A DNA stretch of 64,000 bases, taken from assembly GCA_963977015.1 (NCBI GenBank), contig CAXBMO010000022.1, positions 1 through 64,000 on the forward strand. Direction: 5' to 3'. How positions within the stretch are numbered: position 1 is the stretch's first letter; each line of letters begins with the position of its first letter. The notes under the pieces were generated by a model. The model did not search any database, was not told the DNA's origin, and worked only from the letters and a program-made list of their open reading frames with translations. The translations under genes and the position numbers were made by a program. Source of the DNA: an uncultured bacterium (GTDB lineage: Bacteria > Verrucomicrobiota > Verrucomicrobiia > Verrucomicrobiales > DEV007). Positions 1 to 64,000 of the stretch are shown one piece after another.

Positions 1-2
1 CC

Positions 3-191
3 GAAAACGGCCTCGAACAGCGCGCCCTCTACGGCCCCACCGGCCGCATGGAATTTGTCGGCCCGGTTGGCAAAGGAACTCTGGAACCTCACGCCCACGA
101 CAAGGCCGTCATGGCTAAGCTGTGGGACGTTTCGGAACAGGCGACGGGATTTAGCTGGTCGCTTTCACCAATTGAGAAGGAGCCAGCATGA
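3..191 (+). CDS. 3' end of an SDR-family oxidoreductase (5' partial, runs off window)
   Basis: Open frame from the window start: ENGLEQRALYGPTGRMEFVGPVG...AKLWDVSEQATG, a typical C-terminus of retinol-dehydrogenase-like SDRs; its TGA overlaps the next ATG (ATGA 188-191). Confidence 0.7.
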   Translation, partial: ENGLEQRALYGPTGRMEFVGPVGKGTLEPHAHDKAVMAKLWDVSEQATGFSWSLSPIEKEPA

Positions 192-565
192 CCGTATTTC
201 GTATCATTGGGATCGCCTTGGCCGCCTTTGGCGTCCTGGCCTCCGTGTTCCCCAATTGGTTCAGCTTTCTCACTGGAGCTCCGGAATCTCCGGGCGACGT
301 CTTCGAAGCCGTCGAGCGTCGCGTGCGCGGAGGCATGGTGCTCGGGTTGGGTTTGTGCTTCATCGCCGTGACTGCACTTCGTCCTTGGTCGACGAGCATC
401 CCCACCGCGATCTTCTATCTCATGGCCGGCGCACTCGCAGCACGGCTCCTCGGCCTGCTCATCGACGGAGCCGTTCCGAAGCAATGGCTTTGGGTGGCCG
501 TGGAAGCTGTCGTAATGGCCGTGGCTGCACTCTGGCTGTGGCGTTGGGGTGGGACGGCCTCATAG
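188..565 (+). CDS. DUF4345-like small membrane protein
   Basis: 125 aa, about 4 hydrophobic helices, ERRVRGG and ARLLGLLIDG motifs; AAGGAG SD upstream. Confidence 0.7.
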   Translation: MTVFRIIGIALAAFGVLASVFPNWFSFLTGAPESPGDVFEAVERRVRGGMVLGLGLCFIAVTALRPWSTSIPTAIFYLMAGALAARLLGLLIDGAVPKQWLWVAVEAVVMAVAALWLWRWGGTAS

Positions 566-594
566 TGTGTCATCAAAATAGCCGCTTTCGTTGA

Positions 595-1398
595 TCACCC
601 TGTGACAAGCTCTGCGATTGCTCGAACAAGGTCGGCGCATTTGTCGTCGTCGAGGGCATCCGGGTGCGGATCGGAAAATCGGCGGGCGTCGTTGTCGTAG
701 TAGTTCCCCGAAGCGTCGGCGAACTCGTCGGAGAGGGCGGCGCGGCGGAGAATGCCGGCACCGATGCCGAGGTCCTTTCCGGCCATGCCGAAGCCTTCCT
801 TGACCATCTTGCTGGCGAGCAGGGAACCGGGATTGACGGCGACAATGACGGGGCCGGTTTCGCCGAGTTCGCGAGCGAGTTGGCGGGTCCACATGGTGAT
901 CGCCAGCTTGCTCTGGGAATAGGCGGACATATCGTCGAGTCGGCTTTCTCCGCGCAGGGCTGACAGGTCGACGCGATCCTGTGCGGCCGAAGACAGGTTC
1001 ACAACACGCCCGTCGGCGGGAATGACGGGCAGCAGTCGCCGGGTGAGAAGATAGGGCGCGAGGGTGTTGACGACGAAGCGGAGGTCGAGTCCGCTTGCCG
1101 CAATCGGGTGGGGGATTTTTAAGACGCCGGCGTTGTTGATGAGCACGTCGATGCGGTCGTGTTTTCCGGACAGCTCCGTTGCGAGCGCTTCGACTTCCAC
1201 GAGTCGCGAAAAGTCAGCGCGGAAGGTTTCGGTTTCGCCCGCGTCGGGGATGGCGTCGATCGTCTCTTTCGCCCTTGCGAGCTTTTCAGCACTCCTTCCG
1301 TGGAGCAGCAGGCGATGGCCGTCCGCGGCGAGAAGCTTGGCGGTTTCGAGTCCGATGCCGTCGGTCGCGCCGGTGATGATGATGGTCTTTTTCATCAA
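595..1398 (-). CDS. SDR family NAD(P)-dependent oxidoreductase
   Basis: TGATDGIG Rossmann motif, NNAG, catalytic YSQSK. Confidence 0.93.
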   Translation of the reverse strand: MMKKTIIITGATDGIGLETAKLLAADGHRLLLHGRSAEKLARAKETIDAIPDAGETETFRADFSRLVEVEALATELSGKHDRIDVLINNAGVLKIPHPIAASGLDLRFVVNTLAPYLLTRRLLPVIPADGRVVNLSSAAQDRVDLSALRGESRLDDMSAYSQSKLAITMWTRQLARELGETGPVIVAVNPGSLLASKMVKEGFGMAGKDLGIGAGILRRAALSDEFADASGNYYDNDARRFSDPHPDALDDDKCADLVRAIAELVTG

Positions 1399-1404
1399 CC
1401 GGTT

Positions 1405-2394
1405 TCAAACGTCGATCACGACTTTCCCCATCGCCTGGCCGCTGGTGAGGCGGGCGTGGGCGTCTCCTGTCTCTTCGAGAGAATATCGATTTTCATCAAC
1501 GACGACTTTGAAATCGCTCGACTCGATGATGCTGGCGAGGTCGGCGAGAATGGTGCCGTGTTCGGAGCGTTTGAAATCGTGTAACATGGGGATGAGCATG
1601 AAGACGACGTGCAGCGAGAGACCTTTGAAGTGAACCGGCGTCAGGTCGAGTTCGCACATCGAAACGGTGGTGGCGATTTGTCCGTTGAGGGCCGCGGCTT
1701 CGAAGGAGCTCGAAAGATTCGCCCCGCCCACGGAATCGAAGACGAGCTCAAATCCCGCACCGCCGGTGTGTTTGCCGACATAGTCTGCGACGCTTTCGGT
1801 TTTGTAATTGATCCCGGTCGCGCCGAGTTGCTCGATCAGGGCAAGCTGCTTGTCGCCTCCGCCGGTCGAAAAGACTTCGGCACCCCAGTGTTTCGCGAGC
1901 TGCAGAGCGACGTGACCGACTCCGCCGGACCCACCGTGGACGAGCACCTTCTGGCCCTCGCTGATACCGGCGCGTTGCAGTCCTTCGTAGGCGGTGATCG
2001 CCACGAGAGGCAGGGCTGCCGCTTCGCGCATCGAGAGATTTTTCGGCTTGTGAGCGATCAGGTCGCTGTCGGCGGCAATGTATTCGGCGAGGGCTCCGGG
2101 CAGGTCAGCGAGACCACCGGCGCAGCCATAAACTTCGTCTCCGATGGAGAAGTTTTCGACTCCGTCACCGACCGCTTCGACCGTTCCGGCGAAATCCATG
2201 CCGAGCAGAGCGGGGAGTTCGGGGGAAAGCGGGAGTTCGGATCCCATGGTGCGGATCATCGTGTCGACGGTGTTCACGCTGGTGGCCGCGATTTTGACGA
2301 GGACATGGCCGGGCTTGGCGATCGGCTTTTCGATCTCAGTGGCTTCGAAGTTTGAATCTTCGCCGTAGGTTTTCAGGAGCATTGCTTTCATCAT
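1405..2394 (-). CDS. MDR/zinc-ADH-like quinone oxidoreductase family protein
   Basis: GMDFAGTV, AAALPLVAITA, VHGGSGGVG and C-terminal GKVVI motifs. Confidence 0.92.
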   Translation of the reverse strand: MMKAMLLKTYGEDSNFEATEIEKPIAKPGHVLVKIAATSVNTVDTMIRTMGSELPLSPELPALLGMDFAGTVEAVGDGVENFSIGDEVYGCAGGLADLPGALAEYIAADSDLIAHKPKNLSMREAAALPLVAITAYEGLQRAGISEGQKVLVHGGSGGVGHVALQLAKHWGAEVFSTGGGDKQLALIEQLGATGINYKTESVADYVGKHTGGAGFELVFDSVGGANLSSSFEAAALNGQIATTVSMCELDLTPVHFKGLSLHVVFMLIPMLHDFKRSEHGTILADLASIIESSDFKVVVDENRYSLEETGDAHARLTSGQAMGKVVIDV

Positions 2395-2429
2395 TTTTTC
2401 GTGGAGGTGTTGGGTTTGATCTATTCGCT

Positions 2430-2504
2430 TTTTGAATCAAAAGTTTCTTTTCTATGAGCAATCCTGACATACTCTGAGAAACAGAAAAATTGATTGTTAC
2501 AATC
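2430..2504. promoter_or_regulatory. Divergent LysR control region with two palindromes
   Basis: TTTTGA-A-TCAAAA (2430-2442, fits T-N11-A) and GATTGT-T-ACAATC (2492-2504) in the AT-rich gap between the LysR gene and the oxidoreductase pair. Confidence 0.45.
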
Positions 2505-2510
2505 GAAGCG

Positions 2511-3401
2511 ATGAGCAATTCGAATAGAACCAGTTTTCAACTCGACGTCGATCTCCTCAGCCTTCGCACCCTGGTGGCGGTGATCGAGGAAGGGGGATTC
2601 TCTGCAGCCGCGAAGCGTGTGGGGCGCACTCAGTCCGCAATCAGTCTCCAGATCGCGAAGCTGGAGGAGCGCCTGAATGCAAAGTTGCTCGAACGGACCA
2701 GCCGTTCGGTGTCGGTCACTCCGGCCGGGGAAATTTTCCTCAGCTACGCACGGCGCATTCTCGAACTGTCCGACGAAGCGTTGCTCGCGGTTTCCGCGCC
2801 CGAGGAGAAAACGCTCTTGCGGGTTGGGTTCGCCGAATACCTCGCGCCCCGGCATTTGCCGAACCTGCTGGCGACCTTTCGCCGCGCGCACCCGAACTGC
2901 GAACTGAGCCTCATTCTCGGCATGGGTGTCGATTTGTTTCCGTTGCTGGACGAGGGAAAACTCGACCTGGTTTTTGCCGGCCCCGAAGCGGAAAATGGAA
3001 CCCTGCTGTGGGAAGAAGAACTGGCCTGGACCGGACCGGGCGAAGACGTGGCGAATGCGACCTTGGGCGAAGAGGAGGGAACACCTCTCGAACTTGTCCT
3101 GATGCATCCACCGTGCAGCTATCGGCAGATCGCGTTCGACTCGCTTACCAAAGTTGGTCAGCCGTGGAAAATGTCGATCGAAGCCAACTCGGTGCAGGCG
3201 GTGCAATCCGCGATTCGTGCCGGCCTCGGAGTGAGCGTCCTGCCTCGTTCTGCCGTCGCAGAGGATTTGAACTTTCTGTCAGGGGAATCTCTGCCTGAAT
3301 TGCCAACCACCTCCGTAATGAGCTATGTGCGGGCCGATCGAGCGCATCCCTACGCCCAACGTTTTATCAGTTTCCTGCTGGCCAGCGTCGAGACGAAGTG
3401 A
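2511..3401 (+). CDS. LysR family transcriptional regulator
   Basis: HTH GGFSAAAKRVGRTQSAISLQIAKLEERL, LLERTSR, substrate-binding domain ending GLGVSVLP; ATG 2511 chosen over TTG 2490. Confidence 0.95.
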   Translation: MSNSNRTSFQLDVDLLSLRTLVAVIEEGGFSAAAKRVGRTQSAISLQIAKLEERLNAKLLERTSRSVSVTPAGEIFLSYARRILELSDEALLAVSAPEEKTLLRVGFAEYLAPRHLPNLLATFRRAHPNCELSLILGMGVDLFPLLDEGKLDLVFAGPEAENGTLLWEEELAWTGPGEDVANATLGEEEGTPLELVLMHPPCSYRQIAFDSLTKVGQPWKMSIEANSVQAVQSAIRAGLGVSVLPRSAVAEDLNFLSGESLPELPTTSVMSYVRADRAHPYAQRFISFLLASVETK

Positions 3402-3552
3402 CTCTTTGTTAGGGATTTCGTGGGGCCTATTTCCTGGAATTTCAGGCAAATCTCTATTTTGCCGAAATTGAGAGGCGTCCGTTCCACAGGTCTGCCGCGA
3501 TGAAGAGGGAAATTGCGCAAGACTCGACTCGATTCCGAGGGAAGGCTGTCGA

Positions 3553-4824
3553 ATGCCCCTCATCAACCCCTGTTTGCGATCCGGTTCTCGAAGACGACGT
3601 TCTCTCTCGTTCGCTGCCATCCTCACACTCTGCGTTTTTCTAGCCGGGAGGACCAGCTTCGCGGACGACGTGTGGAGGAACAGCGCGGCACCGGAGCCGC
3701 CTGCGATGACCGATCCGATCCTCATCACAAGCCTCGCTCAACTGGAGGCTCACACGCAGACGATGCCGCCGAATCCGAACCCCGTTCCCGACGGCGAATC
3801 GCCGCTCTATCCCGGTGGACCGGTCTATTTTCCGGGCCCCGCCACGGGGGTGAACGCCGAGAGCGACGTCATCATCGATTTCCGGAAGGTAACTGAAACC
3901 ATCACCCGGCCACTCCGAATCTGGGAGGCGCGCAATGTGCGAATCATCGGCTTGAAGATGAAACTCGAAGCCCCTGTCGAAGGAGAAAAGAGCAAACTGA
4001 AAAACGCCGACGGTGCGGGATTCATCCAATTCGCGAATCCCTACCCGAGAGTGCCCGGAGGAAACGCGCTCGGGATCACCCATTCCCGCACGCTCTATAT
4101 CGAGGGATGCGACATTGACTGCAACGGGAACAACATCGACGCGCTCGTCCCTTCTCCCAACCACTCACAACCGGTCGAGGATCAACTCGCCCACAGGAAG
4201 ATCGTCGTCATCAACAGCCGCATCGCCGGGTTCCGAGGGCACAACGTTGTCGAGGATATTGGGGAAGGTCTTCATTGCGATCCGATCCAACTGCAGAGCG
4301 GAACCGCCGCCGAGATCGTCTTGGAAAACGTGGATGTGGAGACCGGGCATGAAGGGTTCGTCCTCAATCCCGTGACCGATCCGGCGAGTCCCATCTATGC
4401 ACCACCGCCCGGCTCGCTGACGCTGAACCGGGTGTCCTATGACATCGACCCGCGGTTCGTCGATCCGGATCCCCGGATGCATCAATACCCCGTCGCTTTG
4501 GCCACGAACGTCGCGTTGGAAAAGTTGAACATCACACGGTTTGAATACCGGAAACTGCAAGGCGGCAACTCAAAGACCGGGGAACCCTATCAAGGTCCCC
4601 ATGCGATCCTACATGTCTCGCCTTACCGCCAGGAAACGAAAGACTACCAGTTCACCTACTACGTCGATCCGGCTTATGCTGCGCCGAATCTAAAGCCGAT
4701 GGAAGGACTGAAGCTTTACGAGGGGACCGTCGCCGAAGGGAATCTAGCGGACTATCCGATGGAAAAATTCGCACCGGCTGAGCATCTTGGGAATGGATAC
4801 AAGATCGATGAAACTCTCTATTAA
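3553..4824 (+). CDS. Secreted hypothetical protein, possible right-handed beta-helix
   Basis: Signal peptide ending SFA; repeated short beta-strand patterns (NVRIIGL, TLYIEG, KIVVINSRI, EIVLENV, SLTLNRV); HCDPIQ motif. Confidence 0.6.
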   Translation: MPLINPCLRSGSRRRRSLSFAAILTLCVFLAGRTSFADDVWRNSAAPEPPAMTDPILITSLAQLEAHTQTMPPNPNPVPDGESPLYPGGPVYFPGPATGVNAESDVIIDFRKVTETITRPLRIWEARNVRIIGLKMKLEAPVEGEKSKLKNADGAGFIQFANPYPRVPGGNALGITHSRTLYIEGCDIDCNGNNIDALVPSPNHSQPVEDQLAHRKIVVINSRIAGFRGHNVVEDIGEGLHCDPIQLQSGTAAEIVLENVDVETGHEGFVLNPVTDPASPIYAPPPGSLTLNRVSYDIDPRFVDPDPRMHQYPVALATNVALEKLNITRFEYRKLQGGNSKTGEPYQGPHAILHVSPYRQETKDYQFTYYVDPAYAAPNLKPMEGLKLYEGTVAEGNLADYPMEKFAPAEHLGNGYKIDETLY

Positions 4825-4894
4825 CCGATGCACGAAAACACCCTCTTCGTTCAGGGGAATCCAGTGCCCCTTTTCTTCTTCAACCAGCGTTCAA

Positions 4895-6775
4895 TTATTC
4901 AGCATCCGCCTTTGCTTTCACGAGCGGAGTGAAGTGCTGGAAATTATTCTCATCGACAATCAGGAAACGAATCTCTCCCACCTCCCCAGGAACGGGTGCG
5001 GTGATGAGAAAACCATCCTCACTGATTTCCGCCGGTCTTTTCATTTGATAGTCCACCTTCGGGTCCGCTTTGCTGTAATCCACATCCCTCTTCGAATGCC
5101 CGCCGCTTTCGCCTTGGCCGGAGTAGTAAAGAATCGAGGCACTTGATGCCTTGGGGAACTTCGGATCAAGCCTCGCCCTGGCCCTCCCCTTTTCACCATC
5201 GAAGCTCACCTTGCCGATTTTCGCACTCGGCAATTTCGCGTCGCTATAGTGAGGATTGAGATGCGGAAAAACCGCGTTGGTCGCTTCCAGATTTCCGTTC
5301 AACTCAGCCGCCAATTCCTTCACGATTTCCCCATACTCGGGATTCGCTGCCAAATCGTGTTTCTCCTCGATATCCGCCGCCTTCCCATTTTCATAGAGAC
5401 GGTAGAGCGAATGGGTTTCCGTGCGGAAGTGCCGGTAGAACTTGAAATCCCCTTTCCGAATCGTCGCATTCATCTGGTTATGCGGAAAATGCCAGAACAT
5501 GCTTTCGCGGGCCGTTCCGCCTGCCGTCATCACTTCGTCAGCGTCGGCCGTAAGAACCTCAGTAATGTCCAAACCGCTCAACTTTGCCGCCTCCTCTTTT
5601 TCAATCTCCGTGGAGGTCAGGTGCAGGATTGTCGGGAAGAAATCCAGCTGGTTGATCATCGTCGACTTTTCCGTTCCCGCGGGAACTCCGGGCCCGGTCA
5701 CCACCAACGGCACGCGAATTCCGCCCTCATCGGTGTGCTTCTTTCCCGCCTTCAGAGGGAAGTTGTCCGAAAGGATTTCCTTCCCCTTGATCTCCGCCCC
5801 GCCATTGTCCGAAGTGAAAAACAGATAGGTCGTTTCGATCAGCTTTTTCCCGGGGTGTCTCGGATCATCCGTGTTTTCCAGGAGGTCCAGAATTCGTCCC
5901 AGGCTCCAGTCCACCGTCGTGACCATGGAGGCGAAATACGGATTCTGCTGGCCCTCCCGGGTCATGGGTCCCTTTTTGGGCGGGAACGGTTGCCCCAACT
6001 TGTCGCAGTAATACTCCAACAACTGCCCGTTTCTCGTCAGCATCGGCCAATGCACCAACCAGTGGCAGAGATTCAGGAAAAACGGTTCGCCCTTGTTCCG
6101 GCTGATGAAGCTCATCGCTTCCTCGGTCAGTTCATCTTTCGGATAAGAAATCCCCTCGGGAAACTTTTCCGAAACCGGCGGGTACTTCTCCTTACTCAGC
6201 GGGTAGGCCTTATCCTTCGCCGTCGCGAAATCTTTGGTGCGATCACCCATCCCGCGATGCACGCCGCGCGTCTGGTTCACCTCATCGAACCCAAAGGCCG
6301 TCGCGTTCAACCCCGCGTGCCATTTCCCGAAATGACCAGTCCGATAACCGTTCCGGTTCAGGACATCCGCCAAGGTCAAATGCTCCAACTCCAGATGGGC
6401 TCCGAGGAAAGGCTCGTGCCACTCGACCGACTTGCTAGGTGCCGGGATGCTCGCCGCCGTCACATGGGTAAATCCAAGCTGCGCGGGATGTTGTCCTGTG
6501 ATGATCGCCGCGCGCGATGGAGCACAGGTCGGAGCCGGTGAATATCCTTGGGAGAAATTCATCCCCCGTTCCGCGAGCCTGATCAAATTCGGAGTTTCAT
6601 ACGGACACGGGTCTCGCAGATCATTCAGCTTTTCCACATCCTGCCAGCCCAAATCGTCGACGTAGAAAATGATCACGTTAGGGCGTTCGATCCCGGATGC
6701 CGGGACCAAACCCAACGCGGAAAACATCGCCAGGGTTACGAGTGAGAGAAACGAAGTCTTTTTCATAGGGTTCAA
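4895..6775 (-). CDS. Sulfatase (formylglycine-dependent, S1), secreted
   Basis: PNVIIFYVDDLGW, CAPSRA, GKWH, SDNG; signal peptide; start may be ATG 6766. Confidence 0.95.
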   Translation of the reverse strand: MNPMKKTSFLSLVTLAMFSALGLVPASGIERPNVIIFYVDDLGWQDVEKLNDLRDPCPYETPNLIRLAERGMNFSQGYSPAPTCAPSRAAIITGQHPAQLGFTHVTAASIPAPSKSVEWHEPFLGAHLELEHLTLADVLNRNGYRTGHFGKWHAGLNATAFGFDEVNQTRGVHRGMGDRTKDFATAKDKAYPLSKEKYPPVSEKFPEGISYPKDELTEEAMSFISRNKGEPFFLNLCHWLVHWPMLTRNGQLLEYYCDKLGQPFPPKKGPMTREGQQNPYFASMVTTVDWSLGRILDLLENTDDPRHPGKKLIETTYLFFTSDNGGAEIKGKEILSDNFPLKAGKKHTDEGGIRVPLVVTGPGVPAGTEKSTMINQLDFFPTILHLTSTEIEKEEAAKLSGLDITEVLTADADEVMTAGGTARESMFWHFPHNQMNATIRKGDFKFYRHFRTETHSLYRLYENGKAADIEEKHDLAANPEYGEIVKELAAELNGNLEATNAVFPHLNPHYSDAKLPSAKIGKVSFDGEKGRARARLDPKFPKASSASILYYSGQGESGGHSKRDVDYSKADPKVDYQMKRPAEISEDGFLITAPVPGEVGEIRFLIVDENNFQHFTPLVKAKADAE

Positions 6776-6911
6776 AAAATCAGGGTTCCAGAAAAGGGTC
6801 CGTTTCCACTTCTATCACCGGATAAATTTCGTTGCCAGCTTTCGGTTGTCTCGACGGTCGCAACAGGATCAACGGAGAATACAGAAAACTCGCAACATCA
6901 CCAGATCAGTT

Positions 6912-9900
6912 CTACTTTCGCCGCGCCTCATATCTCCCCTCGATCTTCAGGAGATCGCCCTCGAGCACATGCGAGTATTTCCCTTCCACCTTCGCTGAAG
7001 TCGGCGTGGCTTCGGTCACCGGTTTTTCCCAAATCACCTCGCGTCCATTCCGCAGAATGCAGCGACCGTCTTCGGTGAACTCGCGGCTGTAGGTATCGAG
7101 GTAAGTCCAGGTTCCGAGGAGGTTGTGACCCTTCTCCAGGGGAACTGGCTTCATTTTCGGATTCGTCCGGGGCGCCGCGTTTCCCTTTGCCCCGGCACTT
7201 CCCCCCGCCTCAGGCAATTGATCCAGAGGCACCTCCATTTTTGTCTCAAACGGAGGCAGGACTCGCAAACGCAGATTCCGGAACTCGACCGGAGCGCCTT
7301 CGGACTCGAGGCAGAGATACCCTTTCGCGGGACTGATGTCTTCGCCGCCGGAGACTTCTTCGCCATTGACCCAAAGACGAACGACTCCGTCGATCGCACG
7401 AATGTAGTAGTGGTTCCACTCATTGATTCCCTTGGTGGTTTCCTTGGAGGGAAAGCTGCGGCGGCCTCGAGGACCGACCGGCGGAAAGGGCTTCATCTTG
7501 ACACCACCGCCGACCGTGAAGACGTCGCCGTGACTGGTGAACCAATCACCCTTTTTGTTGAACTGCTTTTCATACACTTCGCGATAGCCGAGATCGAGCA
7601 CCTGAACCTCGATGCCCTGGGGAAGTCCCCGGCCCTGTTTCATGACAGCATTGAGGGATTCGGGCGAGGCCCAGACGAAGACACCGGAGTTGCCGCCGTG
7701 TTTCTTGTGCATCCATTCGCAGGAGAATTCGAAGTTGGTCAGGGGATGGGTGTAGCGGATCACGCCGGTGGGTTTGCCGGTGCACCAGGCATGGCTTCCC
7801 TCCCAGCGCCAGGTATCGGGGAAACAGCTGACGTTGTGAAAATCTTCGCCGGTCAACTCGACCCAGCCGGGACCCTCGCCGCGACTGAATTCGGGCTTGA
7901 GCTCGGCGGTCAAACCGCTGTCGACCTCCCCGGCGATATCGCCCATGAGGTAGGCAGCGATGTCGCGAACGTCCTGGCTGCTCAACCCCATGTCAGCCGC
8001 GGAGGGCATCCAGGAATGATTCTCGGGATACTCGATCTCCGCCTTGGGGCGGCGGAATGGAACCTTGAGAGTGGCTCCGCCCATTGTTTTCACGCGAATC
8101 GCTCCGGCGTGCCAGCTGAAGCCCCGGGAAACGCCTTCGAGCCGGTGGCCGTTCTGGGTCACGATGACCGGCTTGTCATAGCCGTGCGCCAGTTCCGCCG
8201 AGGGATCGACGAGCGCTTTGATCACGGAATCCAAATCGCGCACCTGTCCCCAGTTGGTCAGGTTGGGACCGAAGGGAACGCCACCGGCGCCGATCTGGTG
8301 GCACATCATGCACAGCGTCGCTTTGGCACGACCACTGTCGAGATTCGGCTCGAGCGCGGCAATTTCTTCGATCGATCCCATTTCGGTGGTGACTCCGAAT
8401 TTTGTGGGAAACAGGTAGCTCTGGGTGAGCGGCTCGGGATCGGGGTCGCTGATATCCTTTTCGAGAAACTCGGTGATGGTCTGCTGGTAGTCTTCGCCCC
8501 CGAAAGCCTCGTGCGACTGGAAGCGCTTCATCGTCTCCAGGTTCTGCTTGCGCTCAGTGTCGGTGTAACAAAGCCCATAGGTGTAGGCCAGCCGACGGAA
8601 GGTGGCCGGGGCCGGTTCCTGCGCGAGGATACAATCCGCGAGATCTGCCAAGGCCGCAGGAGATCGCAATCGCCAGGCGAGGTTTTGCTGTCGCTCGTTC
8701 CATTGGGTCGGATCGGGTTGTTGAAGTTTTACGATCTGTTCGTAGACGGCATCGCGATGTTCGTCGAAGACCGCTCCGAGCGCCTCGAGGTACCAGCGGT
8801 TCTGCCCGTCGTATCCGGCGATCAATGTTTCGAGTGACTCGCGAATTTCCTCAAACTCCATGTCCCGCATCACGGCGAGGATTTCACGGCGAACAGCGGG
8901 ATAAGGATCGTCGGCGAGTTGTTCAACTAGAGGCAGGAGCGATTCGCGCTCACCAAAGCGCAGGGCGCGAAAAGCCGTGATCCGCCACTGAGGATCGTCG
9001 GACTCGAGCAGCTCCTTCACGTCCGCCGTGGCCTGCTCATCGTCGAGCTGCGCGAGCAGGAAAACAGCGCGTGCCTGGTAGTAGGGGTTGGCCGTATTGA
9101 CCTCGAAAAATGCGGCAATATCAGGATAAACGTCTTCAGTTTTCTTGAGCCGATCCTGGGCCACCCAGCGAACGCCCGGGGCCGGACTTTTCAGAGCTTC
9201 AAGAAGGCCCTTCGTGGTGTTGAAGTCGATTTCCGGAGGGTTGACCGACTGACCTTTCCTGGCGATGCGGAAAATCGCGCCTTCGCCGTTGCCGGAATTG
9301 CGGGCATTGGTTCCCGAGTTCCAGTCGCTGACGAAGAGCGCTCCGTCGGTGGCACCAGCCACATCGGTGGGAAGAAACGCGGCCGCCGATTCGTTTTCGG
9401 AAGCGCGATCCGTGGCGAAGAAGTCTTTCTCAAGATCGACCAGCTCGACCTGGGCATCGCGAAGCTCGGGACGGAAGCGAAACACGGCGCGGTGGACCGT
9501 TTCACAGACGAGGTAACTGCCACGGTATTCCTCCCCGAGTTCGTCGCCTTCGATCATGTAGTCCCCGGTCGGACCACCCGGACCCCAGACATTTCCCGGA
9601 GGGGTGACACCAGGGAAATGTTCGCGCCAGTGCCCCTCATCCCGGCGGAGGACCGACTTGGAATGGCGCTCGTAGGCATTCTGCTTCACCTCTTCAGTGA
9701 CCGTCTTCTTCTCCCAGCTTTTCGCCGAGTCTTCCCAGGACCGGTTTCCATCCTCCAGGGCAGCGTAGCCGAAATTCGAATGCTCCATGGCCCAAGCCGC
9801 TCGCGCGTGAGCCGGGTCGTCGTTGTCTGCCTGCAGTACATCGCCGAACGAAGTGACGAGCATGGCGTGGGTGTTGCGCGCGTTTTGAAAAATGACCTCG

Positions 9901-10571
9901 GCGTTGCTTCCATCGGGATTCATCCGCAAACCGAAGCCGCCGACGTAGAGGCGATCGTCGAAACTCTTCTTTCCAATGCTCTTGGGATTCGCGCTGTAAT
10001 AAGAGCTCGCGTGAATCTTCCGCCCGTCCGCCATCGTGACATCCGCGCCAATATTCCCGTGATTCACATACCACTTGCCGCTCGGCCCTGGAACGACCTG
10101 GTGCAACGCGTGATCGTGAGTGGCGCCGTAAAATCCTTCGGCGAGAATGACCTCGGTATCGACCTCGGGATCAAAAACGTCATCGCGATTTACATCGGTG
10201 TAGACATGGATCTTCGGCGCCATGGAAACGACGATGACGTTGTCAAAAACACTGATCCCGAGCGGTTTCGAGCGAAATGTGGGTCCGAAAACCTTGGCGG
10301 AATCGGCACGCCCGTCGTGATCGGTATCCTCGAGGATTTTGATCCGGGCATGCACTTTGTTGTCACCGGATTGTTGAAGGTCTTCGGTCGCCCATACCCT
10401 TCCCTTCGCATCCACCGCGAGAGCGACCGGGCTGTGGATAAGGTCCGTTCCCGCCCAGAGTCGGGCCTCGAGGCCGGGTGCGACAGTGAAACTTTCCAGC
10501 ATCGTGCCTTGATCCGCTGAAACGGTGCAAAGCTGCAAGATTAGCGCAGCGAAAGGTAAAATCGTCTTCAT
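6912..10571 (-). CDS. PVC-type membrane-bound dehydrogenase / heme-binding CxxCH protein with HEAT repeats and a C-terminal DUF1080 domain
   Basis: N-terminal propeller (SPVALAVDAKGRVW, LEDTDHDGRAD), HEAT-like helices, CMMCH + GPNLT, DUF1080 motifs (GNSGVF, GIEVQVLD, EWNHY, GYLCLESEG, FRNLRL). Confidence 0.88.
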   Translation of the reverse strand: MKTILPFAALILQLCTVSADQGTMLESFTVAPGLEARLWAGTDLIHSPVALAVDAKGRVWATEDLQQSGDNKVHARIKILEDTDHDGRADSAKVFGPTFRSKPLGISVFDNVIVVSMAPKIHVYTDVNRDDVFDPEVDTEVILAEGFYGATHDHALHQVVPGPSGKWYVNHGNIGADVTMADGRKIHASSYYSANPKSIGKKSFDDRLYVGGFGLRMNPDGSNAEVIFQNARNTHAMLVTSFGDVLQADNDDPAHARAAWAMEHSNFGYAALEDGNRSWEDSAKSWEKKTVTEEVKQNAYERHSKSVLRRDEGHWREHFPGVTPPGNVWGPGGPTGDYMIEGDELGEEYRGSYLVCETVHRAVFRFRPELRDAQVELVDLEKDFFATDRASENESAAAFLPTDVAGATDGALFVSDWNSGTNARNSGNGEGAIFRIARKGQSVNPPEIDFNTTKGLLEALKSPAPGVRWVAQDRLKKTEDVYPDIAAFFEVNTANPYYQARAVFLLAQLDDEQATADVKELLESDDPQWRITAFRALRFGERESLLPLVEQLADDPYPAVRREILAVMRDMEFEEIRESLETLIAGYDGQNRWYLEALGAVFDEHRDAVYEQIVKLQQPDPTQWNERQQNLAWRLRSPAALADLADCILAQEPAPATFRRLAYTYGLCYTDTERKQNLETMKRFQSHEAFGGEDYQQTITEFLEKDISDPDPEPLTQSYLFPTKFGVTTEMGSIEEIAALEPNLDSGRAKATLCMMCHQIGAGGVPFGPNLTNWGQVRDLDSVIKALVDPSAELAHGYDKPVIVTQNGHRLEGVSRGFSWHAGAIRVKTMGGATLKVPFRRPKAEIEYPENHSWMPSAADMGLSSQDVRDIAAYLMGDIAGEVDSGLTAELKPEFSRGEGPGWVELTGEDFHNVSCFPDTWRWEGSHAWCTGKPTGVIRYTHPLTNFEFSCEWMHKKHGGNSGVFVWASPESLNAVMKQGRGLPQGIEVQVLDLGYREVYEKQFNKKGDWFTSHGDVFTVGGGVKMKPFPPVGPRGRRSFPSKETTKGINEWNHYYIRAIDGVVRLWVNGEEVSGGEDISPAKGYLCLESEGAPVEFRNLRLRVLPPFETKMEVPLDQLPEAGGSAGAKGNAAPRTNPKMKPVPLEKGHNLLGTWTYLDTYSREFTEDGRCILRNGREVIWEKPVTEATPTSAKVEGKYSHVLEGDLLKIEGRYEARRK

Positions 10572-10826
10572 ATTTCTGAGAGTCGGATGCGAAGGTGCGA
10601 ATCCACATCAACTTCGATCCAAGAGTTATCTAACTCTCCGCGGAAGAGGGAAAGTGTAACAAATTACCGAACAAATATTCAAATTCGGCCTGACACAACG
10701 ATGGGCAATCTTCGGCAGCGAAGCCCACCGTAGACAGAATGGAATGAGACTGACGGTGCCCCAAACTGACAGAGGCGCCATCGCATTTCTTGAACAATTC
10801 CTCCAACCGCCTCATGTTCCGAATCT

Positions 10827-13800
10827 ATGAATTGGGACCGTCGACAATTTCTCACAGCTTCAATTTCGGCCCCAATGATCGGGGGGATCGAGAGTCTTGA
10901 CGCTGTGCCGTCTCCTGCCAATGCCGCCGAGATACTGATCGACTCCTGGCCAACGCCGGAAACACTTTACGCGGGATTGCTGCGCCCGCTCGCAATTCCA
11001 ATTCCCCTTCCTTCCCGCATTTTTGGCGGCGATGCGAATGCTCTGATCGAAGCTGGCACGACACCGTTGCCCAATGAGGTCGACCTTTCCCGGCGCTACT
11101 TTGCCGCTTTTCTGAAATTGCGTGGCCCCGTTAAAGGTCGCTCCGGTGGACGTGCCCTGCCCATGTTGCACCCGGACAAGTTCGAGCCGGAGCAGTCTGT
11201 TCAATTCTACATCGGTCTCTTAGGCGGAGATGCTCCCGCGATCAGCCGCAAAGGAAAAGGCGGATGCCCGTGGTGTGAAAAACCGTTCGCAGGACTGACG
11301 ATGACGGGGACCGATGAATCTTCTTTTCACGCCGAATGCTGTCGAACCTCTCCGACTGAAAAGCCGAAGTCACCGGTCGGTGCCGAGCTGGTGATCGAGG
11401 AGGAATTCGCGGCGGCCCGCTGGCGATTTTTGATCGATCAACTCAGCGGGATCATCGCCACCGTCCTTCTCGACACCGGATCACAGCAAAACCCGGGCGC
11501 GAAAGCAGTGCTGATTGCGCTGGTAAAGGCGCTTCCAAATTTTCTCGAGCGTCAGCCGTGGCAACATGCGTCCCAGGAAGACGGCCTCGCGAGACGGGGT
11601 GACTTTCCTGCTGAAGCATTGCCGAAATCAAGCCAAGCTCTCCCGCCGAACGAAATTCCCGACGCGAAGGAGATCGAGCATTTCATCGAGTTCTGCTCGT
11701 CATCCCCCTTGGAATCGATTCCCACTGAAGAATCGGACGCCGCCCTTCATCGAGCGTTGTTCGACCGGAGCGAACTGGCCCTACTGGCGGAGGCCTTCGG
11801 CGCCGTCGCAAATGATCTTGAAGCTGAAACAAGAGCCAATGTCACAGCGGCGTTGAGGCGTCAGTTCTGCCTGATTCGCCACCTGCCGCAGCCGGGTGGA
11901 AACTTTCCCGGCTACACTCTGCCGATGAGCCTTTCGATCGCGATCGGTAGCGCTGACGACGATCTCTTTCAGCATCTTCTCGAATTCCTGCGTCACTATC
12001 TGCACAATCACTTCTACGATGATGGCATGTCGGTGGAGGGTGCCTTCAATTATGCGGTGATGTTGTCCGGTTTCTACCTGCCGGAATTTCGCGACCGTCT
12101 GGGAGAAAACACCTGGGCTGAGCTGATCGAGCGACGCCCGTTGTTGGCTCGTTTTGAGGAGATCGGTTGTTATCCGATCCAGACGCTCCACGGAATCGAA
12201 AGCCAGCACAGCGACGAGCACCTCGGCTTTTTCCGGTCCATCAACCTCGCCGCGAGAAATGCCCCGGATCCTGACGAATCACCAAAGGATACCTCATCCT
12301 GTTTTCCCTCCTACGGGATCGGCAGTTTTCGTGCCGGGGAGCCGGGCGCCCGGTTGGAGGCGATCATGGACTATCGGTCCGGAGTGTTGCATACGCATGC
12401 AGCCCGGCTCAATGTCCAACTGTTCTTCGAAGGCGTCAGTCTCATGCCCGAACTGGGCTACGCCGCGCCCGCAGGCCTCGCTGATCCGAGTGAGGTGCCG
12501 GAGGAAATCCGCTCCCGCCTCCCTCTGACGGAAATGCGGCCCTGGTTTACCAATGCCCTGGAGGTGCACTGCGCTCCGACGATCGACGGTCACCAGGGCA
12601 ACAGTCCTCATGGACATCTTCAAGGGTGGTTTCCGGGAGGAGATGCTGAATCCGTCGGAGCCGGATTGCATTTCATGGATGTCGCTCTGCCCCCGGAGAA
12701 TTTCGAAACCTTCCCCGGCAATATCGATCGATGTGAACGGCAGTGGATGCTGGTGGATCTGCCCGGTGGCAGCCCCGTCGCAATCAGCATTTGTCGCTTG
12801 TCGGGCGGCCGCCGTCACGATCTCTGGTGGCACTTTCCTGCGCCCGCGGTGAAGCCCTGCTCCCCGGTGAATGCCACCGCTGATAACCTCTTTGATCATC
12901 TGAAGGAAACCGTTGCCACTCCGCCGCCATTCGCGCGTGACCTCGAAGATCGGACCGGCACATTTTCCCTGCATGCTAAGAAGTTCGGTCGGGGGAAGGA
13001 GCTCGTCTACGGCGAGGATTCCCGAGAACTGAAACAGGTCCGGGCCTGGCCCGCATCGGAGAACGCTGTCGACGAGCATCGCTGGCAAATCGATCCGGCG
13101 AGTTACGTGGTCGGCTTCGAGCGCGAACCCGAACCGTGGCTGCGTGATCCGATTGAGGTTCATCTGTGGAGCGCTACGACCGGTTCTCCTGCCCGAAAGC
13201 GCTTTCTTGGGTCACGCGCTCCCTGGCCTGCTCTCGTCCCGTTGGAGAAATACCGGCAGCGAACAATCTGCCGCGACGATGCGCTCGATGTGTTCACCTC
13301 GCAACGCGAAGCTACCGGAGATGAGCCGCTTGAGTCTCTCTTCGTCGATGTGCTGTCCGCCCGACATCCGGAGAAAACCGGCACGCTCCCGGTTCGTTCT
13401 GTCGACGTGTTGAAAAATGAGCACGCCGGTCCCACCGCCCGATTCGGCGCGGGAATCCGGATCGAGACCGGTTCCGGTGCATCCTGCCTCGTCCTGTCGA
13501 ACGGAAGTGGTTCAGATCATTTCCAGAACAAACAACACCGCGCTGAACTGCGTGGAAGAGCGGGAAAAATCTGCCGCGAAACACTGGAAGTGATTCTGGT
13601 CGATGGTGAACACCTTCGCGGCCAAGGATTTGAGCTGACCCTCGCTCCTGGATGGGACATGCCCCTGACCGGACTGATCGGAGACCTCACCGGCCATCCC
13701 GATACCAGCGCCTTGATTGTCTCTTCGGAAACTTCTTTGCCTTCTCACCTGGCCGGAACCCGGCTGTTTGTGGATCACGCCGCCAGTCCGGCTCATCAGT

Positions 13801-14333
13801 CCTGCTACGAAATCGCTTCCATCGCGGATCAGGGAAACGGTCATCATCGGATCGATCTGGCCGGCAGTCCGCCCTTCGCTCTCGCCAACCTACGAGTCAC
13901 GAAGCGCAGTAAAAACTGGATTGGGGTCCCAGAGAATCAACGTTTTGCTCCCAACCGACCGGTTTCCGAGAATCGCATCGCCTATTTCCCGTCCGCTGAT
14001 TTCACGACCCGTCAAGTCCTCGCCACTCCGGGCGGCTCCGGGAAATGGATTTCCTTCGGAATCCGATTCGCCGACGACCTGCCGGCTTCAATTAAGCCCG
14101 GAGACCCTGTCATTCTCTACTCGATCCAGCCGGGCGACCGAGTCCGCATCCCGTCCTTCTTTTCCTGTCGAAAAGTCGGCAGCAAGCTCCTCATCGAATC
14201 GAGTGGCGAAGCAACATTAACACTGCCCCTAGCACAGCGGTTTACATTCGTCCCGGAAAGGATCGATGTGAAGACCGAGGGAAGTTCCACCCGCCTCCAC
14301 CTTCCCGCAGGAAAATTCTCGCTCGAAATGTGA
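10827..14333 (+). CDS. Tat-exported heparinase II/III-like protein (putative polysaccharide lyase)
   Basis: RRQFL twin-arginine signal; DGMSVEGAFNY helix-barrel motif; HTHAARLNVQLF...PELGY resembling the heparinase II/III HxHxD...GY region. Confidence 0.6.
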   Translation: MNWDRRQFLTASISAPMIGGIESLDAVPSPANAAEILIDSWPTPETLYAGLLRPLAIPIPLPSRIFGGDANALIEAGTTPLPNEVDLSRRYFAAFLKLRGPVKGRSGGRALPMLHPDKFEPEQSVQFYIGLLGGDAPAISRKGKGGCPWCEKPFAGLTMTGTDESSFHAECCRTSPTEKPKSPVGAELVIEEEFAAARWRFLIDQLSGIIATVLLDTGSQQNPGAKAVLIALVKALPNFLERQPWQHASQEDGLARRGDFPAEALPKSSQALPPNEIPDAKEIEHFIEFCSSSPLESIPTEESDAALHRALFDRSELALLAEAFGAVANDLEAETRANVTAALRRQFCLIRHLPQPGGNFPGYTLPMSLSIAIGSADDDLFQHLLEFLRHYLHNHFYDDGMSVEGAFNYAVMLSGFYLPEFRDRLGENTWAELIERRPLLARFEEIGCYPIQTLHGIESQHSDEHLGFFRSINLAARNAPDPDESPKDTSSCFPSYGIGSFRAGEPGARLEAIMDYRSGVLHTHAARLNVQLFFEGVSLMPELGYAAPAGLADPSEVPEEIRSRLPLTEMRPWFTNALEVHCAPTIDGHQGNSPHGHLQGWFPGGDAESVGAGLHFMDVALPPENFETFPGNIDRCERQWMLVDLPGGSPVAISICRLSGGRRHDLWWHFPAPAVKPCSPVNATADNLFDHLKETVATPPPFARDLEDRTGTFSLHAKKFGRGKELVYGEDSRELKQVRAWPASENAVDEHRWQIDPASYVVGFEREPEPWLRDPIEVHLWSATTGSPARKRFLGSRAPWPALVPLEKYRQRTICRDDALDVFTSQREATGDEPLESLFVDVLSARHPEKTGTLPVRSVDVLKNEHAGPTARFGAGIRIETGSGASCLVLSNGSGSDHFQNKQHRAELRGRAGKICRETLEVILVDGEHLRGQGFELTLAPGWDMPLTGLIGDLTGHPDTSALIVSSETSLPSHLAGTRLFVDHAASPAHQSCYEIASIADQGNGHHRIDLAGSPPFALANLRVTKRSKNWIGVPENQRFAPNRPVSENRIAYFPSADFTTRQVLATPGGSGKWISFGIRFADDLPASIKPGDPVILYSIQPGDRVRIPSFFSCRKVGSKLLIESSGEATLTLPLAQRFTFVPERIDVKTEGSSTRLHLPAGKFSLEM

Positions 14334-14375
14334 GGTTTCGAACCTTGAAACTTTAACGGTTCGCCCCCGGTCCGC

Positions 14376-14409
14376 CCTGACTCAACAGGGTCAGGGGATC
14401 CTTGGGATC
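14376..14409. terminator. Hairpins between convergent genes (possible terminator)
   Basis: CCCTGACTC-AACA-GGGTCAGGG stem (one G-U pair) followed by GATCC-TTG-GGATC; no clear U-tract. Confidence 0.3.
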
Positions 14410-14470
14410 AGGCCCCGCAAACTTTCCACGGGTTCCAAACACCTCCGCGAAGGCCGAAACTGAAATCCCC

Positions 14471-15805
14471 CTAATCTCCTTCAATCCGGTAGAGATGATG
14501 CCGGGTGCGCAGAAACATGGCATTCCCAACCACGGCGGGAGAGGCCATGAATCCGGGACCACGCCGCGGATCGTCGAGCGGTGCATCGGTCGCGAGTTCA
14601 TTCGTCGCGAGGACCTTGAACTCGCGGCCCGGCTCGATCACGGTGGTCATCCCTTCGAGGCTGAAGAAATACAGTTTCCCGTCCGCCAGGATCGGGCAGG
14701 CGCGGTATTTGCCGCCAGCCCTCCCCTTCCAAACCATTTCCCCGGTCTTTGCGTCCACGCAGACGATGAAGCTGTCGTCCATCGCGAAGTAGACGAGGTC
14801 ATCGACGACGATTGGTGACGAGTACTTGGGAAAGGACTTATCGATTTTCCAATTCACATGGGTGTCATTCACGACGCCTTTACCACCGGCCTTCACGGAC
14901 ATCATTTCTGCGCCTTTGCTAAATCCGGTGACGATGATGAAATTCCCGTCGTAAAACACCGGGCGGGGCGAAGCGGAATAGGCTTCGTGTTCCACCCGCC
15001 ACAATTCTTCTCCAGTCCGGGGATCGTAGCCGTAGGCCGCCTTGGCACCGGTGCTGCACATCACCGGTTTTCCATCGATAACCACAATCAGCGGTGTGCT
15101 GTGGGCTTTGCGCCAGTCCCCGTCTTTCACCATCTGCTTGTCGATGTGCTCGTCGTTCCAAGCCACGGATCGATCGGTCTTCCAGACGGTTTTCCCCGTC
15201 TCCTTGTCGAGAGCAACCAGATACTGCAGGTCTGCGCCGTCGAAGGTCAGGATCAAGAGATCTTCAAAAAGCACGGGAGACGAGGAGGCACCCCGGTAGT
15301 GCCAGCACTTCAGGTCATCGCGCTTCCAGATTACTTCTCGGGTTTTGGTGTCGAGACAGGCGGTTCCGACGTTGCCATAATGAACGTAGACGCGACCGGG
15401 TTCGATGACCGCTGATGGGGTGGCGTAGCTGTTGTCCTTCGTTCCGTTGCCCATGTCTTGAGGATCGTCGCTGTGGAACAATTTCTCGTTGGCAATGATT
15501 TCGCCGGTCGTCGCATCCACGCAGAGCGCGTAGGAATCGTGACCTTCGACCGTCGCTGTCGTCAGCCAGATCTGGTTATCCAAGACGATCGGTGAGGACA
15601 ATCCGAGGAGCGGGATTTCTGTTTTCCACTTCACGTTCTCGGTTTCGCTCCAACTCGATGGTAACCCGGCATCGCCTACGTGGCCTTCCTGGCTTGGCCC
15701 ACGAAAGTCCGGCCAACTATCGGCGGCGGATAGCGAAAGCGAGAAAGCGACACTGACGAGCAGAAGTGAGCAGGAACGTTGAACCAACGACAAGGGGGTT
15801 ATCAT
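14471..15805 (-). CDS. PQQ-binding-like beta-propeller repeat protein (PVC-type)
   Basis: WPDFRGP, WSETENVKWK, SSPIV, ASSSPV, ALDKETGKTVWK, ASPAV repeats; start at ATG 15805 supported by the promoter upstream. Confidence 0.9.
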   Translation of the reverse strand: MITPLSLVQRSCSLLLVSVAFSLSLSAADSWPDFRGPSQEGHVGDAGLPSSWSETENVKWKTEIPLLGLSSPIVLDNQIWLTTATVEGHDSYALCVDATTGEIIANEKLFHSDDPQDMGNGTKDNSYATPSAVIEPGRVYVHYGNVGTACLDTKTREVIWKRDDLKCWHYRGASSSPVLFEDLLILTFDGADLQYLVALDKETGKTVWKTDRSVAWNDEHIDKQMVKDGDWRKAHSTPLIVVIDGKPVMCSTGAKAAYGYDPRTGEELWRVEHEAYSASPRPVFYDGNFIIVTGFSKGAEMMSVKAGGKGVVNDTHVNWKIDKSFPKYSSPIVVDDLVYFAMDDSFIVCVDAKTGEMVWKGRAGGKYRACPILADGKLYFFSLEGMTTVIEPGREFKVLATNELATDAPLDDPRRGPGFMASPAVVGNAMFLRTRHHLYRIEGD

Positions 15806-15811
15806 GCGCGT

Positions 15812-15840
15812 AAACTGACGTGCCAACCGGAGGCTGTCAA
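15812..15840 (-). promoter_or_regulatory. Sigma70-type promoter, probably leaderless
   Basis: Minus strand reads TTGACA-N17-CAGTTT-N6-ATG(15805). Confidence 0.6.
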
Positions 15841-16004
15841 TCATCACTACCTGCCTCACCGGGAAATCGGATCAGCATCGCAAGTGGTGGGTCCACGACT
15901 CAAAAACTGAATTAGCCGGTCATTCAGAATGTTTCGCAGTCGGGGAAGGGGCCCGATGGTCACGATAGCGTTATTGCGAATTCGTGTCGCCGCTGGCCAC
16001 GTCT

Positions 16005-16538
16005 TCACTCTTTGATGACCCATTCTTTGAGACTCCGCTCGGTGCTGGCGTGAGGCTTCAAAGTCAGAACCCGAGACATGTAAGGCCCGGCGGCTTCGCT
16101 CTCGCCGCCAACCGCAAGGCAGAGAGTCGAGTCCTCTTGCGGACGAAACTCACCGCTTTCTTTGTCATAGGTGAACTTTTGATCGGGGGATGTCGGGTCG
16201 CTTTTCACGAGGCCTAACGTCATCCCTTGCCGGGGGCCACCGACCATCGCCGCGCAAAAACCAGGGTAGGCTACGGAGCAAATTTGAAGGGTTTCTGAAT
16301 CGTAGCGAAACAACACATCGTCTCCTTCCGGCTTGCAGGAGTGGGCATGCAGAGTCTCACTGAAGCCTCGTCCCTCGGTGTCGATACACCATCCCAGTTT
16401 GTCTTTTTCATCAAGATTGTCAGCCAAGTGGATAATGGGACCTGACGTCTGAATCACAGGCGCGTTTGTCTTCGGTGCGGCGCCACAACCGATAAGGGAG
16501 AGTGCCAGCAGAAGTAGGATAGATTGCTTCATCGTCAT
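16005..16538 (-). CDS. Ricin-type beta-trefoil lectin-domain lipoprotein
   Basis: Lipobox SLIGC; WCID, HSCKP, QKFTY, LCLAV and terminal KEW trefoil-like motifs. Confidence 0.7.
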   Translation of the reverse strand: MTMKQSILLLLALSLIGCGAAPKTNAPVIQTSGPIIHLADNLDEKDKLGWCIDTEGRGFSETLHAHSCKPEGDDVLFRYDSETLQICSVAYPGFCAAMVGGPRQGMTLGLVKSDPTSPDQKFTYDKESGEFRPQEDSTLCLAVGGESEAAGPYMSRVLTLKPHASTERSLKEWVIKE

Positions 16539-16608
16539 TTTTTTGAGAGGTAAAGATTGCTTTGTGAGGGTGAATCAAGTCAGGGATTCACGCATGATCA
16601 TTTGAACG

Positions 16609-17013
16609 TCAGCTATTCCTCCTGCTGCGTAGCCGGTCGATACTCCATTCGCCGCCTCCAGCTGAAGACAGATACAGATAGACGAAACAGTATAGCACGG
16701 CGAGCTCGCCTCCGTTGATCATCGGGAAGAAACCTTTCGGAGCGTGAGCCATGAAATAGGCGAATGCCATGAGGCCGGAAAGGATGAAGGCGGTCGGTCG
16801 GGTAAACAACCCGATAGCGAGGAGCAATCCTCCAGCCAACTCCAACACGCCAGCGACGCCGGTCATCGAGAAAAGTTCGAACGGAGCCTTCGCTGTGCCC
16901 GGGAATCCGAGCACTTTCTGCCCCCCGTGTTGCATCATCAGCAAGCCGGAAAAAATCCGCAGAATGCTGAGTAGCTTGCCGTTCCAACTGGAGAAGATTT
17001 TCAGGGTGTTCAT
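16609..17013 (-). CDS. DoxX family membrane protein
   Basis: LRIFSGLLMMQHGGQK, ELAGG, GLFTRPTAF, NGGELA, GGGEWSID. Confidence 0.92.
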   Translation of the reverse strand: MNTLKIFSSWNGKLLSILRIFSGLLMMQHGGQKVLGFPGTAKAPFELFSMTGVAGVLELAGGLLLAIGLFTRPTAFILSGLMAFAYFMAHAPKGFFPMINGGELAVLYCFVYLYLSSAGGGEWSIDRLRSRRNS

Positions 17014-17076
17014 CGTGTGATCGAGCCAAAGCCTGCATCGGTCCAGCCGGACCGAATGTTTTGGCGAACCAAGCAG

Positions 17077-17123
17077 ATTTAAATAATCATTTCAAATTAC
17101 TATTTCAAATGTTAATTTGAATT
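17077..17123. promoter_or_regulatory. Array of TetR operator-like repeats
   Basis: ATTT(C/G)AA-type units at 17077, 17089, 17102 and 17115; perfect TTCAAAT-N4-ATTTGAA at 17104-17121. Confidence 0.65.
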
Positions 17124-17142
17124 TCTCCAGATTTCGAGTTTC

Positions 17143-17787
17143 ATGCTTCCAATGGCACGAAAAACGACCAAAGAACTCATCCTGAATGCCGCGATGGAAG
17201 TCTTCGCGACGAAGGAATTCCATGTTGCGACGCTCGGGGAGATCTGTGATCTGGCGGGGGCGAACTGCGCGGCGGGGAACTACCATTTCGGTTCGAAAGA
17301 GGCGCTGTTGAACCAGGCTATCTGGCACGCGTTCGACATTGCCGAAAGCCGCTATCCGTTGGGCGGGGGGCTCGATGCTTCGGCAGCTCCAGAAGAGAGG
17401 CTCAAGGCGTTTATGGGGGCGATTATTTCGCGCAGTTTCGATCCGGGACCGGCTGGTTACTTCGAGCGGATCATCGGGCATGTGATGACGAGTTACTCCA
17501 GGGGCAAGGACGAAGCGTTTAGTAAGATCCGCCAAGCTCACGAAGCCGTCCTGTTTCCGCTTCTCAGTGAAATGATCGAATTCCGCGACGAGGCTGAACG
17601 GACTCAAGCGGGAATCGCGATCATCGCACTCTGTGTCTTTCAGAATACCGCACCCGGTTTGCGCGAGAGGCTTTTTCCCGACGGCCCGGATGGGAAGCCG
17701 CTGCAACGCTACATCGAGGATCGCACCCGTTTTGCTCTCGCCGGCCTCGCAACCTATCCCCCCGCAAAATCGCCATGCGTAAAGTAG
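17143..17787 (+). CDS. TetR/AcrR family regulator (CecR/DUF1956-like)
   Basis: ILNAAMEVFA...TLGEICDLAGANCAAGNYHFGSKEAL HTH; PEERLKAF; sits directly ahead of an efflux operon. Confidence 0.88.
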   Translation: MLPMARKTTKELILNAAMEVFATKEFHVATLGEICDLAGANCAAGNYHFGSKEALLNQAIWHAFDIAESRYPLGGGLDASAAPEERLKAFMGAIISRSFDPGPAGYFERIIGHVMTSYSRGKDEAFSKIRQAHEAVLFPLLSEMIEFRDEAERTQAGIAIIALCVFQNTAPGLRERLFPDGPDGKPLQRYIEDRTRFALAGLATYPPAKSPCVK

Positions 17788-19145
17788 GATGCATCGCCCT
17801 CGTCGGGGGCCTGGGGCTCAGCCTGCTGGGCAGTTGCGCCAGCGTTCCACCGGCGGCCGAAAGGGCCGACAAGACGGGCGCTTCGCTGCGCGGATCCTAC
17901 TCGGCCAGCGCCATGCCGGACATGGAGCTGCAGAATTCCCTGCTGTCGTTGTTCTCTGACAAACAGCTCAGTGCCACGGTGAACCGCGCCTTGGAGCGCA
18001 ACCCTGATCTGAAAGTGGCGCGTGGCAGGCTGGAAGAGGCCGGTTACAATCTGCGGAAAGCGCGCGGTGGTCTATTTCCTTCGATTGGCGGATCGGGATC
18101 GGCTGCCCGTGACCAGGCGGTCGGTGGCAGCCGGGCAACCACCTTCTATGCGGGTCTCGACGCCTCGTGGGAGGTCGATGTCTGGGGGCGAATCGGTTCC
18201 GGTGTGTCGGCAGCGGAGGCCGACGAGGCATCGCTGGCCGCGGACTACGCGGCTGCGCGGCAGTCGCTGATCGCCCAGACGATGCAGGCCTGGTTCGAAC
18301 TGGTGGGCGCCGAGCGCAGCCTGCAGCTCAACCAGCGCCGGGTGACTTCCCTGGCATCGACCCAGAAGATCGTTGATCGCCGTTTCGAAGCGGGTCAGGC
18401 CTCGCTCGCTGATACCAACCTATCGAAAACCGATCTCGAGAATGCCCGCGCCGACCTGGCCGCCACTCTCGACCGCCGCGACCAGGCTGCCCGCCAGGTG
18501 CGCATCCTCACCGGCGACTACCCGGATGCCAACCTCTCCGCGTCATCATGGCCGTCGTTGAAGCGCAGCGTCCGCGCTGGCGTTCCTTCCGATCTGTTGC
18601 GCCAACGACCCGACATCGCCGCCGCCTACCAGGACATTCTCGCCGCGGACGCGCGCGTGAAGGTTGCCCATGCCGACCTGTTTCCTTCCTTCGTGCTCAC
18701 CGCATCGAATGGCCAATTGAGCAGCAAGCTCGCGGATCTGGCGAGCTCAGGCTTCAATACCTGGTCGCTCCTCGCCGGTATATCCGCACCGATTTTCGAA
18801 GGAGGTCAACGCCGCGCCGAGCTTGGCGCAGCCGGCAAACGTGCCGAGCAGGCTCTCCACAGCTACCAGAGCATAGTCCTCACCGCACTGCGCGAAGTCG
18901 AGGACGCCCTTGGCTCCGAGCACTATCTCGCCCGGGAAGAAAAGTCCCGTTTCGCCGCGCTCGAAGCGGCAAACCGAGCCTACGACCGCTCGCTGCGCGA
19001 CTACGAGGCAGGCATCACCGACTTGCTCTCACTGCTGGAATCGCAACGCAGTGTCTTTTCGACTGAGCAACAAACCATCGATCTCCGAACCTCACGCCTC
19101 AGCAACCGCGTCGCCCTGGCACTTGCATTGGGGAAAGCCGAATAA
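17775..19145 (+). CDS. Efflux outer-membrane channel lipoprotein (NodT/OprM/TolC family)
   Basis: Lipobox LLGSC; ALERNPDL, SWEVDVWG, PSDLLRQRPDI, ALREVEDAL. Confidence 0.93.
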   Translation: MRKVGCIALVGGLGLSLLGSCASVPPAAERADKTGASLRGSYSASAMPDMELQNSLLSLFSDKQLSATVNRALERNPDLKVARGRLEEAGYNLRKARGGLFPSIGGSGSAARDQAVGGSRATTFYAGLDASWEVDVWGRIGSGVSAAEADEASLAADYAAARQSLIAQTMQAWFELVGAERSLQLNQRRVTSLASTQKIVDRRFEAGQASLADTNLSKTDLENARADLAATLDRRDQAARQVRILTGDYPDANLSASSWPSLKRSVRAGVPSDLLRQRPDIAAAYQDILAADARVKVAHADLFPSFVLTASNGQLSSKLADLASSGFNTWSLLAGISAPIFEGGQRRAELGAAGKRAEQALHSYQSIVLTALREVEDALGSEHYLAREEKSRFAALEAANRAYDRSLRDYEAGITDLLSLLESQRSVFSTEQQTIDLRTSRLSNRVALALALGKAE

Positions 19146-19152
19146 CGTTTCC

Positions 19153-20322
19153 ATGTCCAAGCTCAAAACATCCGTCAACCTCGCCGCCGCTCCTCTAGTG
19201 CTGCTGCTCGCGCTTTTTTTCGCGGGTCGAATGATCGCGTCGAAGCAACAGCCCGCCAGGAACCCGCCGAAGGTGGCCATTGCCCGGGTCGATGTGAACC
19301 GGGTTTCGCCGGAGACCGTGCGTCCGAAAATCTACACCTATGGCAACACCCAAAGCTACCTGACCACCACGCTCTCTTCTCAGGTGAGCGGTGAAATTCT
19401 AAAGATCGCTCCGAGCTTTGAAGTTGGCCTCACCGTCTCAAAGGGCGACCTGCTGGTCGAGATCGATGCCGCAGACTACGAGGCGATCCTGACAGAACGC
19501 CAATCCGCGCTGGCTTCCGCCGAGCAAACGCTGGCGGAAGAGGAAACGAACTCGCGCCTCGCTGCGGAGGACTGGGTCGACTCCGGTCGCAAGCTGGAAA
19601 CGGCCAGCGACTACACCTTGCGTAAACCGCAGTTGGCGGCAGCCAAATCAGCCGTCAGCGCAGCACGGGCGGCGGTCGACAAGGCATCGCTGGACGTAAG
19701 CCGGACGAAGATCACGGCGCCATTCGACGCCATCGTCGAATCGCGCACTGCCAGCCCCGGCAACGTCGTCACGAGTGGGGCCAACCTGGGCACTCTGGTC
19801 GCACGCAAGCGCATCGAAGCGCGCCTGCCGCTCACCCCCGAACAGGTCACACAGTTCGGGCTGGAGCAAATCAAGCGCACGCCACCGATCGCGCACCTCA
19901 CCACCACCACCCTGCCCGGCGTTACATGGGAGGCGAAGATTACCCGGGTCGAGCCATCGGTCGATGTCAAAAGTCAGACGTTGTGGGTGATCGCCGAGGT
20001 CGAAGATCCCTTCGCCAAAGCGGAGACCTTTCTACCGGTCGGTGCTTTCGTGAACGCGGTCATTGATGGCGAAGAGCTCGACGACGTGATCCGCTTCTCT
20101 GAAATCGCGGTGGTCGAGGACAGCTACGTGTGGGTTGTCAGCCCGGAAAACAAGCTGGTCAAACAGCCGCTCGAAATCGCCTACAGCAACGCCGGTGAAA
20201 TCCTCGCACGCATCGCGGCTCCGCTCTACGACTACCCGCTCAACGTTGTAGCGCGTCCACTGGCTTCGTTCCAGGCCGGGCAGCCGGTGCAGATCGCATC
20301 CCCCACCCTCACCTCGCTATGA
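19153..20322 (+). CDS. RND efflux periplasmic adaptor (MFP)
   Basis: N-terminal TM anchor; SQVSGEI, KGDLLVEID, TKITAPFDA lipoyl-like motifs; start corrected to ATG 19153. Confidence 0.92.
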   Translation: MSKLKTSVNLAAAPLVLLLALFFAGRMIASKQQPARNPPKVAIARVDVNRVSPETVRPKIYTYGNTQSYLTTTLSSQVSGEILKIAPSFEVGLTVSKGDLLVEIDAADYEAILTERQSALASAEQTLAEEETNSRLAAEDWVDSGRKLETASDYTLRKPQLAAAKSAVSAARAAVDKASLDVSRTKITAPFDAIVESRTASPGNVVTSGANLGTLVARKRIEARLPLTPEQVTQFGLEQIKRTPPIAHLTTTTLPGVTWEAKITRVEPSVDVKSQTLWVIAEVEDPFAKAETFLPVGAFVNAVIDGEELDDVIRFSEIAVVEDSYVWVVSPENKLVKQPLEIAYSNAGEILARIAAPLYDYPLNVVARPLASFQAGQPVQIASPTLTSL

Positions 20323-23300
20323 CCGACGAGCTTTCGCAACGGCATCCCGTCATCGCCTGGTTCGTCGGAAACCCGGTCGTCGCCAACCTGATGATGATCA
20401 TCATCCTCGCGTGGGGAATCTACAACGCGATGACGATTCGCAAGGAGGCGTTCCCGTCCTTCGATTCGGAATCGGTCACCGTCAGCGTGCCGTTCAATGG
20501 CGGCGTGCCGGAGGACGTCGAGCGCGGCGTCGCCATCAAAATCGAAGAAGCACTCCAGGGCGTCGACGGGATCGACCACATCAAATCGACCTCCAGTGAC
20601 ACCGGCGCCGTGGTAACGATCGAGGCGGTCGAGAACTACTCGCTGACGAAACTTTTCAACGAGATCAAAGTGCAGGTCGATGCCATTTCGACCTTCCCGG
20701 CCCAGGCAGAGAAGCCGGTCATCACCGAGAACCAGCGCCAGCACAACGTACTGTGGGTCGACGTGCATGGCGATGTGGAAGAGAGCTTGCTGAAAGAGAC
20801 CGCCCGCGCGGTGCGTGACGAGTTGCTGAAACTCCCGGACATCAACAGTGTCGAAACCGTCGGTGACCGCGACTACGAAATGTCGATTGAATTATCGGAG
20901 GACAAGCTGCGCCGCTACGACCTCACCTTCGATGACGTCTCGGCTGCGATCAGCTCCAACTCAATCGACCTGTCCGGCGGGTTGCTGCACTCCGCCCGGG
21001 GCGACATCTCGCTCCGCGCGCGTTCGCAGGCATACACTGCCGCCGATTTCGAGAAGCTCCCCCTGCGCACCACTGCCGACGGCGTGCGCATCCTGCTCGG
21101 CGACATTGCGGAGATCCGCGACGGGTTTGTCGATCAAAAGTTTCTCACCCAGTTCGATGGCGAACCCACCGTCAGCCTTCAGGTCACCACCGAAGGTGAC
21201 AAGGATATCATCAACGCCTCCGAGCAGGCTGCTGAACTCGCCGCAACGTATGAACAACGCTTCGGTCTTCCCCACGGCGTTTCCCTGACCGCGTGGAACG
21301 ATGGCGCCACACCGATCCGAAGCCGCCTCCAGCTCCTCACCAAGAACGGGATCCAGGGCATGATCCTCGTGTTGCTCTGCCTCAGCTTTTTCCTCAACCT
21401 CCGGCTCGCGATGTGGGTCGCGGTCGGCATTCCGGTGTCCATCGCCGGTGCGCTGATCCTGTTCGACATGCCGGGTATCGGCCTGTCCATCAACATGGTG
21501 ACCGCCTTCTCATTCATCGTCGTGCTCGGCATCATCGTCGATGACGCCATCGTCCTCGGCGAATCGATTTTCACTGAAAAAGAGGAGCAGAAAAATCCCG
21601 ACGGCCCCAATGCGGACATGCGTGCGACCATCCGTGGCGTCGCTCGCGTCGTCACCCCCGCCACTTTCGGGGTGCTGACCACCATCGCTGCTTTCTACCC
21701 GCTCACGCAGGTCTCCGGGCAAATGGGCAACGTCTTCGGCCAGATCGCATCGGGCGTAATCTGTTGTCTGATTTTCTCGCTGATCGAGTCGAAGCTGATC
21801 CTGCCATCGCACCTCGCCCACCTCAATGTGCACAAGCGCGCGACCAATGCAATCGCCCGCCTCTGGGCGAAAGCGCAATCGGGATTCACCGGCGCGCTCG
21901 AATGGTTCGTTCGCCGCGTTTACCGGCCCGTCGCCGCAGGCGCGATCGCTTACCGTTACCTTACGCTCGCCTGTTTTTTGGCCGTGTTAGTCATGGTCGG
22001 CGCATTGTTGCCCTCGGGAAAATTGCGTTTCGTCATCTTCCCTGACATTTTCAGCGATGAGATTTCGGTCACCCTCGAACTCGAGGAAGGCCTGCCGGTC
22101 GACGAACTCCACTCTCACACCCTGCGGATCGCCGAGGCGCTGCGTTCGTTGAACGAGGAGATCAAGAACGAAGTCGGCGAGAACGTGTTACTCCACCTGC
22201 ATGTCTCCGCGACGACCAACACCAAATCCAGCATCCGTGCCAGCCTGACGACCTCCGAGGAACGCTCGGTCGACACCGGCCAGATCGTCAACCGCTGGCG
22301 AAAGAAAGTCGGCACCATCGCCGGTGCGAAAGCGCTGAGCTTTTCCGGCACCGCCGGCCCGCCCGGACAAGGGCTCTCGATCCAGCTGGAGAGCAAGGAC
22401 CTCGATCAGCTGCGCGCGGCTGCCGACAGCTTGAAGGAAGTGGTCGCCACCTACCCCGGAATCCACGACGTCCAGGACAGCTTCAGCTCCGGTCGTCCCG
22501 AGATCCAAGTCGATCTGACCGAAGCAGGTGAAGCGTCCGGCTTCTCCCGCAGCGACCTCGCAGGCGCGGTGCGCGCCGCCTTCTATGGCATCGAATCCCA
22601 GCGCGTCCAGCGTGGCCGGGACGAGGTGAAAGTCATGGTGCGCTACCCGGAAGACGACCGCCGCCAGCTCGACACCCTGCGCCAGATGCGCGTCCGTGCC
22701 GACGATGGCACCGCGCTGCCTCTGTCGATCGTCGCCGAGACCACCTTCGGTGATTCGCTCGCGCAAATCGAACGCGCTGACTACAACCGCATCGTTTCGG
22801 TGCAGGCCGCCGTCGACCAGACCGTGACCTCCGGCGATGACGTTTTGGCGCGCCTCAGCGCCGAGTTCTTCCCCGATCTTTCTGCTGAATTCCCCACGGT
22901 CAACATCGCTCTGCGCGGTAGGGCCGAAGAACGCGGCCGATCGCTCACCTCCCTGGCAAATGGTCTCAAGCTCTCCGTCATCCTCATCTACATTCTCCTC
23001 GCCATCCCGCTGAAGTCCTACATCAAGCCGCTCTACATCATGTCCGTCATCCCCTTCGGCATCATCGGAGCGCTCCTGGGTCACTTCGTCGTCGGCATCC
23101 CGGTTTCGATTCTCTCCCTGTTCGGCTGCCTCGCCTTGTCGGGGATTGTCGTCAACGATTCGCTGGTGCTGGTGGCCCGGATCGACGACCTCCGCGCCGA
23201 AGGCATGAGCCTCCGCGAGGCCGTGCTCGAAGCCGGTCCGCAGAGATTTCGCGCCATCATGCTGACGACGCTCACCACCTTCATCGGCCTCGCGCCCCTG

Positions 23301-23507
23301 CTGCTCGAGACCAGCACCCAGGCACAGTTCCTGAAACCAATGGCCGTCTCCGTCGGGTTCGGCGTGATGTTCGCCACGGCGATCACCCTCATCCTCCTAC
23401 CGGTACTGATGATCATCATGGACGAAACCTTCGCCGCCTCCTTCAAATACTACGCCCGACTCCTCAAGGGGAAGCCGGAGGCGAAGCTAGTGGCGGAAAC
23501 CGAGTGA
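20319..23507 (+). CDS. RND efflux permease (AcrB/AcrD/AcrF family)
   Basis: 1062 aa; GIIVDDAIV proton-relay motif, GIVVNDSLV, RFRAIMLTTLTT; 4-bp overlap with the MFP gene. Confidence 0.96.
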   Translation: MTDELSQRHPVIAWFVGNPVVANLMMIIILAWGIYNAMTIRKEAFPSFDSESVTVSVPFNGGVPEDVERGVAIKIEEALQGVDGIDHIKSTSSDTGAVVTIEAVENYSLTKLFNEIKVQVDAISTFPAQAEKPVITENQRQHNVLWVDVHGDVEESLLKETARAVRDELLKLPDINSVETVGDRDYEMSIELSEDKLRRYDLTFDDVSAAISSNSIDLSGGLLHSARGDISLRARSQAYTAADFEKLPLRTTADGVRILLGDIAEIRDGFVDQKFLTQFDGEPTVSLQVTTEGDKDIINASEQAAELAATYEQRFGLPHGVSLTAWNDGATPIRSRLQLLTKNGIQGMILVLLCLSFFLNLRLAMWVAVGIPVSIAGALILFDMPGIGLSINMVTAFSFIVVLGIIVDDAIVLGESIFTEKEEQKNPDGPNADMRATIRGVARVVTPATFGVLTTIAAFYPLTQVSGQMGNVFGQIASGVICCLIFSLIESKLILPSHLAHLNVHKRATNAIARLWAKAQSGFTGALEWFVRRVYRPVAAGAIAYRYLTLACFLAVLVMVGALLPSGKLRFVIFPDIFSDEISVTLELEEGLPVDELHSHTLRIAEALRSLNEEIKNEVGENVLLHLHVSATTNTKSSIRASLTTSEERSVDTGQIVNRWRKKVGTIAGAKALSFSGTAGPPGQGLSIQLESKDLDQLRAAADSLKEVVATYPGIHDVQDSFSSGRPEIQVDLTEAGEASGFSRSDLAGAVRAAFYGIESQRVQRGRDEVKVMVRYPEDDRRQLDTLRQMRVRADDGTALPLSIVAETTFGDSLAQIERADYNRIVSVQAAVDQTVTSGDDVLARLSAEFFPDLSAEFPTVNIALRGRAEERGRSLTSLANGLKLSVILIYILLAIPLKSYIKPLYIMSVIPFGIIGALLGHFVVGIPVSILSLFGCLALSGIVVNDSLVLVARIDDLRAEGMSLREAVLEAGPQRFRAIMLTTLTTFIGLAPLLLETSTQAQFLKPMAVSVGFGVMFATAITLILLPVLMIIMDETFAASFKYYARLLKGKPEAKLVAETE

Positions 23508-23522
23508 TTCCAACTCGACGGT

Positions 23523-25268
23523 ATGGATGGTGCTCCGACATGGGGGGAAAGACTCTCCCAATACAAATGGGCCCTTCTGGCGATCTTGCTCTGCCAGCTG
23601 GGCCAGGTTGTCGCCTCCCTGCTTTTGCCGAGTTTCAGCGCGGATGTGATTGACACAGGGATTGGGTCCAAAAATCCGTCGGCCATTCGCTACTATGGCG
23701 GGCTCATGGGGATCGCGGCCTTGGCACAGCTCGTGTTGAGCGCCTCGGCGGTCTTTCTCGGCACATCGATTGCCTACCGCATCGGCCAGAGCCTTCGCTC
23801 CGATGTGTTCGGCAAGGTCCACAGCCTTGCGTTGTCGCAGGTGCAGGACTTTACGGTCGGCTCGCTCATCACCCGCTGCACCAACGATGTCCTTCAGGTT
23901 CAGTCGATGCTGATCATGACATTCACGATGATCGTGATCGCCCCCATCATGGGCGTGGGGGGTGCGATCATGGCGGTGCGTCAGGATGTTCAGCTTTCTG
24001 CGCTCTTGCTGATCGCGGTCCCGATCCTGGCCGCGATTATCGGTTTTCTGACATTCAAAGCCGTCCCGCTGTTTCAGCGCATGCAGACGCAACTCGATGG
24101 CGTGAACAGCATCCTGCGCGAGCAAATCGAGGGCATCCGCGTCATCCGCGCCTTTCTGCAACAGGCGCGCGAAAGCAGACGTTTCGGAACTGCGAATGCA
24201 GACCTGACCGGGACAGCGATCCATTCCGGCCGACTGATGGCGATGATCATGCCCTCCTTGACCGCTGTGATGCAGTTGACGTCTGTCGCCCTGATCTGGA
24301 CAGGCGCCAGCCGGGTTCGCGAAGGAGACCTGGAGATTGGCGCGCTCATTGCCTTTCTCTCGTATGTTGCGCTGATCCTCATCGCCGTGATGATGATGGG
24401 CCTGATGATTGTCATGCTGCCGCGTGCCCTGGTCAGTGGCAGGCGGATCACGTCACTGCTGCAAAGCCCGCTCGAAGTGGGGCCGCCATCGGATCCCAAG
24501 CCCCTGCCGCCACGTGGCTCCGGGCTGCACCTGAGGCTCGAGGACGTCGGGTTCGGCTATCCCGGCGCGGAAGCAAGGGTCATTGAAGACATCAGTTTCG
24601 ATCTTGGTCCGGGAGAGGTCCTGGGCATCATTGGCGCGACGGGTTCGGGAAAATCCAGCATTCTCAACCTGATCGCCCGTCTCAATGATCCAAACACCGG
24701 GCGGGTCACGCTGGGGGATGTCGATCTGCGAGAGATCGCGCCCCGGGAATTTTCCTCCCATATCGGTTACGTGCCGCAAAAGGCCTATCTGTTCTCCGGC
24801 ACCATCGCAGACACCCTACGGCTGGGAAACTCCGGGGCGGACGAGGCCGCGCTCTGGAAAGCACTGGAGATTGCGCAGGCCGCCGATTTCGTCCGTGCCC
24901 TGCCCGAAGGACTGTTGGCGCCGGTGGCCCAGGGCGGCACGAACTTCTCCGGCGGGCAGCGCCAAAGGCTCGCCATCGCGCGTGCGCTTGTCTGCGATGC
25001 GGATCTTTACCTCTTCGATGACAGCTTCTCCGCCCTCGATCAGGCGACGGATCGCAGGCTGCGCGCCGCACTCAGAGAAGCTGTCAGCCATGCGGCCACG
25101 GTGATTGTCAGTCAGCGCGTGGCGTCGATTCGGGATGCCGACCGGATTCTCGTCATCGAGAAAGGCCGTATGGTCGGTCTTTCGCCGCACGATACCCTGA
25201 TGCAGGAGTGTCCCGCCTACGCCGAAACCGTCCACTCGCAAGCCCGACCCGAAGAGGACGCAGCATGA
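23523..25268 (+). CDS. ABC exporter, fused TMD-NBD (degenerate-site half of a heterodimer)
   Basis: GATGSGKS Walker A, FSGGQRQR, Walker B LFDD (Asp in place of catalytic Glu), switch Gln (VSQR). Confidence 0.93.
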   Translation: MDGAPTWGERLSQYKWALLAILLCQLGQVVASLLLPSFSADVIDTGIGSKNPSAIRYYGGLMGIAALAQLVLSASAVFLGTSIAYRIGQSLRSDVFGKVHSLALSQVQDFTVGSLITRCTNDVLQVQSMLIMTFTMIVIAPIMGVGGAIMAVRQDVQLSALLLIAVPILAAIIGFLTFKAVPLFQRMQTQLDGVNSILREQIEGIRVIRAFLQQARESRRFGTANADLTGTAIHSGRLMAMIMPSLTAVMQLTSVALIWTGASRVREGDLEIGALIAFLSYVALILIAVMMMGLMIVMLPRALVSGRRITSLLQSPLEVGPPSDPKPLPPRGSGLHLRLEDVGFGYPGAEARVIEDISFDLGPGEVLGIIGATGSGKSSILNLIARLNDPNTGRVTLGDVDLREIAPREFSSHIGYVPQKAYLFSGTIADTLRLGNSGADEAALWKALEIAQAADFVRALPEGLLAPVAQGGTNFSGGQRQRLAIARALVCDADLYLFDDSFSALDQATDRRLRAALREAVSHAATVIVSQRVASIRDADRILVIEKGRMVGLSPHDTLMQECPAYAETVHSQARPEEDAA

Positions 25269-27133
25269 CCGCGACAGAAGAGCCAAAACTTGAAACCGTC
25301 TCAAGGACACAGACAAGCGCTCCCGGTCCCAGAACACCCGGCCGTTCCGTCGCAGGAGCGAAACCGAAAGATGCCCGGGATGCGGCGCGACGGGTCTGGA
25401 CGGCCTTTGGCCACAACCGGAAGATTCTGACAATTACGCTTTTCCTCAGCGTCGGTAGCGTGATCGGAAGTTCCGTGGGCCCCTGGCAGCTTGGTCATGC
25501 GACCGACCTTCTGGTCAGCGACGGCTATACGCTGTCGGCCCTCGTTCGCCAGCTTCTGCTCGTGGCAGCGATCTATCTCGTTGCGTCCGGCCTCAATTTC
25601 CTGCAGGCCTGGCTGATCAACGATCTGGTGCAAAACATGGGTCGCGATCTGCGCGAAGCGGCGCAAGCCAAGCTTGCCCGTGTCCCGCTCAAGTGGTTTG
25701 ACGCGCAGCCCCGCGGAGAGGTTCTGTCGCGCTTCACCAACGATATCGACAACATGATCCAGAACCTGCAACAGGTTGCCAGCCAGGCGATGTTGATGCT
25801 GATGACCGTCATCGGCGTGCTCGTCATGATGCTGCTGCTCTCTGTTCCCCTCGCTGTCGCGGCCCTGGTGGCGATCGGGGTCTCGATTGGGGCGACGCGC
25901 TTGCTGAGCCGCGCCGCGCAGCCGAAATATACCGAGCAATGGCGTGAAACGGGCCACTTGAACGCACTGGTGGAAGAGACCTTCACCGGCCAGGCGCTGA
26001 TCCGGGTTTACGGTGCGCGCGACCGTGTGGACCAGCAGTTTGCCGGGAAGAACAGCGCCCTGACCGCCGCAAGCATGAGGGCGCAGATTTTCGCCAGCCT
26101 GATCCAGCCGGCCACCATGTTCGTGAACAATTTTGCCTATATCGCAGTGGTCGTCTTCGGGGCGTTCCAGGTGTTGTCGGGCAGCCTCAGCCTCGGAGGG
26201 GTGCAAGCCTTCATCCAGTACATCCGCCAGATCGGTCAACCGATCTCGCAACTGGGCAGCATGGCCGCGCAGGTGCAGTCTGCCCTGGCATCGGCGGAGC
26301 GGGTCTTCGAATTGCTCGACGCGCCTGAAATGTCCACCGACGCGGCGGAGGAGGCGCGGCTGGAAACGCCAGTCGCAGGCCATGTTCGCTTCGAGCATGT
26401 CGGGTTTCGTTACCGCGCCGATCAGCCGCTGTTCGAGGACGTCAGTCTTGAGGCAGCGCCCGGTCAGATGCTGGCCATCGTCGGCCCGACCGGCGCGGGC
26501 AAAACCACACTGGTCAACCTGCTGATCCGCTTTTACGAGATCGACAGTGGGGTGATCCGTCTGGATGGCCAAGATATCGCCGCTCTGCCGCGCAAGGAAC
26601 TGCGCCGCGCCATGGCGATGGTGTTGCAGGACACGTGGCTCTTTACCGGAACCGTCCATGACAACATCGCCTACGGCAGCCCGGACGCGACCCGCGAGCA
26701 GGTCATCGCCGCCGCAAGGCGCTGCCATGTGGATGACTTCGTGCGCACCCTTTCAAACGGCTACGACACCGTTCTGGAAAACGGCGGAGGGAGCCTCTCG
26801 CAGGGGCAACGCCAGCTCATGACCATTGCGCGGGCCTTCCTGCTCGATGCCCCGATCCTCATTCTGGACGAGGCCACAAGTTCCGTCGATACACGCACCG
26901 AGATGCAGATCCAGACCGCCATGGCCGACCTGCGCCAGGGCCGCACCAGCTTCGTGATTGCGCATCGCTTGTCGACCATCCGTGACGCCGACATGATTGT
27001 GTACATGGAAAACGGAAACGTTCTCGAAACCGGAACCCATGACCAGCTCATGGCCTTGCAGGGAGGCTACTGGCAACTTCAGAATGGGCGCAAAGTTGAA
27101 TTCCGGAATGAAACGATTTCGAGGACCGCCTGA
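25265..27133 (+). CDS. ABC exporter, fused TMD-NBD (second half of the heterodimer)
   Basis: GPTGAGKT, LSQGQRQ, ILDEATS, AHRLST; ATGA overlap with the previous gene; GAGGA SD. Confidence 0.93.
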   Translation: MTATEEPKLETVSRTQTSAPGPRTPGRSVAGAKPKDARDAARRVWTAFGHNRKILTITLFLSVGSVIGSSVGPWQLGHATDLLVSDGYTLSALVRQLLLVAAIYLVASGLNFLQAWLINDLVQNMGRDLREAAQAKLARVPLKWFDAQPRGEVLSRFTNDIDNMIQNLQQVASQAMLMLMTVIGVLVMMLLLSVPLAVAALVAIGVSIGATRLLSRAAQPKYTEQWRETGHLNALVEETFTGQALIRVYGARDRVDQQFAGKNSALTAASMRAQIFASLIQPATMFVNNFAYIAVVVFGAFQVLSGSLSLGGVQAFIQYIRQIGQPISQLGSMAAQVQSALASAERVFELLDAPEMSTDAAEEARLETPVAGHVRFEHVGFRYRADQPLFEDVSLEAAPGQMLAIVGPTGAGKTTLVNLLIRFYEIDSGVIRLDGQDIAALPRKELRRAMAMVLQDTWLFTGTVHDNIAYGSPDATREQVIAAARRCHVDDFVRTLSNGYDTVLENGGGSLSQGQRQLMTIARAFLLDAPILILDEATSSVDTRTEMQIQTAMADLRQGRTSFVIAHRLSTIRDADMIVYMENGNVLETGTHDQLMALQGGYWQLQNGRKVEFRNETISRTA

Positions 27134-27208
27134 CAAAGCCCAACGCCGTCGTCGCCTTCGCCGAGGAAGAGGTTACGACTGTTTTTTCATTGCTGGATTT
27201 TCCTCATA

Positions 27209-28711
27209 CTAATGAGCCCTCCCACCGCGCTTGAGCGGCTCCCCTTTGTCGCCGCCGGCAGCGATCATTTGCGGAAACATGTCTTCCCACCATTTTTCGT
27301 AGGCGGCCGAAAGCGATTCAACGAGTTCCGGTTTCTCTGCTGCGAGATCGTTCTCGCAGGCCGGATCTTTTTTACTGTCAAAAAGCACCCATCGCTCCGC
27401 CGGGCTCACTCCCCAGTGAAACTGAGCGTTGTCGTCGGTATAGGTAGCTTTCCTCCGGCCATCGGCCACCAGATTCATCGTCGTGCATTGACTGGAATAC
27501 GGCTCGCAGGTCGGGTCTCCGCACGAGTGACTTTGCAGGAGCAGGTAATCGCCCTGACGCCCCCCAGCCATCGCATACTTGTGTAACGAAGCGAGCCCAC
27601 TGGGCCAGCGGGCGACGTGATGGAAGAGCATACGATCGTCATGCCAGGCAATCGGCGCATCCGCTTCCAGAAGAGGGCGCAGACTGAAGCCCTCCAGTCT
27701 CCCCTGCAAATCCGCCGGAATTTCCACTCCCGCGTAGTCGCACAGTGTCGGCAGCACATCGAGATGAGCAGTGAGATTGTCGACCTGATGCGGGCTCCAG
27801 TGCTTCGGCCATTTCCAGAAAGACATCGCTCTCGATCCGCCTTCCCAGATCGTGCATTTACTGCCACGCATTCCGGCGTTGTAGACGTCGAGTCCTTCGG
27901 TGACGCCGTTATCGTTCATGAAAACGATCATCGTATTGTCCTCCAGCTCGCGCTCTTTCAGGAAGCTCAGAATCCGTCCCACGTTGTAGTCGATATTTTC
28001 CACCATCCCGAGATAGGCGGCATGCTTTTCGGAAACGGCGTCCTTGTAAGGAGCGAGAAACTCCTCCGGAGCCGCGAGCGGTGCATGAGGCGAGTAGGTC
28101 GCGAGATAGCAGAAGAACGGCTTCTCTTTCGCGGTCGCTTCGTCGATGAACGTCATCGCATCATCGAAAAAGATATCCTCGCGATAGCCTTTCACCTTCT
28201 CGCGTTTGCCGTTCCGAATCATGAGCGGATCGAAATGATCGTGAGGCCCCTTCGCGTTGGTCGACGACCAATCAAAGCCACGGTCCGACGGGTTGTATCC
28301 CTTCCCGCCGCCGAGATGCCATTTCCCGATGAACCCGTTTTCATATCCTGCTCCCTTCAGCAACTGAGGCAGAAGTGTCGCCGACTGGAGAAGGTGCTCG
28401 CGAGGCTGGATCGTGTGAGTGACTCCGTTTCGGAATTCGTGCATCCCCGTCATGAGCGCTGCCCGCGTCGGAGAGCAGGATGGGCTCACATAGAAATTGT
28501 CGAAGCGAACGCTTTCATCGTGAAGCTGGTCGAGGTTCGGCGTTCTCAGCAGCGGATGCCCGTGTCGCCCCAGATCTCCGTAGCCCTGATCATCCGTCAG
28601 AATGAAGAGAATGTTAGGCTGATCCGCCGCAGTGGCGCCTCCGCTATATAGAAGAGCAAACGCCAGCGCAGCGAGGAGACTGCGGAAAGGTATCGGATTT
28701 CGACTTTTCAT
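27209..28711 (-). CDS. Arylsulfatase (S1), secreted
   Basis: PNILFILTDDQGYGD, CSPTRA, GKWHLG, NDNG; start set at MKSRNP, which begins a signal peptide. Confidence 0.94.
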   Translation of the reverse strand: MKSRNPIPFRSLLAALAFALLYSGGATAADQPNILFILTDDQGYGDLGRHGHPLLRTPNLDQLHDESVRFDNFYVSPSCSPTRAALMTGMHEFRNGVTHTIQPREHLLQSATLLPQLLKGAGYENGFIGKWHLGGGKGYNPSDRGFDWSSTNAKGPHDHFDPLMIRNGKREKVKGYREDIFFDDAMTFIDEATAKEKPFFCYLATYSPHAPLAAPEEFLAPYKDAVSEKHAAYLGMVENIDYNVGRILSFLKERELEDNTMIVFMNDNGVTEGLDVYNAGMRGSKCTIWEGGSRAMSFWKWPKHWSPHQVDNLTAHLDVLPTLCDYAGVEIPADLQGRLEGFSLRPLLEADAPIAWHDDRMLFHHVARWPSGLASLHKYAMAGGRQGDYLLLQSHSCGDPTCEPYSSQCTTMNLVADGRRKATYTDDNAQFHWGVSPAERWVLFDSKKDPACENDLAAEKPELVESLSAAYEKWWEDMFPQMIAAGGDKGEPLKRGGRAH

Positions 28712-28927
28712 TTCAGATAAAATGGATCGAACCATCGTAGCAGCATGAAGTTCCCATGCGCCAGCCTCTTTCCCGAAAGTTCTTGCGACTAAAAAACGAA
28801 AGCAGCCTCTTCTCGATTCCCTGGCCGAAAATGGCACATTTTTCACAGAGGAGCAGCTCTGGCCTGGTCCTTACCAATAAGGGGGCCCCCTCAAGCGCTA
28901 CGACGAAGCTGTTGTCCTTCGCGGATG

Positions 28928-30688
28928 TTAGCGCGTGTTCTGCTGGTTCAACATCGGACGCAACATCACCACCGTGCCATCCTCACCGAATTTCGACTGA
29001 ACGCCGAAATTTGCGATGTAGAGACAACCGGTTTTCGGGTCCTGGGTAATGTCCAGCGGTCCTTCGAGGCGGAGCTTTTTGTTTCCCGGTGCGCGTAGTT
29101 TCTCGACGCTGACGGGTAAACCGTCGGCGCCCGGTTGCATGACGGCGATGTCTCCCGCCGAGTAAAAACAACAAATGATGGCACCGGACAAGGGATCGGG
29201 GAAGTCCGGAGAATACTCCAGCATTCCATTGGGACTGGTGCCGCCCCATTGCCAGATCGGGAACATCAATTCGGGGGCGAAGCCCGGATCCGGGGCCGTT
29301 CCCACGGGATACTCCGGAATTTCGAAAGGATCGGGTTTCGACGTCGGATTTCCCCCGTTCAGCACGAAGTGACCACGCGCTGGATTCGGGAAACCGTAGT
29401 GACGCCCTCGCTCCAGGATCAAGAGACTTTCGTGATCCGGCGTGTTCCCTTTGATCAGCAGATTCTGGTTGCCGGGAATGCCCGGGTGATCGGGAACTCC
29501 ATCGGCAGGTCCGGCTCGATCATTGATATTTACGGCTGTATAGAAACGGCCGTTCGAATGCGCGATGATCTCCAGAGCATTGCGAACGCCCGTTGCGAAG
29601 ATCCGGATCGGCGAATCCGATGCTTCCGGATCAAAACCGGTGTCGGGATGAACGTCGAGAGTCTTTTCGATCGTCTGATAGTCGATTTCAAGGATACAGG
29701 CGCTAAGCTTTTGCTCTTCGATTCCCCAGTTGGCGGGCCCACCGGAACTGCTCGTCGAACCGACCGATTGATAGAGTTTGCCTTGATGGAAAAGCAGTCC
29801 GTTCGGTTGGTGGGGCGGCCTTTGGTAACCACCGAGGAACTCCCTGCCGTGCGGCAGTCCCTCAATCACGATTTGTTCGGTGACCTTGTCGGCCAACTCG
29901 ATCCGCGTTATTTTTCCGGTGAAATAGTAGCGACTGTCGTCTTTAGGCGTCAGGCGGTCGGCGAAGCTCGCCCAGAGAATCGGTTCGGCGGCGGTTGATT
30001 CCGGATCCCACTCCAGATCGATGTACTGGCGGCTTTTTTCCGGATCACGCAGTATCTGCTCGCGATTGTATGGCTTCCCCGATTCATCGAGACTCCACCG
30101 GACCAACGAACCGAAGGCATCTGCCGCATACAGCTTTCCGTCCGGCCCTACGGAAATCGTGGTCATCGAGCGGGTGCGATCAAAGACAAGCGGCTCGAAT
30201 TGCAGTCGCTTGCTTGGATCGAAATTCTCCTCCCCGGTCGTGAATGTGACCGTGAAAGGTTTCAGCCCGGCCGAGTTTCGCTTCGCCTTTACCTTGTTCG
30301 AACCACGAATCTCATAGCTGGTGTTCGGAGAGAGAAATTCGGTTGGAACCAGAGTGATCGACGCGTTGGTCAGATCGGTGCTTCTTCTGAGCGGGACGCT
30401 CTTCTTGTCTTTCACCCGCTGCAACGTTAGACCACCGAGCGTCTTCGGATCAAGAGCCTCGGAAAAGCGAAGCTGAAGGGCTGCGGAAATGGCGACATCG
30501 GTCGCCCCATTGTCGGGATGACAGCCCGCCAGTTCCGTGGCGTTGGCGAGACTCGTGATCGCCGCCAGGATAGAGCCGGCAACCCCGATTCGGAGAAGCG
30601 CCCCCTGAATCCTTGAAACAATCCGCCGCCCAGCGCCCGCCACCAAGAGCGTGACCATCAAACGAAATACGAGGCAATCAACCACCAT
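28928..30688 (-). CDS. Ig-like (Big_5) domain plus glucose/sorbosone-dehydrogenase-like beta-propeller protein
   Basis: PDNGATDV...LRFSEALD...FTTG Ig-like domain; GPDGKLY, HQPNGL, ATGVRN, HYGFPN propeller motifs; start uncertain. Confidence 0.72.
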   Translation of the reverse strand: MVVDCLVFRLMVTLLVAGAGRRIVSRIQGALLRIGVAGSILAAITSLANATELAGCHPDNGATDVAISAALQLRFSEALDPKTLGGLTLQRVKDKKSVPLRRSTDLTNASITLVPTEFLSPNTSYEIRGSNKVKAKRNSAGLKPFTVTFTTGEENFDPSKRLQFEPLVFDRTRSMTTISVGPDGKLYAADAFGSLVRWSLDESGKPYNREQILRDPEKSRQYIDLEWDPESTAAEPILWASFADRLTPKDDSRYYFTGKITRIELADKVTEQIVIEGLPHGREFLGGYQRPPHQPNGLLFHQGKLYQSVGSTSSSGGPANWGIEEQKLSACILEIDYQTIEKTLDVHPDTGFDPEASDSPIRIFATGVRNALEIIAHSNGRFYTAVNINDRAGPADGVPDHPGIPGNQNLLIKGNTPDHESLLILERGRHYGFPNPARGHFVLNGGNPTSKPDPFEIPEYPVGTAPDPGFAPELMFPIWQWGGTSPNGMLEYSPDFPDPLSGAIICCFYSAGDIAVMQPGADGLPVSVEKLRAPGNKKLRLEGPLDITQDPKTGCLYIANFGVQSKFGEDGTVVMLRPMLNQQNTR

Positions 30689-30725
30689 GTTTGAAACTAC
30701 GCGTTGATAGAAACTCGTTCAACCA

Positions 30726-31214
30726 TCACCTGACGATGCTGCCCGGGATCCGGGCAATCCCCTCCCGAGATCGCGTAGCTGCACGCGCCGCGTCAATCGT
30801 GAACAGATCGTGCTTGCGCAACCACCAGAGGGCCGCGCAGGCTGCCAGCATCGGGATGGCCGCGAAGAAGAGCAGGTTCGGGTAAGTCCATGGGTCGAGG
30901 TAGTTTTTGTAGGAGCTGAGTGTTGAGACCGCGTGGAGAAACAGGATTAGCCCATAGCTGTAAGTGCGGAACAAACCAGCGACGAAGCAGATGATCAGCA
31001 ATGATTGGACGGCGCCGATCGCGTAGGAGAGTGCGTTGCTGAGATTTGAAATCCCGTAGAACTTTTCGAACACGGCCGCTGCGTGCTCCGGGTTGGCAAA
31101 TTTGTCCAGCGTCCACATGATAAAGACGCTGGCGATTCCCAGCCGTAGCCAGAGCAGACACCAGGCCAGTCGGCGGCTTAAATTTGATTCCGTATCGGTT
31201 TTAGTCGTCGTCAT
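30726..31214 (-). CDS. DoxX-like membrane protein
   Basis: LRLGIASVFIMWTLDKF, HAVSTLSS, NLLFFAAIPML. Confidence 0.8.
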   Translation of the reverse strand: MTTTKTDTESNLSRRLAWCLLWLRLGIASVFIMWTLDKFANPEHAAAVFEKFYGISNLSNALSYAIGAVQSLLIICFVAGLFRTYSYGLILFLHAVSTLSSYKNYLDPWTYPNLLFFAAIPMLAACAALWWLRKHDLFTIDAARAATRSREGIARIPGSIVR

Positions 31215-31261
31215 CTCAGTTGGGGTGGTTTGGAAATGGGTTGGTTGAATCGGGTGAACGT

Positions 31262-32044
31262 TTATCGGGCAGAGACCTTCACGACTTCGGTCGCGGCGAG
31301 CTGCTTCACCAATTCGGACAGGTCATTGACCACGTAGTCCGGCTTGGCGACGTTCGGGTAGAGCGTCTTCCCGGGACGGGCGATGAAGGCCGTCTGCAAA
31401 CCGACATTCTTGGCGCCCGCCAAATCCCAGGCATGGGCGGCGACCATCAAAACGTCCTCCGCTTCGAGGCCTAACGTATCGAGCACCAGCTGATAGGTGT
31501 CAGGGTGTGGCTTGAATTTCTTGACGCTATCGACGCTGAATCGGTTTTCGAACAGGTCGGTCAAACCGGCGCTGCGGAACTGCGTTTCCACTCCCACGGC
31601 TGATGAATTCGTCAGGCTGACGAGGCGGTAACCGTCTGCCTTCAATGCTTTCAACCCCGCAATCACATCGGGATGCGGCGGTAGCGAGCGTAGCGGTGTG
31701 ACGATCGCCTCTTTAGCCTCCGCCTCGGTAAGTTCGATGCCCTGCGTCTCCGCCACCATCATCAGGGCAGCGGTGCCGATCTCGCCAAAGCTGTGGTAGT
31801 CGCCACTCAAGGTTTCCACCAACGAATAGTGGAGCATGGTGGAGAACCACAGCGGCAGAAACTCCTCCCGACCGCCGAGGGCTTTTCCAACCGACTTCTT
31901 GAGTGGCTCGAGATTGAGCAGGGTTTCGTTGACGTCGAAGATGATGACTTTGGGCTTGGACATGGCTTTCTCTTCTATGGCGCTTCCGTTGATGCTCATC
32001 AGCCCCAAGGTCAGGGCGATGAGAACTAGGGTTGGTACTTTCAT
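31262..32044 (-). CDS. L-2-haloacid dehalogenase type II with signal peptide
   Basis: FDVNETLL motif I, SLTNS, KFKPHP, MVAAHAWDLAGA; hydrophobic N-terminal signal. Confidence 0.9.
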   Translation of the reverse strand: MKVPTLVLIALTLGLMSINGSAIEEKAMSKPKVIIFDVNETLLNLEPLKKSVGKALGGREEFLPLWFSTMLHYSLVETLSGDYHSFGEIGTAALMMVAETQGIELTEAEAKEAIVTPLRSLPPHPDVIAGLKALKADGYRLVSLTNSSAVGVETQFRSAGLTDLFENRFSVDSVKKFKPHPDTYQLVLDTLGLEAEDVLMVAAHAWDLAGAKNVGLQTAFIARPGKTLYPNVAKPDYVVNDLSELVKQLAATEVVKVSAR

Positions 32045-32101
32045 TGTTTTTTGGTTTTGTTAGAGTTAAAAATGTAGTCTCCGATCCGGGACGAGATGAA
32101 A

Positions 32102-32743
32102 TTAGTTCAGAATGGTCACCGGAGTGCCGATGCGAACTTTCGAGAAAACTGCGGGTACGACATCGGCTTGTCCGCGGATGCAGGCATGGGAAGCGGCATA
32201 GCGCGGGACTTCGCCGACGTGCATCCCAATGCCGCTCCAGGTGAGGCGCATCCAGTAGGGCATGGCGGCACCTACAAAACGACCGCCGGGTGGGATCTCA
32301 GCGAAGCGAGAGTCGGCATCGGCGTTCACCACATTCCCGCTGGCATCGTGGACCTGCCCGTAACGATTGGAGCGCTTGTCGGAGATTTTTTCCAGGATCG
32401 TGTAATTTCCAGCCGGAGTCGGGTGACTGGCCTTGCCGGTCGATACCGGGTAGTCGAGCGCGACCTCATCGCCATTCATGAGAAACGCTCTCTGCAGGGA
32501 GATGGAGATCAGGACACTCGAATTTGACGCGTCCGTCCGCGAGAAGACCTCTTCGTTGCGGTAGCTCTCGGAGGTGCGGGGATAGTCGGGCTGGGTCTTG
32601 AAAGAGTGATAGTCCGTAATCGGAGCAGGCGCACTCACGACCGTCGTCGGCTGACTTCCCCGTGAAGCTGGAAACCCTGCGCAACCGGTAAAGGTCAGAG
32701 CAGCCAACAAGCAGAGGACGGTAGCGATGCGGTGTGATTTCAT
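32102..32743 (-). CDS. L,D-transpeptidase (YkuD) family lipoprotein
   Basis: Lipobox FTGC; PVSTGK, TPAG, MPYWMRL, IGMHVG...ASHACIR catalytic His/Cys. Confidence 0.92.
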   Translation of the reverse strand: MKSHRIATVLCLLAALTFTGCAGFPASRGSQPTTVVSAPAPITDYHSFKTQPDYPRTSESYRNEEVFSRTDASNSSVLISISLQRAFLMNGDEVALDYPVSTGKASHPTPAGNYTILEKISDKRSNRYGQVHDASGNVVNADADSRFAEIPPGGRFVGAAMPYWMRLTWSGIGMHVGEVPRYAASHACIRGQADVVPAVFSKVRIGTPVTILN

Positions 32744-32768
32744 GTTCTAAAATGGAGGGGACGGATTG

Positions 32769-32788
32769 TTTTGACTAATCGGTCCAAA
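32769..32788. promoter_or_regulatory. TetR operator copy 2 (upstream of the L,D-transpeptidase)
   Basis: TTTTGAC-TAATCG-GTCCAAA, 17/20 identical to the palindrome at 33448. Confidence 0.72.
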
Positions 32789-32826
32789 CTCGACCAAAAA
32801 AAGGGTTGGAAGTCGTGCTTGCCTGC

Positions 32827-33408
32827 TTAGGAGATGAGGCGTTTTGCTTGATCTGCGATCTGTTGGAGTGCCGCTTTCCCCAGCGTTCCACGCCCCATTA
32901 CCCGCAATCCGACCAGTAGCGCCATCAACGCCTTCGCGGTCGAACGCGGATCGACGGATTCCGGGATATCGCCCTCTTGCTGGCCGCGTTTGATCAATTT
33001 TTCGAAAAAGGTCGCCACTTCCTTAAATCCATCCGCGACGACTTTCTTCACCTCGTCGTCGTAGCTGGCGTAGTCGAGCGAGGAGTTCACCAACAGGCAG
33101 CCTTTTTTGTCAGCATCGCCTGAAGAACTTTGGACGCAGCGATCGAACCACCCTGCGATGGCCTCGCGCGCATCGGGAATCTTCTCCATCTCGAGCATCG
33201 CGGCCCTCCTGCGCTCGTTGTCATATTTCAGAAGCGCGCGGAGGAACAGGTCGTCCTTGCCCTCGAAAGCGTTGTAGAGACTCCCGCGTTTGATTCCGGT
33301 CGCCTCGGTGATGTCCGAAATCGAGGTGGCGGCATAGCCCTTTTTCCAGAAGACCTGCATCGCCTGCTCGATCACATCGGCTTCTTCGAATGTTTTTTCC
33401 CAGGGCAT
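32827..33408 (-). CDS. TetR/AcrR family regulator (NemR/ComR-like)
   Basis: AMQVFWKKGYAATSISDITEATGIKRGSLYNAFEGKDDLF HTH; GCLLVN motif; start at MPWEK (33408). Confidence 0.92.
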   Translation of the reverse strand: MPWEKTFEEADVIEQAMQVFWKKGYAATSISDITEATGIKRGSLYNAFEGKDDLFLRALLKYDNERRRAAMLEMEKIPDAREAIAGWFDRCVQSSSGDADKKGCLLVNSSLDYASYDDEVKKVVADGFKEVATFFEKLIKRGQQEGDIPESVDPRSTAKALMALLVGLRVMGRGTLGKAALQQIADQAKRLIS

Positions 33409-33447
33409 CGTACTCAGTTTTTTCTCAAGGTTTAGATTCCTAGCCCT

Positions 33448-33467
33448 TTTTGACCAATCAGTCAAAA
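33448..33467. promoter_or_regulatory. TetR operator copy 1 (autoregulatory)
   Basis: Perfect TTTTGAC-N6-GTCAAAA about 40 bp upstream of the tetR start. Confidence 0.78.
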
Positions 33468-33634
33468 CATGTTTTATCCTCCATTCGTGTCAGGCAAATT
33501 TCGCGACTCTCCAAGGTCTTCTTTCTCACTCCGATCCACCAAGGTTGGATCGATGAGCATCCCCTGTTCCTTTTTTTCGGATTCGAATCTCTTAAACTTC
33601 TTCTTTTTGTTTCCTCGAATCATTTCCTACTGAT

Positions 33635-34459
33635 ATGGGTTTCGTCATGTTCGTCGGACTCAAAAAACTCTCAATTGCCCCAAACAACGCGGCCAACGGC
33701 TTTCTTCTCGTCTTAGGCATTTGGGGAGCGGTTGCCGTTGAAGCCATTGCGGGACTGAAGATCTACTACATCCGCCACGCCGAAGCGGGGCATAATGTGA
33801 AGGAGGAATGGGAATCTGTGAGGAAAAAGGACTGGCCGTCATTTGTCGGCGATCAACAGAAGTTTACCCCCAAGGGCGAAATTCAGAGGACCGAAGCGAT
33901 TCGGAAACTCGATCGATACGATTTCGACTTTATTGCAGTCAGTCCGATGTGGAGGACGCGTCATACGATATTGCCATACCTGAAGGAAACCAAAACCAAA
34001 GCTGAGATCTGGCCGGAGCTTCACGAAATGTATGTCAGCTCGATCATCGTTTCTTCCGATCTTCCCAAGCACCGCGGCGAAATTCTCGGGAAAGGAGACC
34101 GGATCGAAATTCCGGATGCCGAAACCCGCTATTTTTCCTTACGAAAGGACGGAACAAGAGAGTTTGAATTGCCTCGATTCAAAGACGGCCATGTTGAGAA
34201 GGAGGCTGAGACAGCGGCTGCAAAGGTGATCCTCCAGCGAGTGGCTGATATGATTAAGGAACAGTTCAGTAGTGATGACTCAGTACTCTTGGTAGGACAC
34301 GGAAGCAGTGGAAAAGGTCTCCTCCGTTTCCTCACCGGCGATCCGTTATCCGGGTTTCCAAGTCTGACAAACGCAGGCGTCTGGATGGTGGAAGAACAGC
34401 CGGATGGACAGTTCGAGCTCATGCTCTATAACGACGTCCCACTAAAACCCGAAAAGTAG
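33635..34459 (+). CDS. Histidine phosphatase (phosphoglycerate mutase-like) family protein
   Basis: IRHAE, SPMWRT, LHE, LLVGHG; hydrophobic N-terminus; start uncertain. Confidence 0.82.
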   Translation: MGFVMFVGLKKLSIAPNNAANGFLLVLGIWGAVAVEAIAGLKIYYIRHAEAGHNVKEEWESVRKKDWPSFVGDQQKFTPKGEIQRTEAIRKLDRYDFDFIAVSPMWRTRHTILPYLKETKTKAEIWPELHEMYVSSIIVSSDLPKHRGEILGKGDRIEIPDAETRYFSLRKDGTREFELPRFKDGHVEKEAETAAAKVILQRVADMIKEQFSSDDSVLLVGHGSSGKGLLRFLTGDPLSGFPSLTNAGVWMVEEQPDGQFELMLYNDVPLKPEK

Positions 34460-34642
34460 CAGAGACCCTGTTCCGCGAAAACAACTTGCCCTACGCCGTC
34501 GGCCCTCCTCCAAAGAACTCATCGAACCACGCGCCGATCAGTGGGTGATCCAACATCTGTCCCGACTGGCGAACGCACCGGCTCGCGTCGCAGAAAGGGT
34601 GCAGACTCCTGACGGCCGGATTAACGATCGGCAACCCGCACG

Positions 34643-35869
34643 ATGATTGACTCACTCTCCCATCAAGAAGCGAGGAAACTCGTCCTGTTATCACAGCGCT
34701 TACCACCGCCGAAGACCGTCGGTAAGTCGGTCGAGGCTACGTTGTCAGCCATCGAGCACCTCGGCTACGTCCAGATTGATACCATCTCCGTCATTCAACG
34801 CGCCCATCATCATACGCTTTGGAATCGAAATCCCCATTACCAGCCCTCCCAACTCGAACAGCTGGTCGTCGGCAAGCGGGTTTTTGAATACTGGTCTCAT
34901 GCAGCCGCCTATCTGCCGATGCGCGATTACCGATACAGTTTGCCGCGCAAACAGGCCTTTGCCTGTGGCGAACAGGAGCATTGGTATGAACGTGATGAGC
35001 GATTGGAGAAGTTGGTAATCAAGCGCATCACGGAGGAAGGCCCTCTGATGGCCAAAGACTTTGTGAATAGTGGCAAGCGAATCGGTGAATGGAAAACCAA
35101 GCCAGCCAAACGCGCCTTGGAGAATCTCTACATGCAGGGTGATCTCATGTCGGCTCGCCGAGTCAACTTTCACAAAGTCTACGATCTCACGGAACGAGTC
35201 ATTCCAGAAGGAACCGACACCACCGTGCCCACGGCGAAGGAATGGGCCCGTTTTCTGATCACCCGGTATCTGCTGGCCAACGGACTGGGTCGGCCCGCAG
35301 AAATCACCTATCTACTGAAAGACACCAAACCGCTGATTACGGAAACGATGCGGGACATGGTTTCCGCAAGGGAGCTGATACCAATCCGCGTCGACGCCGA
35401 ACAATACCATGCACTGCCGGCTTCCATGGAACTCCTCAAAAAGCCTCTGGCCCGCAGCAGACTGAAAATCCTCTCCCCTTTCGACAACCTCGTGATTCAA
35501 CGCAAGCGCATGCAGCACCTCTTCGGATTCGATTACCTGATTGAATGCTACCTCCCCGCCGCGAAACGCCGCTACGGATACTTTGCGCTACCGATCCTCT
35601 GGAACGGACGACTGGCGGCGCGCATGGACTGCAAAGCCGAAAGAAAAGAATCCCTGCTGCACATTCATCATTTGGCGCTGGAACCTTGGCTGGAGGAGAC
35701 CGAGTCCTTCCTTGAAGCCCTTCGCAAGGAACTGGAATCCTTCATGCGTTTCAATCACTGCACCCACCTCCGTCTGCACAGAACGTCCCCGGAACCTGTT
35801 AAACCTGCGCTTCAGGCTGCGATCAATGACCTCGATTTGGGCAAGGTCGTTCCAAGCACTGAGGAATAG
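34643..35869 (+). CDS. ycaQ: Crosslink-repair DNA glycosylase YcaQ (AlkZ/HTH_42 family)
   Basis: VQIDTISVIQRAHH catalytic QxD motif, FEYWSHAA, YDLTERV, LSPFDNL, KRRYGYFALPIL. Confidence 0.9.
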   Translation: MIDSLSHQEARKLVLLSQRLPPPKTVGKSVEATLSAIEHLGYVQIDTISVIQRAHHHTLWNRNPHYQPSQLEQLVVGKRVFEYWSHAAAYLPMRDYRYSLPRKQAFACGEQEHWYERDERLEKLVIKRITEEGPLMAKDFVNSGKRIGEWKTKPAKRALENLYMQGDLMSARRVNFHKVYDLTERVIPEGTDTTVPTAKEWARFLITRYLLANGLGRPAEITYLLKDTKPLITETMRDMVSARELIPIRVDAEQYHALPASMELLKKPLARSRLKILSPFDNLVIQRKRMQHLFGFDYLIECYLPAAKRRYGYFALPILWNGRLAARMDCKAERKESLLHIHHLALEPWLEETESFLEALRKELESFMRFNHCTHLRLHRTSPEPVKPALQAAINDLDLGKVVPSTEE

Positions 35870-36032
35870 CGGCCGCAAGTTCTGAATCCCCGGTGCTCGT
35901 CCACCTGCGCTTCCAAGGGATCCACAATCTCAAACGCTCAAACAGGATTTGGGTTGAGAATCGCGGGGAGAGAGGGAGCGCAAGCAACGTGCTTGCACTT
36001 GGCCCGCTTTTCCTCATAGTCCCTGCACGATT

Positions 36033-36770
36033 ATGGTCCGGACTCTGGATGCATCAAAGGTTCTCAAAACCGCTCTCAAGCTCCAGGCGAGGATGCAAGA
36101 GCGTTTCCCGACACGCGGAATCACGGAGGTCGTGGCTGATGTCTGCACGGTTTCTGAAGAGGCTGCGGAAGTGGCGGCCCATTTGAGGCGACCGATGATT
36201 TGGTATCGCGTGATTGCGGCGATTGTGATTTTGGCGATTTTGGCCGGCTTGATCGGGCTGATGTTTGTTTTCCGACCAGACGAGGAGCTGAGTTTCGTCG
36301 ATCTGGTTCAGACCTTTGAAGCTGGAGTGAACGACCTGATTTTCATCTCCCTGGCAATCTTTTTCGTGGTTCGCCTGGAACGCCGAATGAAACGACAGAA
36401 GGCGCTGGATATGTTGCACAAGTTGCGGTCGCTGGCCCACATCATCGACATGCACCAATTGACGAAGGATCCGGACAGCATCGCCCGAGAAGATCAGCGA
36501 ACTTCGTCTTCGCCAATTCGGGACATGACCGCGTACGAGGTGAAGCGCTATTTTGATTATTGCAGCGAGATGCTGGCCATTTTGAGCAAACTGGCCGCGC
36601 TGCTGATTCAGGATTTTGACGATCCGGTTACGCTAAATGCGGTCAATGAGATCGAAAGTCTGACTTCAGGGCTTTCCCGAAAGATTTGGCAGAAGATCAT
36701 TGTCGCGACACGCACAGAAATTCTGCCATCGGCTCCGGCGGAAGCACTCCCGAACGTCAAAGCGTCTTAA
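36033..36770 (+). CDS. Hypothetical membrane protein (2 TM helices)
   Basis: Two TM segments; LRSLAHIIDMHQLTKDP, YCSEML, LSRKIWQKI look like conserved blocks. Confidence 0.7.
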   Translation: MVRTLDASKVLKTALKLQARMQERFPTRGITEVVADVCTVSEEAAEVAAHLRRPMIWYRVIAAIVILAILAGLIGLMFVFRPDEELSFVDLVQTFEAGVNDLIFISLAIFFVVRLERRMKRQKALDMLHKLRSLAHIIDMHQLTKDPDSIAREDQRTSSSPIRDMTAYEVKRYFDYCSEMLAILSKLAALLIQDFDDPVTLNAVNEIESLTSGLSRKIWQKIIVATRTEILPSAPAEALPNVKAS

Positions 36771-37749
36771 CACGTTCAAAAAAGGTCTCGAGATCACCAT
36801 CGCACTCCGCGAGGAGGGCTTCGAATTTCGGCACCCCTTCATGATAAGCCGCCACGATGTTGAGATGTGCGTTGTTGAGTTCATCGCGGAGCCAGAAGGT
36901 ATCCTCTTCCTCACGACCTGCTGCTCGCAACAGGGACCGGACATGCATTTGTAAATTGCGAAGCCGAGTTTCCTTTTCCCTCCGTTTCGCGGCATCATCC
37001 ACATCGCTCGCATAGAGGGTTTCCAGGGCGTCACGATCCGAGAGGACGCGATCGACGAAGGCGTTCATTTTGATGAGACTGCGTTCGTATTTTTGCAGGG
37101 CGTCAGCATCGCCCTTGGCCCGATACCAACGCCTTACGCCCTCCTGCTCCACGGCCACGGCAAAGGATTCGCTGAATTCCGTATCGCCATGGCGGTAGTA
37201 TTTTTTGTGCGCGAGTTCGTGAAAGAGGAGCGCCGCGAGATCCCGCTCTTTCCAGTCAATGAAGGTGTTGAGAACCGGGTCATTAAACCAACCGAGTGTG
37301 GAATAGGCCGGTACTTCGGCGATGGCCACATCATGCCCCTTTGCCCGCAACTTGTCGGCGAAAGCCTCGGCTGCTTCTTTGCGGAAATAGCCGCGATAGT
37401 CGAGACTGCCAAAAATGGGATAGGTCCAGGCGATGGGTTCGACGCTGAGTTCGGGAGCGGCAAAAACACTCCACAACACGCTCTCGCGCTCCAAGTCGGC
37501 GTAGCGGGTATAGTTCCCATCGTTGGGAAGGAGCAACGCGTCCTCCGCAAACACGAGCAGCTCCTGCACGAGAGCCAATTGCCCCCGCAATTCGTCCGAG
37601 GAAGAGCTCTGGTTCACGACCTTGGAAATGGGCTGTTGCTTTCGAACGACACCAAGCTGGCCGACAATCGCCTGGGAATAGTAGTTCACCTGACAGGAAC
37701 ACAACAGGGTGGCGGAGGCGATCGCGATCAAGAAGGAGGAGGTTCTCAT
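36757..37749 (-). CDS. Zinc-dependent aminopeptidase-like lipoprotein (DUF2265 type)
   Basis: Lipobox LCSC; YRGYF, AYSTLGWFNDP, FHELAH, ESFA; start reset to MRTSS (37749). Confidence 0.85.
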   Translation of the reverse strand: MRTSSFLIAIASATLLCSCQVNYYSQAIVGQLGVVRKQQPISKVVNQSSSSDELRGQLALVQELLVFAEDALLLPNDGNYTRYADLERESVLWSVFAAPELSVEPIAWTYPIFGSLDYRGYFRKEAAEAFADKLRAKGHDVAIAEVPAYSTLGWFNDPVLNTFIDWKERDLAALLFHELAHKKYYRHGDTEFSESFAVAVEQEGVRRWYRAKGDADALQKYERSLIKMNAFVDRVLSDRDALETLYASDVDDAAKRREKETRLRNLQMHVRSLLRAAGREEEDTFWLRDELNNAHLNIVAAYHEGVPKFEALLAECDGDLETFFERVKTL

Positions 37750-37835
37750 GAACAGGGCAAAGCAATCCGAATCGGAGGAGGTTGTCGATTTCAATTTTTG
37801 GTTCTTCCACGAAATCTCGAAGGCGATGCTTCGAC

Positions 37836-38798
37836 TTACGGTACGGTATTGGATATTGAGGCAGACTCTGAAGACGGCGGGTGACGATTCAACCCCGCCT
37901 GAAAACGAACCGCGATGCCCAATCCAATCAAAACCGCCGTTCCACCGGCCATTTGCCACGGCACCATTCCCTGTCCCAGAATCATCCATCCGAGCAAAGC
38001 CGTCGCAACCGGTTGAAGCAAAAGAGTGATGGCCGCCAACGTCGCGGGAAGCCCGGCGAGGCTATAGGCGATGAGCCCCTGGCCGCCCGCGTGGGAGATG
38101 ACACCAACAGCAATCAGCGGCCACCATCCGGCCTGATGGGATGGCCAAAATGGATCGCCATGCCAGAGCGCAATCGGGAGCAGGATGGCCGCAGCCAACG
38201 AACTCGACCAGAACATCAATCTCGGTGCGGAGTGAACTCTTCGAAACGCCTTGGTGGAAAGCAGATAGGACGCGTAGAAGAACGCCGTCGCGATTCCCAG
38301 CGCGTCTCCCAAAACCGGATTGCCGCCGGGAACCACCTCACCTCGCGTGCTTGAACTGAAAATGAGGAGCACCACCCCAAGCCCCGCGATTCCAGCTCCG
38401 ACGATGAACATTGGAGCGATCTTCTCCTTCCAAATCCACCAGGCAAACAGCGTCACCAAGACGATCGATACATTCGCCAGCAGCGTTGAATTTGCGACGC
38501 TGGTGTGCGCGAACGAAGCGTGCCAAACCGCAAAATCTGCGGCGAAAAGGACCCCGGGAAGCCAAATCCAAGTTCCGAGCCGGGTTCCAGCGGGAAACGC
38601 CTGGCCTCTCGGGAGCACGACGAACGCCAAAACTACGGCACCGATCGCCACCCGCCAAAATGCGGCATCCATCATTCCAACGCCCCCGATCCGACCGGCC
38701 AGCACCACAAAGATGGGAGCAAACGCGATGCACAGCGCGCCAATCACCAAACTGAGAAAATGCTTCCAGAAATACGCGGGAGAAGAGGGATTGACCAC
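37836..38798 (-). CDS. DMT/EamA family transporter
   Basis: About 10 TM helices, TSVANSTLLAN, GDALG, GQGLI, LLQPV; start GTG 38798 (ATG 38825 is an alternative). Confidence 0.9.
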   Translation of the reverse strand: MVNPSSPAYFWKHFLSLVIGALCIAFAPIFVVLAGRIGGVGMMDAAFWRVAIGAVVLAFVVLPRGQAFPAGTRLGTWIWLPGVLFAADFAVWHASFAHTSVANSTLLANVSIVLVTLFAWWIWKEKIAPMFIVGAGIAGLGVVLLIFSSSTRGEVVPGGNPVLGDALGIATAFFYASYLLSTKAFRRVHSAPRLMFWSSSLAAAILLPIALWHGDPFWPSHQAGWWPLIAVGVISHAGGQGLIAYSLAGLPATLAAITLLLQPVATALLGWMILGQGMVPWQMAGGTAVLIGLGIAVRFQAGLNRHPPSSESASISNTVP

Positions 38799-38823
38799 GG
38801 CGCGGACTCTTGCACAGTCCTGC

Positions 38824-39369
38824 ATGCATCGCCAACCACTCCTCGATTTGATCCAGCGGTATGACGCACGTTTTCCGGAAGAAACGGAAACCGTTACCCG
38901 GTTTCGGGAGTTTGTGGAAGAGAACCCGGAGTGCTTTGAGCGCGAGTTGGAGATTGGCCACATCACCGGTGCGGCCTGGTTGATCGACGCCGCCGGTGAA
39001 CAGGTCCTTCTCACCCATCATCGCAAGCTCGATATCTGGATTCAGTTGGGCGGCCACGCGGATGGTGATCCCGACACACTAAACGTCGCCATGCGCGAGG
39101 CGGAAGAAGAGTCGGGACTCGATCAGATTATCCCGATTGATCGTGAAATTTTCGATCTCGATATCCATCCCATTCCAGCGCGGAAGAATGAGCCCGGCCA
39201 TCTGCACTTCGACGTTCGCTTTGCCCTTCAACATCAGGGCGAGGGGAACTATGCCGTGAGCGATGAATCCCACGATCTGGCGTGGGTCCCCATCCAGGAA
39301 ATTGGGAAGTTTACCGAGGAAGCGTCGATTCAGCGAATGACGCGCAAATGGCTCTCGCGGGGAGCTTAG
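38824..39369 (+). CDS. NUDIX hydrolase
   Basis: GGHADGD...AMREAEEESGL Nudix box, GHITG, HLHFDVRF; start MHRQP. Confidence 0.92.
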   Translation: MHRQPLLDLIQRYDARFPEETETVTRFREFVEENPECFERELEIGHITGAAWLIDAAGEQVLLTHHRKLDIWIQLGGHADGDPDTLNVAMREAEEESGLDQIIPIDREIFDLDIHPIPARKNEPGHLHFDVRFALQHQGEGNYAVSDESHDLAWVPIQEIGKFTEEASIQRMTRKWLSRGA

Positions 39370-39386
39370 CCCCGCGCCACCTCGCC

Positions 39387-40052
39387 TTATCGGTTCTTTC
39401 GGGGGCGGACCAGCTTGCCGAAACGGCGGCTCCACTTTTTGACCGAAGCCTTGGCGTGGCCCATCCGCTGGATTCCCTGTGGCTGGAGCTTGCCGCCCTG
39501 TTTCTCGTCGACAATGGCGTAATAGCGCTCGCGGGTCACCGAATCGAGCAATTCGGCCTGCATGGCAGCGGAACCGGCACCGACGGATTTTCCACTCGCG
39601 ACTCCCACAACCGTGCTCGCCGTGCTGATGTAAGGCGCGTAGGTCGCTAGAAAGATGGCGGGTTTGCTGGCACGAGCATCCGTGATGGCGACACGAAGGG
39701 AGAGCGTGCTTTTTCCACGATGATCCACGATGTCGAGGGACTTGCCCAATTGGTTTTGAAGATTGGAGCGGAAGGCCTGAGTCAGCTCTTTCGCCTCAGC
39801 GGAAGTCACGTCTGTCTTTTTGGTTCCATTGGTGCTTCCAAGGAATCGGACATCCTCAATGTAGAGTTTGTCGTATTTCTGCAGGTCTTCGACATCCCCC
39901 TTATAAACTTGGGCTCCACTGAGAGGCCCCTGCTTATCCATCTTGGAGTAGGAAGACAAAAAGTCAGTCCGGTTTGGAGTAACGGTTTTGCAGGAAACCA
40001 TTCCGAACATGAGGAGGGGTAAAAGAAGAATAGAGAGGTGACTGCGACGCAT
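39387..40052 (-). CDS. DUF3313-like lipoprotein
   Basis: Lipobox MVSC; FLSSYS, LSLRVAIT, GSAAMQAELLDS. Confidence 0.8.
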   Translation of the reverse strand: MRRSHLSILLLPLLMFGMVSCKTVTPNRTDFLSSYSKMDKQGPLSGAQVYKGDVEDLQKYDKLYIEDVRFLGSTNGTKKTDVTSAEAKELTQAFRSNLQNQLGKSLDIVDHRGKSTLSLRVAITDARASKPAIFLATYAPYISTASTVVGVASGKSVGAGSAAMQAELLDSVTRERYYAIVDEKQGGKLQPQGIQRMGHAKASVKKWSRRFGKLVRPRKNR

Positions 40053-40303
40053 GCCGGTAGAATTACCATTTCACCAACGAAATCAACATGGAAATTATAG
40101 AAAGTTTTGTTTTGCTCATTAACAGAGAGGTAAGACCACCTCGTTTCTGTTAATTCTTTCCAGATCAGATTTTCATAATCGCGAAAATAATCTCCGAATG
40201 GCCTTCTCCCCAAAATGGAGTCTTTCTATCGCGATCGTCCCAACAGGATCTGATCGACCTCAATTCCCATCTGCTGGAGCGCTGACAATCCAGACCGATT
40301 GGA

Positions 40304-40912
40304 TCACTTTGAAACCGTGAGGTCTTTCACTTCCAGTTCTCCAAACGCGAATCCCACACTGAAATTACGCTTCGGCTCCGCATAGGTAACGTGTTCGACC
40401 TGGATCGGATCTTCGTCTCCAAATTTCACCGTCGCCGTTTTCCCCTCGATTGTCACTTTCACCTGAGTCCATTGGCCGTCGCTGAGTTTCCAGTCTGGGG
40501 CGACATGAGTTGCAATCGACTTCCTGTCTCCGTTTGGCGGAAAGGCACGGGAATTGCTCCCTTTCTCACTGGTCACAAGCCGAAAAACGTGCCCGCGTTC
40601 ACCGTTCAAGGTAAAGACAACCGTCTTGCAACCGCGGGGCCGAAACGCATAGCGCAACGTCGCATCCGTTGTCGGAAAGTCGTAAAAGATAATGGGCCCG
40701 TGATCCTTGTATTTTTTGTAGAGCGCGTCGTCCTGCGTGCATTTTGCGATTCCGTCCGCGATCTGCCAATCGCCGCGCTGGGCTCGCCGTTCAGCGACGT
40801 TGTCCAGGGCCGTGAACGAATCGGTGAAGAGCGGCTCAGCAGCGAGGTTGGCAGCGCTTGCCGCCACGGCAACAACCAGCGCGATTATCCGGCGGGGTTT
40901 GATTGGATTCAT
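40304..40912 (-). CDS. Secreted beta-sandwich protein (DUF1080/ConA-like)
   Basis: Signal peptide; LFTDSF, GDWQIADG, GQWTQVKVTIEG, terminal KDLTV. Confidence 0.6.
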   Translation of the reverse strand: MNPIKPRRIIALVVAVAASAANLAAEPLFTDSFTALDNVAERRAQRGDWQIADGIAKCTQDDALYKKYKDHGPIIFYDFPTTDATLRYAFRPRGCKTVVFTLNGERGHVFRLVTSEKGSNSRAFPPNGDRKSIATHVAPDWKLSDGQWTQVKVTIEGKTATVKFGDEDPIQVEHVTYAEPKRNFSVGFAFGELEVKDLTVSK

Positions 40913-40968
40913 TTGGCAAGGGAGCATCGACCATCCGATTTGTCGATCCCCCACAGCGCCCCCTCATC

Positions 40969-42987
40969 CTAAAAAGGCTGATAGCCGACTTTCCATTCCT
41001 CGACAAACTCCGCAGGAAAATCCTGGAGAAACCGCGACGGCTTTTGGATCACATTTCCAGTATGGGAATTTGGCCAGGTCAGCGGGTAGGTCAGATACAG
41101 TTCGTCCTTCGCGCGCGTCACCGCGACATAGAACAGTCGGCGCTCCTCTTCGAGACCATCGCCCCGATCATTTTCGCGATCCTCATCAAGAACTCGGGAA
41201 TTCGGCAACATCCCATCGGCCAACCAGACAACAAAGCAGGCTCGCCATTCCAAACCTTTTGCCTGATGAACACTGGAAAGCGTGACTTTCTCCGAGTCAG
41301 GTTCAGCCGGAGCATTGTCGGTATCGACGCCGGTGAGCAGGCTTAGCTGAGCCAGGAACTCCTCGATATCCTCGAAGTCTTTGCTGTATTGCATCAGCTG
41401 CTCAATGTCCTGACGCCGCGATTCATAGTTGGGATACTTGCTCCGGAGATAGTCTTCGTAGACCCCGCCAAGCACCGATTTGATCATTTCAGCCGGTTTG
41501 GCAGGCGCTCCGTCAGGAATCAGTTCGTCCAGGGTATAGGCCAGTTGCGCCCAATGTTCCTTTCCTTTGGCCGGGACTTTGAACTCCAACATGAACTCGG
41601 AGAAAGAATCGATTTCTTCCTCCTTCCCTCCGGTCTTTCCCCAATTCTTCCACAAATTATCGGCCGACTTGATGCCAATGCCCGGAAGCATCCGCACCAT
41701 CCGCTTGAACGCGACTTCGTCCTTTCGATTGGCCGCAAACTTCATGTAACAGGCAACGTCCTTGATGTGCGCCTGCTCAAAAAAACGAAGCCCGCTCGTG
41801 ATCTGAAAGGGAATCCCACGTTTCTGCAATTCCATCTGGACCTCCATCGAGTGGAAATGAGCCCGGTAGAGAATCGCGATCTCGTCGAGTTCGATTCCCT
41901 CATCGCGCAACTCCAAAACCCGTTGGGCCACGAATTGCGCCTGCTCACTGGGGCTGCTGAGCCGAACCAACGCCGGTCGCATTTTGCGCTCCGGCCTCGA
42001 CGCTTGCAGTTCCTTCTCGAATTGCTCGGTATTGGCCCGGATTGCGTGATTGGCGACGCTGAGGATCTCCGGCACGCTGCGATAGTTCGTTTCGATCTTG
42101 AACGTCTTTGCTCCCGGGTAACGCTTGGAAAACTTGAGGATGTTGCGGAAATTCGCCCCGCGCCAGGAATAGATGGACTGCGCGTCATCGCCCACCACCA
42201 TCAGATTTTTGTGACCACCGGCAAAGCAGTCGATCATCCGCGCCTGAATCGTGTTCGTGTCCTGATACTCATCCACCATCACGAATTGGAACTGTCTCCG
42301 GTAGAACTCGCGAAGATCTTCCTCCCTTTCCAGCAACTCCGTCGTCTTCACCAACAAATCATCAAAATCGACATTGTTGGTTTCCTTCTTCTTCGCTTCG
42401 TAGGCTTTCTGGATTCGGGCGATCGCGTCTCCAAGTTCCGCAAAATACGGGTAACGACGCTCGAGGACGGCCTGCAGCTTCGTATCGGTATTCAGGGAAA
42501 GGCTGAACATGTCGCCCAGCACATCAGGTTTCGGAAAACGAACCGCTTTTGGATCAACGTCACTCTCCGCGATCACCGTCGCCATCAGATCTTTCTGATC
42601 CTCACGATCCATGATCGAAAAATTGCGGGAAAACCCGGCTTTGTCCGCATGACGCCGCAGGATGCGATTTCCAATCGAGTGAAACGTTCCGCCCCAAAGA
42701 TCGCGGGTATCCAGCTTCAACAGATCTTCAACCCGTTCCAGCATCTCGCGAGCCGCCTTGTTCGTGAACGTGAGCAGCAGAATGTTTTTCGCGTCGATCC
42801 CATTGTCGAGCAGATACGCGACCCGATAAATCAGCGTCCGCGTCTTACCGCTGCCTGCGCCCGCAATGACCAACGCCGGCCCCGGCAAACTGGTAACCGC
42901 GGCGTATTGCTGCTCATTCAGTTCCGCAGCGTAATCGATCTGCGAACCGCCTGAATTTGGCGAGCCGGTTAAAGTGTAGTTTCGCAC
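40969..42987 (-). CDS. uvrD: ATP-dependent DNA helicase, UvrD/PcrA/Rep family
   Basis: AGAGSGKT, TFTNKAA, VDEYQD, GDDAQSIY, NYRS, HQAKGLE, EERRLFYVAVTRAK. Confidence 0.95.
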   Translation of the reverse strand: MRNYTLTGSPNSGGSQIDYAAELNEQQYAAVTSLPGPALVIAGAGSGKTRTLIYRVAYLLDNGIDAKNILLLTFTNKAAREMLERVEDLLKLDTRDLWGGTFHSIGNRILRRHADKAGFSRNFSIMDREDQKDLMATVIAESDVDPKAVRFPKPDVLGDMFSLSLNTDTKLQAVLERRYPYFAELGDAIARIQKAYEAKKKETNNVDFDDLLVKTTELLEREEDLREFYRRQFQFVMVDEYQDTNTIQARMIDCFAGGHKNLMVVGDDAQSIYSWRGANFRNILKFSKRYPGAKTFKIETNYRSVPEILSVANHAIRANTEQFEKELQASRPERKMRPALVRLSSPSEQAQFVAQRVLELRDEGIELDEIAILYRAHFHSMEVQMELQKRGIPFQITSGLRFFEQAHIKDVACYMKFAANRKDEVAFKRMVRMLPGIGIKSADNLWKNWGKTGGKEEEIDSFSEFMLEFKVPAKGKEHWAQLAYTLDELIPDGAPAKPAEMIKSVLGGVYEDYLRSKYPNYESRRQDIEQLMQYSKDFEDIEEFLAQLSLLTGVDTDNAPAEPDSEKVTLSSVHQAKGLEWRACFVVWLADGMLPNSRVLDEDRENDRGDGLEEERRLFYVAVTRAKDELYLTYPLTWPNSHTGNVIQKPSRFLQDFPAEFVEEWKVGYQPF

Positions 42988-42999
42988 GCGGTCAGGATA

Positions 43000-44748
43000 C
43001 TACTTTCCTTCAACTGAGCGAACGTGTTCGAGAAATTTGTTCGCTTCCTCTTTCACCACGGGTAGCAACATGTACATCCCGATCATGTTCGGGACGACCA
43101 TGGCGAAGATCAACGCGTCGGAGAGGTTGATGACGTTGTTGAGTTGCGCGGAGGCGCCGACCACCACCAACAGACAGAAAACGACTTTGTAGATCAACAC
43201 GCAGACGTCGGGTGCTTTTTCGTTCCCCGTAAGTCGCGCCAGGTATCGCACGCCCTGCTCTCCGTAGTAGGACCAGGAAATCATGGTGGAAAACGCAAAC
43301 AACAGAACGGCAATCGACAGCAATCTGGGGAACCATTCAATCGCGCTGGCAAAAGCCATGGAGGTCACCGGAATTCCGGACCGACTCTCGATCTGATCGG
43401 CTCTCACCCAACCCGACACTTCGGTCTCCTCGTAATCAGCCGAAATGAGACCAATCACTTCTTTCCATTCCTCAGTTTCACCGCTTTCCACCTCCCGGGT
43501 TCGCGAACCTTTGGTGTGGACAAATTGTCCCGCTTCCAGGGTTTGGACGACTTCCGGGTAAGCGGGGTCAGAAACCATGGGAGCCGAGTCCGCGCTGATT
43601 TCACCGCTGACCTGCCAGGTGCCAACGATCACGATCACGAGAGCTGTCATCGTGCAAACCACGACAGTATCGGTGAAAGGCTCGAGCAGGGCGACGAACC
43701 CTTCACTCGCCGGTTTGTCCGTTTTGACTGCGGAGTGGGCAATCGGCGCCGAGCCCAATCCAGCTTCGTTCGAAAATGCGGCGCGTTTGATGCCTTGAAT
43801 CAGAATCCCAACGAAGCCGCCCGCAATCGCCTGAGAACTGAACGCCCCGGCAAAAATGGTGGCAAATGCCCCGCCGACCTTGTCCAGGTTCATCGCGATA
43901 ATGATGAACGCGGTAATCATGTATCCGATGCACATGATCGGAACGAGCAGGGACGTGACCCGGGCAATCCAGACGATGCCGCCGATGATGACCGAGCCAA
44001 CCAGAACGGCGATCACCAGTCCAAAAATGACCGGAGACAACCCGGGTGCCCAGCTGCTCTCGAATTGGCTGAAAGCCTGGTTCGCTTGAAACATGTTTCC
44101 CGCCCCAAACGCCCCACCGATGACGAAAACCGCGAAAATGGCCGCCAAAACAGCGCCAAGGCCACCCAATCCACGTTCCTTCAACCCATCCCGGAGATAA
44201 TACATGCCCCCTCCCCTCACCTTTCCGTTCGGATCAATCCGGCGATACTTCACGCCCAACGTGCATTCGGCAAACTTGGTCGTCATCCCGAAAAGCCCCA
44301 TCAAAATCATCCAAAAGGTCGCTCCCGGTCCACCCAAGCCAATTGCGACGGCAACACCTGCGATGTTCCCCAGGCCAACGGTCGCCGAAAGCGCCGCGCT
44401 CAACGCCTGAAAGTGGGTAATTTCGCCGGGCGCATCTTTGGGAGTGTATTTTCCCGTGGCGGTTTTGATGGCAATGCCAAAGCCACGGAAATTGATAAAC
44501 CCGAAGTAGATCGTCAGGAAAATGGCGGTTCCCCCCAGAATGATCAAGACGATGGGGAGACTCTGTCCGGCAATTGGAATCGAAAAGAAGACTATTCCAC
44601 CGACAAAATCGGCAATCGGCCCCAGCCCCTTGTCGATTCCCAAACTGATCGTTTCGAGGATCCCCGGCTCCTGGGCGAAACTCCGCGGAGACATGAGAAT
44701 CGCGAAAAGGGCGATAAGGAAGATCGTTGGGTGGCGTAGCGATTTCAT
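43000..44748 (-). CDS. agcS: Alanine/glycine:cation symporter (AGCS family) with a loop insertion
   Basis: ATVGLGNIAGVA, GGPGATFW, FSNEAGLGSAPIAH, FAFSTMISWSYYG. Confidence 0.95.
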   Translation of the reverse strand: MKSLRHPTIFLIALFAILMSPRSFAQEPGILETISLGIDKGLGPIADFVGGIVFFSIPIAGQSLPIVLIILGGTAIFLTIYFGFINFRGFGIAIKTATGKYTPKDAPGEITHFQALSAALSATVGLGNIAGVAVAIGLGGPGATFWMILMGLFGMTTKFAECTLGVKYRRIDPNGKVRGGGMYYLRDGLKERGLGGLGAVLAAIFAVFVIGGAFGAGNMFQANQAFSQFESSWAPGLSPVIFGLVIAVLVGSVIIGGIVWIARVTSLLVPIMCIGYMITAFIIIAMNLDKVGGAFATIFAGAFSSQAIAGGFVGILIQGIKRAAFSNEAGLGSAPIAHSAVKTDKPASEGFVALLEPFTDTVVVCTMTALVIVIVGTWQVSGEISADSAPMVSDPAYPEVVQTLEAGQFVHTKGSRTREVESGETEEWKEVIGLISADYEETEVSGWVRADQIESRSGIPVTSMAFASAIEWFPRLLSIAVLLFAFSTMISWSYYGEQGVRYLARLTGNEKAPDVCVLIYKVVFCLLVVVGASAQLNNVINLSDALIFAMVVPNMIGMYMLLPVVKEEANKFLEHVRSVEGK

Positions 44749-44769
44749 ATGGACCAAGAAAGTTCGCGA

Positions 44770-44798
44770 ATCCTAAGGACTCACTTCCACCCTGACAA
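44770..44798 (-). promoter_or_regulatory. Sigma70-type promoter for the symporter
   Basis: TTGTCA-N17-TAGGAT on the minus strand, 21 nt before ATG 44748. Confidence 0.5.
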
Positions 44799-44915
44799 CC
44801 AGAAAAAAGGGCTCTTTCCGGGATGGCATTGCCCTTCCAACCTGTGCCTCAATCTGGGCGGCAATTCAGGTCAACGGTGCTTGATTAGCGCTCTGTCATC
44901 CCGGACTGTGTCCGA

Positions 44916-45359
44916 ATGGAATTGAGTCAATTCACAGACTACTCGCTGCGCGTCCTGATTTACGTGGCGGTTGAGTCAGAGCAGCGATCGTCAATCAAGG
45001 AGATCGCTTCTGCGTATGACATTTCCCAGAATCATCTCGTCAAGGTCGTCCACCATTTGTCGAAGCAGGGTTTCCTCGATACATTCCGGGGACGCGGAGG
45101 AGGAATCGCCCTGGCTCGAGCCCCGGAGACCATCAGCGTCGGCGAGGTGGTGCGAAAGTCGGAGAAGCTGGACTTGGTGGAATGCTTTTCCGCCAAATCC
45201 CGGAACTGTTGTTGCCTTGCCGGCCATTGCGAGCTTCAAATCGCTCTGACAAGGGCTAAAAATGCGTTTCTCGCCGAACTCGACAAGGTTTCGCTCTCCG
45301 ATCTGACGACGAAAAGAGAGCAGCTCGGCAAGCTTCTGAGAATCGGAGCCACGCCCTGA
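44916..45359 (+). CDS. nsrR: Rrf2 family NO-sensing regulator NsrR
   Basis: FTDYSLRVL with Asp8, ISQNHLVKVV, RGRGGG, C-terminal Cys cluster ECF...CCC...HC. Confidence 0.85.
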   Translation: MELSQFTDYSLRVLIYVAVESEQRSSIKEIASAYDISQNHLVKVVHHLSKQGFLDTFRGRGGGIALARAPETISVGEVVRKSEKLDLVECFSAKSRNCCCLAGHCELQIALTRAKNAFLAELDKVSLSDLTTKREQLGKLLRIGATP

Positions 45360-45396
45360 TCCAAGGGGTCACCCAGGGAAGAAATGGTCAGAGGGG

Positions 45397-45428
45397 TTGA
45401 CAAAAGATGTACTAAAGATACAGCTTTT
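45397..45428 (+). promoter_or_regulatory. TTGACA promoter overlapped by an NsrR box
   Basis: TTGACA (45397-45402) followed by AAAGATGTAC-TAAAG-ATACAGCTTTT; core GATGTAC-N5-ATACAGC matches gATGyAT-N5-ATrCATc at 12/14. Confidence 0.75.
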
Positions 45429-45460
45429 GGTCACCTTATTCAAACTAACATAGCAATCCA

Positions 45461-45964
45461 ATGCGCCAACCATTCCCAAAACTCCTCGTCCTTGCTCTTT
45501 CCCTTCTTTTTTCGTCAGCCGTTGCCCAAGCCGAGGAGCCAGGCAAACAGGCCGAAAAAGACACCGCTAACCAATCAACTTCGGCGACGATTTATGAACG
45601 AATCGGCGGTACCGCCGCAATCGACGCAGCCGTCGATCGATTTTACGAGAAGATCCTGGCGGACGACCGGGTGAACCACTTTTTCGAGGATGTGAACATG
45701 AGCCGCCAGATTGCGAAGCAGAAAGCCTTTCTCGCCGCCGCATTCGGAGGACCGGTGCCTTATGAGGGCAAAGATTTACGCCAGGCCCACGCTACTCTCG
45801 ACCTGACCGACCAGGATTTCGACGCCATTGCCGAGCATCTCCACTCCACCCTTACGGAATTGAAAGTCGATGGAAAGCTGGTTTCAGAGGTGATGACGCT
45901 GCTCGAATCAACGCGGGCCGCCGTGCTGAACCGGCCCGAGACAACGCAGGTGTCCGGCGAGTAG
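45461..45964 (+). CDS. glbN: Group I truncated hemoglobin (HbN-like) with a Sec signal peptide
   Basis: IYERIGG, RFYEKILADDRVNHFF (TyrB10, PheCD1), QIAKQ, YEGKDLRQAH (HisF8); N-terminal signal ending AQA. Confidence 0.92.
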   Translation: MRQPFPKLLVLALSLLFSSAVAQAEEPGKQAEKDTANQSTSATIYERIGGTAAIDAAVDRFYEKILADDRVNHFFEDVNMSRQIAKQKAFLAAAFGGPVPYEGKDLRQAHATLDLTDQDFDAIAEHLHSTLTELKVDGKLVSEVMTLLESTRAAVLNRPETTQVSGE

Positions 45965-45982
45965 CTCCCAACGACTCCAACC

Positions 45983-46528
45983 ATGAAACCCCACTCCTTC
46001 TTTTCAACGGCCGCCCCCGCAGCGTTGCTCCTGATCCTGGTGAGCGTATTGGGCGCGCAGGAACCGAACCGCGCTACGCCGAAGGCTGGCGTAAGCGTGG
46101 ATGAAGCCCGCCGGCAGGCGCGGCTGCTGCACGAAGCACTGCACGGCGCTCTTCAGGTCATGCACCGCGATTTTTTCGATCCGGATGAACGGGATCGCAT
46201 TCCATCGGCCTCGCTCGAAGATGTTTTCGAAGTCATGGCCAAAGAGCGAGGCATCAAGCTGAGCTGGATGGGCGTCAATGCGACCATGGACGACGCGCAT
46301 GAACCAACCACCCCCTTCGAGAAATCGGCGGCGCAGAAGCTGGAAAAAGGGAGCCCGGAAGTCGAAACGGTCGACAATGGCTGGTTCCGTTTCGTCGGAG
46401 CCGTTCAACTTCACAACCAATGTTTAAAGTGTCATGTGCCTTATCGAACCAGTCTGGAAGACCGGGTGGCGGGGCTGAAAATCGAAATCCCGATCGCTGA
46501 CAGCCAAAGGAAAACCGAGCCGAACTAA
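45983..46528 (+). CDS. Exported c-type heme protein, DUF3365/Tll0287-like
   Basis: Signal peptide; HEPTTPFE; single CLKCH near the C-terminus followed by AGLKIEIP. Confidence 0.8.
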   Translation: MKPHSFFSTAAPAALLLILVSVLGAQEPNRATPKAGVSVDEARRQARLLHEALHGALQVMHRDFFDPDERDRIPSASLEDVFEVMAKERGIKLSWMGVNATMDDAHEPTTPFEKSAAQKLEKGSPEVETVDNGWFRFVGAVQLHNQCLKCHVPYRTSLEDRVAGLKIEIPIADSQRKTEPN

Positions 46529-46531
46529 ACG

Positions 46532-48340
46532 TTGCCAGAGATGAAACTTGAAGAAATCGAACAGCCTTCCCGGGTTGAGCAGATCAAGCATGACAGCAAC
46601 GGGCTTCGGCTTCCAAGTGCCACCGAACTGAGCTCCGACGCGCTGGCAGTGTCCGAAGAGGCCTGCCAATTGCTCAAATTCCACGGCACCTATCAGCAGG
46701 ACAATCGCGACACGCGAATCGCCCGGAAACGCAGCGGTCTGGACAAGGATTACAGCTTCATGGTGCGAAATCGCATTCCGGGCGGCAGGCTCACCGCGAA
46801 GCAATTCCTCGCCGAACTGGACCTGGCCGAGCAATTTGGGAACGGCACGATTCGCCTGACGACGCGCCAGAGCATCCAGATTCACGGCGTTCTGAAGAAC
46901 AACCTCCGTGACGTCATCCACGCCATCAACCGGATCGGTCTCTCGACCCAGTCGGCATGCGGCGATGTGAATCGAAACGTCATGTGCTGCCCGGCTCCGC
47001 TTCATCAGAATGCGGTCCGGAAGAACATGCTCGCCCTGGCGGATCAACTTGCCGATATTCTCCGTCCGAGGACGCAGGCCTACAACGATCTCTGGGTCAC
47101 CGATCCCGACACCGGGGAAAAGACCAACCACCTTGCATCGGCGATCGTGGAAGAACCGCTTTACGGCGCGCTCTACCTGCCACGCAAGTTCAAGGTCGGC
47201 ATTGCGCTTTGCGACGACAATTGCATCGACGTTTACGATCAGGATATCGGGCTCCTGGGGATCACCGATGGAGATTCGTTGCTCGGTTACAATATCCTGG
47301 CCGGGGGAAGTATGGGCACGACGCCGAGTGATCCTCGATGCTTTCCTGCCCTGGCAAAACGGCTGGCGTTTGTGACTCCAGAACAGGTTGCGGTGGTGGC
47401 CTCGGCCATCGTGTTGGTTCAACGTGACCATGGCGACCGGTCCGATCGGCGGCAGGCCCGGATGAAGTACTTGATTCACCGTTGGGGCTTGGAACGCTTT
47501 CGCGAAGCCGTCGTCGGGCGGCTCGAAGAAGCGGCCGCGACCATCGGGGCCGATCCCTCCCAGATTCCGGACGGTCTGGCCGAGCCCCACCCCGATGACG
47601 TCCGTTCGGCTCCCGATCATCTCGGCTGGCACGAACAAGGAGACGGCAATCGCTTTCTCGGCATTCCGATCGAGAACGGCCGGATCAAGGACGAGGACAA
47701 CATGAGGCTGAAGAAGGGGCTGCGAGAGATCTTCACCCGATTTGAGTTTGGTGCCCGGATCACCGCGCAGCAGAACCTCCTCATCGCCGACATCCCCCCA
47801 AGCCAATGCCGCGAGGTTCAGACGATCCTCAGCGATCACGGCATCAACACGACGGACGACCTGAAGCCATTGCGTCGTCGAGCCTTCGCCTGTCCTGCGT
47901 TGCCGACCTGCGGTCTGGCACTGACCGAAAGTGAGCGTGTCCTACCACGTTTGGTTGGTCAACTGCAAACGATCCTCGACGATTTGAAGATGGGCGATTT
48001 GGAACTCGACCTGCGAATGACGGGCTGCCCGAACGGCTGCGCCCGCCCCTACAACGCCGAGATCGGCCTGGTGGGAAGCGGTCACAATCCCAAGTCCGGA
48101 CAAGGAAAATACACCGTCTTCCTGGGAGGCAGCCCGTTGGGCAACCGGCTGAATTCGGTATTCCGCGAAAAGGTGCTTTTCGATGAAATCCCGCCACTTC
48201 TCCGGCCCATTCTCCAGCATTTTGCCGATCACCGAAACTCGGACGAAAGCTTTGGCGATTTCTGTCATCGCCTCGGCCTCGAACAGCTGCGAGATCTTTC
48301 GGACGGCCCACTCGAAGGGAATCATCGCTCCGTCTCATGA
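46532..48340 (+). CDS. cysI: Siroheme/4Fe-4S sulfite reductase hemoprotein (CysI/Sir type)
   Basis: LKFHGTYQQD, RLTTRQ, CGDVNRN, YLPRKFK, CPALPTC, GCPNGC; start TTG 46532 or ATG 46541. Confidence 0.92.
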   Translation: MPEMKLEEIEQPSRVEQIKHDSNGLRLPSATELSSDALAVSEEACQLLKFHGTYQQDNRDTRIARKRSGLDKDYSFMVRNRIPGGRLTAKQFLAELDLAEQFGNGTIRLTTRQSIQIHGVLKNNLRDVIHAINRIGLSTQSACGDVNRNVMCCPAPLHQNAVRKNMLALADQLADILRPRTQAYNDLWVTDPDTGEKTNHLASAIVEEPLYGALYLPRKFKVGIALCDDNCIDVYDQDIGLLGITDGDSLLGYNILAGGSMGTTPSDPRCFPALAKRLAFVTPEQVAVVASAIVLVQRDHGDRSDRRQARMKYLIHRWGLERFREAVVGRLEEAAATIGADPSQIPDGLAEPHPDDVRSAPDHLGWHEQGDGNRFLGIPIENGRIKDEDNMRLKKGLREIFTRFEFGARITAQQNLLIADIPPSQCREVQTILSDHGINTTDDLKPLRRRAFACPALPTCGLALTESERVLPRLVGQLQTILDDLKMGDLELDLRMTGCPNGCARPYNAEIGLVGSGHNPKSGQGKYTVFLGGSPLGNRLNSVFREKVLFDEIPPLLRPILQHFADHRNSDESFGDFCHRLGLEQLRDLSDGPLEGNHRSVS

Positions 48341-49560
48341 AATCAAGCGACGCCAATCCCGCTTCCGCTCAAGGCCTCCAGACCCGCTCCGTTCATGCTG
48401 GCGAGATTCCGGATCCCAACACTGGCGCGTCGTCGCCGAACCTGGTGATGTCCTCCACTTTCCTCGCCGATCCCGAGGCCTCGTTCTCGGCAGAGGGAAG
48501 CCACGGCGAGGACGACTTTTTCTACACACGCTGGGCCAACCCGACCGTCGCCCAGTTGGAAGCGAAGCTCGCAGCCCTGGAGGAAGCCGAAGCGGCCATG
48601 GCTTTCGCTTCCGGGATGGCTGCGGTGAACGGTCTGTTTTTCCATTGTCTTCGTCCCGGCGATCATCTCGTTCTGGGAGATGTGGTCTACGCCGCCGTTT
48701 CAGAGACCGCCGATTCTCTTCTCAAGGAGCTGGGAATCGCGGTGTCACGGGTCGACACTTCGGATCTCGACGCGGTTCGCGAGGCACTCCAAGACAACAC
48801 CCGTCTCGTTTACATCGAATCGCCCTGCAATCCGATCCTGCGACTCACCGACATTCGGGCAGTTGCCGAGCTGGTTCACGAAGCAGGGGCCCGCCTCGCG
48901 GTGGACTCCACCTTCGCCACGCCTGTCGCAACCCGGCCCCTGGCGTTCGGAGCTGACTTCGTGGTCCACTCGTTGACCAAATATCTCGGTGGTCACGGCG
49001 ACGCGGTGGGAGGCGCCGTGCTTGGCCCCGAGGCAGATATCGCGGAGATTCGCCGGAAAGCGGGCATTCGCATGGGCGGGATTATCAGCCCCTTCAATGC
49101 CTGGCTCATTCTGCGCGGCGTGGCGACATTGCCCCTGCGAATGCGCGCCCACGAAGCTGCGGCCCTCGAGGTGAGCCGGTTTCTGGAAAATCACCCGGTG
49201 GTGAGCCGGGTTGTCTATCCAGGACTGGAATCGCATCCCCAACACGAACTCGCCCGCAGCCAGATGGCGAATTGTTCCGGCATGCTGACCTTTCAAACAG
49301 ATCGCCACGCCGAGTTGCCCCGCCTGTTCGCGGAACGTCTTCGCGTGATCCACTACGCGGTATCGTTGGGCCATCACCGCTCTCTTCTGTTCTATATTCC
49401 TACGAACGAGATCCTCGATACCTCCTTCGATTTGACCGAGACACAGGAGGCCCGCTATCGTGAATTCGCGGGAGACGCCATTTTCCGCCTCTCGGCCGGA
49501 ATCGAAGATCCCGGCGACCTCTGCGCGGACCTGGACCAGGTTTTCGCCGCCCTCACCTGA
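48337..49560 (+). CDS. Cys/Met metabolism PLP enzyme (cystathionine gamma-synthase/lyase, sulfhydrylase family)
   Basis: YTRWANPT, FASGMAA, ESPCNP, VDSTFATP, HSLTKYLGGHGD (PLP Lys), AVSLG. Confidence 0.93.
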   Translation: MKSSDANPASAQGLQTRSVHAGEIPDPNTGASSPNLVMSSTFLADPEASFSAEGSHGEDDFFYTRWANPTVAQLEAKLAALEEAEAAMAFASGMAAVNGLFFHCLRPGDHLVLGDVVYAAVSETADSLLKELGIAVSRVDTSDLDAVREALQDNTRLVYIESPCNPILRLTDIRAVAELVHEAGARLAVDSTFATPVATRPLAFGADFVVHSLTKYLGGHGDAVGGAVLGPEADIAEIRRKAGIRMGGIISPFNAWLILRGVATLPLRMRAHEAAALEVSRFLENHPVVSRVVYPGLESHPQHELARSQMANCSGMLTFQTDRHAELPRLFAERLRVIHYAVSLGHHRSLLFYIPTNEILDTSFDLTETQEARYREFAGDAIFRLSAGIEDPGDLCADLDQVFAALT

Positions 49561-49583
49561 TCGACATTGCTCTCCGACTTCCC

Positions 49584-50252
49584 ATGAAACTCATTCTCCA
49601 TGAAATGGCCCACAGTCCGTTTTGCATCCCCGTGAAGCGGATTCTCCAGGCTTACTCCGTTCCCTTCGAAACGAACGCCATTCCGGCCTGGGACCGACGC
49701 CAATTGATCGCGCTGACCTCCGGCGCTTACTATCAGGTGCCGGTGCTCGAATCCGATGGTCAGATCGTGCACGAGACGGCTGAGGAGCCCGTCGCCGTGG
49801 CGCGGTATCTCAATGCCCAATTCTGCAACGGCGAGCTGTTTCCCGATTCGTGCGCCGGACTGCAGGAAATCGTCATCGAGCACATCGAGAATTCGCTGGA
49901 GGGAAAGGGATTCAAGCTGAGCGACCCCTATTTTGTGGACGGGATTGGGGATATTGGTGATCGCGTCATGGTGATTCGCCACAAGGAACGCAGCTTTGGG
50001 CCAGGTTGTGTCGAGAAATGGCGCGAGGAAACTCCGGCTTTGTTGCGGGAATTCGAGGCGTCCCTAAAACCGTTCGAAACCCGGCTCAATCATTCTCCGT
50101 TCCTGTTCGGAGACGCCCCGGTTTACGCCGACTACGCCCTGTTTGGCGTCCTCGGCAATTTCCAGTTCGGCGGCCATCACCAATTGAACGCCCACTTTGA
50201 AAACCTGGTCCGCTGGGAGAAGAGGCTCGCGAACCACACGGCCTCGAACTGA
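49584..50252 (+). CDS. Glutathione S-transferase family protein
   Basis: HSPFC, QVPVL, FLFGDAPVYADYALFG. Confidence 0.85.
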   Translation: MKLILHEMAHSPFCIPVKRILQAYSVPFETNAIPAWDRRQLIALTSGAYYQVPVLESDGQIVHETAEEPVAVARYLNAQFCNGELFPDSCAGLQEIVIEHIENSLEGKGFKLSDPYFVDGIGDIGDRVMVIRHKERSFGPGCVEKWREETPALLREFEASLKPFETRLNHSPFLFGDAPVYADYALFGVLGNFQFGGHHQLNAHFENLVRWEKRLANHTASN

Positions 50253-50253
50253 G

Positions 50254-50598
50254 GTGATCGTCAGGCAAGAAGGTGGCCGCTGGCCCAATCTCACGCCCCT
50301 GATTGGATCACAAGTCGTCAACGCGGACCTGGCTGGAGATTCCGCGACCTTGCGGTTGGTTTTTCGGCACCCAGACGGCGAATCTGAATCGGAAGTCCAG
50401 ATTCCGCCGCCCTGGAATTTCACCTCGTGCATTCTGGCTTGTGGTTCGGACGAGATCACCACCGGTGACGAGTCCGGCTGGAGGTCGGCGTCCCAACTAA
50501 TTGGGCTGGAGGACGCCACCTTCACCAAGATGCACCAGGACGAGGACCACTGTGATCTCGTCTTCGACTCCATCACGATCAGCATCGCGGCAACCTGA
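50254..50598 (+). CDS. Hypothetical protein
   Basis: GTG start 1 bp after the GST stop; fills the gap to the next gene; no recognisable motif. Confidence 0.5.
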   Translation: MIVRQEGGRWPNLTPLIGSQVVNADLAGDSATLRLVFRHPDGESESEVQIPPPWNFTSCILACGSDEITTGDESGWRSASQLIGLEDATFTKMHQDEDHCDLVFDSITISIAAT

Positions 50599-50654
50599 GC
50601 CGACTTTTCCTTTTTGCCATGCAAGCTCGGCTCCAACTTTCCCGTGTCTGGGAC

Positions 50655-51335
50655 ATGCGCCACATCTGTCTCGCCCTCTTCCTCACCTCCACTCTGGTCT
50701 CCGCATCCGAACCCAACACTCTGACCGAAGCGGAACGCGCCGAGGGATGGAAACTGCTTTTCGACGGCGAGAAGATCGAAGGCTGGCGTAGCTACGGCTC
50801 GGACATGTCGCCGAAGCAGGGCTGGGTTGTCGAAAACGGCACGCTTCACAAACAAGCCGACCTTCGCGGTGGCGACATCATGACGGTCAAAACCTACGAG
50901 AACTTTGAGTTCAGCTGGGAATGGAAGCTTCTCGAAAAGGGGAACAACGGCGTTAAATACTTCATCATCCCGGAGCGCAAAGCCACCATCGGTCACGAAT
51001 ATCAGATGATTGACGACACCAAAGTCAAAGATGCCTATTCCAGCACGGCCGCCTTTTATCTGGTGGCGAAGCCGAGTCCGGACAAGCCCACCAAACCGAT
51101 GGGCGAATGGAACCACTCGCGCATCGTGGTCAGGGGGAACCACGTGGAGCACTGGTTGAATGGCACAAAGGTGCTCGAATATGAGTGCGGAAGCCCGGCC
51201 ATCATGGAGCGCGTTCCGCTAACCAAGTTCAAGAAGACTCCCGGCTTCGGTGAAAAAGTTACCGGGCACATTCTCCTGACCGACCACAAAGACCCCTGCT
51301 GGTTTCGGAACCTCAAAATCAAGGAACTGCCGTAG
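50655..51335 (+). CDS. DUF1080 (3-keto-disaccharide hydrolase-like) protein, secreted
   Basis: NTLTEAERAEGWKLLFDG, GNNGVKY, HEYQMID, GEWNHSRI, GHILLTDH, FRNLKIKEL. Confidence 0.92.
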   Translation: MRHICLALFLTSTLVSASEPNTLTEAERAEGWKLLFDGEKIEGWRSYGSDMSPKQGWVVENGTLHKQADLRGGDIMTVKTYENFEFSWEWKLLEKGNNGVKYFIIPERKATIGHEYQMIDDTKVKDAYSSTAAFYLVAKPSPDKPTKPMGEWNHSRIVVRGNHVEHWLNGTKVLEYECGSPAIMERVPLTKFKKTPGFGEKVTGHILLTDHKDPCWFRNLKIKELP

Positions 51336-51427
51336 AAATCGAAAGACGGATTCCGTTTCTTCCCTCAAATCTGAGCTGGAACCCTTCCGAACCATCGGCA
51401 ACGGTGTCGTCTCACCAACCCCCAATC

Positions 51428-53623
51428 ATGCCTCTTCGTCACGTTTTTCTCTACTCCGCCCTTGTGTGTTCCCTCTCGACCTTGTCGGCGCAGCAACCGC
51501 CGAACATCGTCTTCTTTTTCACGGATGATCAAACCACAAGCACACTTGCCTGTTACGGAAATCCGATCGTCCAGACTCCGAACATTGATGATCTGGCAAA
51601 ACGCGGAGTTCGTTTCGAGAACGCCTTCGTCAGCCACTCCATCTGTTGGGTGAGCCGTACGACCATCTTGAGCGGGCTGGTGGGCCGTAGTTTTGGAACC
51701 GCTGACGAACCGGACAAAGCACGCCCGGATGCAGTCGAAACCCTCTACTCCGACATCCTGCGGGAGAAGGGTTATCGCACGGGTTACTTCGGCAAATGGC
51801 ACGCCAAAATGCCAAAGGAATTCAAGAAGGAGGATCATTTTGATGAGTTCGAGGCAATTGGCCGCAACCCCTTCTACAAAAAGCAGCCGGATGGAAGTTT
51901 GCGTCATGAAACCGAGGTGATCGTCGATCGCGGAATCGAGTTCGTGAAGAGCCAACCAAAGGGAAAACCTTTCGCCCTCAACCTGTGGTTCAACGCCTGC
52001 CATGCCGAAGATAGCGACCGGCGTCCCGGGATTGGTCACTTTCCATGGCCGCGCGCCGTGGACGGAATGTATGAGGACTACAAGATTTACCCTCCCAAGC
52101 TGAATGATCCCGCCATTCTGGATGCCCAACCGGATTTTCTGAAGACGTCGATCAATCGGGAACGCTATTTCTGGCGATGGAATACGGATGAAAAGTATCA
52201 GACCAACATGCGCGCCTACTTCCGCATGGTCAGCGGAATTGATGGTGCGATCGGACGCTTTCGCCAGGCGCTCGAGGAAGCGGGCCTAGCCGACAACACC
52301 ATCATCGTCTATTCCGCCGACAACGGTTATCACATGGGCAATCGTGGATTTGCCGGCAAATGGTCCCACTATGAGGAGTCGCTGCGCGTCCCGCTCATCA
52401 TCTGTGATCCGCGCGTTCCGAAGAACCAGCAGGGCAAGGTGACGGACGCTCTCGCGTTGAATGTCGATCTTCCTGCGACCTTCCTCGATTGGGCCGGCGC
52501 GGATATTCCGGAACGCTATCAAGGGCATAGTCTCCAACCCATCGTGAACGCCGAAAAACCCGCCGACTGGCGCTCGGAAACCTTTCACGAGCACTTCGCG
52601 GTTCGAAACCGGATTCCGGCATTCGAGGGAATCCGCAACGAGCGCTTCAAGTATGTGAGATACTTCGATCACGGCGATCACGAATTTCTCCACGATCTCA
52701 AGACTGACCCCGATGAATTGGTGAACCTTGCCGACAGCCCGGAGTATGCCCCGATGTTGAAGGAGATGCGGGAGCGAACTGACCAGAAGGTTGCCGAGTA
52801 TGGCGGGCCGCTCAGTCCGCCAAAGGCCAAATTCACAGCGTCCACGCCACCCCACCCGAACGCCTCCGCCGCCGTTACCCAAAAACCTGGGAATGACGAT
52901 TTCGTGAGGCTTTTCGACGGAAAATCGCTGCGTGGTTGGACGGGAGATCCTCAATACTGGTCGGTCAAGGAAGGCGCGATCACCGGAGTGACGGATGGCT
53001 CGCTCAACATGAATCGCTTTCTCACCTGGAAGGGTTCGACCATTCGCAGCTTCGATCTTCACGTGAAGGTCAAAGTCTCGGCTGGCGGCAACAGTGGCAT
53101 TCAATACCGCGGAAAATCAGCGCCCGAAATCGGGCTCGATATCGTCACCGGATATCAGTGCGACATCGTCGCCAATAACCCGAACTACAACGGGATGCTT
53201 TATGAGGAGCGCGGTCGTCGCATTCTCTCGCATACCGGCGAGAAGGTGATCATCGATCCATCCGGCCAACCTTGGGTTGTCGGTCAGCTTCCCTCCAAAG
53301 AGTTCGCGGCTGGCGAGTGGCACGATTACCGCGTTCTCGTTCGCGGAAACCACCATCAACACTGGATCGACGGCCATCCCACCGCCGATCTGATTGATCT
53401 CGATGAGAAAGGCCGCGCGCTCGAAGGCGTCCTCGCCGTCCAGGTTCACGTTGGTCCGGCCATGCAGATTCAATTCAAGGATTTCAAAATCAAACATCTG
53501 CCTGACGAACTTCCCCTGCGGACCGCGGATGACAGCCCAATTCCCGTCGGCGCCTATGGAGTTCGCCCCCAGGGCAAATTGCCGAAAGACTGGAAGCCTC
53601 CGGTTTACGGGGAACAGAAATAG
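51428..53623 (+). CDS. Sulfatase fused to a C-terminal DUF1080 domain
   Basis: PNIVFFFTDDQ, CWVSR, GKWH, ADNG; C-terminal LFDGKSLRGW, GNSGIQYR, GYQCDI, GEWHDY, FKDFKIK. Confidence 0.92.
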   Translation: MPLRHVFLYSALVCSLSTLSAQQPPNIVFFFTDDQTTSTLACYGNPIVQTPNIDDLAKRGVRFENAFVSHSICWVSRTTILSGLVGRSFGTADEPDKARPDAVETLYSDILREKGYRTGYFGKWHAKMPKEFKKEDHFDEFEAIGRNPFYKKQPDGSLRHETEVIVDRGIEFVKSQPKGKPFALNLWFNACHAEDSDRRPGIGHFPWPRAVDGMYEDYKIYPPKLNDPAILDAQPDFLKTSINRERYFWRWNTDEKYQTNMRAYFRMVSGIDGAIGRFRQALEEAGLADNTIIVYSADNGYHMGNRGFAGKWSHYEESLRVPLIICDPRVPKNQQGKVTDALALNVDLPATFLDWAGADIPERYQGHSLQPIVNAEKPADWRSETFHEHFAVRNRIPAFEGIRNERFKYVRYFDHGDHEFLHDLKTDPDELVNLADSPEYAPMLKEMRERTDQKVAEYGGPLSPPKAKFTASTPPHPNASAAVTQKPGNDDFVRLFDGKSLRGWTGDPQYWSVKEGAITGVTDGSLNMNRFLTWKGSTIRSFDLHVKVKVSAGGNSGIQYRGKSAPEIGLDIVTGYQCDIVANNPNYNGMLYEERGRRILSHTGEKVIIDPSGQPWVVGQLPSKEFAAGEWHDYRVLVRGNHHQHWIDGHPTADLIDLDEKGRALEGVLAVQVHVGPAMQIQFKDFKIKHLPDELPLRTADDSPIPVGAYGVRPQGKLPKDWKPPVYGEQK

Positions 53624-53818
53624 GCGGGACCGAGTTACCGCAACCCGGCAACCGGGAAGTCATCGTTGAGTGCGCACCGCCTAACGCCACTCTTTGACCT
53701 TGCACTGGCGTTTGGAATCTGATTGGGTGATCGCTGGCCCGGAGAAAGTTGCAGTGAAGTGCGGCTCCATTCTCCGGGGCGACTTTCCTTGAAATTCTCT
53801 GCGAAAGAGAATGTCATC

Positions 53819-55375
53819 ATGACGAGTAGCTTCAATCCTCTGGATCTTCAAACGACCGCCTCCGATGCCTGGTTGGTTGTCATTCTGTCGATCGCCCTAC
53901 TGATTGCGCTCGTCCTTTGGATCCGCCAAATCGCCGTCACTCCAAGAATGCTGGCCGACTCCGAGCAGTTGAGAGATTTGGGCCTCTCAAAAGACCAGGA
54001 TCAAGGAATGATCGCGAAACTGCAGAGGGAAAACACGCGTCTGATCGCGGAACGTCAGCAGACCAAGTCCGAGTTGCAGAACTTTCGCGATATGATGACC
54101 ACGCAGGCGGAAGACCTTGGCGGCGATCATCAGAAAGTGGTGGAAGTGGTGATGGATACGTTGGACAAATTCCTCGTCCTCGGACCGGTCCTGGAAGAGG
54201 CGCAAAACTATGGGCTGACGCTGACGAGCCACCGGTCCAACGTGAAGATGCTGGAGATGCCGAGCCGCCATCCCAAGATCATCACCGTCGCCAACTTGAA
54301 AGGCGGCGTCGGGAAATCAACCGTGGCCGCAAATCTGGGGCTGGTTATGGCTGAGCAGATCCACGAGAAGAAGCGCGTTCTGCTCGTCGACCTGGATCAC
54401 GGCTCATCCTTGACCCGGCTCTGCCTGACCGAGGACCAATGGTCTCAACTACGCCAAGATCACGACCCGGGACCTGTCTGTCGAGCATTCCAGCGCTACC
54501 TGGAGTTGGCGAAAAACAACAAAACCGAGATCAATGATTGGTCGGCAACCGATCTTTCCCCGATCCGGGTCCAACGCGGCGAGAGCGAACCGGTGCTGGA
54601 TCTCGCTCCGGCGGGAAGCGGCCTCAACGTGACCCAGGAAGCCTGCCTCATGGCATCATTCCTCGATCCCAGACTCCCCGATGCCCGATTCCTGCTCTGC
54701 GATTTGATCCGGCGCTGGTCTTCAGAATACGACATTGTAATTCTGGATTGCCCCCCACGAATGACGATTGGCACGACCGGAGCACTCGCCATCGCCGATA
54801 TGATTCTCATGCCCGTCGTTCCTGACCAGCTCTCCATCCAGGGCGCAGGCATCTTCTTCGATGATCAGCATGCGCGGTTGCGTGAAATTCTTTGGGGGAC
54901 GAACGGAGATCATCCTAACGACAATCCACAATCCCGAAATGCATTTCACAATGGAAGAGACCGGAACCTCGCCTTGGTCGCAAATCACGTGAATCATCAT
55001 GCGGATCACCTAACCAGGGAGCGCATTATCGCCGAGCTGGAGCGCATGAACGCTCCTGACTCAGTAAAAGAAGCTGTTCTTGAGGAATCCCTCGTCGAAT
55101 ACCGCGCCTATGCGAAGGCGGCAAATGCGGGCGACACTCCGGAGAACCGGCCATTCGCCATCGATGAAATGGTGGAAGGCGACTACAAGCCGCTGGCCCA
55201 GATGGATCACCTTGCCACCGCGATCTTGCGGAAGTTCAATCAAACCACCTCGGCCATGGAGGAAAGACCTCGGCTGCGATTGGGAATTGAAGCGGCAAAC
55301 CTGTCGGAATCTGGTTCGAATCCAAAATCTGCAATAAACCGGGCAGAAATTGCAGAGACATCCAGCCCCGGCTAA
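53819..55375 (+). CDS. ParA/MinD-family ATPase with N-terminal TM helix and coiled coil
   Basis: NLKGGVGKST deviant Walker A, LLVDLD, ILDCPP, PVVPDQLS; TM segment AWLVVILSIALLIALVLWI; ATG 53819 preferred. Confidence 0.85.
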   Translation: MTSSFNPLDLQTTASDAWLVVILSIALLIALVLWIRQIAVTPRMLADSEQLRDLGLSKDQDQGMIAKLQRENTRLIAERQQTKSELQNFRDMMTTQAEDLGGDHQKVVEVVMDTLDKFLVLGPVLEEAQNYGLTLTSHRSNVKMLEMPSRHPKIITVANLKGGVGKSTVAANLGLVMAEQIHEKKRVLLVDLDHGSSLTRLCLTEDQWSQLRQDHDPGPVCRAFQRYLELAKNNKTEINDWSATDLSPIRVQRGESEPVLDLAPAGSGLNVTQEACLMASFLDPRLPDARFLLCDLIRRWSSEYDIVILDCPPRMTIGTTGALAIADMILMPVVPDQLSIQGAGIFFDDQHARLREILWGTNGDHPNDNPQSRNAFHNGRDRNLALVANHVNHHADHLTRERIIAELERMNAPDSVKEAVLEESLVEYRAYAKAANAGDTPENRPFAIDEMVEGDYKPLAQMDHLATAILRKFNQTTSAMEERPRLRLGIEAANLSESGSNPKSAINRAEIAETSSPG

Positions 55376-55392
55376 TTCAGACTCCATGGGTT

Positions 55393-55974
55393 ATGAAACC
55401 CCTCAGTCAACTTTTGCTCCTTTGCTTGGCCGCCTCGATTTCGCTGTCCTGTTCCCCAAGCGATTCCCCCTCCGGAGATAGCGAGGCAACCTCTCCGTTC
55501 AGCCAGGTCACCAATCAACTCCAAGCGATTGAAGCCGGAGAAATTTCGAAATTGCATACCCTCAACGGTGTCTTTCTTGCCAGCCAACCTGCGGAGTCCG
55601 ACCTTGCGCAGGCGAAAACTGATGGCGTAAAAACCGTCGTCAATCTCAGGCACGACGAGGAAATCAAGGATTTCGCGGAGAAGGAAGTCGTGGAGAACCT
55701 TGGAATGACCTACATTCACCTTCCCTGGAATGGGGAAGAGGAATTGACCGACGCAATTTTTGACCAATCACGCGAGGTTCTGAAGAATGCGGAAAAACCG
55801 ATGCTGATTCACTGCAAGTCAGCCAATCGCAATGGCGCCGTTTGGCTCCCCTATCGCGTCCTCGACGGCGGTTTGACTGTGGAAGAGGCCCTGGCCGAAG
55901 CAAAAACGGTGGGCCTAACGAGCGCAAAATACGAAGCCAGGGCCTTGGACTATATTTCAAGAAAATCGTCGTAA
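55393..55974 (+). CDS. DUF442/Blh-like (PTP-fold sulfurtransferase or phosphatase) lipoprotein
   Basis: Lipobox SLSC; SQP, GVKTVVNLR, IHCKSANR CX5R loop. Confidence 0.82.
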   Translation: MKPLSQLLLLCLAASISLSCSPSDSPSGDSEATSPFSQVTNQLQAIEAGEISKLHTLNGVFLASQPAESDLAQAKTDGVKTVVNLRHDEEIKDFAEKEVVENLGMTYIHLPWNGEEELTDAIFDQSREVLKNAEKPMLIHCKSANRNGAVWLPYRVLDGGLTVEEALAEAKTVGLTSAKYEARALDYISRKSS

Positions 55975-55995
55975 TCCCCCACCCATCCAAACTCC

Positions 55996-56682
55996 GTGAA
56001 CCAAGATTTCTCAACCAAATTCACCGGCTGGTCCTTCCTCGCCGCAGTGGCTATGATGTGGGGCGGCTGGATGCTGATCCCGATTCCCGTTGGCCCCTAT
56101 GTTGAGGCGGAGCACTTCCCCGTCGTCAGCGAAAACCGCTACCTCTTCGTCTGGGCCTTCCGTTTTTACTTCTTTGGCGTCGTCTTTTTTGTGGTTGCCT
56201 TGGTGGCATTGGCAGCCCTTATCTCGAACAGCCTGGCCAGGGTCATCATTTGGCCTGGCGCGGCCGTCGCTGCTGGCGGAGCATTCGCCTACGCCTTGGG
56301 TAGCGCCTTCTATTACCACCACGGATATTGGGGTTCCCTTGAATTGGAAGGCCAATCCGCCGAAGCGGTGGCGACCTACATTGAAGCCACCCGATTCGAC
56401 TCGAAATACGTTACCTGCTTTGTCAGGTTTGGCCGCCTCTTCAGTGGCCTCGGCGTCCTTCTCGTCAGCGTCGGCATCATGAAATGGCACCCCGTCCCGA
56501 CTTGGCTCGGCTGCCTTGGCCTCTTTATTGGCCTGGCAGCCATTGCCATTGTCATGGCTTCCGGTGATGCCTTCTGGGTCTATGCGCCCGTCTTCCACCT
56601 CCAGGCCATCTGGTTGACTGGACTGGGAATATCGATCCTGCGAAAGGGATTGAATCCGGAGTTACTCAACTCGACAGCCTGA
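55996..56682 (+). CDS. Hypothetical multi-pass membrane protein (DUF4386-like)
   Basis: About 6 TM helices; VPTWLGCLG motif. Confidence 0.65.
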   Translation: MNQDFSTKFTGWSFLAAVAMMWGGWMLIPIPVGPYVEAEHFPVVSENRYLFVWAFRFYFFGVVFFVVALVALAALISNSLARVIIWPGAAVAAGGAFAYALGSAFYYHHGYWGSLELEGQSAEAVATYIEATRFDSKYVTCFVRFGRLFSGLGVLLVSVGIMKWHPVPTWLGCLGLFIGLAAIAIVMASGDAFWVYAPVFHLQAIWLTGLGISILRKGLNPELLNSTA

Positions 56683-56767
56683 GAGCCGCGCGAAAAAATA
56701 CAGCCTCGACACGATTCGACTCTTTTTTTGCTCGACTCCATCGCTTCTCACGTCATTAACTGGCGGT

Positions 56768-57208
56768 ATGGCAGCAGGCAATTACTCATCGCTCACCGAA
56801 GCAGCAGAAGCATGGTTCGAGAACGTTTGGAACAAGCAGGATGTTAGCATGATCCCCAAAATGATGGCAGAGGATTGCCATCTGCATGGTCTCGACCTTC
56901 CGGGCGGAGGACGCGAAGGCTTTTGCGCGTTTCATCAGCTGTTTACGACGACCTTCCAAGACTTGAAGATTGAAATCCTTGAGATTGGCGAGCAAGGAGA
57001 CCGAGTTTTTGGCCACTGCAAATTATCGGGCATTCACCGCGCCACAGGTAAAGACGTCGCCAGCGACTTCAGTTTCTCAGCAAGATGGAAAGACGGTTAT
57101 GTTGTCGAAACCCGAAACGTCGTCAACTTTGCGGAGATCCTCGCCCAGGTCGACGAACTTCCATCCGACGCCATGCCAAGGCTCTTCGCTCCAACCGCAC
57201 ACTCCTGA
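56768..57208 (+). CDS. SnoaL-like/NTF2 ester cyclase family protein
   Basis: WFENVWNKQD, GREGF, FQDLKIEI, GIHRATGK, WKDGYVVE. Confidence 0.82.
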   Translation: MAAGNYSSLTEAAEAWFENVWNKQDVSMIPKMMAEDCHLHGLDLPGGGREGFCAFHQLFTTTFQDLKIEILEIGEQGDRVFGHCKLSGIHRATGKDVASDFSFSARWKDGYVVETRNVVNFAEILAQVDELPSDAMPRLFAPTAHS

Positions 57209-57269
57209 CCGGCCGGAAGCCGGCAACTTGCGATGAATTGTGAAAGGGCTGTGAGCGTATCGGCCTACT

Positions 57270-57563
57270 TTAGTCTTTCTTCGTTTTCCTCGAGAGTTTC
57301 GCCCCAAGGTTCGACATCCCTTTCCCTGCGCCGGAGGCCACGTTCTTCGCATTCTTCCCCACCCATTGCAGACCGGATCCGGCTGCTTCAATGGCGGATC
57401 CCGCCAGGTGCAGAACGTCACCGAGCACCCGCCCCGCTCGTTGTGGAGCCGAAATCGCCTCTTCGGTCGCAGATGAAGTGGCAGCAGGTTCAGCCCCATA
57501 GCTGAGAGGAACTGAAACGGTGAGAAGCGATACGGAAGTCAGAACAGTTATAAGAGTTTTCAT
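57270..57563 (-). CDS. Small secreted hypothetical protein
   Basis: Signal peptide MKTLIT...SYG; amphipathic Ala/Gly/Lys-rich tail. Confidence 0.6.
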   Translation of the reverse strand: MKTLITVLTSVSLLTVSVPLSYGAEPAATSSATEEAISAPQRAGRVLGDVLHLAGSAIEAAGSGLQWVGKNAKNVASGAGKGMSNLGAKLSRKTKKD

Positions 57564-57775
57564 GGTTATTGCTTGGTGAAAATGATAATTATGGAAGCGC
57601 TTAATGCGTCAAGAAACAAGAGGTGATCTAGGATTTGAAGCAGAGACGAATCCCGCACTGGTGAATTGAGAAGAAAGTTGGAAAACCCCTATGATGCCCC
57701 AAGAATCCGAAAATCGGGTTTTGAACCGGCCCGAACTTCAGTGAAGTTCCCCCCGTGTCCAGGAGTCTACCAACC

Positions 57776-58840
57776 ATGAGCCTGAGAGGCGGCCTCATCA
57801 TCCTCAAACTATTTGCAACACTGGGACTGCTGCAAAACGCCTTGGCAACGGCTCCTGAGAAATGGAATTCGATCAAGATCGACGGACGAAATTACGTTGC
57901 CGTTGCTGATCTGGCGAAAGCCTATTCCATGACGCGGATGACGCCGCGCGAAGATCCCAAGGAAATCGCCTTTGGGGGAGACAAACACACTCTCGCCGTT
58001 AAAATCGACAGCCGCCAATCACTCATCGACGGGGTGCGGCACTGGCTTTCCTTCCCCGTCGTCTCGAAGGACGAGAACAAGCGGGTTTTTGTTTCGTTGA
58101 TTGATGTGCGATCGACCATCGTCCCAGCCTTCGAGCCCGGTGCGGCCCAAGGAATTGGCCCTGTCAAAACCATTGTTTTCGATCCTGGACATGGCGGGCA
58201 TGACCCCGGCGGAATTGGCCTTCTCGGAGTTGAGCGGGACTACACGCTCGACCTCGTAAAACGCACCCGAAAGCTCCTGGAAGCGAAGGGGATCACGGTC
58301 GTGCAAAACCGGCTCAGCGACTTCTTCATCCCTCTTCACAAGCGGCCCTCAATGACAAAAAACTATGACGCCCCGATCTTTGTCAGCCTCCACCTGAACG
58401 CCGCCACGAACCGCGAGGCCAATGGCATTGAGATTTTTTCGATCCCTCCATTGGGTGCACCGCCCCACGGTGCCAAACCGGATAAGAAGGCGGATATTGA
58501 AAAGCACCCGAACACACCTCACGAACCCGCCAGCTTCATCCTCGCAAACACGATTCATCAGGCTCTTCTCGGAAAAACGGCCGCCTTTGATCGTGGAGTG
58601 AAGCGCGCCCGTTTCTCCGTCCTTCGCCACGCCTCCGTCCCCGCCGTCCTCGTTGAGGGCGGATTTATCAGCCACAAGGAGGAAGCCAAACGCATCCACA
58701 CCCCGGAGTGGCGTCAGAAATTCGCAAGTGCCCTCGCCGATGGCATTGAGGCTTACGTCAATCTGGCCAACCAAAAGAAAGCCCCCGCCCGAGCCGTCGA
58801 CCTCAATCGCAAGCCAACCATTGAATTTGTGCCAGAGTAG
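57776..58840 (+). CDS. N-acetylmuramoyl-L-alanine amidase (Amidase_3)
   Basis: DPGHGGHDPG, ERDYTL, VSLHLNA, VLVEGGFIS zinc/catalytic residues; signal peptide; AGGAG SD. Confidence 0.92.
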   Translation: MSLRGGLIILKLFATLGLLQNALATAPEKWNSIKIDGRNYVAVADLAKAYSMTRMTPREDPKEIAFGGDKHTLAVKIDSRQSLIDGVRHWLSFPVVSKDENKRVFVSLIDVRSTIVPAFEPGAAQGIGPVKTIVFDPGHGGHDPGGIGLLGVERDYTLDLVKRTRKLLEAKGITVVQNRLSDFFIPLHKRPSMTKNYDAPIFVSLHLNAATNREANGIEIFSIPPLGAPPHGAKPDKKADIEKHPNTPHEPASFILANTIHQALLGKTAAFDRGVKRARFSVLRHASVPAVLVEGGFISHKEEAKRIHTPEWRQKFASALADGIEAYVNLANQKKAPARAVDLNRKPTIEFVPE

Positions 58841-58895
58841 CCCAAATCGCTGAGGATCAGGCACCAGCAACGAAAGATTTTTCCAGAGGGCTAGG

Positions 58896-59594
58896 TTAAT
58901 CCTCAACCAGCAATCCCAGAATCATTGCCGATTTTCGATTCTCGATGCCCAACCGCTTGTAAATCGACTCACAGTGCTTCTCAACGGTCCGCACACTCAC
59001 CCCTAGAATCATGCTAATTTCTTCGTTCGTTTTCCCCTGAACGAGCCATTCGAAAACTTCAACCTGGCGTTTGGTGAGTTTGCTGATCGCTTCCTCATTT
59101 CCGTTCTGTCGAAAATCCAACTGCTTTTCGACCTCCTCACTGGTCCAAACCTGCCACATTTCTGCAATCTTTTGATTTCTCATTTTGACCCTGCTGGTCC
59201 CACTCGCAAAGACGCGCTCCCCCACCGCAATGCTGCCCATGATCGGTTGTTTCAGGATTGCATCGGCCGTCCAATTCACGGCAACTGAGTCCTCACCCAC
59301 ATGGATGTTGGTAACCACGTGGCTCATGTCGTCATAAATCAGGGGAATCTGCGCCAGATGATCAATCATCGCCTCAATTCCGCGGACCGGTTCCGGAGAA
59401 GCTTGATCGTAGAACACCAAGTCATCACTCCAGTATTCCCTTGCCTTCTCCAAGCTAACCGGGCTGGCAGCCTTCACCGCATCGTTCAAAAAGATCTGCA
59501 TATAATCGAGAATAAAACTCAGATTGAACCGTTCGGACTCTGAAAGCGCATTCAGAGCATCCGGCGAGGGCTTTTTCTTGAACCAATAGAGCAT
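58896..59594 (-). CDS. SnoaL/NTF2-like sensor domain fused to a LuxR-type HTH
   Basis: WSDDLVFYD...VRGIEAM...NQKIAEMW NTF2-like region; LTKRQVEV...GKTNEEISMILGVSVRTVEKH HTH. Confidence 0.85.
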   Translation of the reverse strand: MLYWFKKKPSPDALNALSESERFNLSFILDYMQIFLNDAVKAASPVSLEKAREYWSDDLVFYDQASPEPVRGIEAMIDHLAQIPLIYDDMSHVVTNIHVGEDSVAVNWTADAILKQPIMGSIAVGERVFASGTSRVKMRNQKIAEMWQVWTSEEVEKQLDFRQNGNEEAISKLTKRQVEVFEWLVQGKTNEEISMILGVSVRTVEKHCESIYKRLGIENRKSAMILGLLVED

Positions 59595-59667
59595 CCTTCA
59601 CCATTGATCTTCGAAGCGAACCTGCAACCGAATGAATCTCGAATCGAAAGAGAACTTCGCTCGAAAC

Positions 59668-60840
59668 TCAAGGTTCTGGAACGAGGATCTCTACAACGCC
59701 CCTGCCCCTGCCCATGGCAAAGATTCGACCAGAGATAGGCTCATTCGTCAAACAATGGAATGGGATGTCTCTAGTCAGTAGAAAATAGCCGGAGTCTTCC
59801 CGATCAATGAGGACCAACATACAATTATCAGGCCCTATACTTCCGTCTTCTCCCCGATAGTGAAATCCAACAATTACTTGGGATTCCGACAAAGCGACAC
59901 AATCAAATACGGAAATATCTTTAGACTTGCGAAAGCATTCGAAGTCGATCCACGGTTCGCTCAAAAGCTCATAGTCGTCTGGAGAAATACCGTTCAACAC
60001 TCTTACCTTTTGACCTTGGATATCCAGGCAATGAATGCGCTTCCGATCAAACGGGGGAATATGAAGTTTTCCACTCGGAATACGTTTGGCAATTCGCGAA
60101 ATAGAGATTGGATCGGTTTGGTCGATCCGATAAAGATCACCTGAACCCCTATCAGTGAAGGCAATTTTCAAGTCGAGAAGTGATACGAGATAGTGAGGAT
60201 ACCCCTTCAACTCCCCCCTAACATATCCGCTTCGCCCTTTGGTGGAGGAAAATTTGATGTATTCCTCGGGTTCGCCAAGAGGAAGACCAGACATGATACC
60301 AAGTCTCCAAAAATCAGCCCAAACAATGGAGCCATCGGTTCGCACGGCAAACGAGTAGTTGCTGGGTCCGTCATTGGCAATTTGCGCTACGAGAAGAGGC
60401 CGCGGCCCGATGTAAGCAAGATTGAGTTCTTTGCCATCCCAAGTGATCTGTTGAAGATCCCGAGCAACGGAGTCCGGCAGACTTTGAGCTCCCAAATCTC
60501 CTTTGGGTATGGATTCACCAGTCTGCCAGGGTTCGAAACGGGTAAGTGGCGGAAGAAAATTTAATGGTCGCTCTGGAGGCGTCAGCTGTTGCTCGACAAA
60601 CGCTTGGTCAGCCTGACTAAGGGTGGCTATCGGGATCGAAAACACTCGTCCGTCAGACTGGCGACGAATTCTGACGGTATCCGCCTCTACCGAGACCAAC
60701 TCGGCCGAAATGGATACGCCATTCTCATTCGTCCATTCGCGGACTTCAGCTTGAGCACAATGCCATCCAATAATCAGATGCACTGAGAGGATACAAAAGC
60801 TCAACTTACGCAACATCATTTTGGGTAGATTCATATCCAA
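59668..60840 (-). CDS. Secreted SHD1-domain protein with an unknown C-terminal region
   Basis: REWTNENGVSISAEL...VRIRR..DGRVFSIPIATLSQADQAFV is the SHD1 signature; signal peptide ending AQA. Confidence 0.78.
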   Translation of the reverse strand: MDMNLPKMMLRKLSFCILSVHLIIGWHCAQAEVREWTNENGVSISAELVSVEADTVRIRRQSDGRVFSIPIATLSQADQAFVEQQLTPPERPLNFLPPLTRFEPWQTGESIPKGDLGAQSLPDSVARDLQQITWDGKELNLAYIGPRPLLVAQIANDGPSNYSFAVRTDGSIVWADFWRLGIMSGLPLGEPEEYIKFSSTKGRSGYVRGELKGYPHYLVSLLDLKIAFTDRGSGDLYRIDQTDPISISRIAKRIPSGKLHIPPFDRKRIHCLDIQGQKVRVLNGISPDDYELLSEPWIDFECFRKSKDISVFDCVALSESQVIVGFHYRGEDGSIGPDNCMLVLIDREDSGYFLLTRDIPFHCLTNEPISGRIFAMGRGRGVVEILVPEP

Positions 60841-60842
60841 TC

Positions 60843-62516
60843 CTATCGCATCAACGCTTCACGTGCGTCTGGATCACTCATCAACTTTTGGTATTCCAAC
60901 TCCACCCGATTCAGCGCCTGGGCAATTTGCCCTCTCAGTTCACTTCTCTGGGCGGAGCTAAGATTGAGCGATTCACGGCGTTTGGTTGAGTTGTATTGGT
61001 TAATGGAATCCAACCATTCGAGGCTGCGCGGATCGAAAGCACTGCGGGCTTTTCCGAGTGTGGTGATGGCTTCCTGCAACGTTTCGTATTTGGGAGATCT
61101 CCCCCGATCAAGAAATACGTAGGCATGGAGCATCTGATCGAGTGACCCCGCGAGGGTGAGCTTTCTGGGATGCCGGTTGGATCCCCGCAAGAGCAGGAGT
61201 TTGGCCGAGACATGATTCGGTGCAAGTTCGAGGACTCTGGTCAATCGTTCCCGAACCTGCTGATTGCTGAGCAGGGCCTCCGGGTTTGAGCCGCGTAACA
61301 CGTCCTGAACCTCAGCGAACAGTTCGATACTCTCCTGAAGATCAGCGTCCCTACCATTCGGAGAAACGGCCAGGGCCTTTGCCTCTTCAAACGTCTTGAC
61401 GGTGAAAATCTGCGTCTGGAAAATTGGATCGACGCCCTCAGTTAGGAGAAGATCCCCCAATCGTGATGCGTTTTTTTCCGGTATTGCGACCAAGTTGATT
61501 CCGGAATCGCCCTCCGCTGGCTGCGTGGCAAGGATCCGGTCCCGAATAAAATAGATCGGCTGAATCGAGCCGTCTGCGTTGAGGTCCCCAAGCGGAGCAA
61601 ATTGGGGATCGAGAGCAACGTCATTGACCAAGGCATCTACGAGTAGCGCACACGCCAGGACACTGGATGGTCCATCAATCTGCGAATACCCTTCCCCGAA
61701 TGAGAGATCAATCCGATTTCCGCTGGGAATTGCCACGTTGCGCAGAGAAAACATCTTTACCATCTCATGCATGGCCGAGGCAAGTTCAGGCGGCTGCTGC
61801 CCCTTCACCACCGTAATCGACGAGCCAATACTCCCAAATTCACGGACACTGGCACTTACCTTCATTGGCTTCATCGATGAAGCGAGTACATCCCAACGCT
61901 TTTCGATTGCAGATAGTGATGCGTTCACTCGAGTTTCATCCAGAAAAACGCCTCCCACCGTCGCAAACTCACGTGGAAAATTCTCTGGGGCCATGGCCTC
62001 ACCAGGCTGCTCGCCATCCATCGCTGGATCTTGATCCGGAGCCACGCTGGGGAAGCCGGTAGAATCAACCAACTGCCTCATCAACACGGAGGCCTTCGTG
62101 CTCAGAGTTCCGTCAGCGGCCTCAATCTTGGGCATTAATCGGGTGAGTTCGCTCAAGACTTCATCCTTTGCTCGCGGCCGGGAAAAACCTGAGAACTTGA
62201 TACCATTGCGAAGGAAGAAATTCGCCTCTATCACGTCCCAATTCTCCGGGGCCAGAGTAAATGCAAAGGCGAGCGCGCCGGACTTGATCGCCGGGTCCAA
62301 TTCTTCCTGTTTGGCCAGTTCGACCAATGCAACGACCAAGGAAGAGTGTTCGGTTGGCGGCAACGCCAGGTCCATACGAGAAAACAGCGGATGGCTGAAA
62401 TCCGGCTCCAAATATTCTTGAGCATTAGCTGGAGATGCAAACATCACCACGCCTCCAAGACAGGCCACGAAGAAAAAAGGCAACGAGAAAAACAAACGAT
62501 CATTCATAAGGTTCAA
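60843..62516 (-). CDS. Secreted Lon-protease (S16) proteolytic-domain protein, probably inactive
   Basis: Signal peptide ending ANA; IDGPSS, GDLNADGSIQP, VAIPEKN; Arg at the catalytic Lys position; no Walker motifs. Confidence 0.78.
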   Translation of the reverse strand: MNLMNDRLFFSLPFFFVACLGGVVMFASPANAQEYLEPDFSHPLFSRMDLALPPTEHSSLVVALVELAKQEELDPAIKSGALAFAFTLAPENWDVIEANFFLRNGIKFSGFSRPRAKDEVLSELTRLMPKIEAADGTLSTKASVLMRQLVDSTGFPSVAPDQDPAMDGEQPGEAMAPENFPREFATVGGVFLDETRVNASLSAIEKRWDVLASSMKPMKVSASVREFGSIGSSITVVKGQQPPELASAMHEMVKMFSLRNVAIPSGNRIDLSFGEGYSQIDGPSSVLACALLVDALVNDVALDPQFAPLGDLNADGSIQPIYFIRDRILATQPAEGDSGINLVAIPEKNASRLGDLLLTEGVDPIFQTQIFTVKTFEEAKALAVSPNGRDADLQESIELFAEVQDVLRGSNPEALLSNQQVRERLTRVLELAPNHVSAKLLLLRGSNRHPRKLTLAGSLDQMLHAYVFLDRGRSPKYETLQEAITTLGKARSAFDPRSLEWLDSINQYNSTKRRESLNLSSAQRSELRGQIAQALNRVELEYQKLMSDPDAREALMR

Positions 62517-62531
62517 AGCAAAATGGTGTTC

Positions 62532-64000
62532 TTAGTCTTCCTCTTCCAATCCAGCTTCTCTCTGCACCTCCTTAACCAACATATTGTACCTGGACTGCAC
62601 CCGATCCCCCGCATTGCCGATTTTATTCGCCAGCTCGCGCCGACCGGTATCGCTCTTGGGGGGACTGTTTCTCACAATGCGAAACAAATCCGAAAATTCA
62701 GCAATGGCGTCGGCGGTCTCCCACGCTCGGGGATCCAGTTTCGGGCGCAAACGCTTCAACTGAGACGAAGCCGTGGCGAATTCATCCGTTTCAAGCGCAC
62801 TGCTCGCCCCGCGGAACCCGTCATTCTCCAACCCTTGAATGAGTGGTAGTGCCGCACGGTCAATGGCCGTGAGTGACCCACGAAGCGTGAGTTGGCGTGG
62901 GGTACGTCCCATGGCCGACAGCAACAGCATTTTGGCGGATGCGTGGTTTGGGGCCAGCTCAACGACCTGCCGCAAGCGCTGCTGGACCTGCCTGTTCTGG
63001 AGCATTCTTTCCCCGGCGCTTCCTCCGGAGAGCACCCGTTGGACGGTTGAAAACAACTCCATGGCTTGCTTGAGGTCGTCCGCTCGTTCTGCAGGAGGGG
63101 CGGCGAGCGCATGCGCCGACTCAAACGAATCAATCGTGAATACCTGGATCGCCGTCATCGGCTCGATCCCATCGGTCAACAACAGATCCAGCAAGACCTC
63201 TTCATTGACGGACGGAATCGCCACATGAGTACATTTGCGGCTCGTGGCCCCGCGAATCTTGCCATCGATTCCTCCCACCGCCTTGACGGCACCATCGGTC
63301 TCAAGCGCCCCCGTGACCGCAAATCCGGGATCAATCTCCTCCCCCTTGAGCAACGAATTTAGAAGCAGCGCACAGGCAACCGAAGCCGAGTCCCCATCTT
63401 TCGGAGAATATTGGCTCTCAAAACTAATCTCCACGCGATGCCCTCTGGGAATTTCGCCTTGATGGTTATCAATGTAGGTCACCACTTTGTTCAATCCCGA
63501 CTCCATCATCTCCCCCACCTCTTGGTTAAACATCACCCGGGTTGACTGCCCCCTAACTCCTTGAACGACGGTCGCGTTCATTTGAGAAGCGCCGCCTGCG
63601 TAGTTGGAACCGTCCAACACCAATACCAGCAAGCCTGTGATCAAACTCTGCCGCTTCTGAAATCCATCTCCCCCCATTTCTGTGGAAACACCCCCGGGCC
63701 TTTCAAAATAAATCACTTCTGAAGCCGCTGTTCTGGTGACCAAAACGTCTCCAGCATCCCCCTCAGGAAAGGCCGGTTCCCAATTCGCAGTCGGAGGTTG
63801 ACGACGCCCAAAAAGAGCGGCTCGAATATCCTCAAGACAGGGAAGCACATCGGAAGCTGGAAGCCGATCAAGAAATGGCCCAATCCGGGCGGCCAGTTTT
63901 GGGATAGTTTCTTGAGATGCCCCTGCGAAGAAGGAATCCACATCGGCGCTTCCCGCCCCGGCATAACGAAAATAAAAATCAGCCTCGATTACGTCCCTTC
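62532..64000 (-). CDS. Lon-protease (S16) proteolytic-domain protein with intact dyad (5' partial)
   Basis: PKDGDSAS, AVTGAL, VGGIDGKIRGA, IPSVN; frame stays open from 63941 to the window end (RDVIEADFYFRYAGAGSAD). Confidence 0.85.
   Translation of the reverse strand, partial: RDVIEADFYFRYAGAGSADVDSFFAGASQETIPKLAARIGPFLDRLPASDVLPCLEDIRAALFGRRQPPTANWEPAFPEGDAGDVLVTRTAASEVIYFERPGGVSTEMGGDGFQKRQSLITGLLVLVLDGSNYAGGASQMNATVVQGVRGQSTRVMFNQEVGEMMESGLNKVVTYIDNHQGEIPRGHRVEISFESQYSPKDGDSASVACALLLNSLLKGEEIDPGFAVTGALETDGAVKAVGGIDGKIRGATSRKCTHVAIPSVNEEVLLDLLLTDGIEPMTAIQVFTIDSFESAHALAAPPAERADDLKQAMELFSTVQRVLSGGSAGERMLQNRQVQQRLRQVVELAPNHASAKMLLLSAMGRTPRQLTLRGSLTAIDRAALPLIQGLENDGFRGASSALETDEFATASSQLKRLRPKLDPRAWETADAIAEFSDLFRIVRNSPPKSDTGRRELANKIGNAGDRVQSRYNMLVKEVQREAGLEEED

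Follow-up and report, generated by a model that had tools for sequence, protein, structure and literature searches.

What is a sulfite reductase gene doing behind the operator of what appears to be a nitric oxide (NO) responsive repressor, in the company of an exported globin? The question is raised by seven co-oriented genes (Table 1) in a stretch of 64,000 nucleotides of bacterial DNA, which we call the window. The host has been described as a marine PVC-type bacterium. In proteobacteria and Bacillus the classical targets of NsrR are hmp, hcp-hcr, ytfE/dnrN, nnrS, norB and nirK. Comparing the sequences, we lean towards reading this accessory cluster as an NsrR-type repressor followed by one six-gene operon under its operator, which would serve in NO defence and include a thiol arm.

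Table 1. Features of the cluster in window positions.
Feature	Position	Strand	Remark
Islet left edge and region upstream of nsrR	44812-44915	+	flank homology to G003 stops near 44810
Rrf2 regulator, putative nsrR	44916-45359	+	147 aa
-35-like TTGACA	45397-45402	+	abuts operator
Putative NsrR-type palindromic operator AAAGATGTACTAAAGATACAGCTTT	45403-45427		directly follows TTGACA
Globin, trHbN	45461-45964	+	167 aa
CxxCH protein, DUF3365	45983-46528	+	181 aa
Sulfite reductase	46532-48340	+	602 aa
PLP enzyme	48337-49560	+	407 aa
GST-like protein	49584-50252	+	222 aa
Small hypothetical ORF (hyp)	50254-50598	+	114 aa; GTG start, alternative TTG at 50197

From the globin gene to hyp the ORFs are separated by 18, 3, -4, 23 and 1 bp; the ORF list and these gap sizes agree with a preliminary description of the locus as nsrR followed by six tightly packed genes. 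Contigs from sequencing runs bridge the gene junctions. In a scan of positions 44600-51500, operon interior included, promoter-like and terminator-like sites showed no excess over chance (two promoter-like sites were found against 1.7 expected). Because of the 3 bp gap, the 4 bp overlap and the chance level of internal promoter-like and terminator-like sites, the operon would be transcribed as a single unit.

The cluster spans window positions from about 44812 to 50610 and lies in an accessory islet of ~5.9 kb, which is absent from the congener G003, where the genes flanking it are directly adjacent. The seven-gene set was seen only in the source genome and in a strain ~98% identical to it (sequencing run X3). 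These comparisons show a mosaic housed in an accessory islet, and no conserved system.

Does the regulator respond to NO? It matches Pfam Rrf2 (PF02082) over residues 3-132 (2e-35). Its best NCBIfam model is NsrR (NF008240), with 134 bits under a cut-off of 182, and the score for RirA is nearly equal (124 bits, cut-off 193). Its C-terminal half contains a cysteine cluster, CFSAKSRNCCCLAGHC, that would supply three ligands of an iron-sulfur cluster. Orthologues retain cysteines in this segment, in varying number and spacing. At 44-58% identity, they adjoin trHbN and nnrS: an NsrR orthologue is found beside trHbN in five genomes (four of 18 Rrf2 loci, plus L024) and beside nnrS in two. The similar RirA and NsrR scores, both below their cut-offs, leave room for a RirA- or IscR-like sensor of iron, cluster status or oxidative stress, in which case the operon would serve haem, iron or redox homeostasis. 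The spacing of the cysteines, which differs from that in E. coli NsrR, counts in the same direction, while the trHbN and nnrS neighbours of the orthologues count against it. Taken with the further evidence given below, we consider such a non-NO regulator quite improbable.

The operator bears on this directly. The published NsrR consensus is the palindrome gATGyAT-N5-ATrCATc (Rodionov et al. 2005, PMC1274295). The operator AAAGATGTACTAAAGATACAGCTTT agrees with it at 12 of 14 positions and that of G027 at up to 14/14, a fit that speaks against an iron or oxidative sensor. Six genomes, the source included, share this conserved operator. In the five sister genomes a matching box accompanies NsrR orthologues, genes for exported trHbN, and nnrS, and in G017 the arrangement of TTGACA and box is identical. 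A matrix trained on five sites from other genomes, with the window site excluded, gives the window operator 25.7 bits, the top score of the 6.9 Mb genome; two further sites there reach at least 20 bits, and both lie inside ORFs. These scores support the window box as the sole strong intergenic NsrR site in the genome. The matrix was also applied to 44 held-out loci outside its training set (534 kb), where 11/11 sites of at least 19 bits lay upstream of anchor genes (operon-member families), and to control loci (1.78 Mb), where three sites reached at least 19 bits. Upstream of nsrR itself (44812-44915) no NsrR box was found, the best box-like score being 12/25. The promoter scan called no sigma-70 promoter at the TTGACA site because its -10 is weak (TACAGC). 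The TTGACA hexamer and NsrR-type palindrome of the preliminary description are recognizable, the one abutting the other. The same holds for its naming of nsrR and of NsrR control: conservation of the operator, its fit to the published consensus and the trHbN and nnrS neighbours support the view that the regulator behaves as an NsrR-type iron-sulfur repressor.

The first gene behind the operator encodes a protein with a Pfam Bac_globin match (1.6e-24). Its closest PDB entries are cyanoglobin GlbN, group 1 trHbs and M. tuberculosis HbN (6e-30 for cyanoglobin, 9e-23 for HbN and only 1e-6 for HbO). In an alignment of six sequences, residues F61, Y62, Q83, Q87 and H110 are invariant; we take Y62, Q83/Q87 and H110 to be the globin positions B10 Tyr, E7/E11 Gln and F8 His. 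By homology the protein is a group I truncated haemoglobin (trHbN). Its N-terminus resembles a signal peptide, as had been proposed: the best 12-residue Kyte-Doolittle mean is 2.43, against at most 1.3 in the five cytoplasmic proteins of the cluster. In sister genera, too, an exported globin stands behind NsrR-like boxes. The source genome yielded no Hmp-type globin in a search that gave matches in control genomes.

The product of the second gene matches Tll0287-like/DUF3365 (PF11845; 32.5 bits, cut-off 24.1), with CxxCH at residue 147, and the haem motif CLKCH is invariant among 10 DUF3365 sequences; the earlier assignment to this family is thereby confirmed. Its N-terminus is also signal-peptide-like (best 12-residue Kyte-Doolittle mean 2.86), and a sequence search found no solved relative. 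On sequence criteria it is an exported stand-alone sCache_haem c-type haem protein. NsrR-like boxes of at least 19 bits occur at 6 of 15 stand-alone DUF3365 loci. Elsewhere, orthologues have as neighbours nnrS, hmp with a gene of the Crp family, or, together with SCO1/FGE, a multicopper-oxidase/cytochrome c gene that we take to be NirK-like. One orthologue adjoins a Fur-family gene and katG, as would suit an iron or oxidative sensor; the nnrS and hmp neighbours of others argue against such a sensor.

Published parallels to this exported pair can be found. In Legionella pneumophila the glbN-lpg2536 operon is the sole predicted NsrR target (Rodionov et al. 2005, PMC1274295). It likewise puts a group I truncated globin and a candidate electron donor under NsrR in a host without hmp. 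The Legionella donor candidate is a ferredoxin reductase, whereas here it would be a c-type sCache_haem protein; here, moreover, both globin and candidate donor appear to be exported, judging by their N-termini, and four sulfur or thiol genes would share the operon (PMC1274295). Cable bacteria have multihaem cytochrome-truncated haemoglobin fusions, for which oxygen reduction has been proposed (PMC11976967). These too pair a predicted periplasmic truncated haemoglobin with c-type haem, but in our cluster the genes are separate and stand under the operator of a putative NO sensor (PMC11976967). For the stand-alone sCache_haem class, a recent preprint ascribes redox-like properties to the class, reports that one member binds NO only weakly, with no partner assigned, which weighs against our reading, and gives no genetic association or informative gene context (bioRxiv 10.64898/2026.02.01.703092). 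The window protein resembles this class in being single-domain and exported with a CXXCH haem, and differs in its putative NsrR operon and in the NsrR-like boxes of its orthologues (10.64898/2026.02.01.703092).

How would sulfur and thiol genes come under the same repressor? The PLP enzyme belongs to Cys_Met_Meta_PP (PF01053, 4e-114), has the PLP lysine motif SLTKY and stays under the cut-off for the best 25 of its 70 NCBIfam matches (top equivalogs CGS, 354.7 vs 513, and MGL, 352.8 vs 666). We can assign it only to family level, as a gamma-family member of Cys/Met metabolism. Its nearest PDB entries are methionine gamma-lyases. The active site of these lyases carries a Tyr-Gly-Cys segment; in the window protein and 8/8 orthologues it is replaced by Y-A-A-V-S-E, which speaks against an assignment as methionine gamma-lyase. 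In orthologues of 74-81% identity a GST-like gene always comes next. The GST-like protein has GST_N_3 and GST_C_2 domains; neither its HSP[FY]C motif nor a further cysteine, Cys142, varies across 27 aligned sequences. Its predicted structure (pLDDT 94.3) is nearest to LigE, GSTFuA and Grx2 (TM 0.74-0.81), which places it, at superfamily level, among the GST proteins. The hyp product has no Pfam match and is rare (31 matching clusters among 1.84 billion representatives); nine aligned sequences share invariant PW..SC, GL..A and D....SI..S motifs, and its predicted fold resembles NFACT-N at only Z 7.7.

These genes form a PLP-GST(-hyp) module that is found at 9 of 30 GST loci of the family. In 4 of 8 other module copies a box of at least 20 bits lies within 40 bp upstream of the PLP gene, and 5/5 tested genomes carrying the module have an NsrR orthologue elsewhere (55-57% identity). 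In G008 the module lies downstream of its own NsrR-like three-Cys Rrf2, and hyp forms a single protein with a Ctb-like group III trHb, a fusion which is again at odds with a regulator that is not NO-specific. The matrix scan found no NsrR-like box at the PLP-GST loci G529 and G532, and 2 of 21 GST-only loci have one. The link of globin, cytochrome, PLP enzyme and GST to NO is thus supported by comparative evidence. It appears that the operon brings together units which, in sister genera, stand apart under NsrR boxes of their own: the globin, the sCache_haem cytochrome and the PLP-GST-hyp module.

The sulfite reductase (SiR) is another matter. It has the Pfam domains NIR_SIR and NIR_SIR_ferr and scores 686 bits with NCBIfam NF010029, above the cut-off of 457, but below cut-off with the ferredoxin-type TIGR02042 (568 bits, 731.5) and with CysI TIGR02041 (503 bits, 756); the ORF list shows no cysJ in the cluster. 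It retains 96/99 near-invariant SiR columns and the ALPTCG, GCPNGC and PRKFK motifs. Its sister group in the tree is the SiR clade of Planctomycetota, and its own branch is long and unique (0.64 vs a median of 0.15). With the housekeeping SiR on C7 it shares 42% identity and, from sequence, it is a divergent second assimilatory-type sirohaem sulfite reductase haemoprotein. The two loci are alike in that an Rrf2 regulator adjoins a sulfite reductase gene; the C7 regulator has no Cys cluster and CymR is its top-scoring model, whereas the window regulator has CFSAKSRNCCCLAGHC. Orthologues of the C7 enzyme, at 58-88% identity, are present in 24 of 40 relatives, whereas none above 53% identity was found for the window SiR among the relatives searched.

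CysI-type enzymes can reduce nitrite, and nasDEF of Bacillus is controlled by NsrR. By analogy, the sirohaem enzyme could reduce NO-derived nitrite or hydroxylamine and so belong to nitrogen detoxification, which would suit its long unique branch and its unusual placement in an NsrR operon. We give this suggestion little chance: the enzyme passes an assimilatory sulfite reductase model, keeps the SiR columns and PRKFK, and overlaps the gene of a sulfur-amino-acid PLP enzyme, while a separate NirA is encoded in a nitrate-assimilation cluster on C19.

The preliminary description had named a lack of linkage between the globin/DUF3365 and cysI blocks in relatives as an outcome that would speak against it. 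In all other loci examined, the SiR gene stands apart from globin and DUF3365, and it is linked to other cluster genes in 0/40 relatives, 0/80 genome loci and 0/80 metagenome loci. Therefore its place in the NO response rests on a single arrangement. The divergent second SiR looks like an addition made only in this genome. The NO-sulfur defence first suggested is borne out in part: the comparisons favour control by NsrR and tie the globin, the cytochrome, the PLP enzyme and the GST to NO, but they lend no support to a conserved system that includes sulfite reduction.

That no other SiR locus examined shows a link to NO genes would suit a division into two units, with NsrR driving only the globin and haem-c genes and an unrecognized internal promoter driving SiR, PLP, GST and hyp as an assimilation or methionine operon controlled by sulfur status. 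Little is known of promoter types in this phylum, and one could have escaped the scan; moreover, the PLP genes of G467 and G462 lie downstream of a cysteine-desulfurase-like gene, a sulfur context. Yet the tight haem-c/SiR gap, the SiR/PLP overlap and the chance level of promoter-like and terminator-like sites leave little space for such a division. The PLP-GST-hyp modules of four other genomes have their own NsrR-like boxes, and the genome is already equipped with the housekeeping SiR and its CymR-like regulator, with genes of the cysH/cysD type and with two further PLP paralogues of full length. Hence we regard two units as unlikely.

Under the single-operon reading that we prefer, a scheme can be suggested. 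NO would damage the NsrR cluster and the repressor would leave the box abutting the -35, as the comparative operator evidence indicates. In the periplasm the globin would oxidize NO and draw its electrons from the haem-c protein. In the cytoplasm sulfide made by SiR would feed the PLP enzyme and a thiol transferase, the GST-like protein, and these two would rebuild or protect low-molecular-weight thiols; this cytoplasmic part is the weakest step. The full picture would be a hitherto unreported two-compartment nitrosative-stress pathway of this verrucomicrobial family under NsrR, with a periplasmic trHb and sCache_haem NO dioxygenase and a cytoplasmic PLP/Cys-GST/hyp thiol module fed here by SiR. 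We offer it tentatively, as a possibility more doubtful than the operon itself.

What would this mean for NsrR? The likeness to the classical regulon lies in an Rrf2 repressor with a gATGyAT-N5-ATrCATc palindrome overlapping the promoter and in nnrS and globin genes among the targets in sister genomes. The differences are a regulator below the equivalog cut-off and the candidate new members, namely DUF3365, PLP enzyme, GST-like protein, hyp and sulfite reductase, none of which was tied to NsrR by any paper in our literature search. We know of no NsrR that controls sulfur-amino-acid enzymes, GST-fold proteins or sulfite reductase, and to our knowledge the response to NO is unstudied in the host phylum. 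The cluster would thus widen the known NsrR regulon by placing a globin, a haem-c protein, a SiR and a thiol module behind one operator. The comparative operator evidence provides testable targets for NsrR control of sulfur and GST genes and for the context of sCache_haem, and the exported globin and haem-c protein are a candidate periplasmic NO-oxidizing pair. If the sulfur arm is truly induced by NO, NO defence would be joined to thiol supply within one operon. If the two-compartment reading is true, this would be the first physiological role for the stand-alone sCache_haem class.

The cluster consists of a gene for an Rrf2 regulator, nsrR, followed by an operon of six genes, and the ORF listing places all seven, in one orientation, where the preliminary description had put them. 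Recomputed from the ORF coordinates, the gaps inside the operon are 18, 3, -4, 23 and 1 bp, as tightly packed as had been claimed, and Pfam and NCBIfam agree with each of the family assignments made there. The CxxCH protein, hereafter the haem-c protein, is a DUF3365 or stand-alone sCache_haem protein; we call the PLP enzyme, GST-like and small ORF (hyp) genes together the module.

Genes of the nsrR cluster in the window
Feature	Position	Strand	Start codon
Rrf2 regulator (nsrR)	44916-45359	+	
Globin	45461-45964	+	
CxxCH protein	45983-46528	+	
Sulfite reductase	46532-48340	+	
PLP enzyme	48337-49560	+	
GST-like	49584-50252	+	
Small ORF (hyp)	50254-50598	+	GTG; alternative TTG at 50197

Between nsrR and the globin gene, a TTGACA at 45397-45402 directly abuts the palindrome AAAGATGTACTAAAGATACAGCTTT, as had also been noticed before. 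The promoter scan called no sigma-70 promoter at this site because the -10 is weak. Neither promoter-like sites (2 vs 1.7 in shuffled sequence) nor terminator-like sites (7 vs 7.5) are in excess in the scanned region. The gene order did not arise from an assembly error in this single record, since contigs from the sequencing runs X1 to X4 bridge the junctions. Those of X1, X2 and X4, which may be the source sample of the window, have the window sequence and span the globin/haem-c, haem-c/sulfite reductase and sulfite reductase/PLP junctions; X3, a strain about 98% identical with all 30 bins covered, bridges PLP/GST. In one X2 contig the globin gene is longer by three bases (2 + 1), inserted in frame at window positions 45807-45810. 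As the other contigs of that run lack the insertion, this suggests a population variant.

NsrR is the best NCBIfam model for the regulator (134 bits) and RirA is close (124 bits), both scores being below the cut-offs. Homologues at E 1e-10 or better are present in 21 of 40 related genomes. A trHbN gene adjoins the regulator at four of 18 fetched loci (in genomes G017, G005, G010 and G008), G027 (locus L024) provides a fifth case, and nnrS adjoins the regulator in G010 and is close to it in G008. The window-type palindrome recurs in these five genomes, in the stretch that separates the regulator from the globin or nnrS. In G017 it is TTGACAAAAGATGTAAAACAAATACATCTTT, with a -35/box layout identical to that of the window, and in G027 it is AAAGATGCATTTCCAATACATCTTT. 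Counted manually against the NsrR motif gATGyAT-(N5)-ATrCATc (Rodionov et al. 2005, PMC1274295), the window site matches at 12/14 positions and the G027 site at 14/14. A matrix made from the five foreign sites alone, with the window site excluded, gives the latter 25.7 bits, the top match in the 6.9 Mb genome. Three matches in that genome reach at least 20 bits, and the two others are inside long ORFs. Hence the window genome has a single strong intergenic predicted NsrR box, and it stands before the globin gene.

The same matrix was applied to the sister genomes, over the 250 bp preceding each anchor gene. Four of the eight other copies of the PLP gene have boxes of at least 20 bits, 5-36 bp upstream of the start (G461, 28.8; G460, 24.8; G467, 20.4; G454, 21.1 bits). 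A weaker box of 14.7 bits is found at this position in G462, in G008 a box of 15.6 bits precedes the module's Rrf2 gene, and none was found within 250 bp upstream of PLP in G529 and G532. With DUF3365 as the anchor, boxes of at least 19 bits occur at six of 15 loci (G010, G005, G020, G017, G021, G478), and with GST only, a box occurs at two of 21. The DUF3365 loci of two congeners (G001, L014; G002, L017) have no box upstream, and a regulator homologue at E 1e-10 or better is present in none of the three congeners. Over 44 family loci that did not contribute to the matrix (534 kb), all 11 matches of at least 19 bits are upstream of anchor genes, with none elsewhere; the control set of 160 sulfite reductase loci (1.78 Mb) contains three matches. 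An NsrR orthologue (55-57% identity) is encoded on another contig in all five module-bearing genomes tested. These operators point to a predicted NsrR regulon in this verrucomicrobial family, which would comprise nnrS and the PLP-GST-hyp module besides the exported trHbN and the stand-alone sCache_haem gene. Of these units, the window has the globin, sCache_haem and PLP-GST-hyp together in one operon, to which a sulfite reductase is added.

The window globin belongs to group I. Its best solved relatives are cyanoglobin, the Tetrahymena and Chlamydomonas truncated haemoglobins and HbN, and F61, Y62, Q83, Q87 and H110 are invariant in the alignment. The N-terminus is like a signal peptide, and a hydrophobicity of at least 2.4 is seen in four of five orthologues; the G008 ORF as called has 0.57, with an internal Met and then a hydrophobic stretch. 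No Hmp-type globin was found in the window genome by a search to which the control genomes responded. A family search for NnrS gave no match in the window genome, and none in its controls either. Three sister trHbNs (L043:5511-6212; L033:5998-6570; L024:5418-6107) have an additional Cys-rich domain with a CPxxG motif between signal peptide and globin, and Pfam identifies the additional domain in G008 as YHS. By sequence, these would be proteins of an exported metal-site-plus-globin architecture.

Homologues of the haem-c protein occur in 13 of the 40 relatives, and CLKCH and H61 are invariant in the alignment. No solved structure matches sCache_haem by sequence at E 1 or better. The synteny for which the preliminary description proposed a search is there for the regulator and trHbN, adjacent in five genomes as described. 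A sulfite reductase, PLP or GST gene is present at none of 15 haem-c loci. The regulator and globin are within 2 kb at one of these loci (G027), and a hyp homologue is directly 3' at another (G010). Neighbours at further loci are nnrS in G037, hmp with a Crp-family gene in G027, and katG with a Fur-family gene in G009. At a locus in G033 (L025:8006-11563), genes for a SCO1/SenC-FGE fusion and for a multicopper oxidase/cytochrome c precede DUF3365; we read the multicopper oxidase/cytochrome c gene as NirK-like and the surroundings as those of denitrification of the NirK/NirV-like type. The locus has no NsrR-like box. Stand-alone sCache_haem members have been described in a 2026 preprint as redox-like with weak NO binding, one representative having a potential of +123 mV, and their gene association as uninformative (10.64898/2026.02.01.703092). 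The neighbourhoods described here supply such an association, as no more than a lead. A partial precedent for the proposed pairing of globin and haem-c protein is given by the cytochrome-trHb fusions of cable bacteria (PMC11976967). A modelled complex of mature trHbN, the sCache_haem protein and two haems scored 0.01 vs a mark of 0.32.

A single close orthologue of the PLP enzyme, 74% identical, was found among the 40 relatives, in G008, where the gene order is an NsrR-like three-Cys Rrf2, PLP, GST and hyp. The hyp gene of this G008 operon forms a fusion with a truncated haemoglobin of group III (L212:11131-11844), which is related to Campylobacter Ctb (E 6e-13). The Rrf2 at the head of the operon is a second NsrR-like three-Cys paralogue in that genome. 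GST orthologues were detected in 31 of 133 family genomes. At nine of the 30 loci fetched, PLP (74-81% identity) is directly upstream, with hyp downstream in eight of those nine. Of 400 phylum genomes, three have GST homologues, and no operon gene is near these. A trHb-like gene is divergent from PLP in G454, and a DUF3365 gene from GST in G478. In G467 and G462 a cysteine-desulfurase-like gene is upstream of PLP, so that an enzyme supplying sulfur occupies the slot 5' of PLP in two independent arrangements, the other being the sulfite reductase of the window. This hints, and does no more than hint, at reduced sulfur as a substrate of the PLP enzyme.

The nearest PDB entries to the PLP enzyme are methionine gamma-lyases (311 bits), and no NCBIfam equivalog accepts it. 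Where gamma-lyases have Y-G-C, its segment Y-A-A-V-S-E is conserved in 8/8 orthologues. In the GST-like protein H10, S11, P12, C14 and C142 are invariant in the alignment; its structure is modelled with confidence (pLDDT 94.3), and the folds nearest to it are those of E. coli Grx2, the fungal GSTFuA and the beta-etherase LigE. The hyp family is very small, with 31 clusters among 1.84 billion representatives. A single-sequence search with hyp returned the query itself as the sole match, Foldseek gave no match at E 0.001 or better, the best Z in a VIA-align 2 structure search of the pdb_via_wide library (7.7, NFACT-N domains) was within the usual background, and scores of at most 0.82 in the ESM Atlas revealed no clear fold relative.

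With 686 bits against a cut-off of 457, the window sulfite reductase is accepted by the curated model NF010029, and it retains 96 of 99 near-invariant columns, much like undoubted sulfite reductases. It looks functional. The window genome has three NIR_SIR genes. One, on contig C19, encodes a NirA-type sirohaem reductase within a nitrate-assimilation cluster (G000:C19:30000-41100) that also has ABC transporter genes and those for a CysJ-like flavoprotein and a molybdopterin reductase. Another, the housekeeping gene on contig C7, is divergent from a Cys-less Rrf2 gene (L001:757-3094; G000:C7:96186-98523) whose best specific model, CymR, gives 83.8 bits, less than the cut-off. Two sulfite reductases of the genome are thus each paired with a different Rrf2 protein. 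The C7 enzyme has orthologues (58-88% identity) in 24 of the 40 relatives, and 11 others have a single sulfite reductase at 42-45%. The window enzyme is 42% identical to that of C7, at most 47% to any full-length sulfite reductase of the 40 relatives, 50% to a 149-residue fragment in G030, and at most 53% to anything in 185,579 species genomes or the metagenome collection. In a quick tree it is sister, on a long branch, to 50 Planctomycetota sulfite reductases (SH-aLRT 98), and the C7 enzyme groups with Verrucomicrobiota. The suggestion that sulfite reduction belongs to a conserved linked system was not borne out: none of the best 160 sulfite reductase loci, from species genomes and metagenomes, has any other operon gene. 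The sulfite-reduction arm is unique to the window genome.

The cluster is a mosaic of units. Computation yields its gene order, an operator and the conservation of that operator, a single strong site, an accessory islet and a modular operon history. The islet emerged when 19 kb of the window were compared with the three congeners. In one of them, G003, the flanking genes of the cluster (an amino-acid carrier gene on the left, DUF1080 and sulfatase genes on the right) are on one contig about 150 bp apart, with 89% and 78% protein identity, and homology on the left side stops near 44810. Hence about 5.9 kb, from nsrR to hyp, are present here and missing there, and the cluster is an accessory islet. 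Composition gives no signal of foreign origin (GC3 0.65-0.72 in the cluster genes vs 0.66-0.74 in the flanks), and no convincing flanking repeats were found around the islet. A 22-nt direct repeat of 86% identity (44719-44740 and 50771-50792, 6052 bp apart) has its copies just outside both islet ends, within the flanking genes. It may be due to chance or be a trace of insertion.

A close precedent for the window operon is known from Legionella, which is without hmp and where the operon glbN-lpg2536, with genes for a globin and a putative reductase, is the only target of NsrR (PMC1274295). The link between NsrR and trHbN is likewise already in print (Gardner 2012, PMC3820574; Rodionov 2005, PMC1274295). 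Our literature searches found no paper in which NsrR is connected, in the present sense, with a sulfite reductase, a GST or a PLP enzyme of the Cys/Met type, and Table S4 of Rodionov 2005 could hold further regulon members. As a predicted NsrR regulon, the window cluster is a system of known kind whose membership is unusual and in part new. The NO-sulfur defence system proposed for it earlier is real as an operon in the window genome; as a conserved regulon it holds only in part, with the sulfite-reduction arm confined to this genome. Its inferred working would be as follows. NO would free NsrR from the box, and the six genes of the operon would be read as a single transcript. The exported globin would oxidise NO, with the haem-c protein as its reductant, and the sulfite reductase would provide sulfide for the PLP enzyme. 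The main new result comes from operator evidence outside the window, and it is the predicted membership of an NsrR regulon across the family.

What the first reader, a model, noticed from the sequence alone, without database searches (positions are those of the whole stretch)
60843..64000. Tandem ATPase-less Lon-domain paralogs: an active protease next to a pseudo-protease
Seen: two adjacent paralogs 15 bp apart that share an N-terminal motif (WDVIEANFFLR / RDVIEADFYFR), a Lon proteolytic domain and a helical C-terminal block (ELAPNHxSAKxLLL...PRxLTLxGSL). The upstream gene has Ser (63387-63389) and Lys exactly 43 residues later (63258-63260), the same spacing as E. coli Lon S679-K722. The downstream gene keeps Ser (61665-61667) but has Arg at +43 (61536-61538), and VGG has become IYF. 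It has a signal peptide, and no AAA+ Walker motif is visible in either gene. Inference: an exported ATP-independent S16 protease working with an inactive partner as scaffold, adaptor or inhibitor, analogous to ClpP/ClpR.
Basis: partly seen in the sequence, partly recalled or inferred. Interest (0 to 1): 0.72.

Follow-up and report, generated by a model that had tools for sequence, protein, structure and literature searches.

The report
Exported Lon protease with dead partner
Two neighbouring genes encode exported, ATPase-less Lon-type proteases, one with an intact active site and one conserved but apparently inactive copy, and this pair has been inherited together across a group of Verrucomicrobiales bacteria.

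Summary
On the minus strand lie UP (62532..64286, 584 aa, running 286 bp past the window) and DN (60843..62516, 557 aa), 15 nt apart. UP has Ser300/Lys343. DN has Ser284/Arg327 and IYF in place of VGG. Neither gene has an AAA+ module, and both start with a signal-peptide-like segment.

New here:
- The Arg paralog is an old, conserved lineage, not a decaying copy. In the quick tree, 27 of 29 Arg-bearing sequences form one clade (SH-aLRT 96).
- Arg is invariant, while five to seven active-site positions invariant in 57 Lys-type relatives are changed.
- In the sister subclade the Ser nucleophile is Ala or Gly in 14 of 15 sequences.
- The K/R pair sits on 11 other species-level genome contigs, in order K→R (4) or R→K (7), often with 4-bp overlaps, and nothing else around it is conserved.
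- dN in R is only 1.08–1.39 times that in K, and ω is about 0.17 against 0.12 for the closest genome pair.
- Both models keep the Lon fold.

Physical association has only weak predicted support. Substrate and role are unknown. I rate this a new variant of known kinds: ATP-independent Lon proteases, and protease/pseudo-protease pairs.

The parts
62532..64000 (-). UP: the K-type exported ATPase-less Lon (S16) protease gene. The gene continues to 64286 in the contig (584 aa; likely ATG start at residue 8 gives 577 aa).
   Evidence: Pfam Lon_C 44.1 bits, 43.6 bits on the full-length protein
63102..63650 (-). UP Lon proteolytic domain (about residues 213-395 in 584-aa numbering)
   Evidence: AF2 model; Foldseek 1rr9_F TMt 0.85, rmsd 2.4
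63387..63389 (-). UP catalytic Ser300 (motif KDGDSAS)
   Evidence: aligned to the Ser of archaeal LonB domains
63258..63260 (-). UP catalytic Lys343 (motif VGGIDGK), 43 residues after the Ser
62535..63101 (-). UP C-terminal helical bundle, with the ELAPNHASAK motif
   Evidence: structural matches only to other Verrucomicrobiota clusters
62517..62531 (-). 15-nt gap between the UP stop (TAA) and the DN TTG start. An in-frame ATG lies 9 nt further on. No terminator-like site lies in the gap.
60843..62516 (-). DN: the R-type paralog (557 aa), read as a pseudo-protease
62421..62516 (-). DN signal-peptide-like N-terminus (residues 1-32, ending ...PANAQ)
   Evidence: hydrophobicity scan; pLDDT below 50 for residues 1-32
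62052..62381 (-). DN N-terminal helical domain (residues 46-155), with the WDVIEANFFLR motif
   Evidence: only generic helical matches
61347..61976 (-). DN Lon-fold domain (residues 181-390)
   Evidence: VIA-align Z 18.5, rmsd 2.4, 175 aligned to 1rr9_A; Foldseek 3wu3_A TMt 0.79
61665..61667 (-). DN Ser284 at the nucleophile position. In its subclade this position is Ser in 7 and Thr in 5 of 12.
61536..61538 (-). DN Arg327 in place of the catalytic Lys. It is invariant in the R clade.
60846..61346 (-). DN C-terminal helical bundle (residues 391-557)
59668..60840 (-). Third co-oriented gene (390 aa, signal-like N-terminus, weak SHD1 match), starting 2 nt after the DN stop. Probably co-transcribed here, but not part of the conserved module.
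   Evidence: no homologue in the 12 other pair loci

Best explanation
UP and DN form a self-contained two-gene module of exported (periplasmic or extracellular), ATP-independent Lon-fold proteins. UP is a working Ser-Lys (S16) peptidase. DN is a non-catalytic paralog, a pseudo-protease, that arose from one old duplication and has been kept beside an active partner ever since. The most likely mechanism is that the two are co-translated and assemble through their Lon domains and C-terminal helical bundles into a mixed oligomer, probably a Lon-type ring. In that assembly only the K subunits cut. The R subunits supply a non-catalytic function such as spacing of active sites, substrate binding or gating, and the invariant Arg and surrounding groove are retained for binding, not chemistry. 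Shown: the anatomy, loss of the active-site motifs, conserved fold, single origin, co-inheritance, tight gene coupling and purifying selection. Inferred: export, physical association, lack of activity in DN, and the substrate.
For: 1. Architecture. No AAA+ module in either gene. Both models have an N-terminal helical domain, a linker, a Lon domain and a C-terminal bundle. Lon fold: Z 18.5 for DN and TMt 0.85 for UP.
2. Active site. Across 57 K-type relatives the positions K296, T325, G338, G339 and K343 are 100% conserved or nearly so. In the 10 R-type sequences they are changed, and Arg is present in 10 of 10.
3. Extended set. 12 more Arg-type clusters were found among the 139 newly listed proteins of the 150 best profile hits. 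Six have Ala and one has Gly at the Ser column. By subclade: A has Ser 7 / Thr 5 of 12; B has Ala 12 / Gly 2 / Ser 1 of 15.
4. One origin. 27 of 29 Arg rows form one clade, SH-aLRT 96.
5. Pairing. K->R on L020-L023. R->K on L059, L066, L069, L071, L072, L075 and L076. The junction is a 4-bp overlap in 6 of the 13 listed. No other gene is shared across the 13 loci.
6. Selection. dN R/K is 1.08-1.39 in 10 of 10 genome pairs. For WIN-L020, omega is 0.12 (K) and 0.17 (R). K-K and R-R identities correlate at r 0.92, with 0 of 2000 permutations as high.
7. Export. Signal-like N-termini in both clades. Relatives carry C-type lectin and EF-hand modules.
8. Complex prediction: weak support. Score 0.57 with best of 3 controls 0.00. 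The mark was reached by 116 of 157 solved complexes and 2 of 215 mismatched pairs, but at 0.60 or under by only 18 of those 157 and by both mismatches that passed. Runs agree in at least 76% of contacts, and partner pLDDT is at least 86.
Against: There is no direct evidence of binding. The complex score is a weak pass and may be memory of solved Lon rings, and it does not separate hetero- from homo-oligomers. In the window's own subclade the hydroxyl nucleophile is kept (Ser or Thr in 12 of 12), so residual or unusual activity is not excluded. dS is saturated (above 1.5, or undefined in 2 of 10 K and 4 of 10 R comparisons), so omega is rough. The distance correlation is expected from co-inheritance alone. 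The trees are quick searches, because the careful one did not finish, and 2 Arg rows on long branches fall outside the clade. The signal peptide was judged from hydrophobicity only. No RNA data were available. Many K-type relatives live without an R partner, so the protease does not need one in general.
Confidence: 0.6

Rival explanations
1. DN is an active peptidase in its own right, using a Ser/Thr nucleophile with Arg or another residue as the base, and the pair is two enzymes with different specificities.
For: Ser or Thr is kept in 12 of 12 subclade-A sequences. The fold is intact. Purifying selection is nearly as strong as on UP.
Against: Five to seven active-site positions conserved across the family are changed together: the PKDG Lys, the TG Thr, both Gly of VGG, the Lys, and the RG after it. 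The sister subclade has Ala or Gly at the nucleophile in 14 of 15 yet keeps Arg and the pairing, so what is conserved is not catalysis. From recall, not tested here: Lys-to-Arg changes in Ser-Lys dyad enzymes leave little activity at neutral pH.
Confidence: 0.12
2. DN is a dedicated inhibitor or latency factor. It caps or occupies UP and keeps it silent until a signal releases it (a trans-acting prodomain-like role), and is not a permanent ring subunit.
For: The co-inheritance and coupling are the same as for the main reading. The invariant Arg in a retained groove could mimic a bound substrate.
Against: Nothing separates it from the scaffold reading. The complex prediction gave no interface. 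A full-length paralog of about 550 aa with all three domains conserved is a large investment for an inhibitor.
Confidence: 0.18
3. The two genes are adjacent only by descent (tandem duplicates) and work independently. DN has a new non-protease function unrelated to UP.
For: No binding data exist. Many K-type relatives are singletons, and K-K tandem duplicates also occur (L031, L035, L043, L079).
Against: Adjacency survives in 12 species-level genomes while every flanking gene differs. Both gene orders occur with 4-bp overlaps, so the pair was kept together through at least one rearrangement. In the loci that reach both neighbours, no R-type was seen without a K-type beside it. L086 holds an R-type alone on a 2.9-kb contig that ends.
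Confidence: 0.1

Closest known systems
Archaeal LonB / bacterial LonA proteolytic domain (MEROPS S16; PDB 1xhk, 1z0e, 1rr9)
   Same: UP shares the Lon fold and the Ser-Lys dyad with the same 43-residue spacing. Best sequence matches are 1xhk (E 1.3e-10) and 1z0e. Fold matches are TMt 0.85 and Z 18.5 for DN.
   Different: No AAA+ module and no LON N-domain. Signal-like N-terminus. Family-specific N- and C-terminal helical domains. NCBIfam Lon equivalog scores are far below cut-off (53 bits against 516).
MtaLonC, ATP-independent Lon-like protease (PMC3391209, abstract read; PDB 4fw9)
   Same: A Lon protease domain that degrades unfolded substrates without ATP and forms a hexameric chamber (per the abstract). 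It shows that such a domain can work without an ATPase.
   Different: LonC has a large N-terminal AAA-like domain and is not described as exported. Here the N-terminus is a helical domain of about 110 aa, and only the P domain aligns (4fw9_A Z 15.0, model range 184-393). No paired dead paralog is described there.
SepM / YlbL: PDZ plus Lon_C envelope proteases (search listing and abstracts only: PMC11197336, PMC6051672)
   Same: ATPase-less S16 proteases that act outside the cytoplasm.
   Different: Those carry a PDZ domain (role recalled). No PDZ was found here. The NCBIfam SepM_fam_S16 model scores 11.4 bits against a cut-off of 200. They have no pseudo-protease partner.
ClpP/ClpR mixed rings, and the CspB / CspC-CspA protease/pseudo-protease sets of Clostridioides (Csp papers seen only in a search listing; ClpR recalled)
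   Same: Works like them: an active protease kept together with a conserved catalytically dead paralog.
   Different: Different folds and clans (S14, S8). The Clp rings are cytoplasmic or plastid and ATPase-coupled. Not members of the same family.
Dead Lon-fold domains of RadA/Sms, ComM and BrxL (PDB 5lkq, 8rxd, 8emc; papers seen in a search listing)
   Same: A Lon fold without catalytic residues, used as a ring-forming module. DN aligns at Z 14.4-16.9.
   Different: Those are domains fused to ATPases acting on DNA in the cytoplasm. DN is a separate, exported protein paired with an active protease.

Membership tests
Pfam PF05362 Lon_C / MEROPS S16 peptidase | Sequence match above the curated cut-off (21.1 bits) | tested here: met
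   UP scores 44.1 bits and 43.6 bits on the full-length protein. This row is for UP only.
Pfam PF05362 Lon_C / MEROPS S16 peptidase | Ser-Lys catalytic dyad | tested here: met
   UP has Ser300 and Lys343, aligned to the dyad columns of 57 K-type relatives and of LonB domains.
MEROPS S16 peptidase (applied to DN) | Sequence match above cut-off, and a Ser-Lys dyad | tested here: not met
   DN scores 18.9 bits, below 21.1. Lys is replaced by Arg327, and VGG, the TG Thr and the PKDG Lys are lost. DN has the fold (Z 18.5) but is a non-peptidase homologue by these criteria.
ATP-dependent Lon (LonA/LonB) | AAA+ module in the same polypeptide | tested here: not met
   No AAA family in Pfam for either full-length protein. 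NCBIfam lon/LonB equivalogs score 18-53 bits against cut-offs of 516-891. The upstream neighbour is unrelated.
LonC (MtaLonC type) | Large N-terminal AAA-like domain before the protease domain | tested here: not met
   The N-terminus is a helical domain of about 110 aa plus a linker. 4fw9 aligns only over model residues 184-393.
SepM/YlbL family | PDZ domain plus Lon_C; NCBIfam NF041438 above 200 bits | tested here: not met
   NF041438 scores 11.4 bits. No PDZ was found in the Pfam scans.
BrxL (BREX) | PADLOC BrxL model match and an AAA+ domain | tested here: not met
   UP gives E 0.025 and 10.8 bits; DN gives no hit.
Protease/pseudo-protease hetero-oligomer (ClpP/ClpR-like way of working) | Physical association of the active and dead paralogs | tested here: inconclusive
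   Complex prediction gave weak support: 0.57 against a best control of 0.00, with the caveats printed. No experiment.
Sec-exported protein | N-terminal signal peptide | tested here: inconclusive
   A hydrophobic stretch in the first 30-60 residues (KD12 2.0-2.8 in the clearest cases), ending AQ/GQ, in 10 of 10 R-type and in 8-9 of 11 K-type N-termini; the other K-type entries look 5'-truncated. No dedicated predictor was available.

The most novel reading that the evidence does not exclude
This would be the first protease/pseudo-protease mixed ring in the Lon (S16) family, and one that works outside the cytoplasm without any ATPase. The K and R subunits would alternate in a periplasmic chamber. 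The dead sites, with their invariant Arg and (in this subclade) retained Ser/Thr, would act as substrate-holding or gating sites that set what the live sites cut. The two subclades would then record a stepwise path from active enzyme to full pseudo-enzyme: first Lys to Arg, later loss of the nucleophile.
Probability: 0.3. Interest if true: 0.72.

Novelty: new variant of a known kind. Interest (0 to 1): 0.55.

Why it matters
ATP-independent Lon-fold proteases and protease/pseudo-protease pairs are both known. My searches found no description of a conserved dead paralog partnered with a Lon-type protease, nor of this exported Verrucomicrobiales family (searches returned nothing on it).

The R-type scores below Pfam's Lon_C cut-off, and where the sources give it any name they call it hypothetical. 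Genome annotation therefore does not see it.

The system offers a natural series for studying how an enzyme becomes a pseudo-enzyme while staying tied to its active partner. It could also reveal how envelope proteolysis is controlled in a phylum whose periplasmic proteases are little studied. The practical stakes are modest until a substrate is known.

Tried and rejected
- **Decaying duplicate:** rejected.
- **AAA+ module beyond the window:** rejected.
- **Defence-system link:** PADLOC gave only BrxL at E 0.025 for UP and nothing for DN or the third gene.
- **Third gene as part of the module:** rejected. It has no homologue in the 12 other loci.
- **GDLNADG loop as an R-type gain (possible Ca-binding loop):** rejected. 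Most K-type relatives also have it.
- **Helical domains:** no convincing known fold. The Atlas feature search gave no usable hit for residues 392-577 or 30-160. Structural rows were other Verrucomicrobiota clusters (C-terminal domain) or generic bundles with TM 0.55 or less (N-terminal domain). VIA-align rows for these parts had Z 6.8 or less, within the noise for helical bundles.
- **Expression:** no RNA holder was listed, and read laying was not used.
- **Earlier notes of this scan:** nothing by place, sequence or words.
- **Promoter/terminator scan:** counts were at shuffle level (3 against 2.1; 5 against 5.8), so it was used only to note that no terminator-like site lies in the gene gaps.
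- **Careful ML tree:** it did not finish in the time limit, so quick trees were used.
- **Divergent R-types in species-representative genomes:** one search returned the four K->R loci already known (as L046-L049) and K-type singles, but its loci L059, L066, L069, L071, L072, L075 and L076 turned out to hold the R->K pairs. The metagenome scan added only duplicates (L084, L085), the near-identical L078, and singles.
Full report
**What is there**

The window is G000:C22:1-64000 of a 100,062-bp contig. On the minus strand lie three closely spaced genes.

- UP runs 62532..64286 (584 aa from a TTG). An ATG at residue 8 gives the 577-aa form held in the public protein collection as P0001.
- DN runs 60843..62516 (557 aa).
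- A third ORF runs 59668..60840 (390 aa).

The UP stop is followed 15 nt later by the DN TTG start, with an in-frame ATG 9 nt further on. The DN stop is followed 2 nt later by the third ORF. No terminator-like site lies in either gap, although that scan was at background level overall. The next gene upstream (64742..65458) is unrelated and is separated by about 455 bp.

**Checking the observation**

UP and DN are paralogs: 38% identity over 335 aa, E 4e-58. The similarity extends to the N-terminal region, where both share a 'Y-x-E-P-x-F-x-x-P-L-F' stretch right after a hydrophobic N-terminus, plus the VIEA-F motif.

Pfam Lon_C scores 44.1 bits for UP and 18.9 bits for DN, against a cut-off of 21.1. 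UP has Ser300 and Lys343, 43 residues apart, in the motifs KDGDSAS and VGGIDGK. DN has Ser284 and Arg327, with IYF where VGG should be.

Full-length UP hits only Lon_C, plus a weak sub-threshold ChlI match on the same stretch. The genome holds no further copy. The only other hit is a weak match to an 841-aa ORF on C29, which I take to be the canonical Lon from its length; I did not examine it further.

**Structure**

AlphaFold2 models were built with family alignments: DN has mean pLDDT 83.3 and UP 77.7. Both show a disordered signal region, an N-terminal helical domain of about 110 aa, a low-confidence linker, an α/β domain and a C-terminal helical bundle.

- The α/β domain is a Lon proteolytic domain. 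UP against 1rr9_F gives TMt 0.85, rmsd 2.4.
- DN against 3wu3_A gives TMt 0.79, rmsd 2.4. Without Foldseek, DN against 1rr9_A gives Z 18.5, rmsd 2.4, 175 aligned.
- By sequence, the closest solved relatives of UP are archaeal LonB domains (1xhk E 1.3e-10; 1z0e E 8.1e-10).
- The helical domains gave no convincing known fold.
- The C-terminal bundle matches, by predicted structure, other clusters found only in Verrucomicrobiota (TM 0.82, 0.74, 0.69).

**The family**

A word-based search found 23 relatives of UP and 10 of DN, all labelled Verrucomicrobiota or Verrucomicrobiales where a name exists. An exhaustive profile search with the R-type alignment against 1.84 billion representatives found 1102 proteins at E ≤ 0.001, 744 at ≤ 1e-10 and 315 at ≤ 1e-30. 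The weakest of these may include ordinary Lon proteases.

In a sample of 401 genomes of the phylum, 10 had a match at E ≤ 1e-10. Four of those matches lie in ORFs of about 800-830 aa, which look like ordinary Lon. Family members range from 388 to 955 aa and differ in their N-terminal parts. One carries a C-type lectin domain and several carry EF-hand motifs. That fits a location outside the cytoplasm.

**The Arg paralog is a conserved lineage**

- In the first set, all 8 DN orthologs (P0024-P0031) have Arg at the Lys column, and all 25 other relatives have Ser and Lys.
- Over 74 aligned sequences, 10 are R-type, 58 have both Ser and Lys, 4 lack both, and 2 are halves of a split gene.
- A column-by-column comparison used 13 partner K-types, 44 other K-types and 10 R-types. 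Positions conserved across the family and changed in R are: the Lys of PKDG, the Thr of TG, both Gly of VGG, the catalytic Lys (Arg in 10 of 10), and the Arg-Gly after it. Ser is kept in only 6 of 10, with Thr in the rest.
- Arg327 is among 65 invariant columns of the 9-sequence R alignment.
- Of the 139 newly listed proteins among the 150 best profile hits, 110 have the full K-S-T-G-G-K signature. Twelve have Arg at the Lys column; at the Ser column these carry Ala (6), Gly (1), Ser (2), Thr (1) or an alignment gap (2). Two others have Met or Leu at the Lys column.

**One origin**

A first quick tree used 68 rows. I dropped six rows beforehand (two split-gene halves and four sequences lacking both residues) and any row under 250 aa. 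It put the 10 R-types in one clade (SH-aLRT 99) and the 12 partner K-types in another (99). The careful search did not finish.

A second quick tree used 99 rows. From 221 distinct sequences I kept all rows without Lys, all locus rows and P0001-P0033. I left out the other K-type profile hits and 16 duplicates or fragments. It places 27 of 29 Arg rows in one clade (SH-aLRT 96) with two subclades:

- Subclade A: 12 rows (98), includes DN, with Ser in 7 and Thr in 5.
- Subclade B: 15 rows (100), with Ala in 12, Gly in 2 and Ser in 1 (counts).

The two Arg rows outside (P0132, P0168) sit on long branches with the L024/L026 partners. Their placement is unreliable.

**The pair is the conserved unit**

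Gene order K→R occurs on four other genome contigs (L020-L023). Gene order R→K occurs on seven (L059, L066, L069, L071, L072, L075, L076). L084 and L085 are duplicates of L066. L078, a marine metagenome scaffold, is 99.8% identical to the window's pair.

The junction is a 4-bp overlap in 6 of the 13 junctions listed. Others are -1, +1, +3, +8 and +61. Two junctions have an uncertain start codon.

Across the window and 12 loci, nothing else is shared by more than two closely related loci. The module has therefore been kept together while everything around it changed, including one inversion of gene order.

On L024 and L026 a much more degenerate paralog, with neither Ser nor Lys, sits upstream of a K-type gene. 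That K-type gene is sister to the subclade-B partners. I infer this is a further-diverged form of the same arrangement.

**Selection**

Nei-Gojobori estimates over the five K→R genomes give dN in R of 1.08-1.39 times dN in K, in 10 of 10 genome pairs. dS is saturated (1.5-3.6) or undefined (2 of 10 for K, 4 of 10 for R). Where defined, ω is 0.12-0.35 for K and 0.15-0.33 for R. For the closest pair it is 0.12 and 0.17.

K-K and R-R identities across 10 putative genome pairs correlate at r 0.92, with 0 of 2000 label permutations as high. Five of those pairs were matched only by shared contig length. This is what co-inheritance predicts and is not by itself evidence of contact.

**How it most likely works**

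UP has everything a Ser-Lys Lon peptidase needs except an unfoldase. By analogy with MtaLonC (abstract of PMC3391209), it should cut unfolded proteins or peptides without ATP.

DN has lost the chemistry but kept the fold, the flanking domains, an invariant Arg and its place next to an active partner. Dead Lon-fold domains are already known as ring-forming modules in RadA/Sms, ComM and BrxL (structures listed; papers seen only in the listing). I therefore favour a mixed oligomer in which DN is a non-catalytic subunit.

It gave weak support: 0.57, 0.58 and 0.56 in three runs, with the best of 3 controls at 0.00. The mark was reached by 116 of 157 solved complexes and 2 of 215 mismatches, but at 0.60 or under by only 18 of the 157 and by both mismatches that passed. 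Runs agree in at least 76% of contacts, and partner pLDDT is at least 86. Because Lon rings are solved, this may be memory, and it cannot separate hetero- from homo-oligomers.

The rivals remain open: independent activity, an inhibitor role, or mere adjacency. They are scored in their own section.

**Comparison and novelty**

UP is a member of S16/Lon_C by score, dyad and fold. It is not LonA/B (no AAA+), not LonC (no AAA-like N-domain), not SepM/YlbL (no PDZ; 11.4 bits against 200) and not BrxL. DN is a non-peptidase homologue of S16.

The way of working resembles ClpP/ClpR (recalled) and the Csp protease/pseudo-protease sets (seen in a search listing), which belong to other folds.

Five literature searches found no description of an exported Lon pair or a Lon pseudo-protease. 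A 2008 survey mentions 42 putative inactive serine-protease homologues across five families, without this case in the passages I read (PMC2605481). Its Additional file 1 was not opened and may list S16 examples.

I rate this a new variant of known kinds, of moderate interest. It is a clean natural example of stepwise pseudo-enzyme evolution tied to an active partner, in an unstudied exported protease family, with no substrate or phenotype yet.

Noticed in passing
window 59668-60840 (-): A 390-aa ORF with a signal-like N-terminus and a sub-threshold SHD1 match (20.3 bits against a cut-off of 23.7). It starts 2 nt after the DN stop, so it is probably co-transcribed here, but it is absent from the 12 other pair loci.
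   Followed up: partly
window 58896-59594 (-): A regulator with a SnoaL-like domain fused to a LuxR/GerE helix-turn-helix, just downstream of the three-gene row.
   Followed up: no
L024:4094-6154 and L026:4126-6009: A much more degenerate paralog (no Ser, no Lys, no Pfam hit) lies directly upstream of a K-type gene. It may be a further-diverged form of the R->K arrangement.
   Followed up: partly
L008:748-2478 (G081) and L009:403-2493 (G348): Single family members in same-order genomes that lack both Ser and Lys and have no Pfam hit. No partner gene was examined.
   Followed up: no
L031, L035, L043, L079: Tandem or nearby K-K duplicates, both copies with an intact Ser-Lys dyad, in Verrucomicrobium-labelled and other contigs. 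Duplication is frequent in this family.
   Followed up: no
L045:5946-7822 (= L073:3946-5822): A K-type gene split into two overlapping ORFs (361 and 293 aa). It is probably a frameshift or a broken copy.
   Followed up: no
P0001 residues 392-577 (window 62535-63101): By predicted structure, the C-terminal helical bundle recurs in other Verrucomicrobiota-only clusters that are not Lon_C families. One of them is auto-named 'Peptidase M48-like'. It may be a phylum-specific module shared by several exported proteases.
   Followed up: partly
UP residues 305 and 352; DN residues 289 and 340: Two Cys are conserved in K-types (C305 in 100% and 93%; C352 in 100% and 82% of the two K groups). The second is Val or Ile in most R-types. 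This could be a disulfide in the exported active enzyme. Distances in the model were not checked.
   Followed up: no
L028:5654-7996; P0007-P0009: Family members with an added C-type lectin domain or EF-hand motifs in the N-terminal part.
   Followed up: partly
G000:C22:68857-71028 (-), outside the window: A 723-aa proline-rich protein with many repeats of a '...QFEPTGPPP...' unit and a signal-like N-terminus.
   Followed up: no
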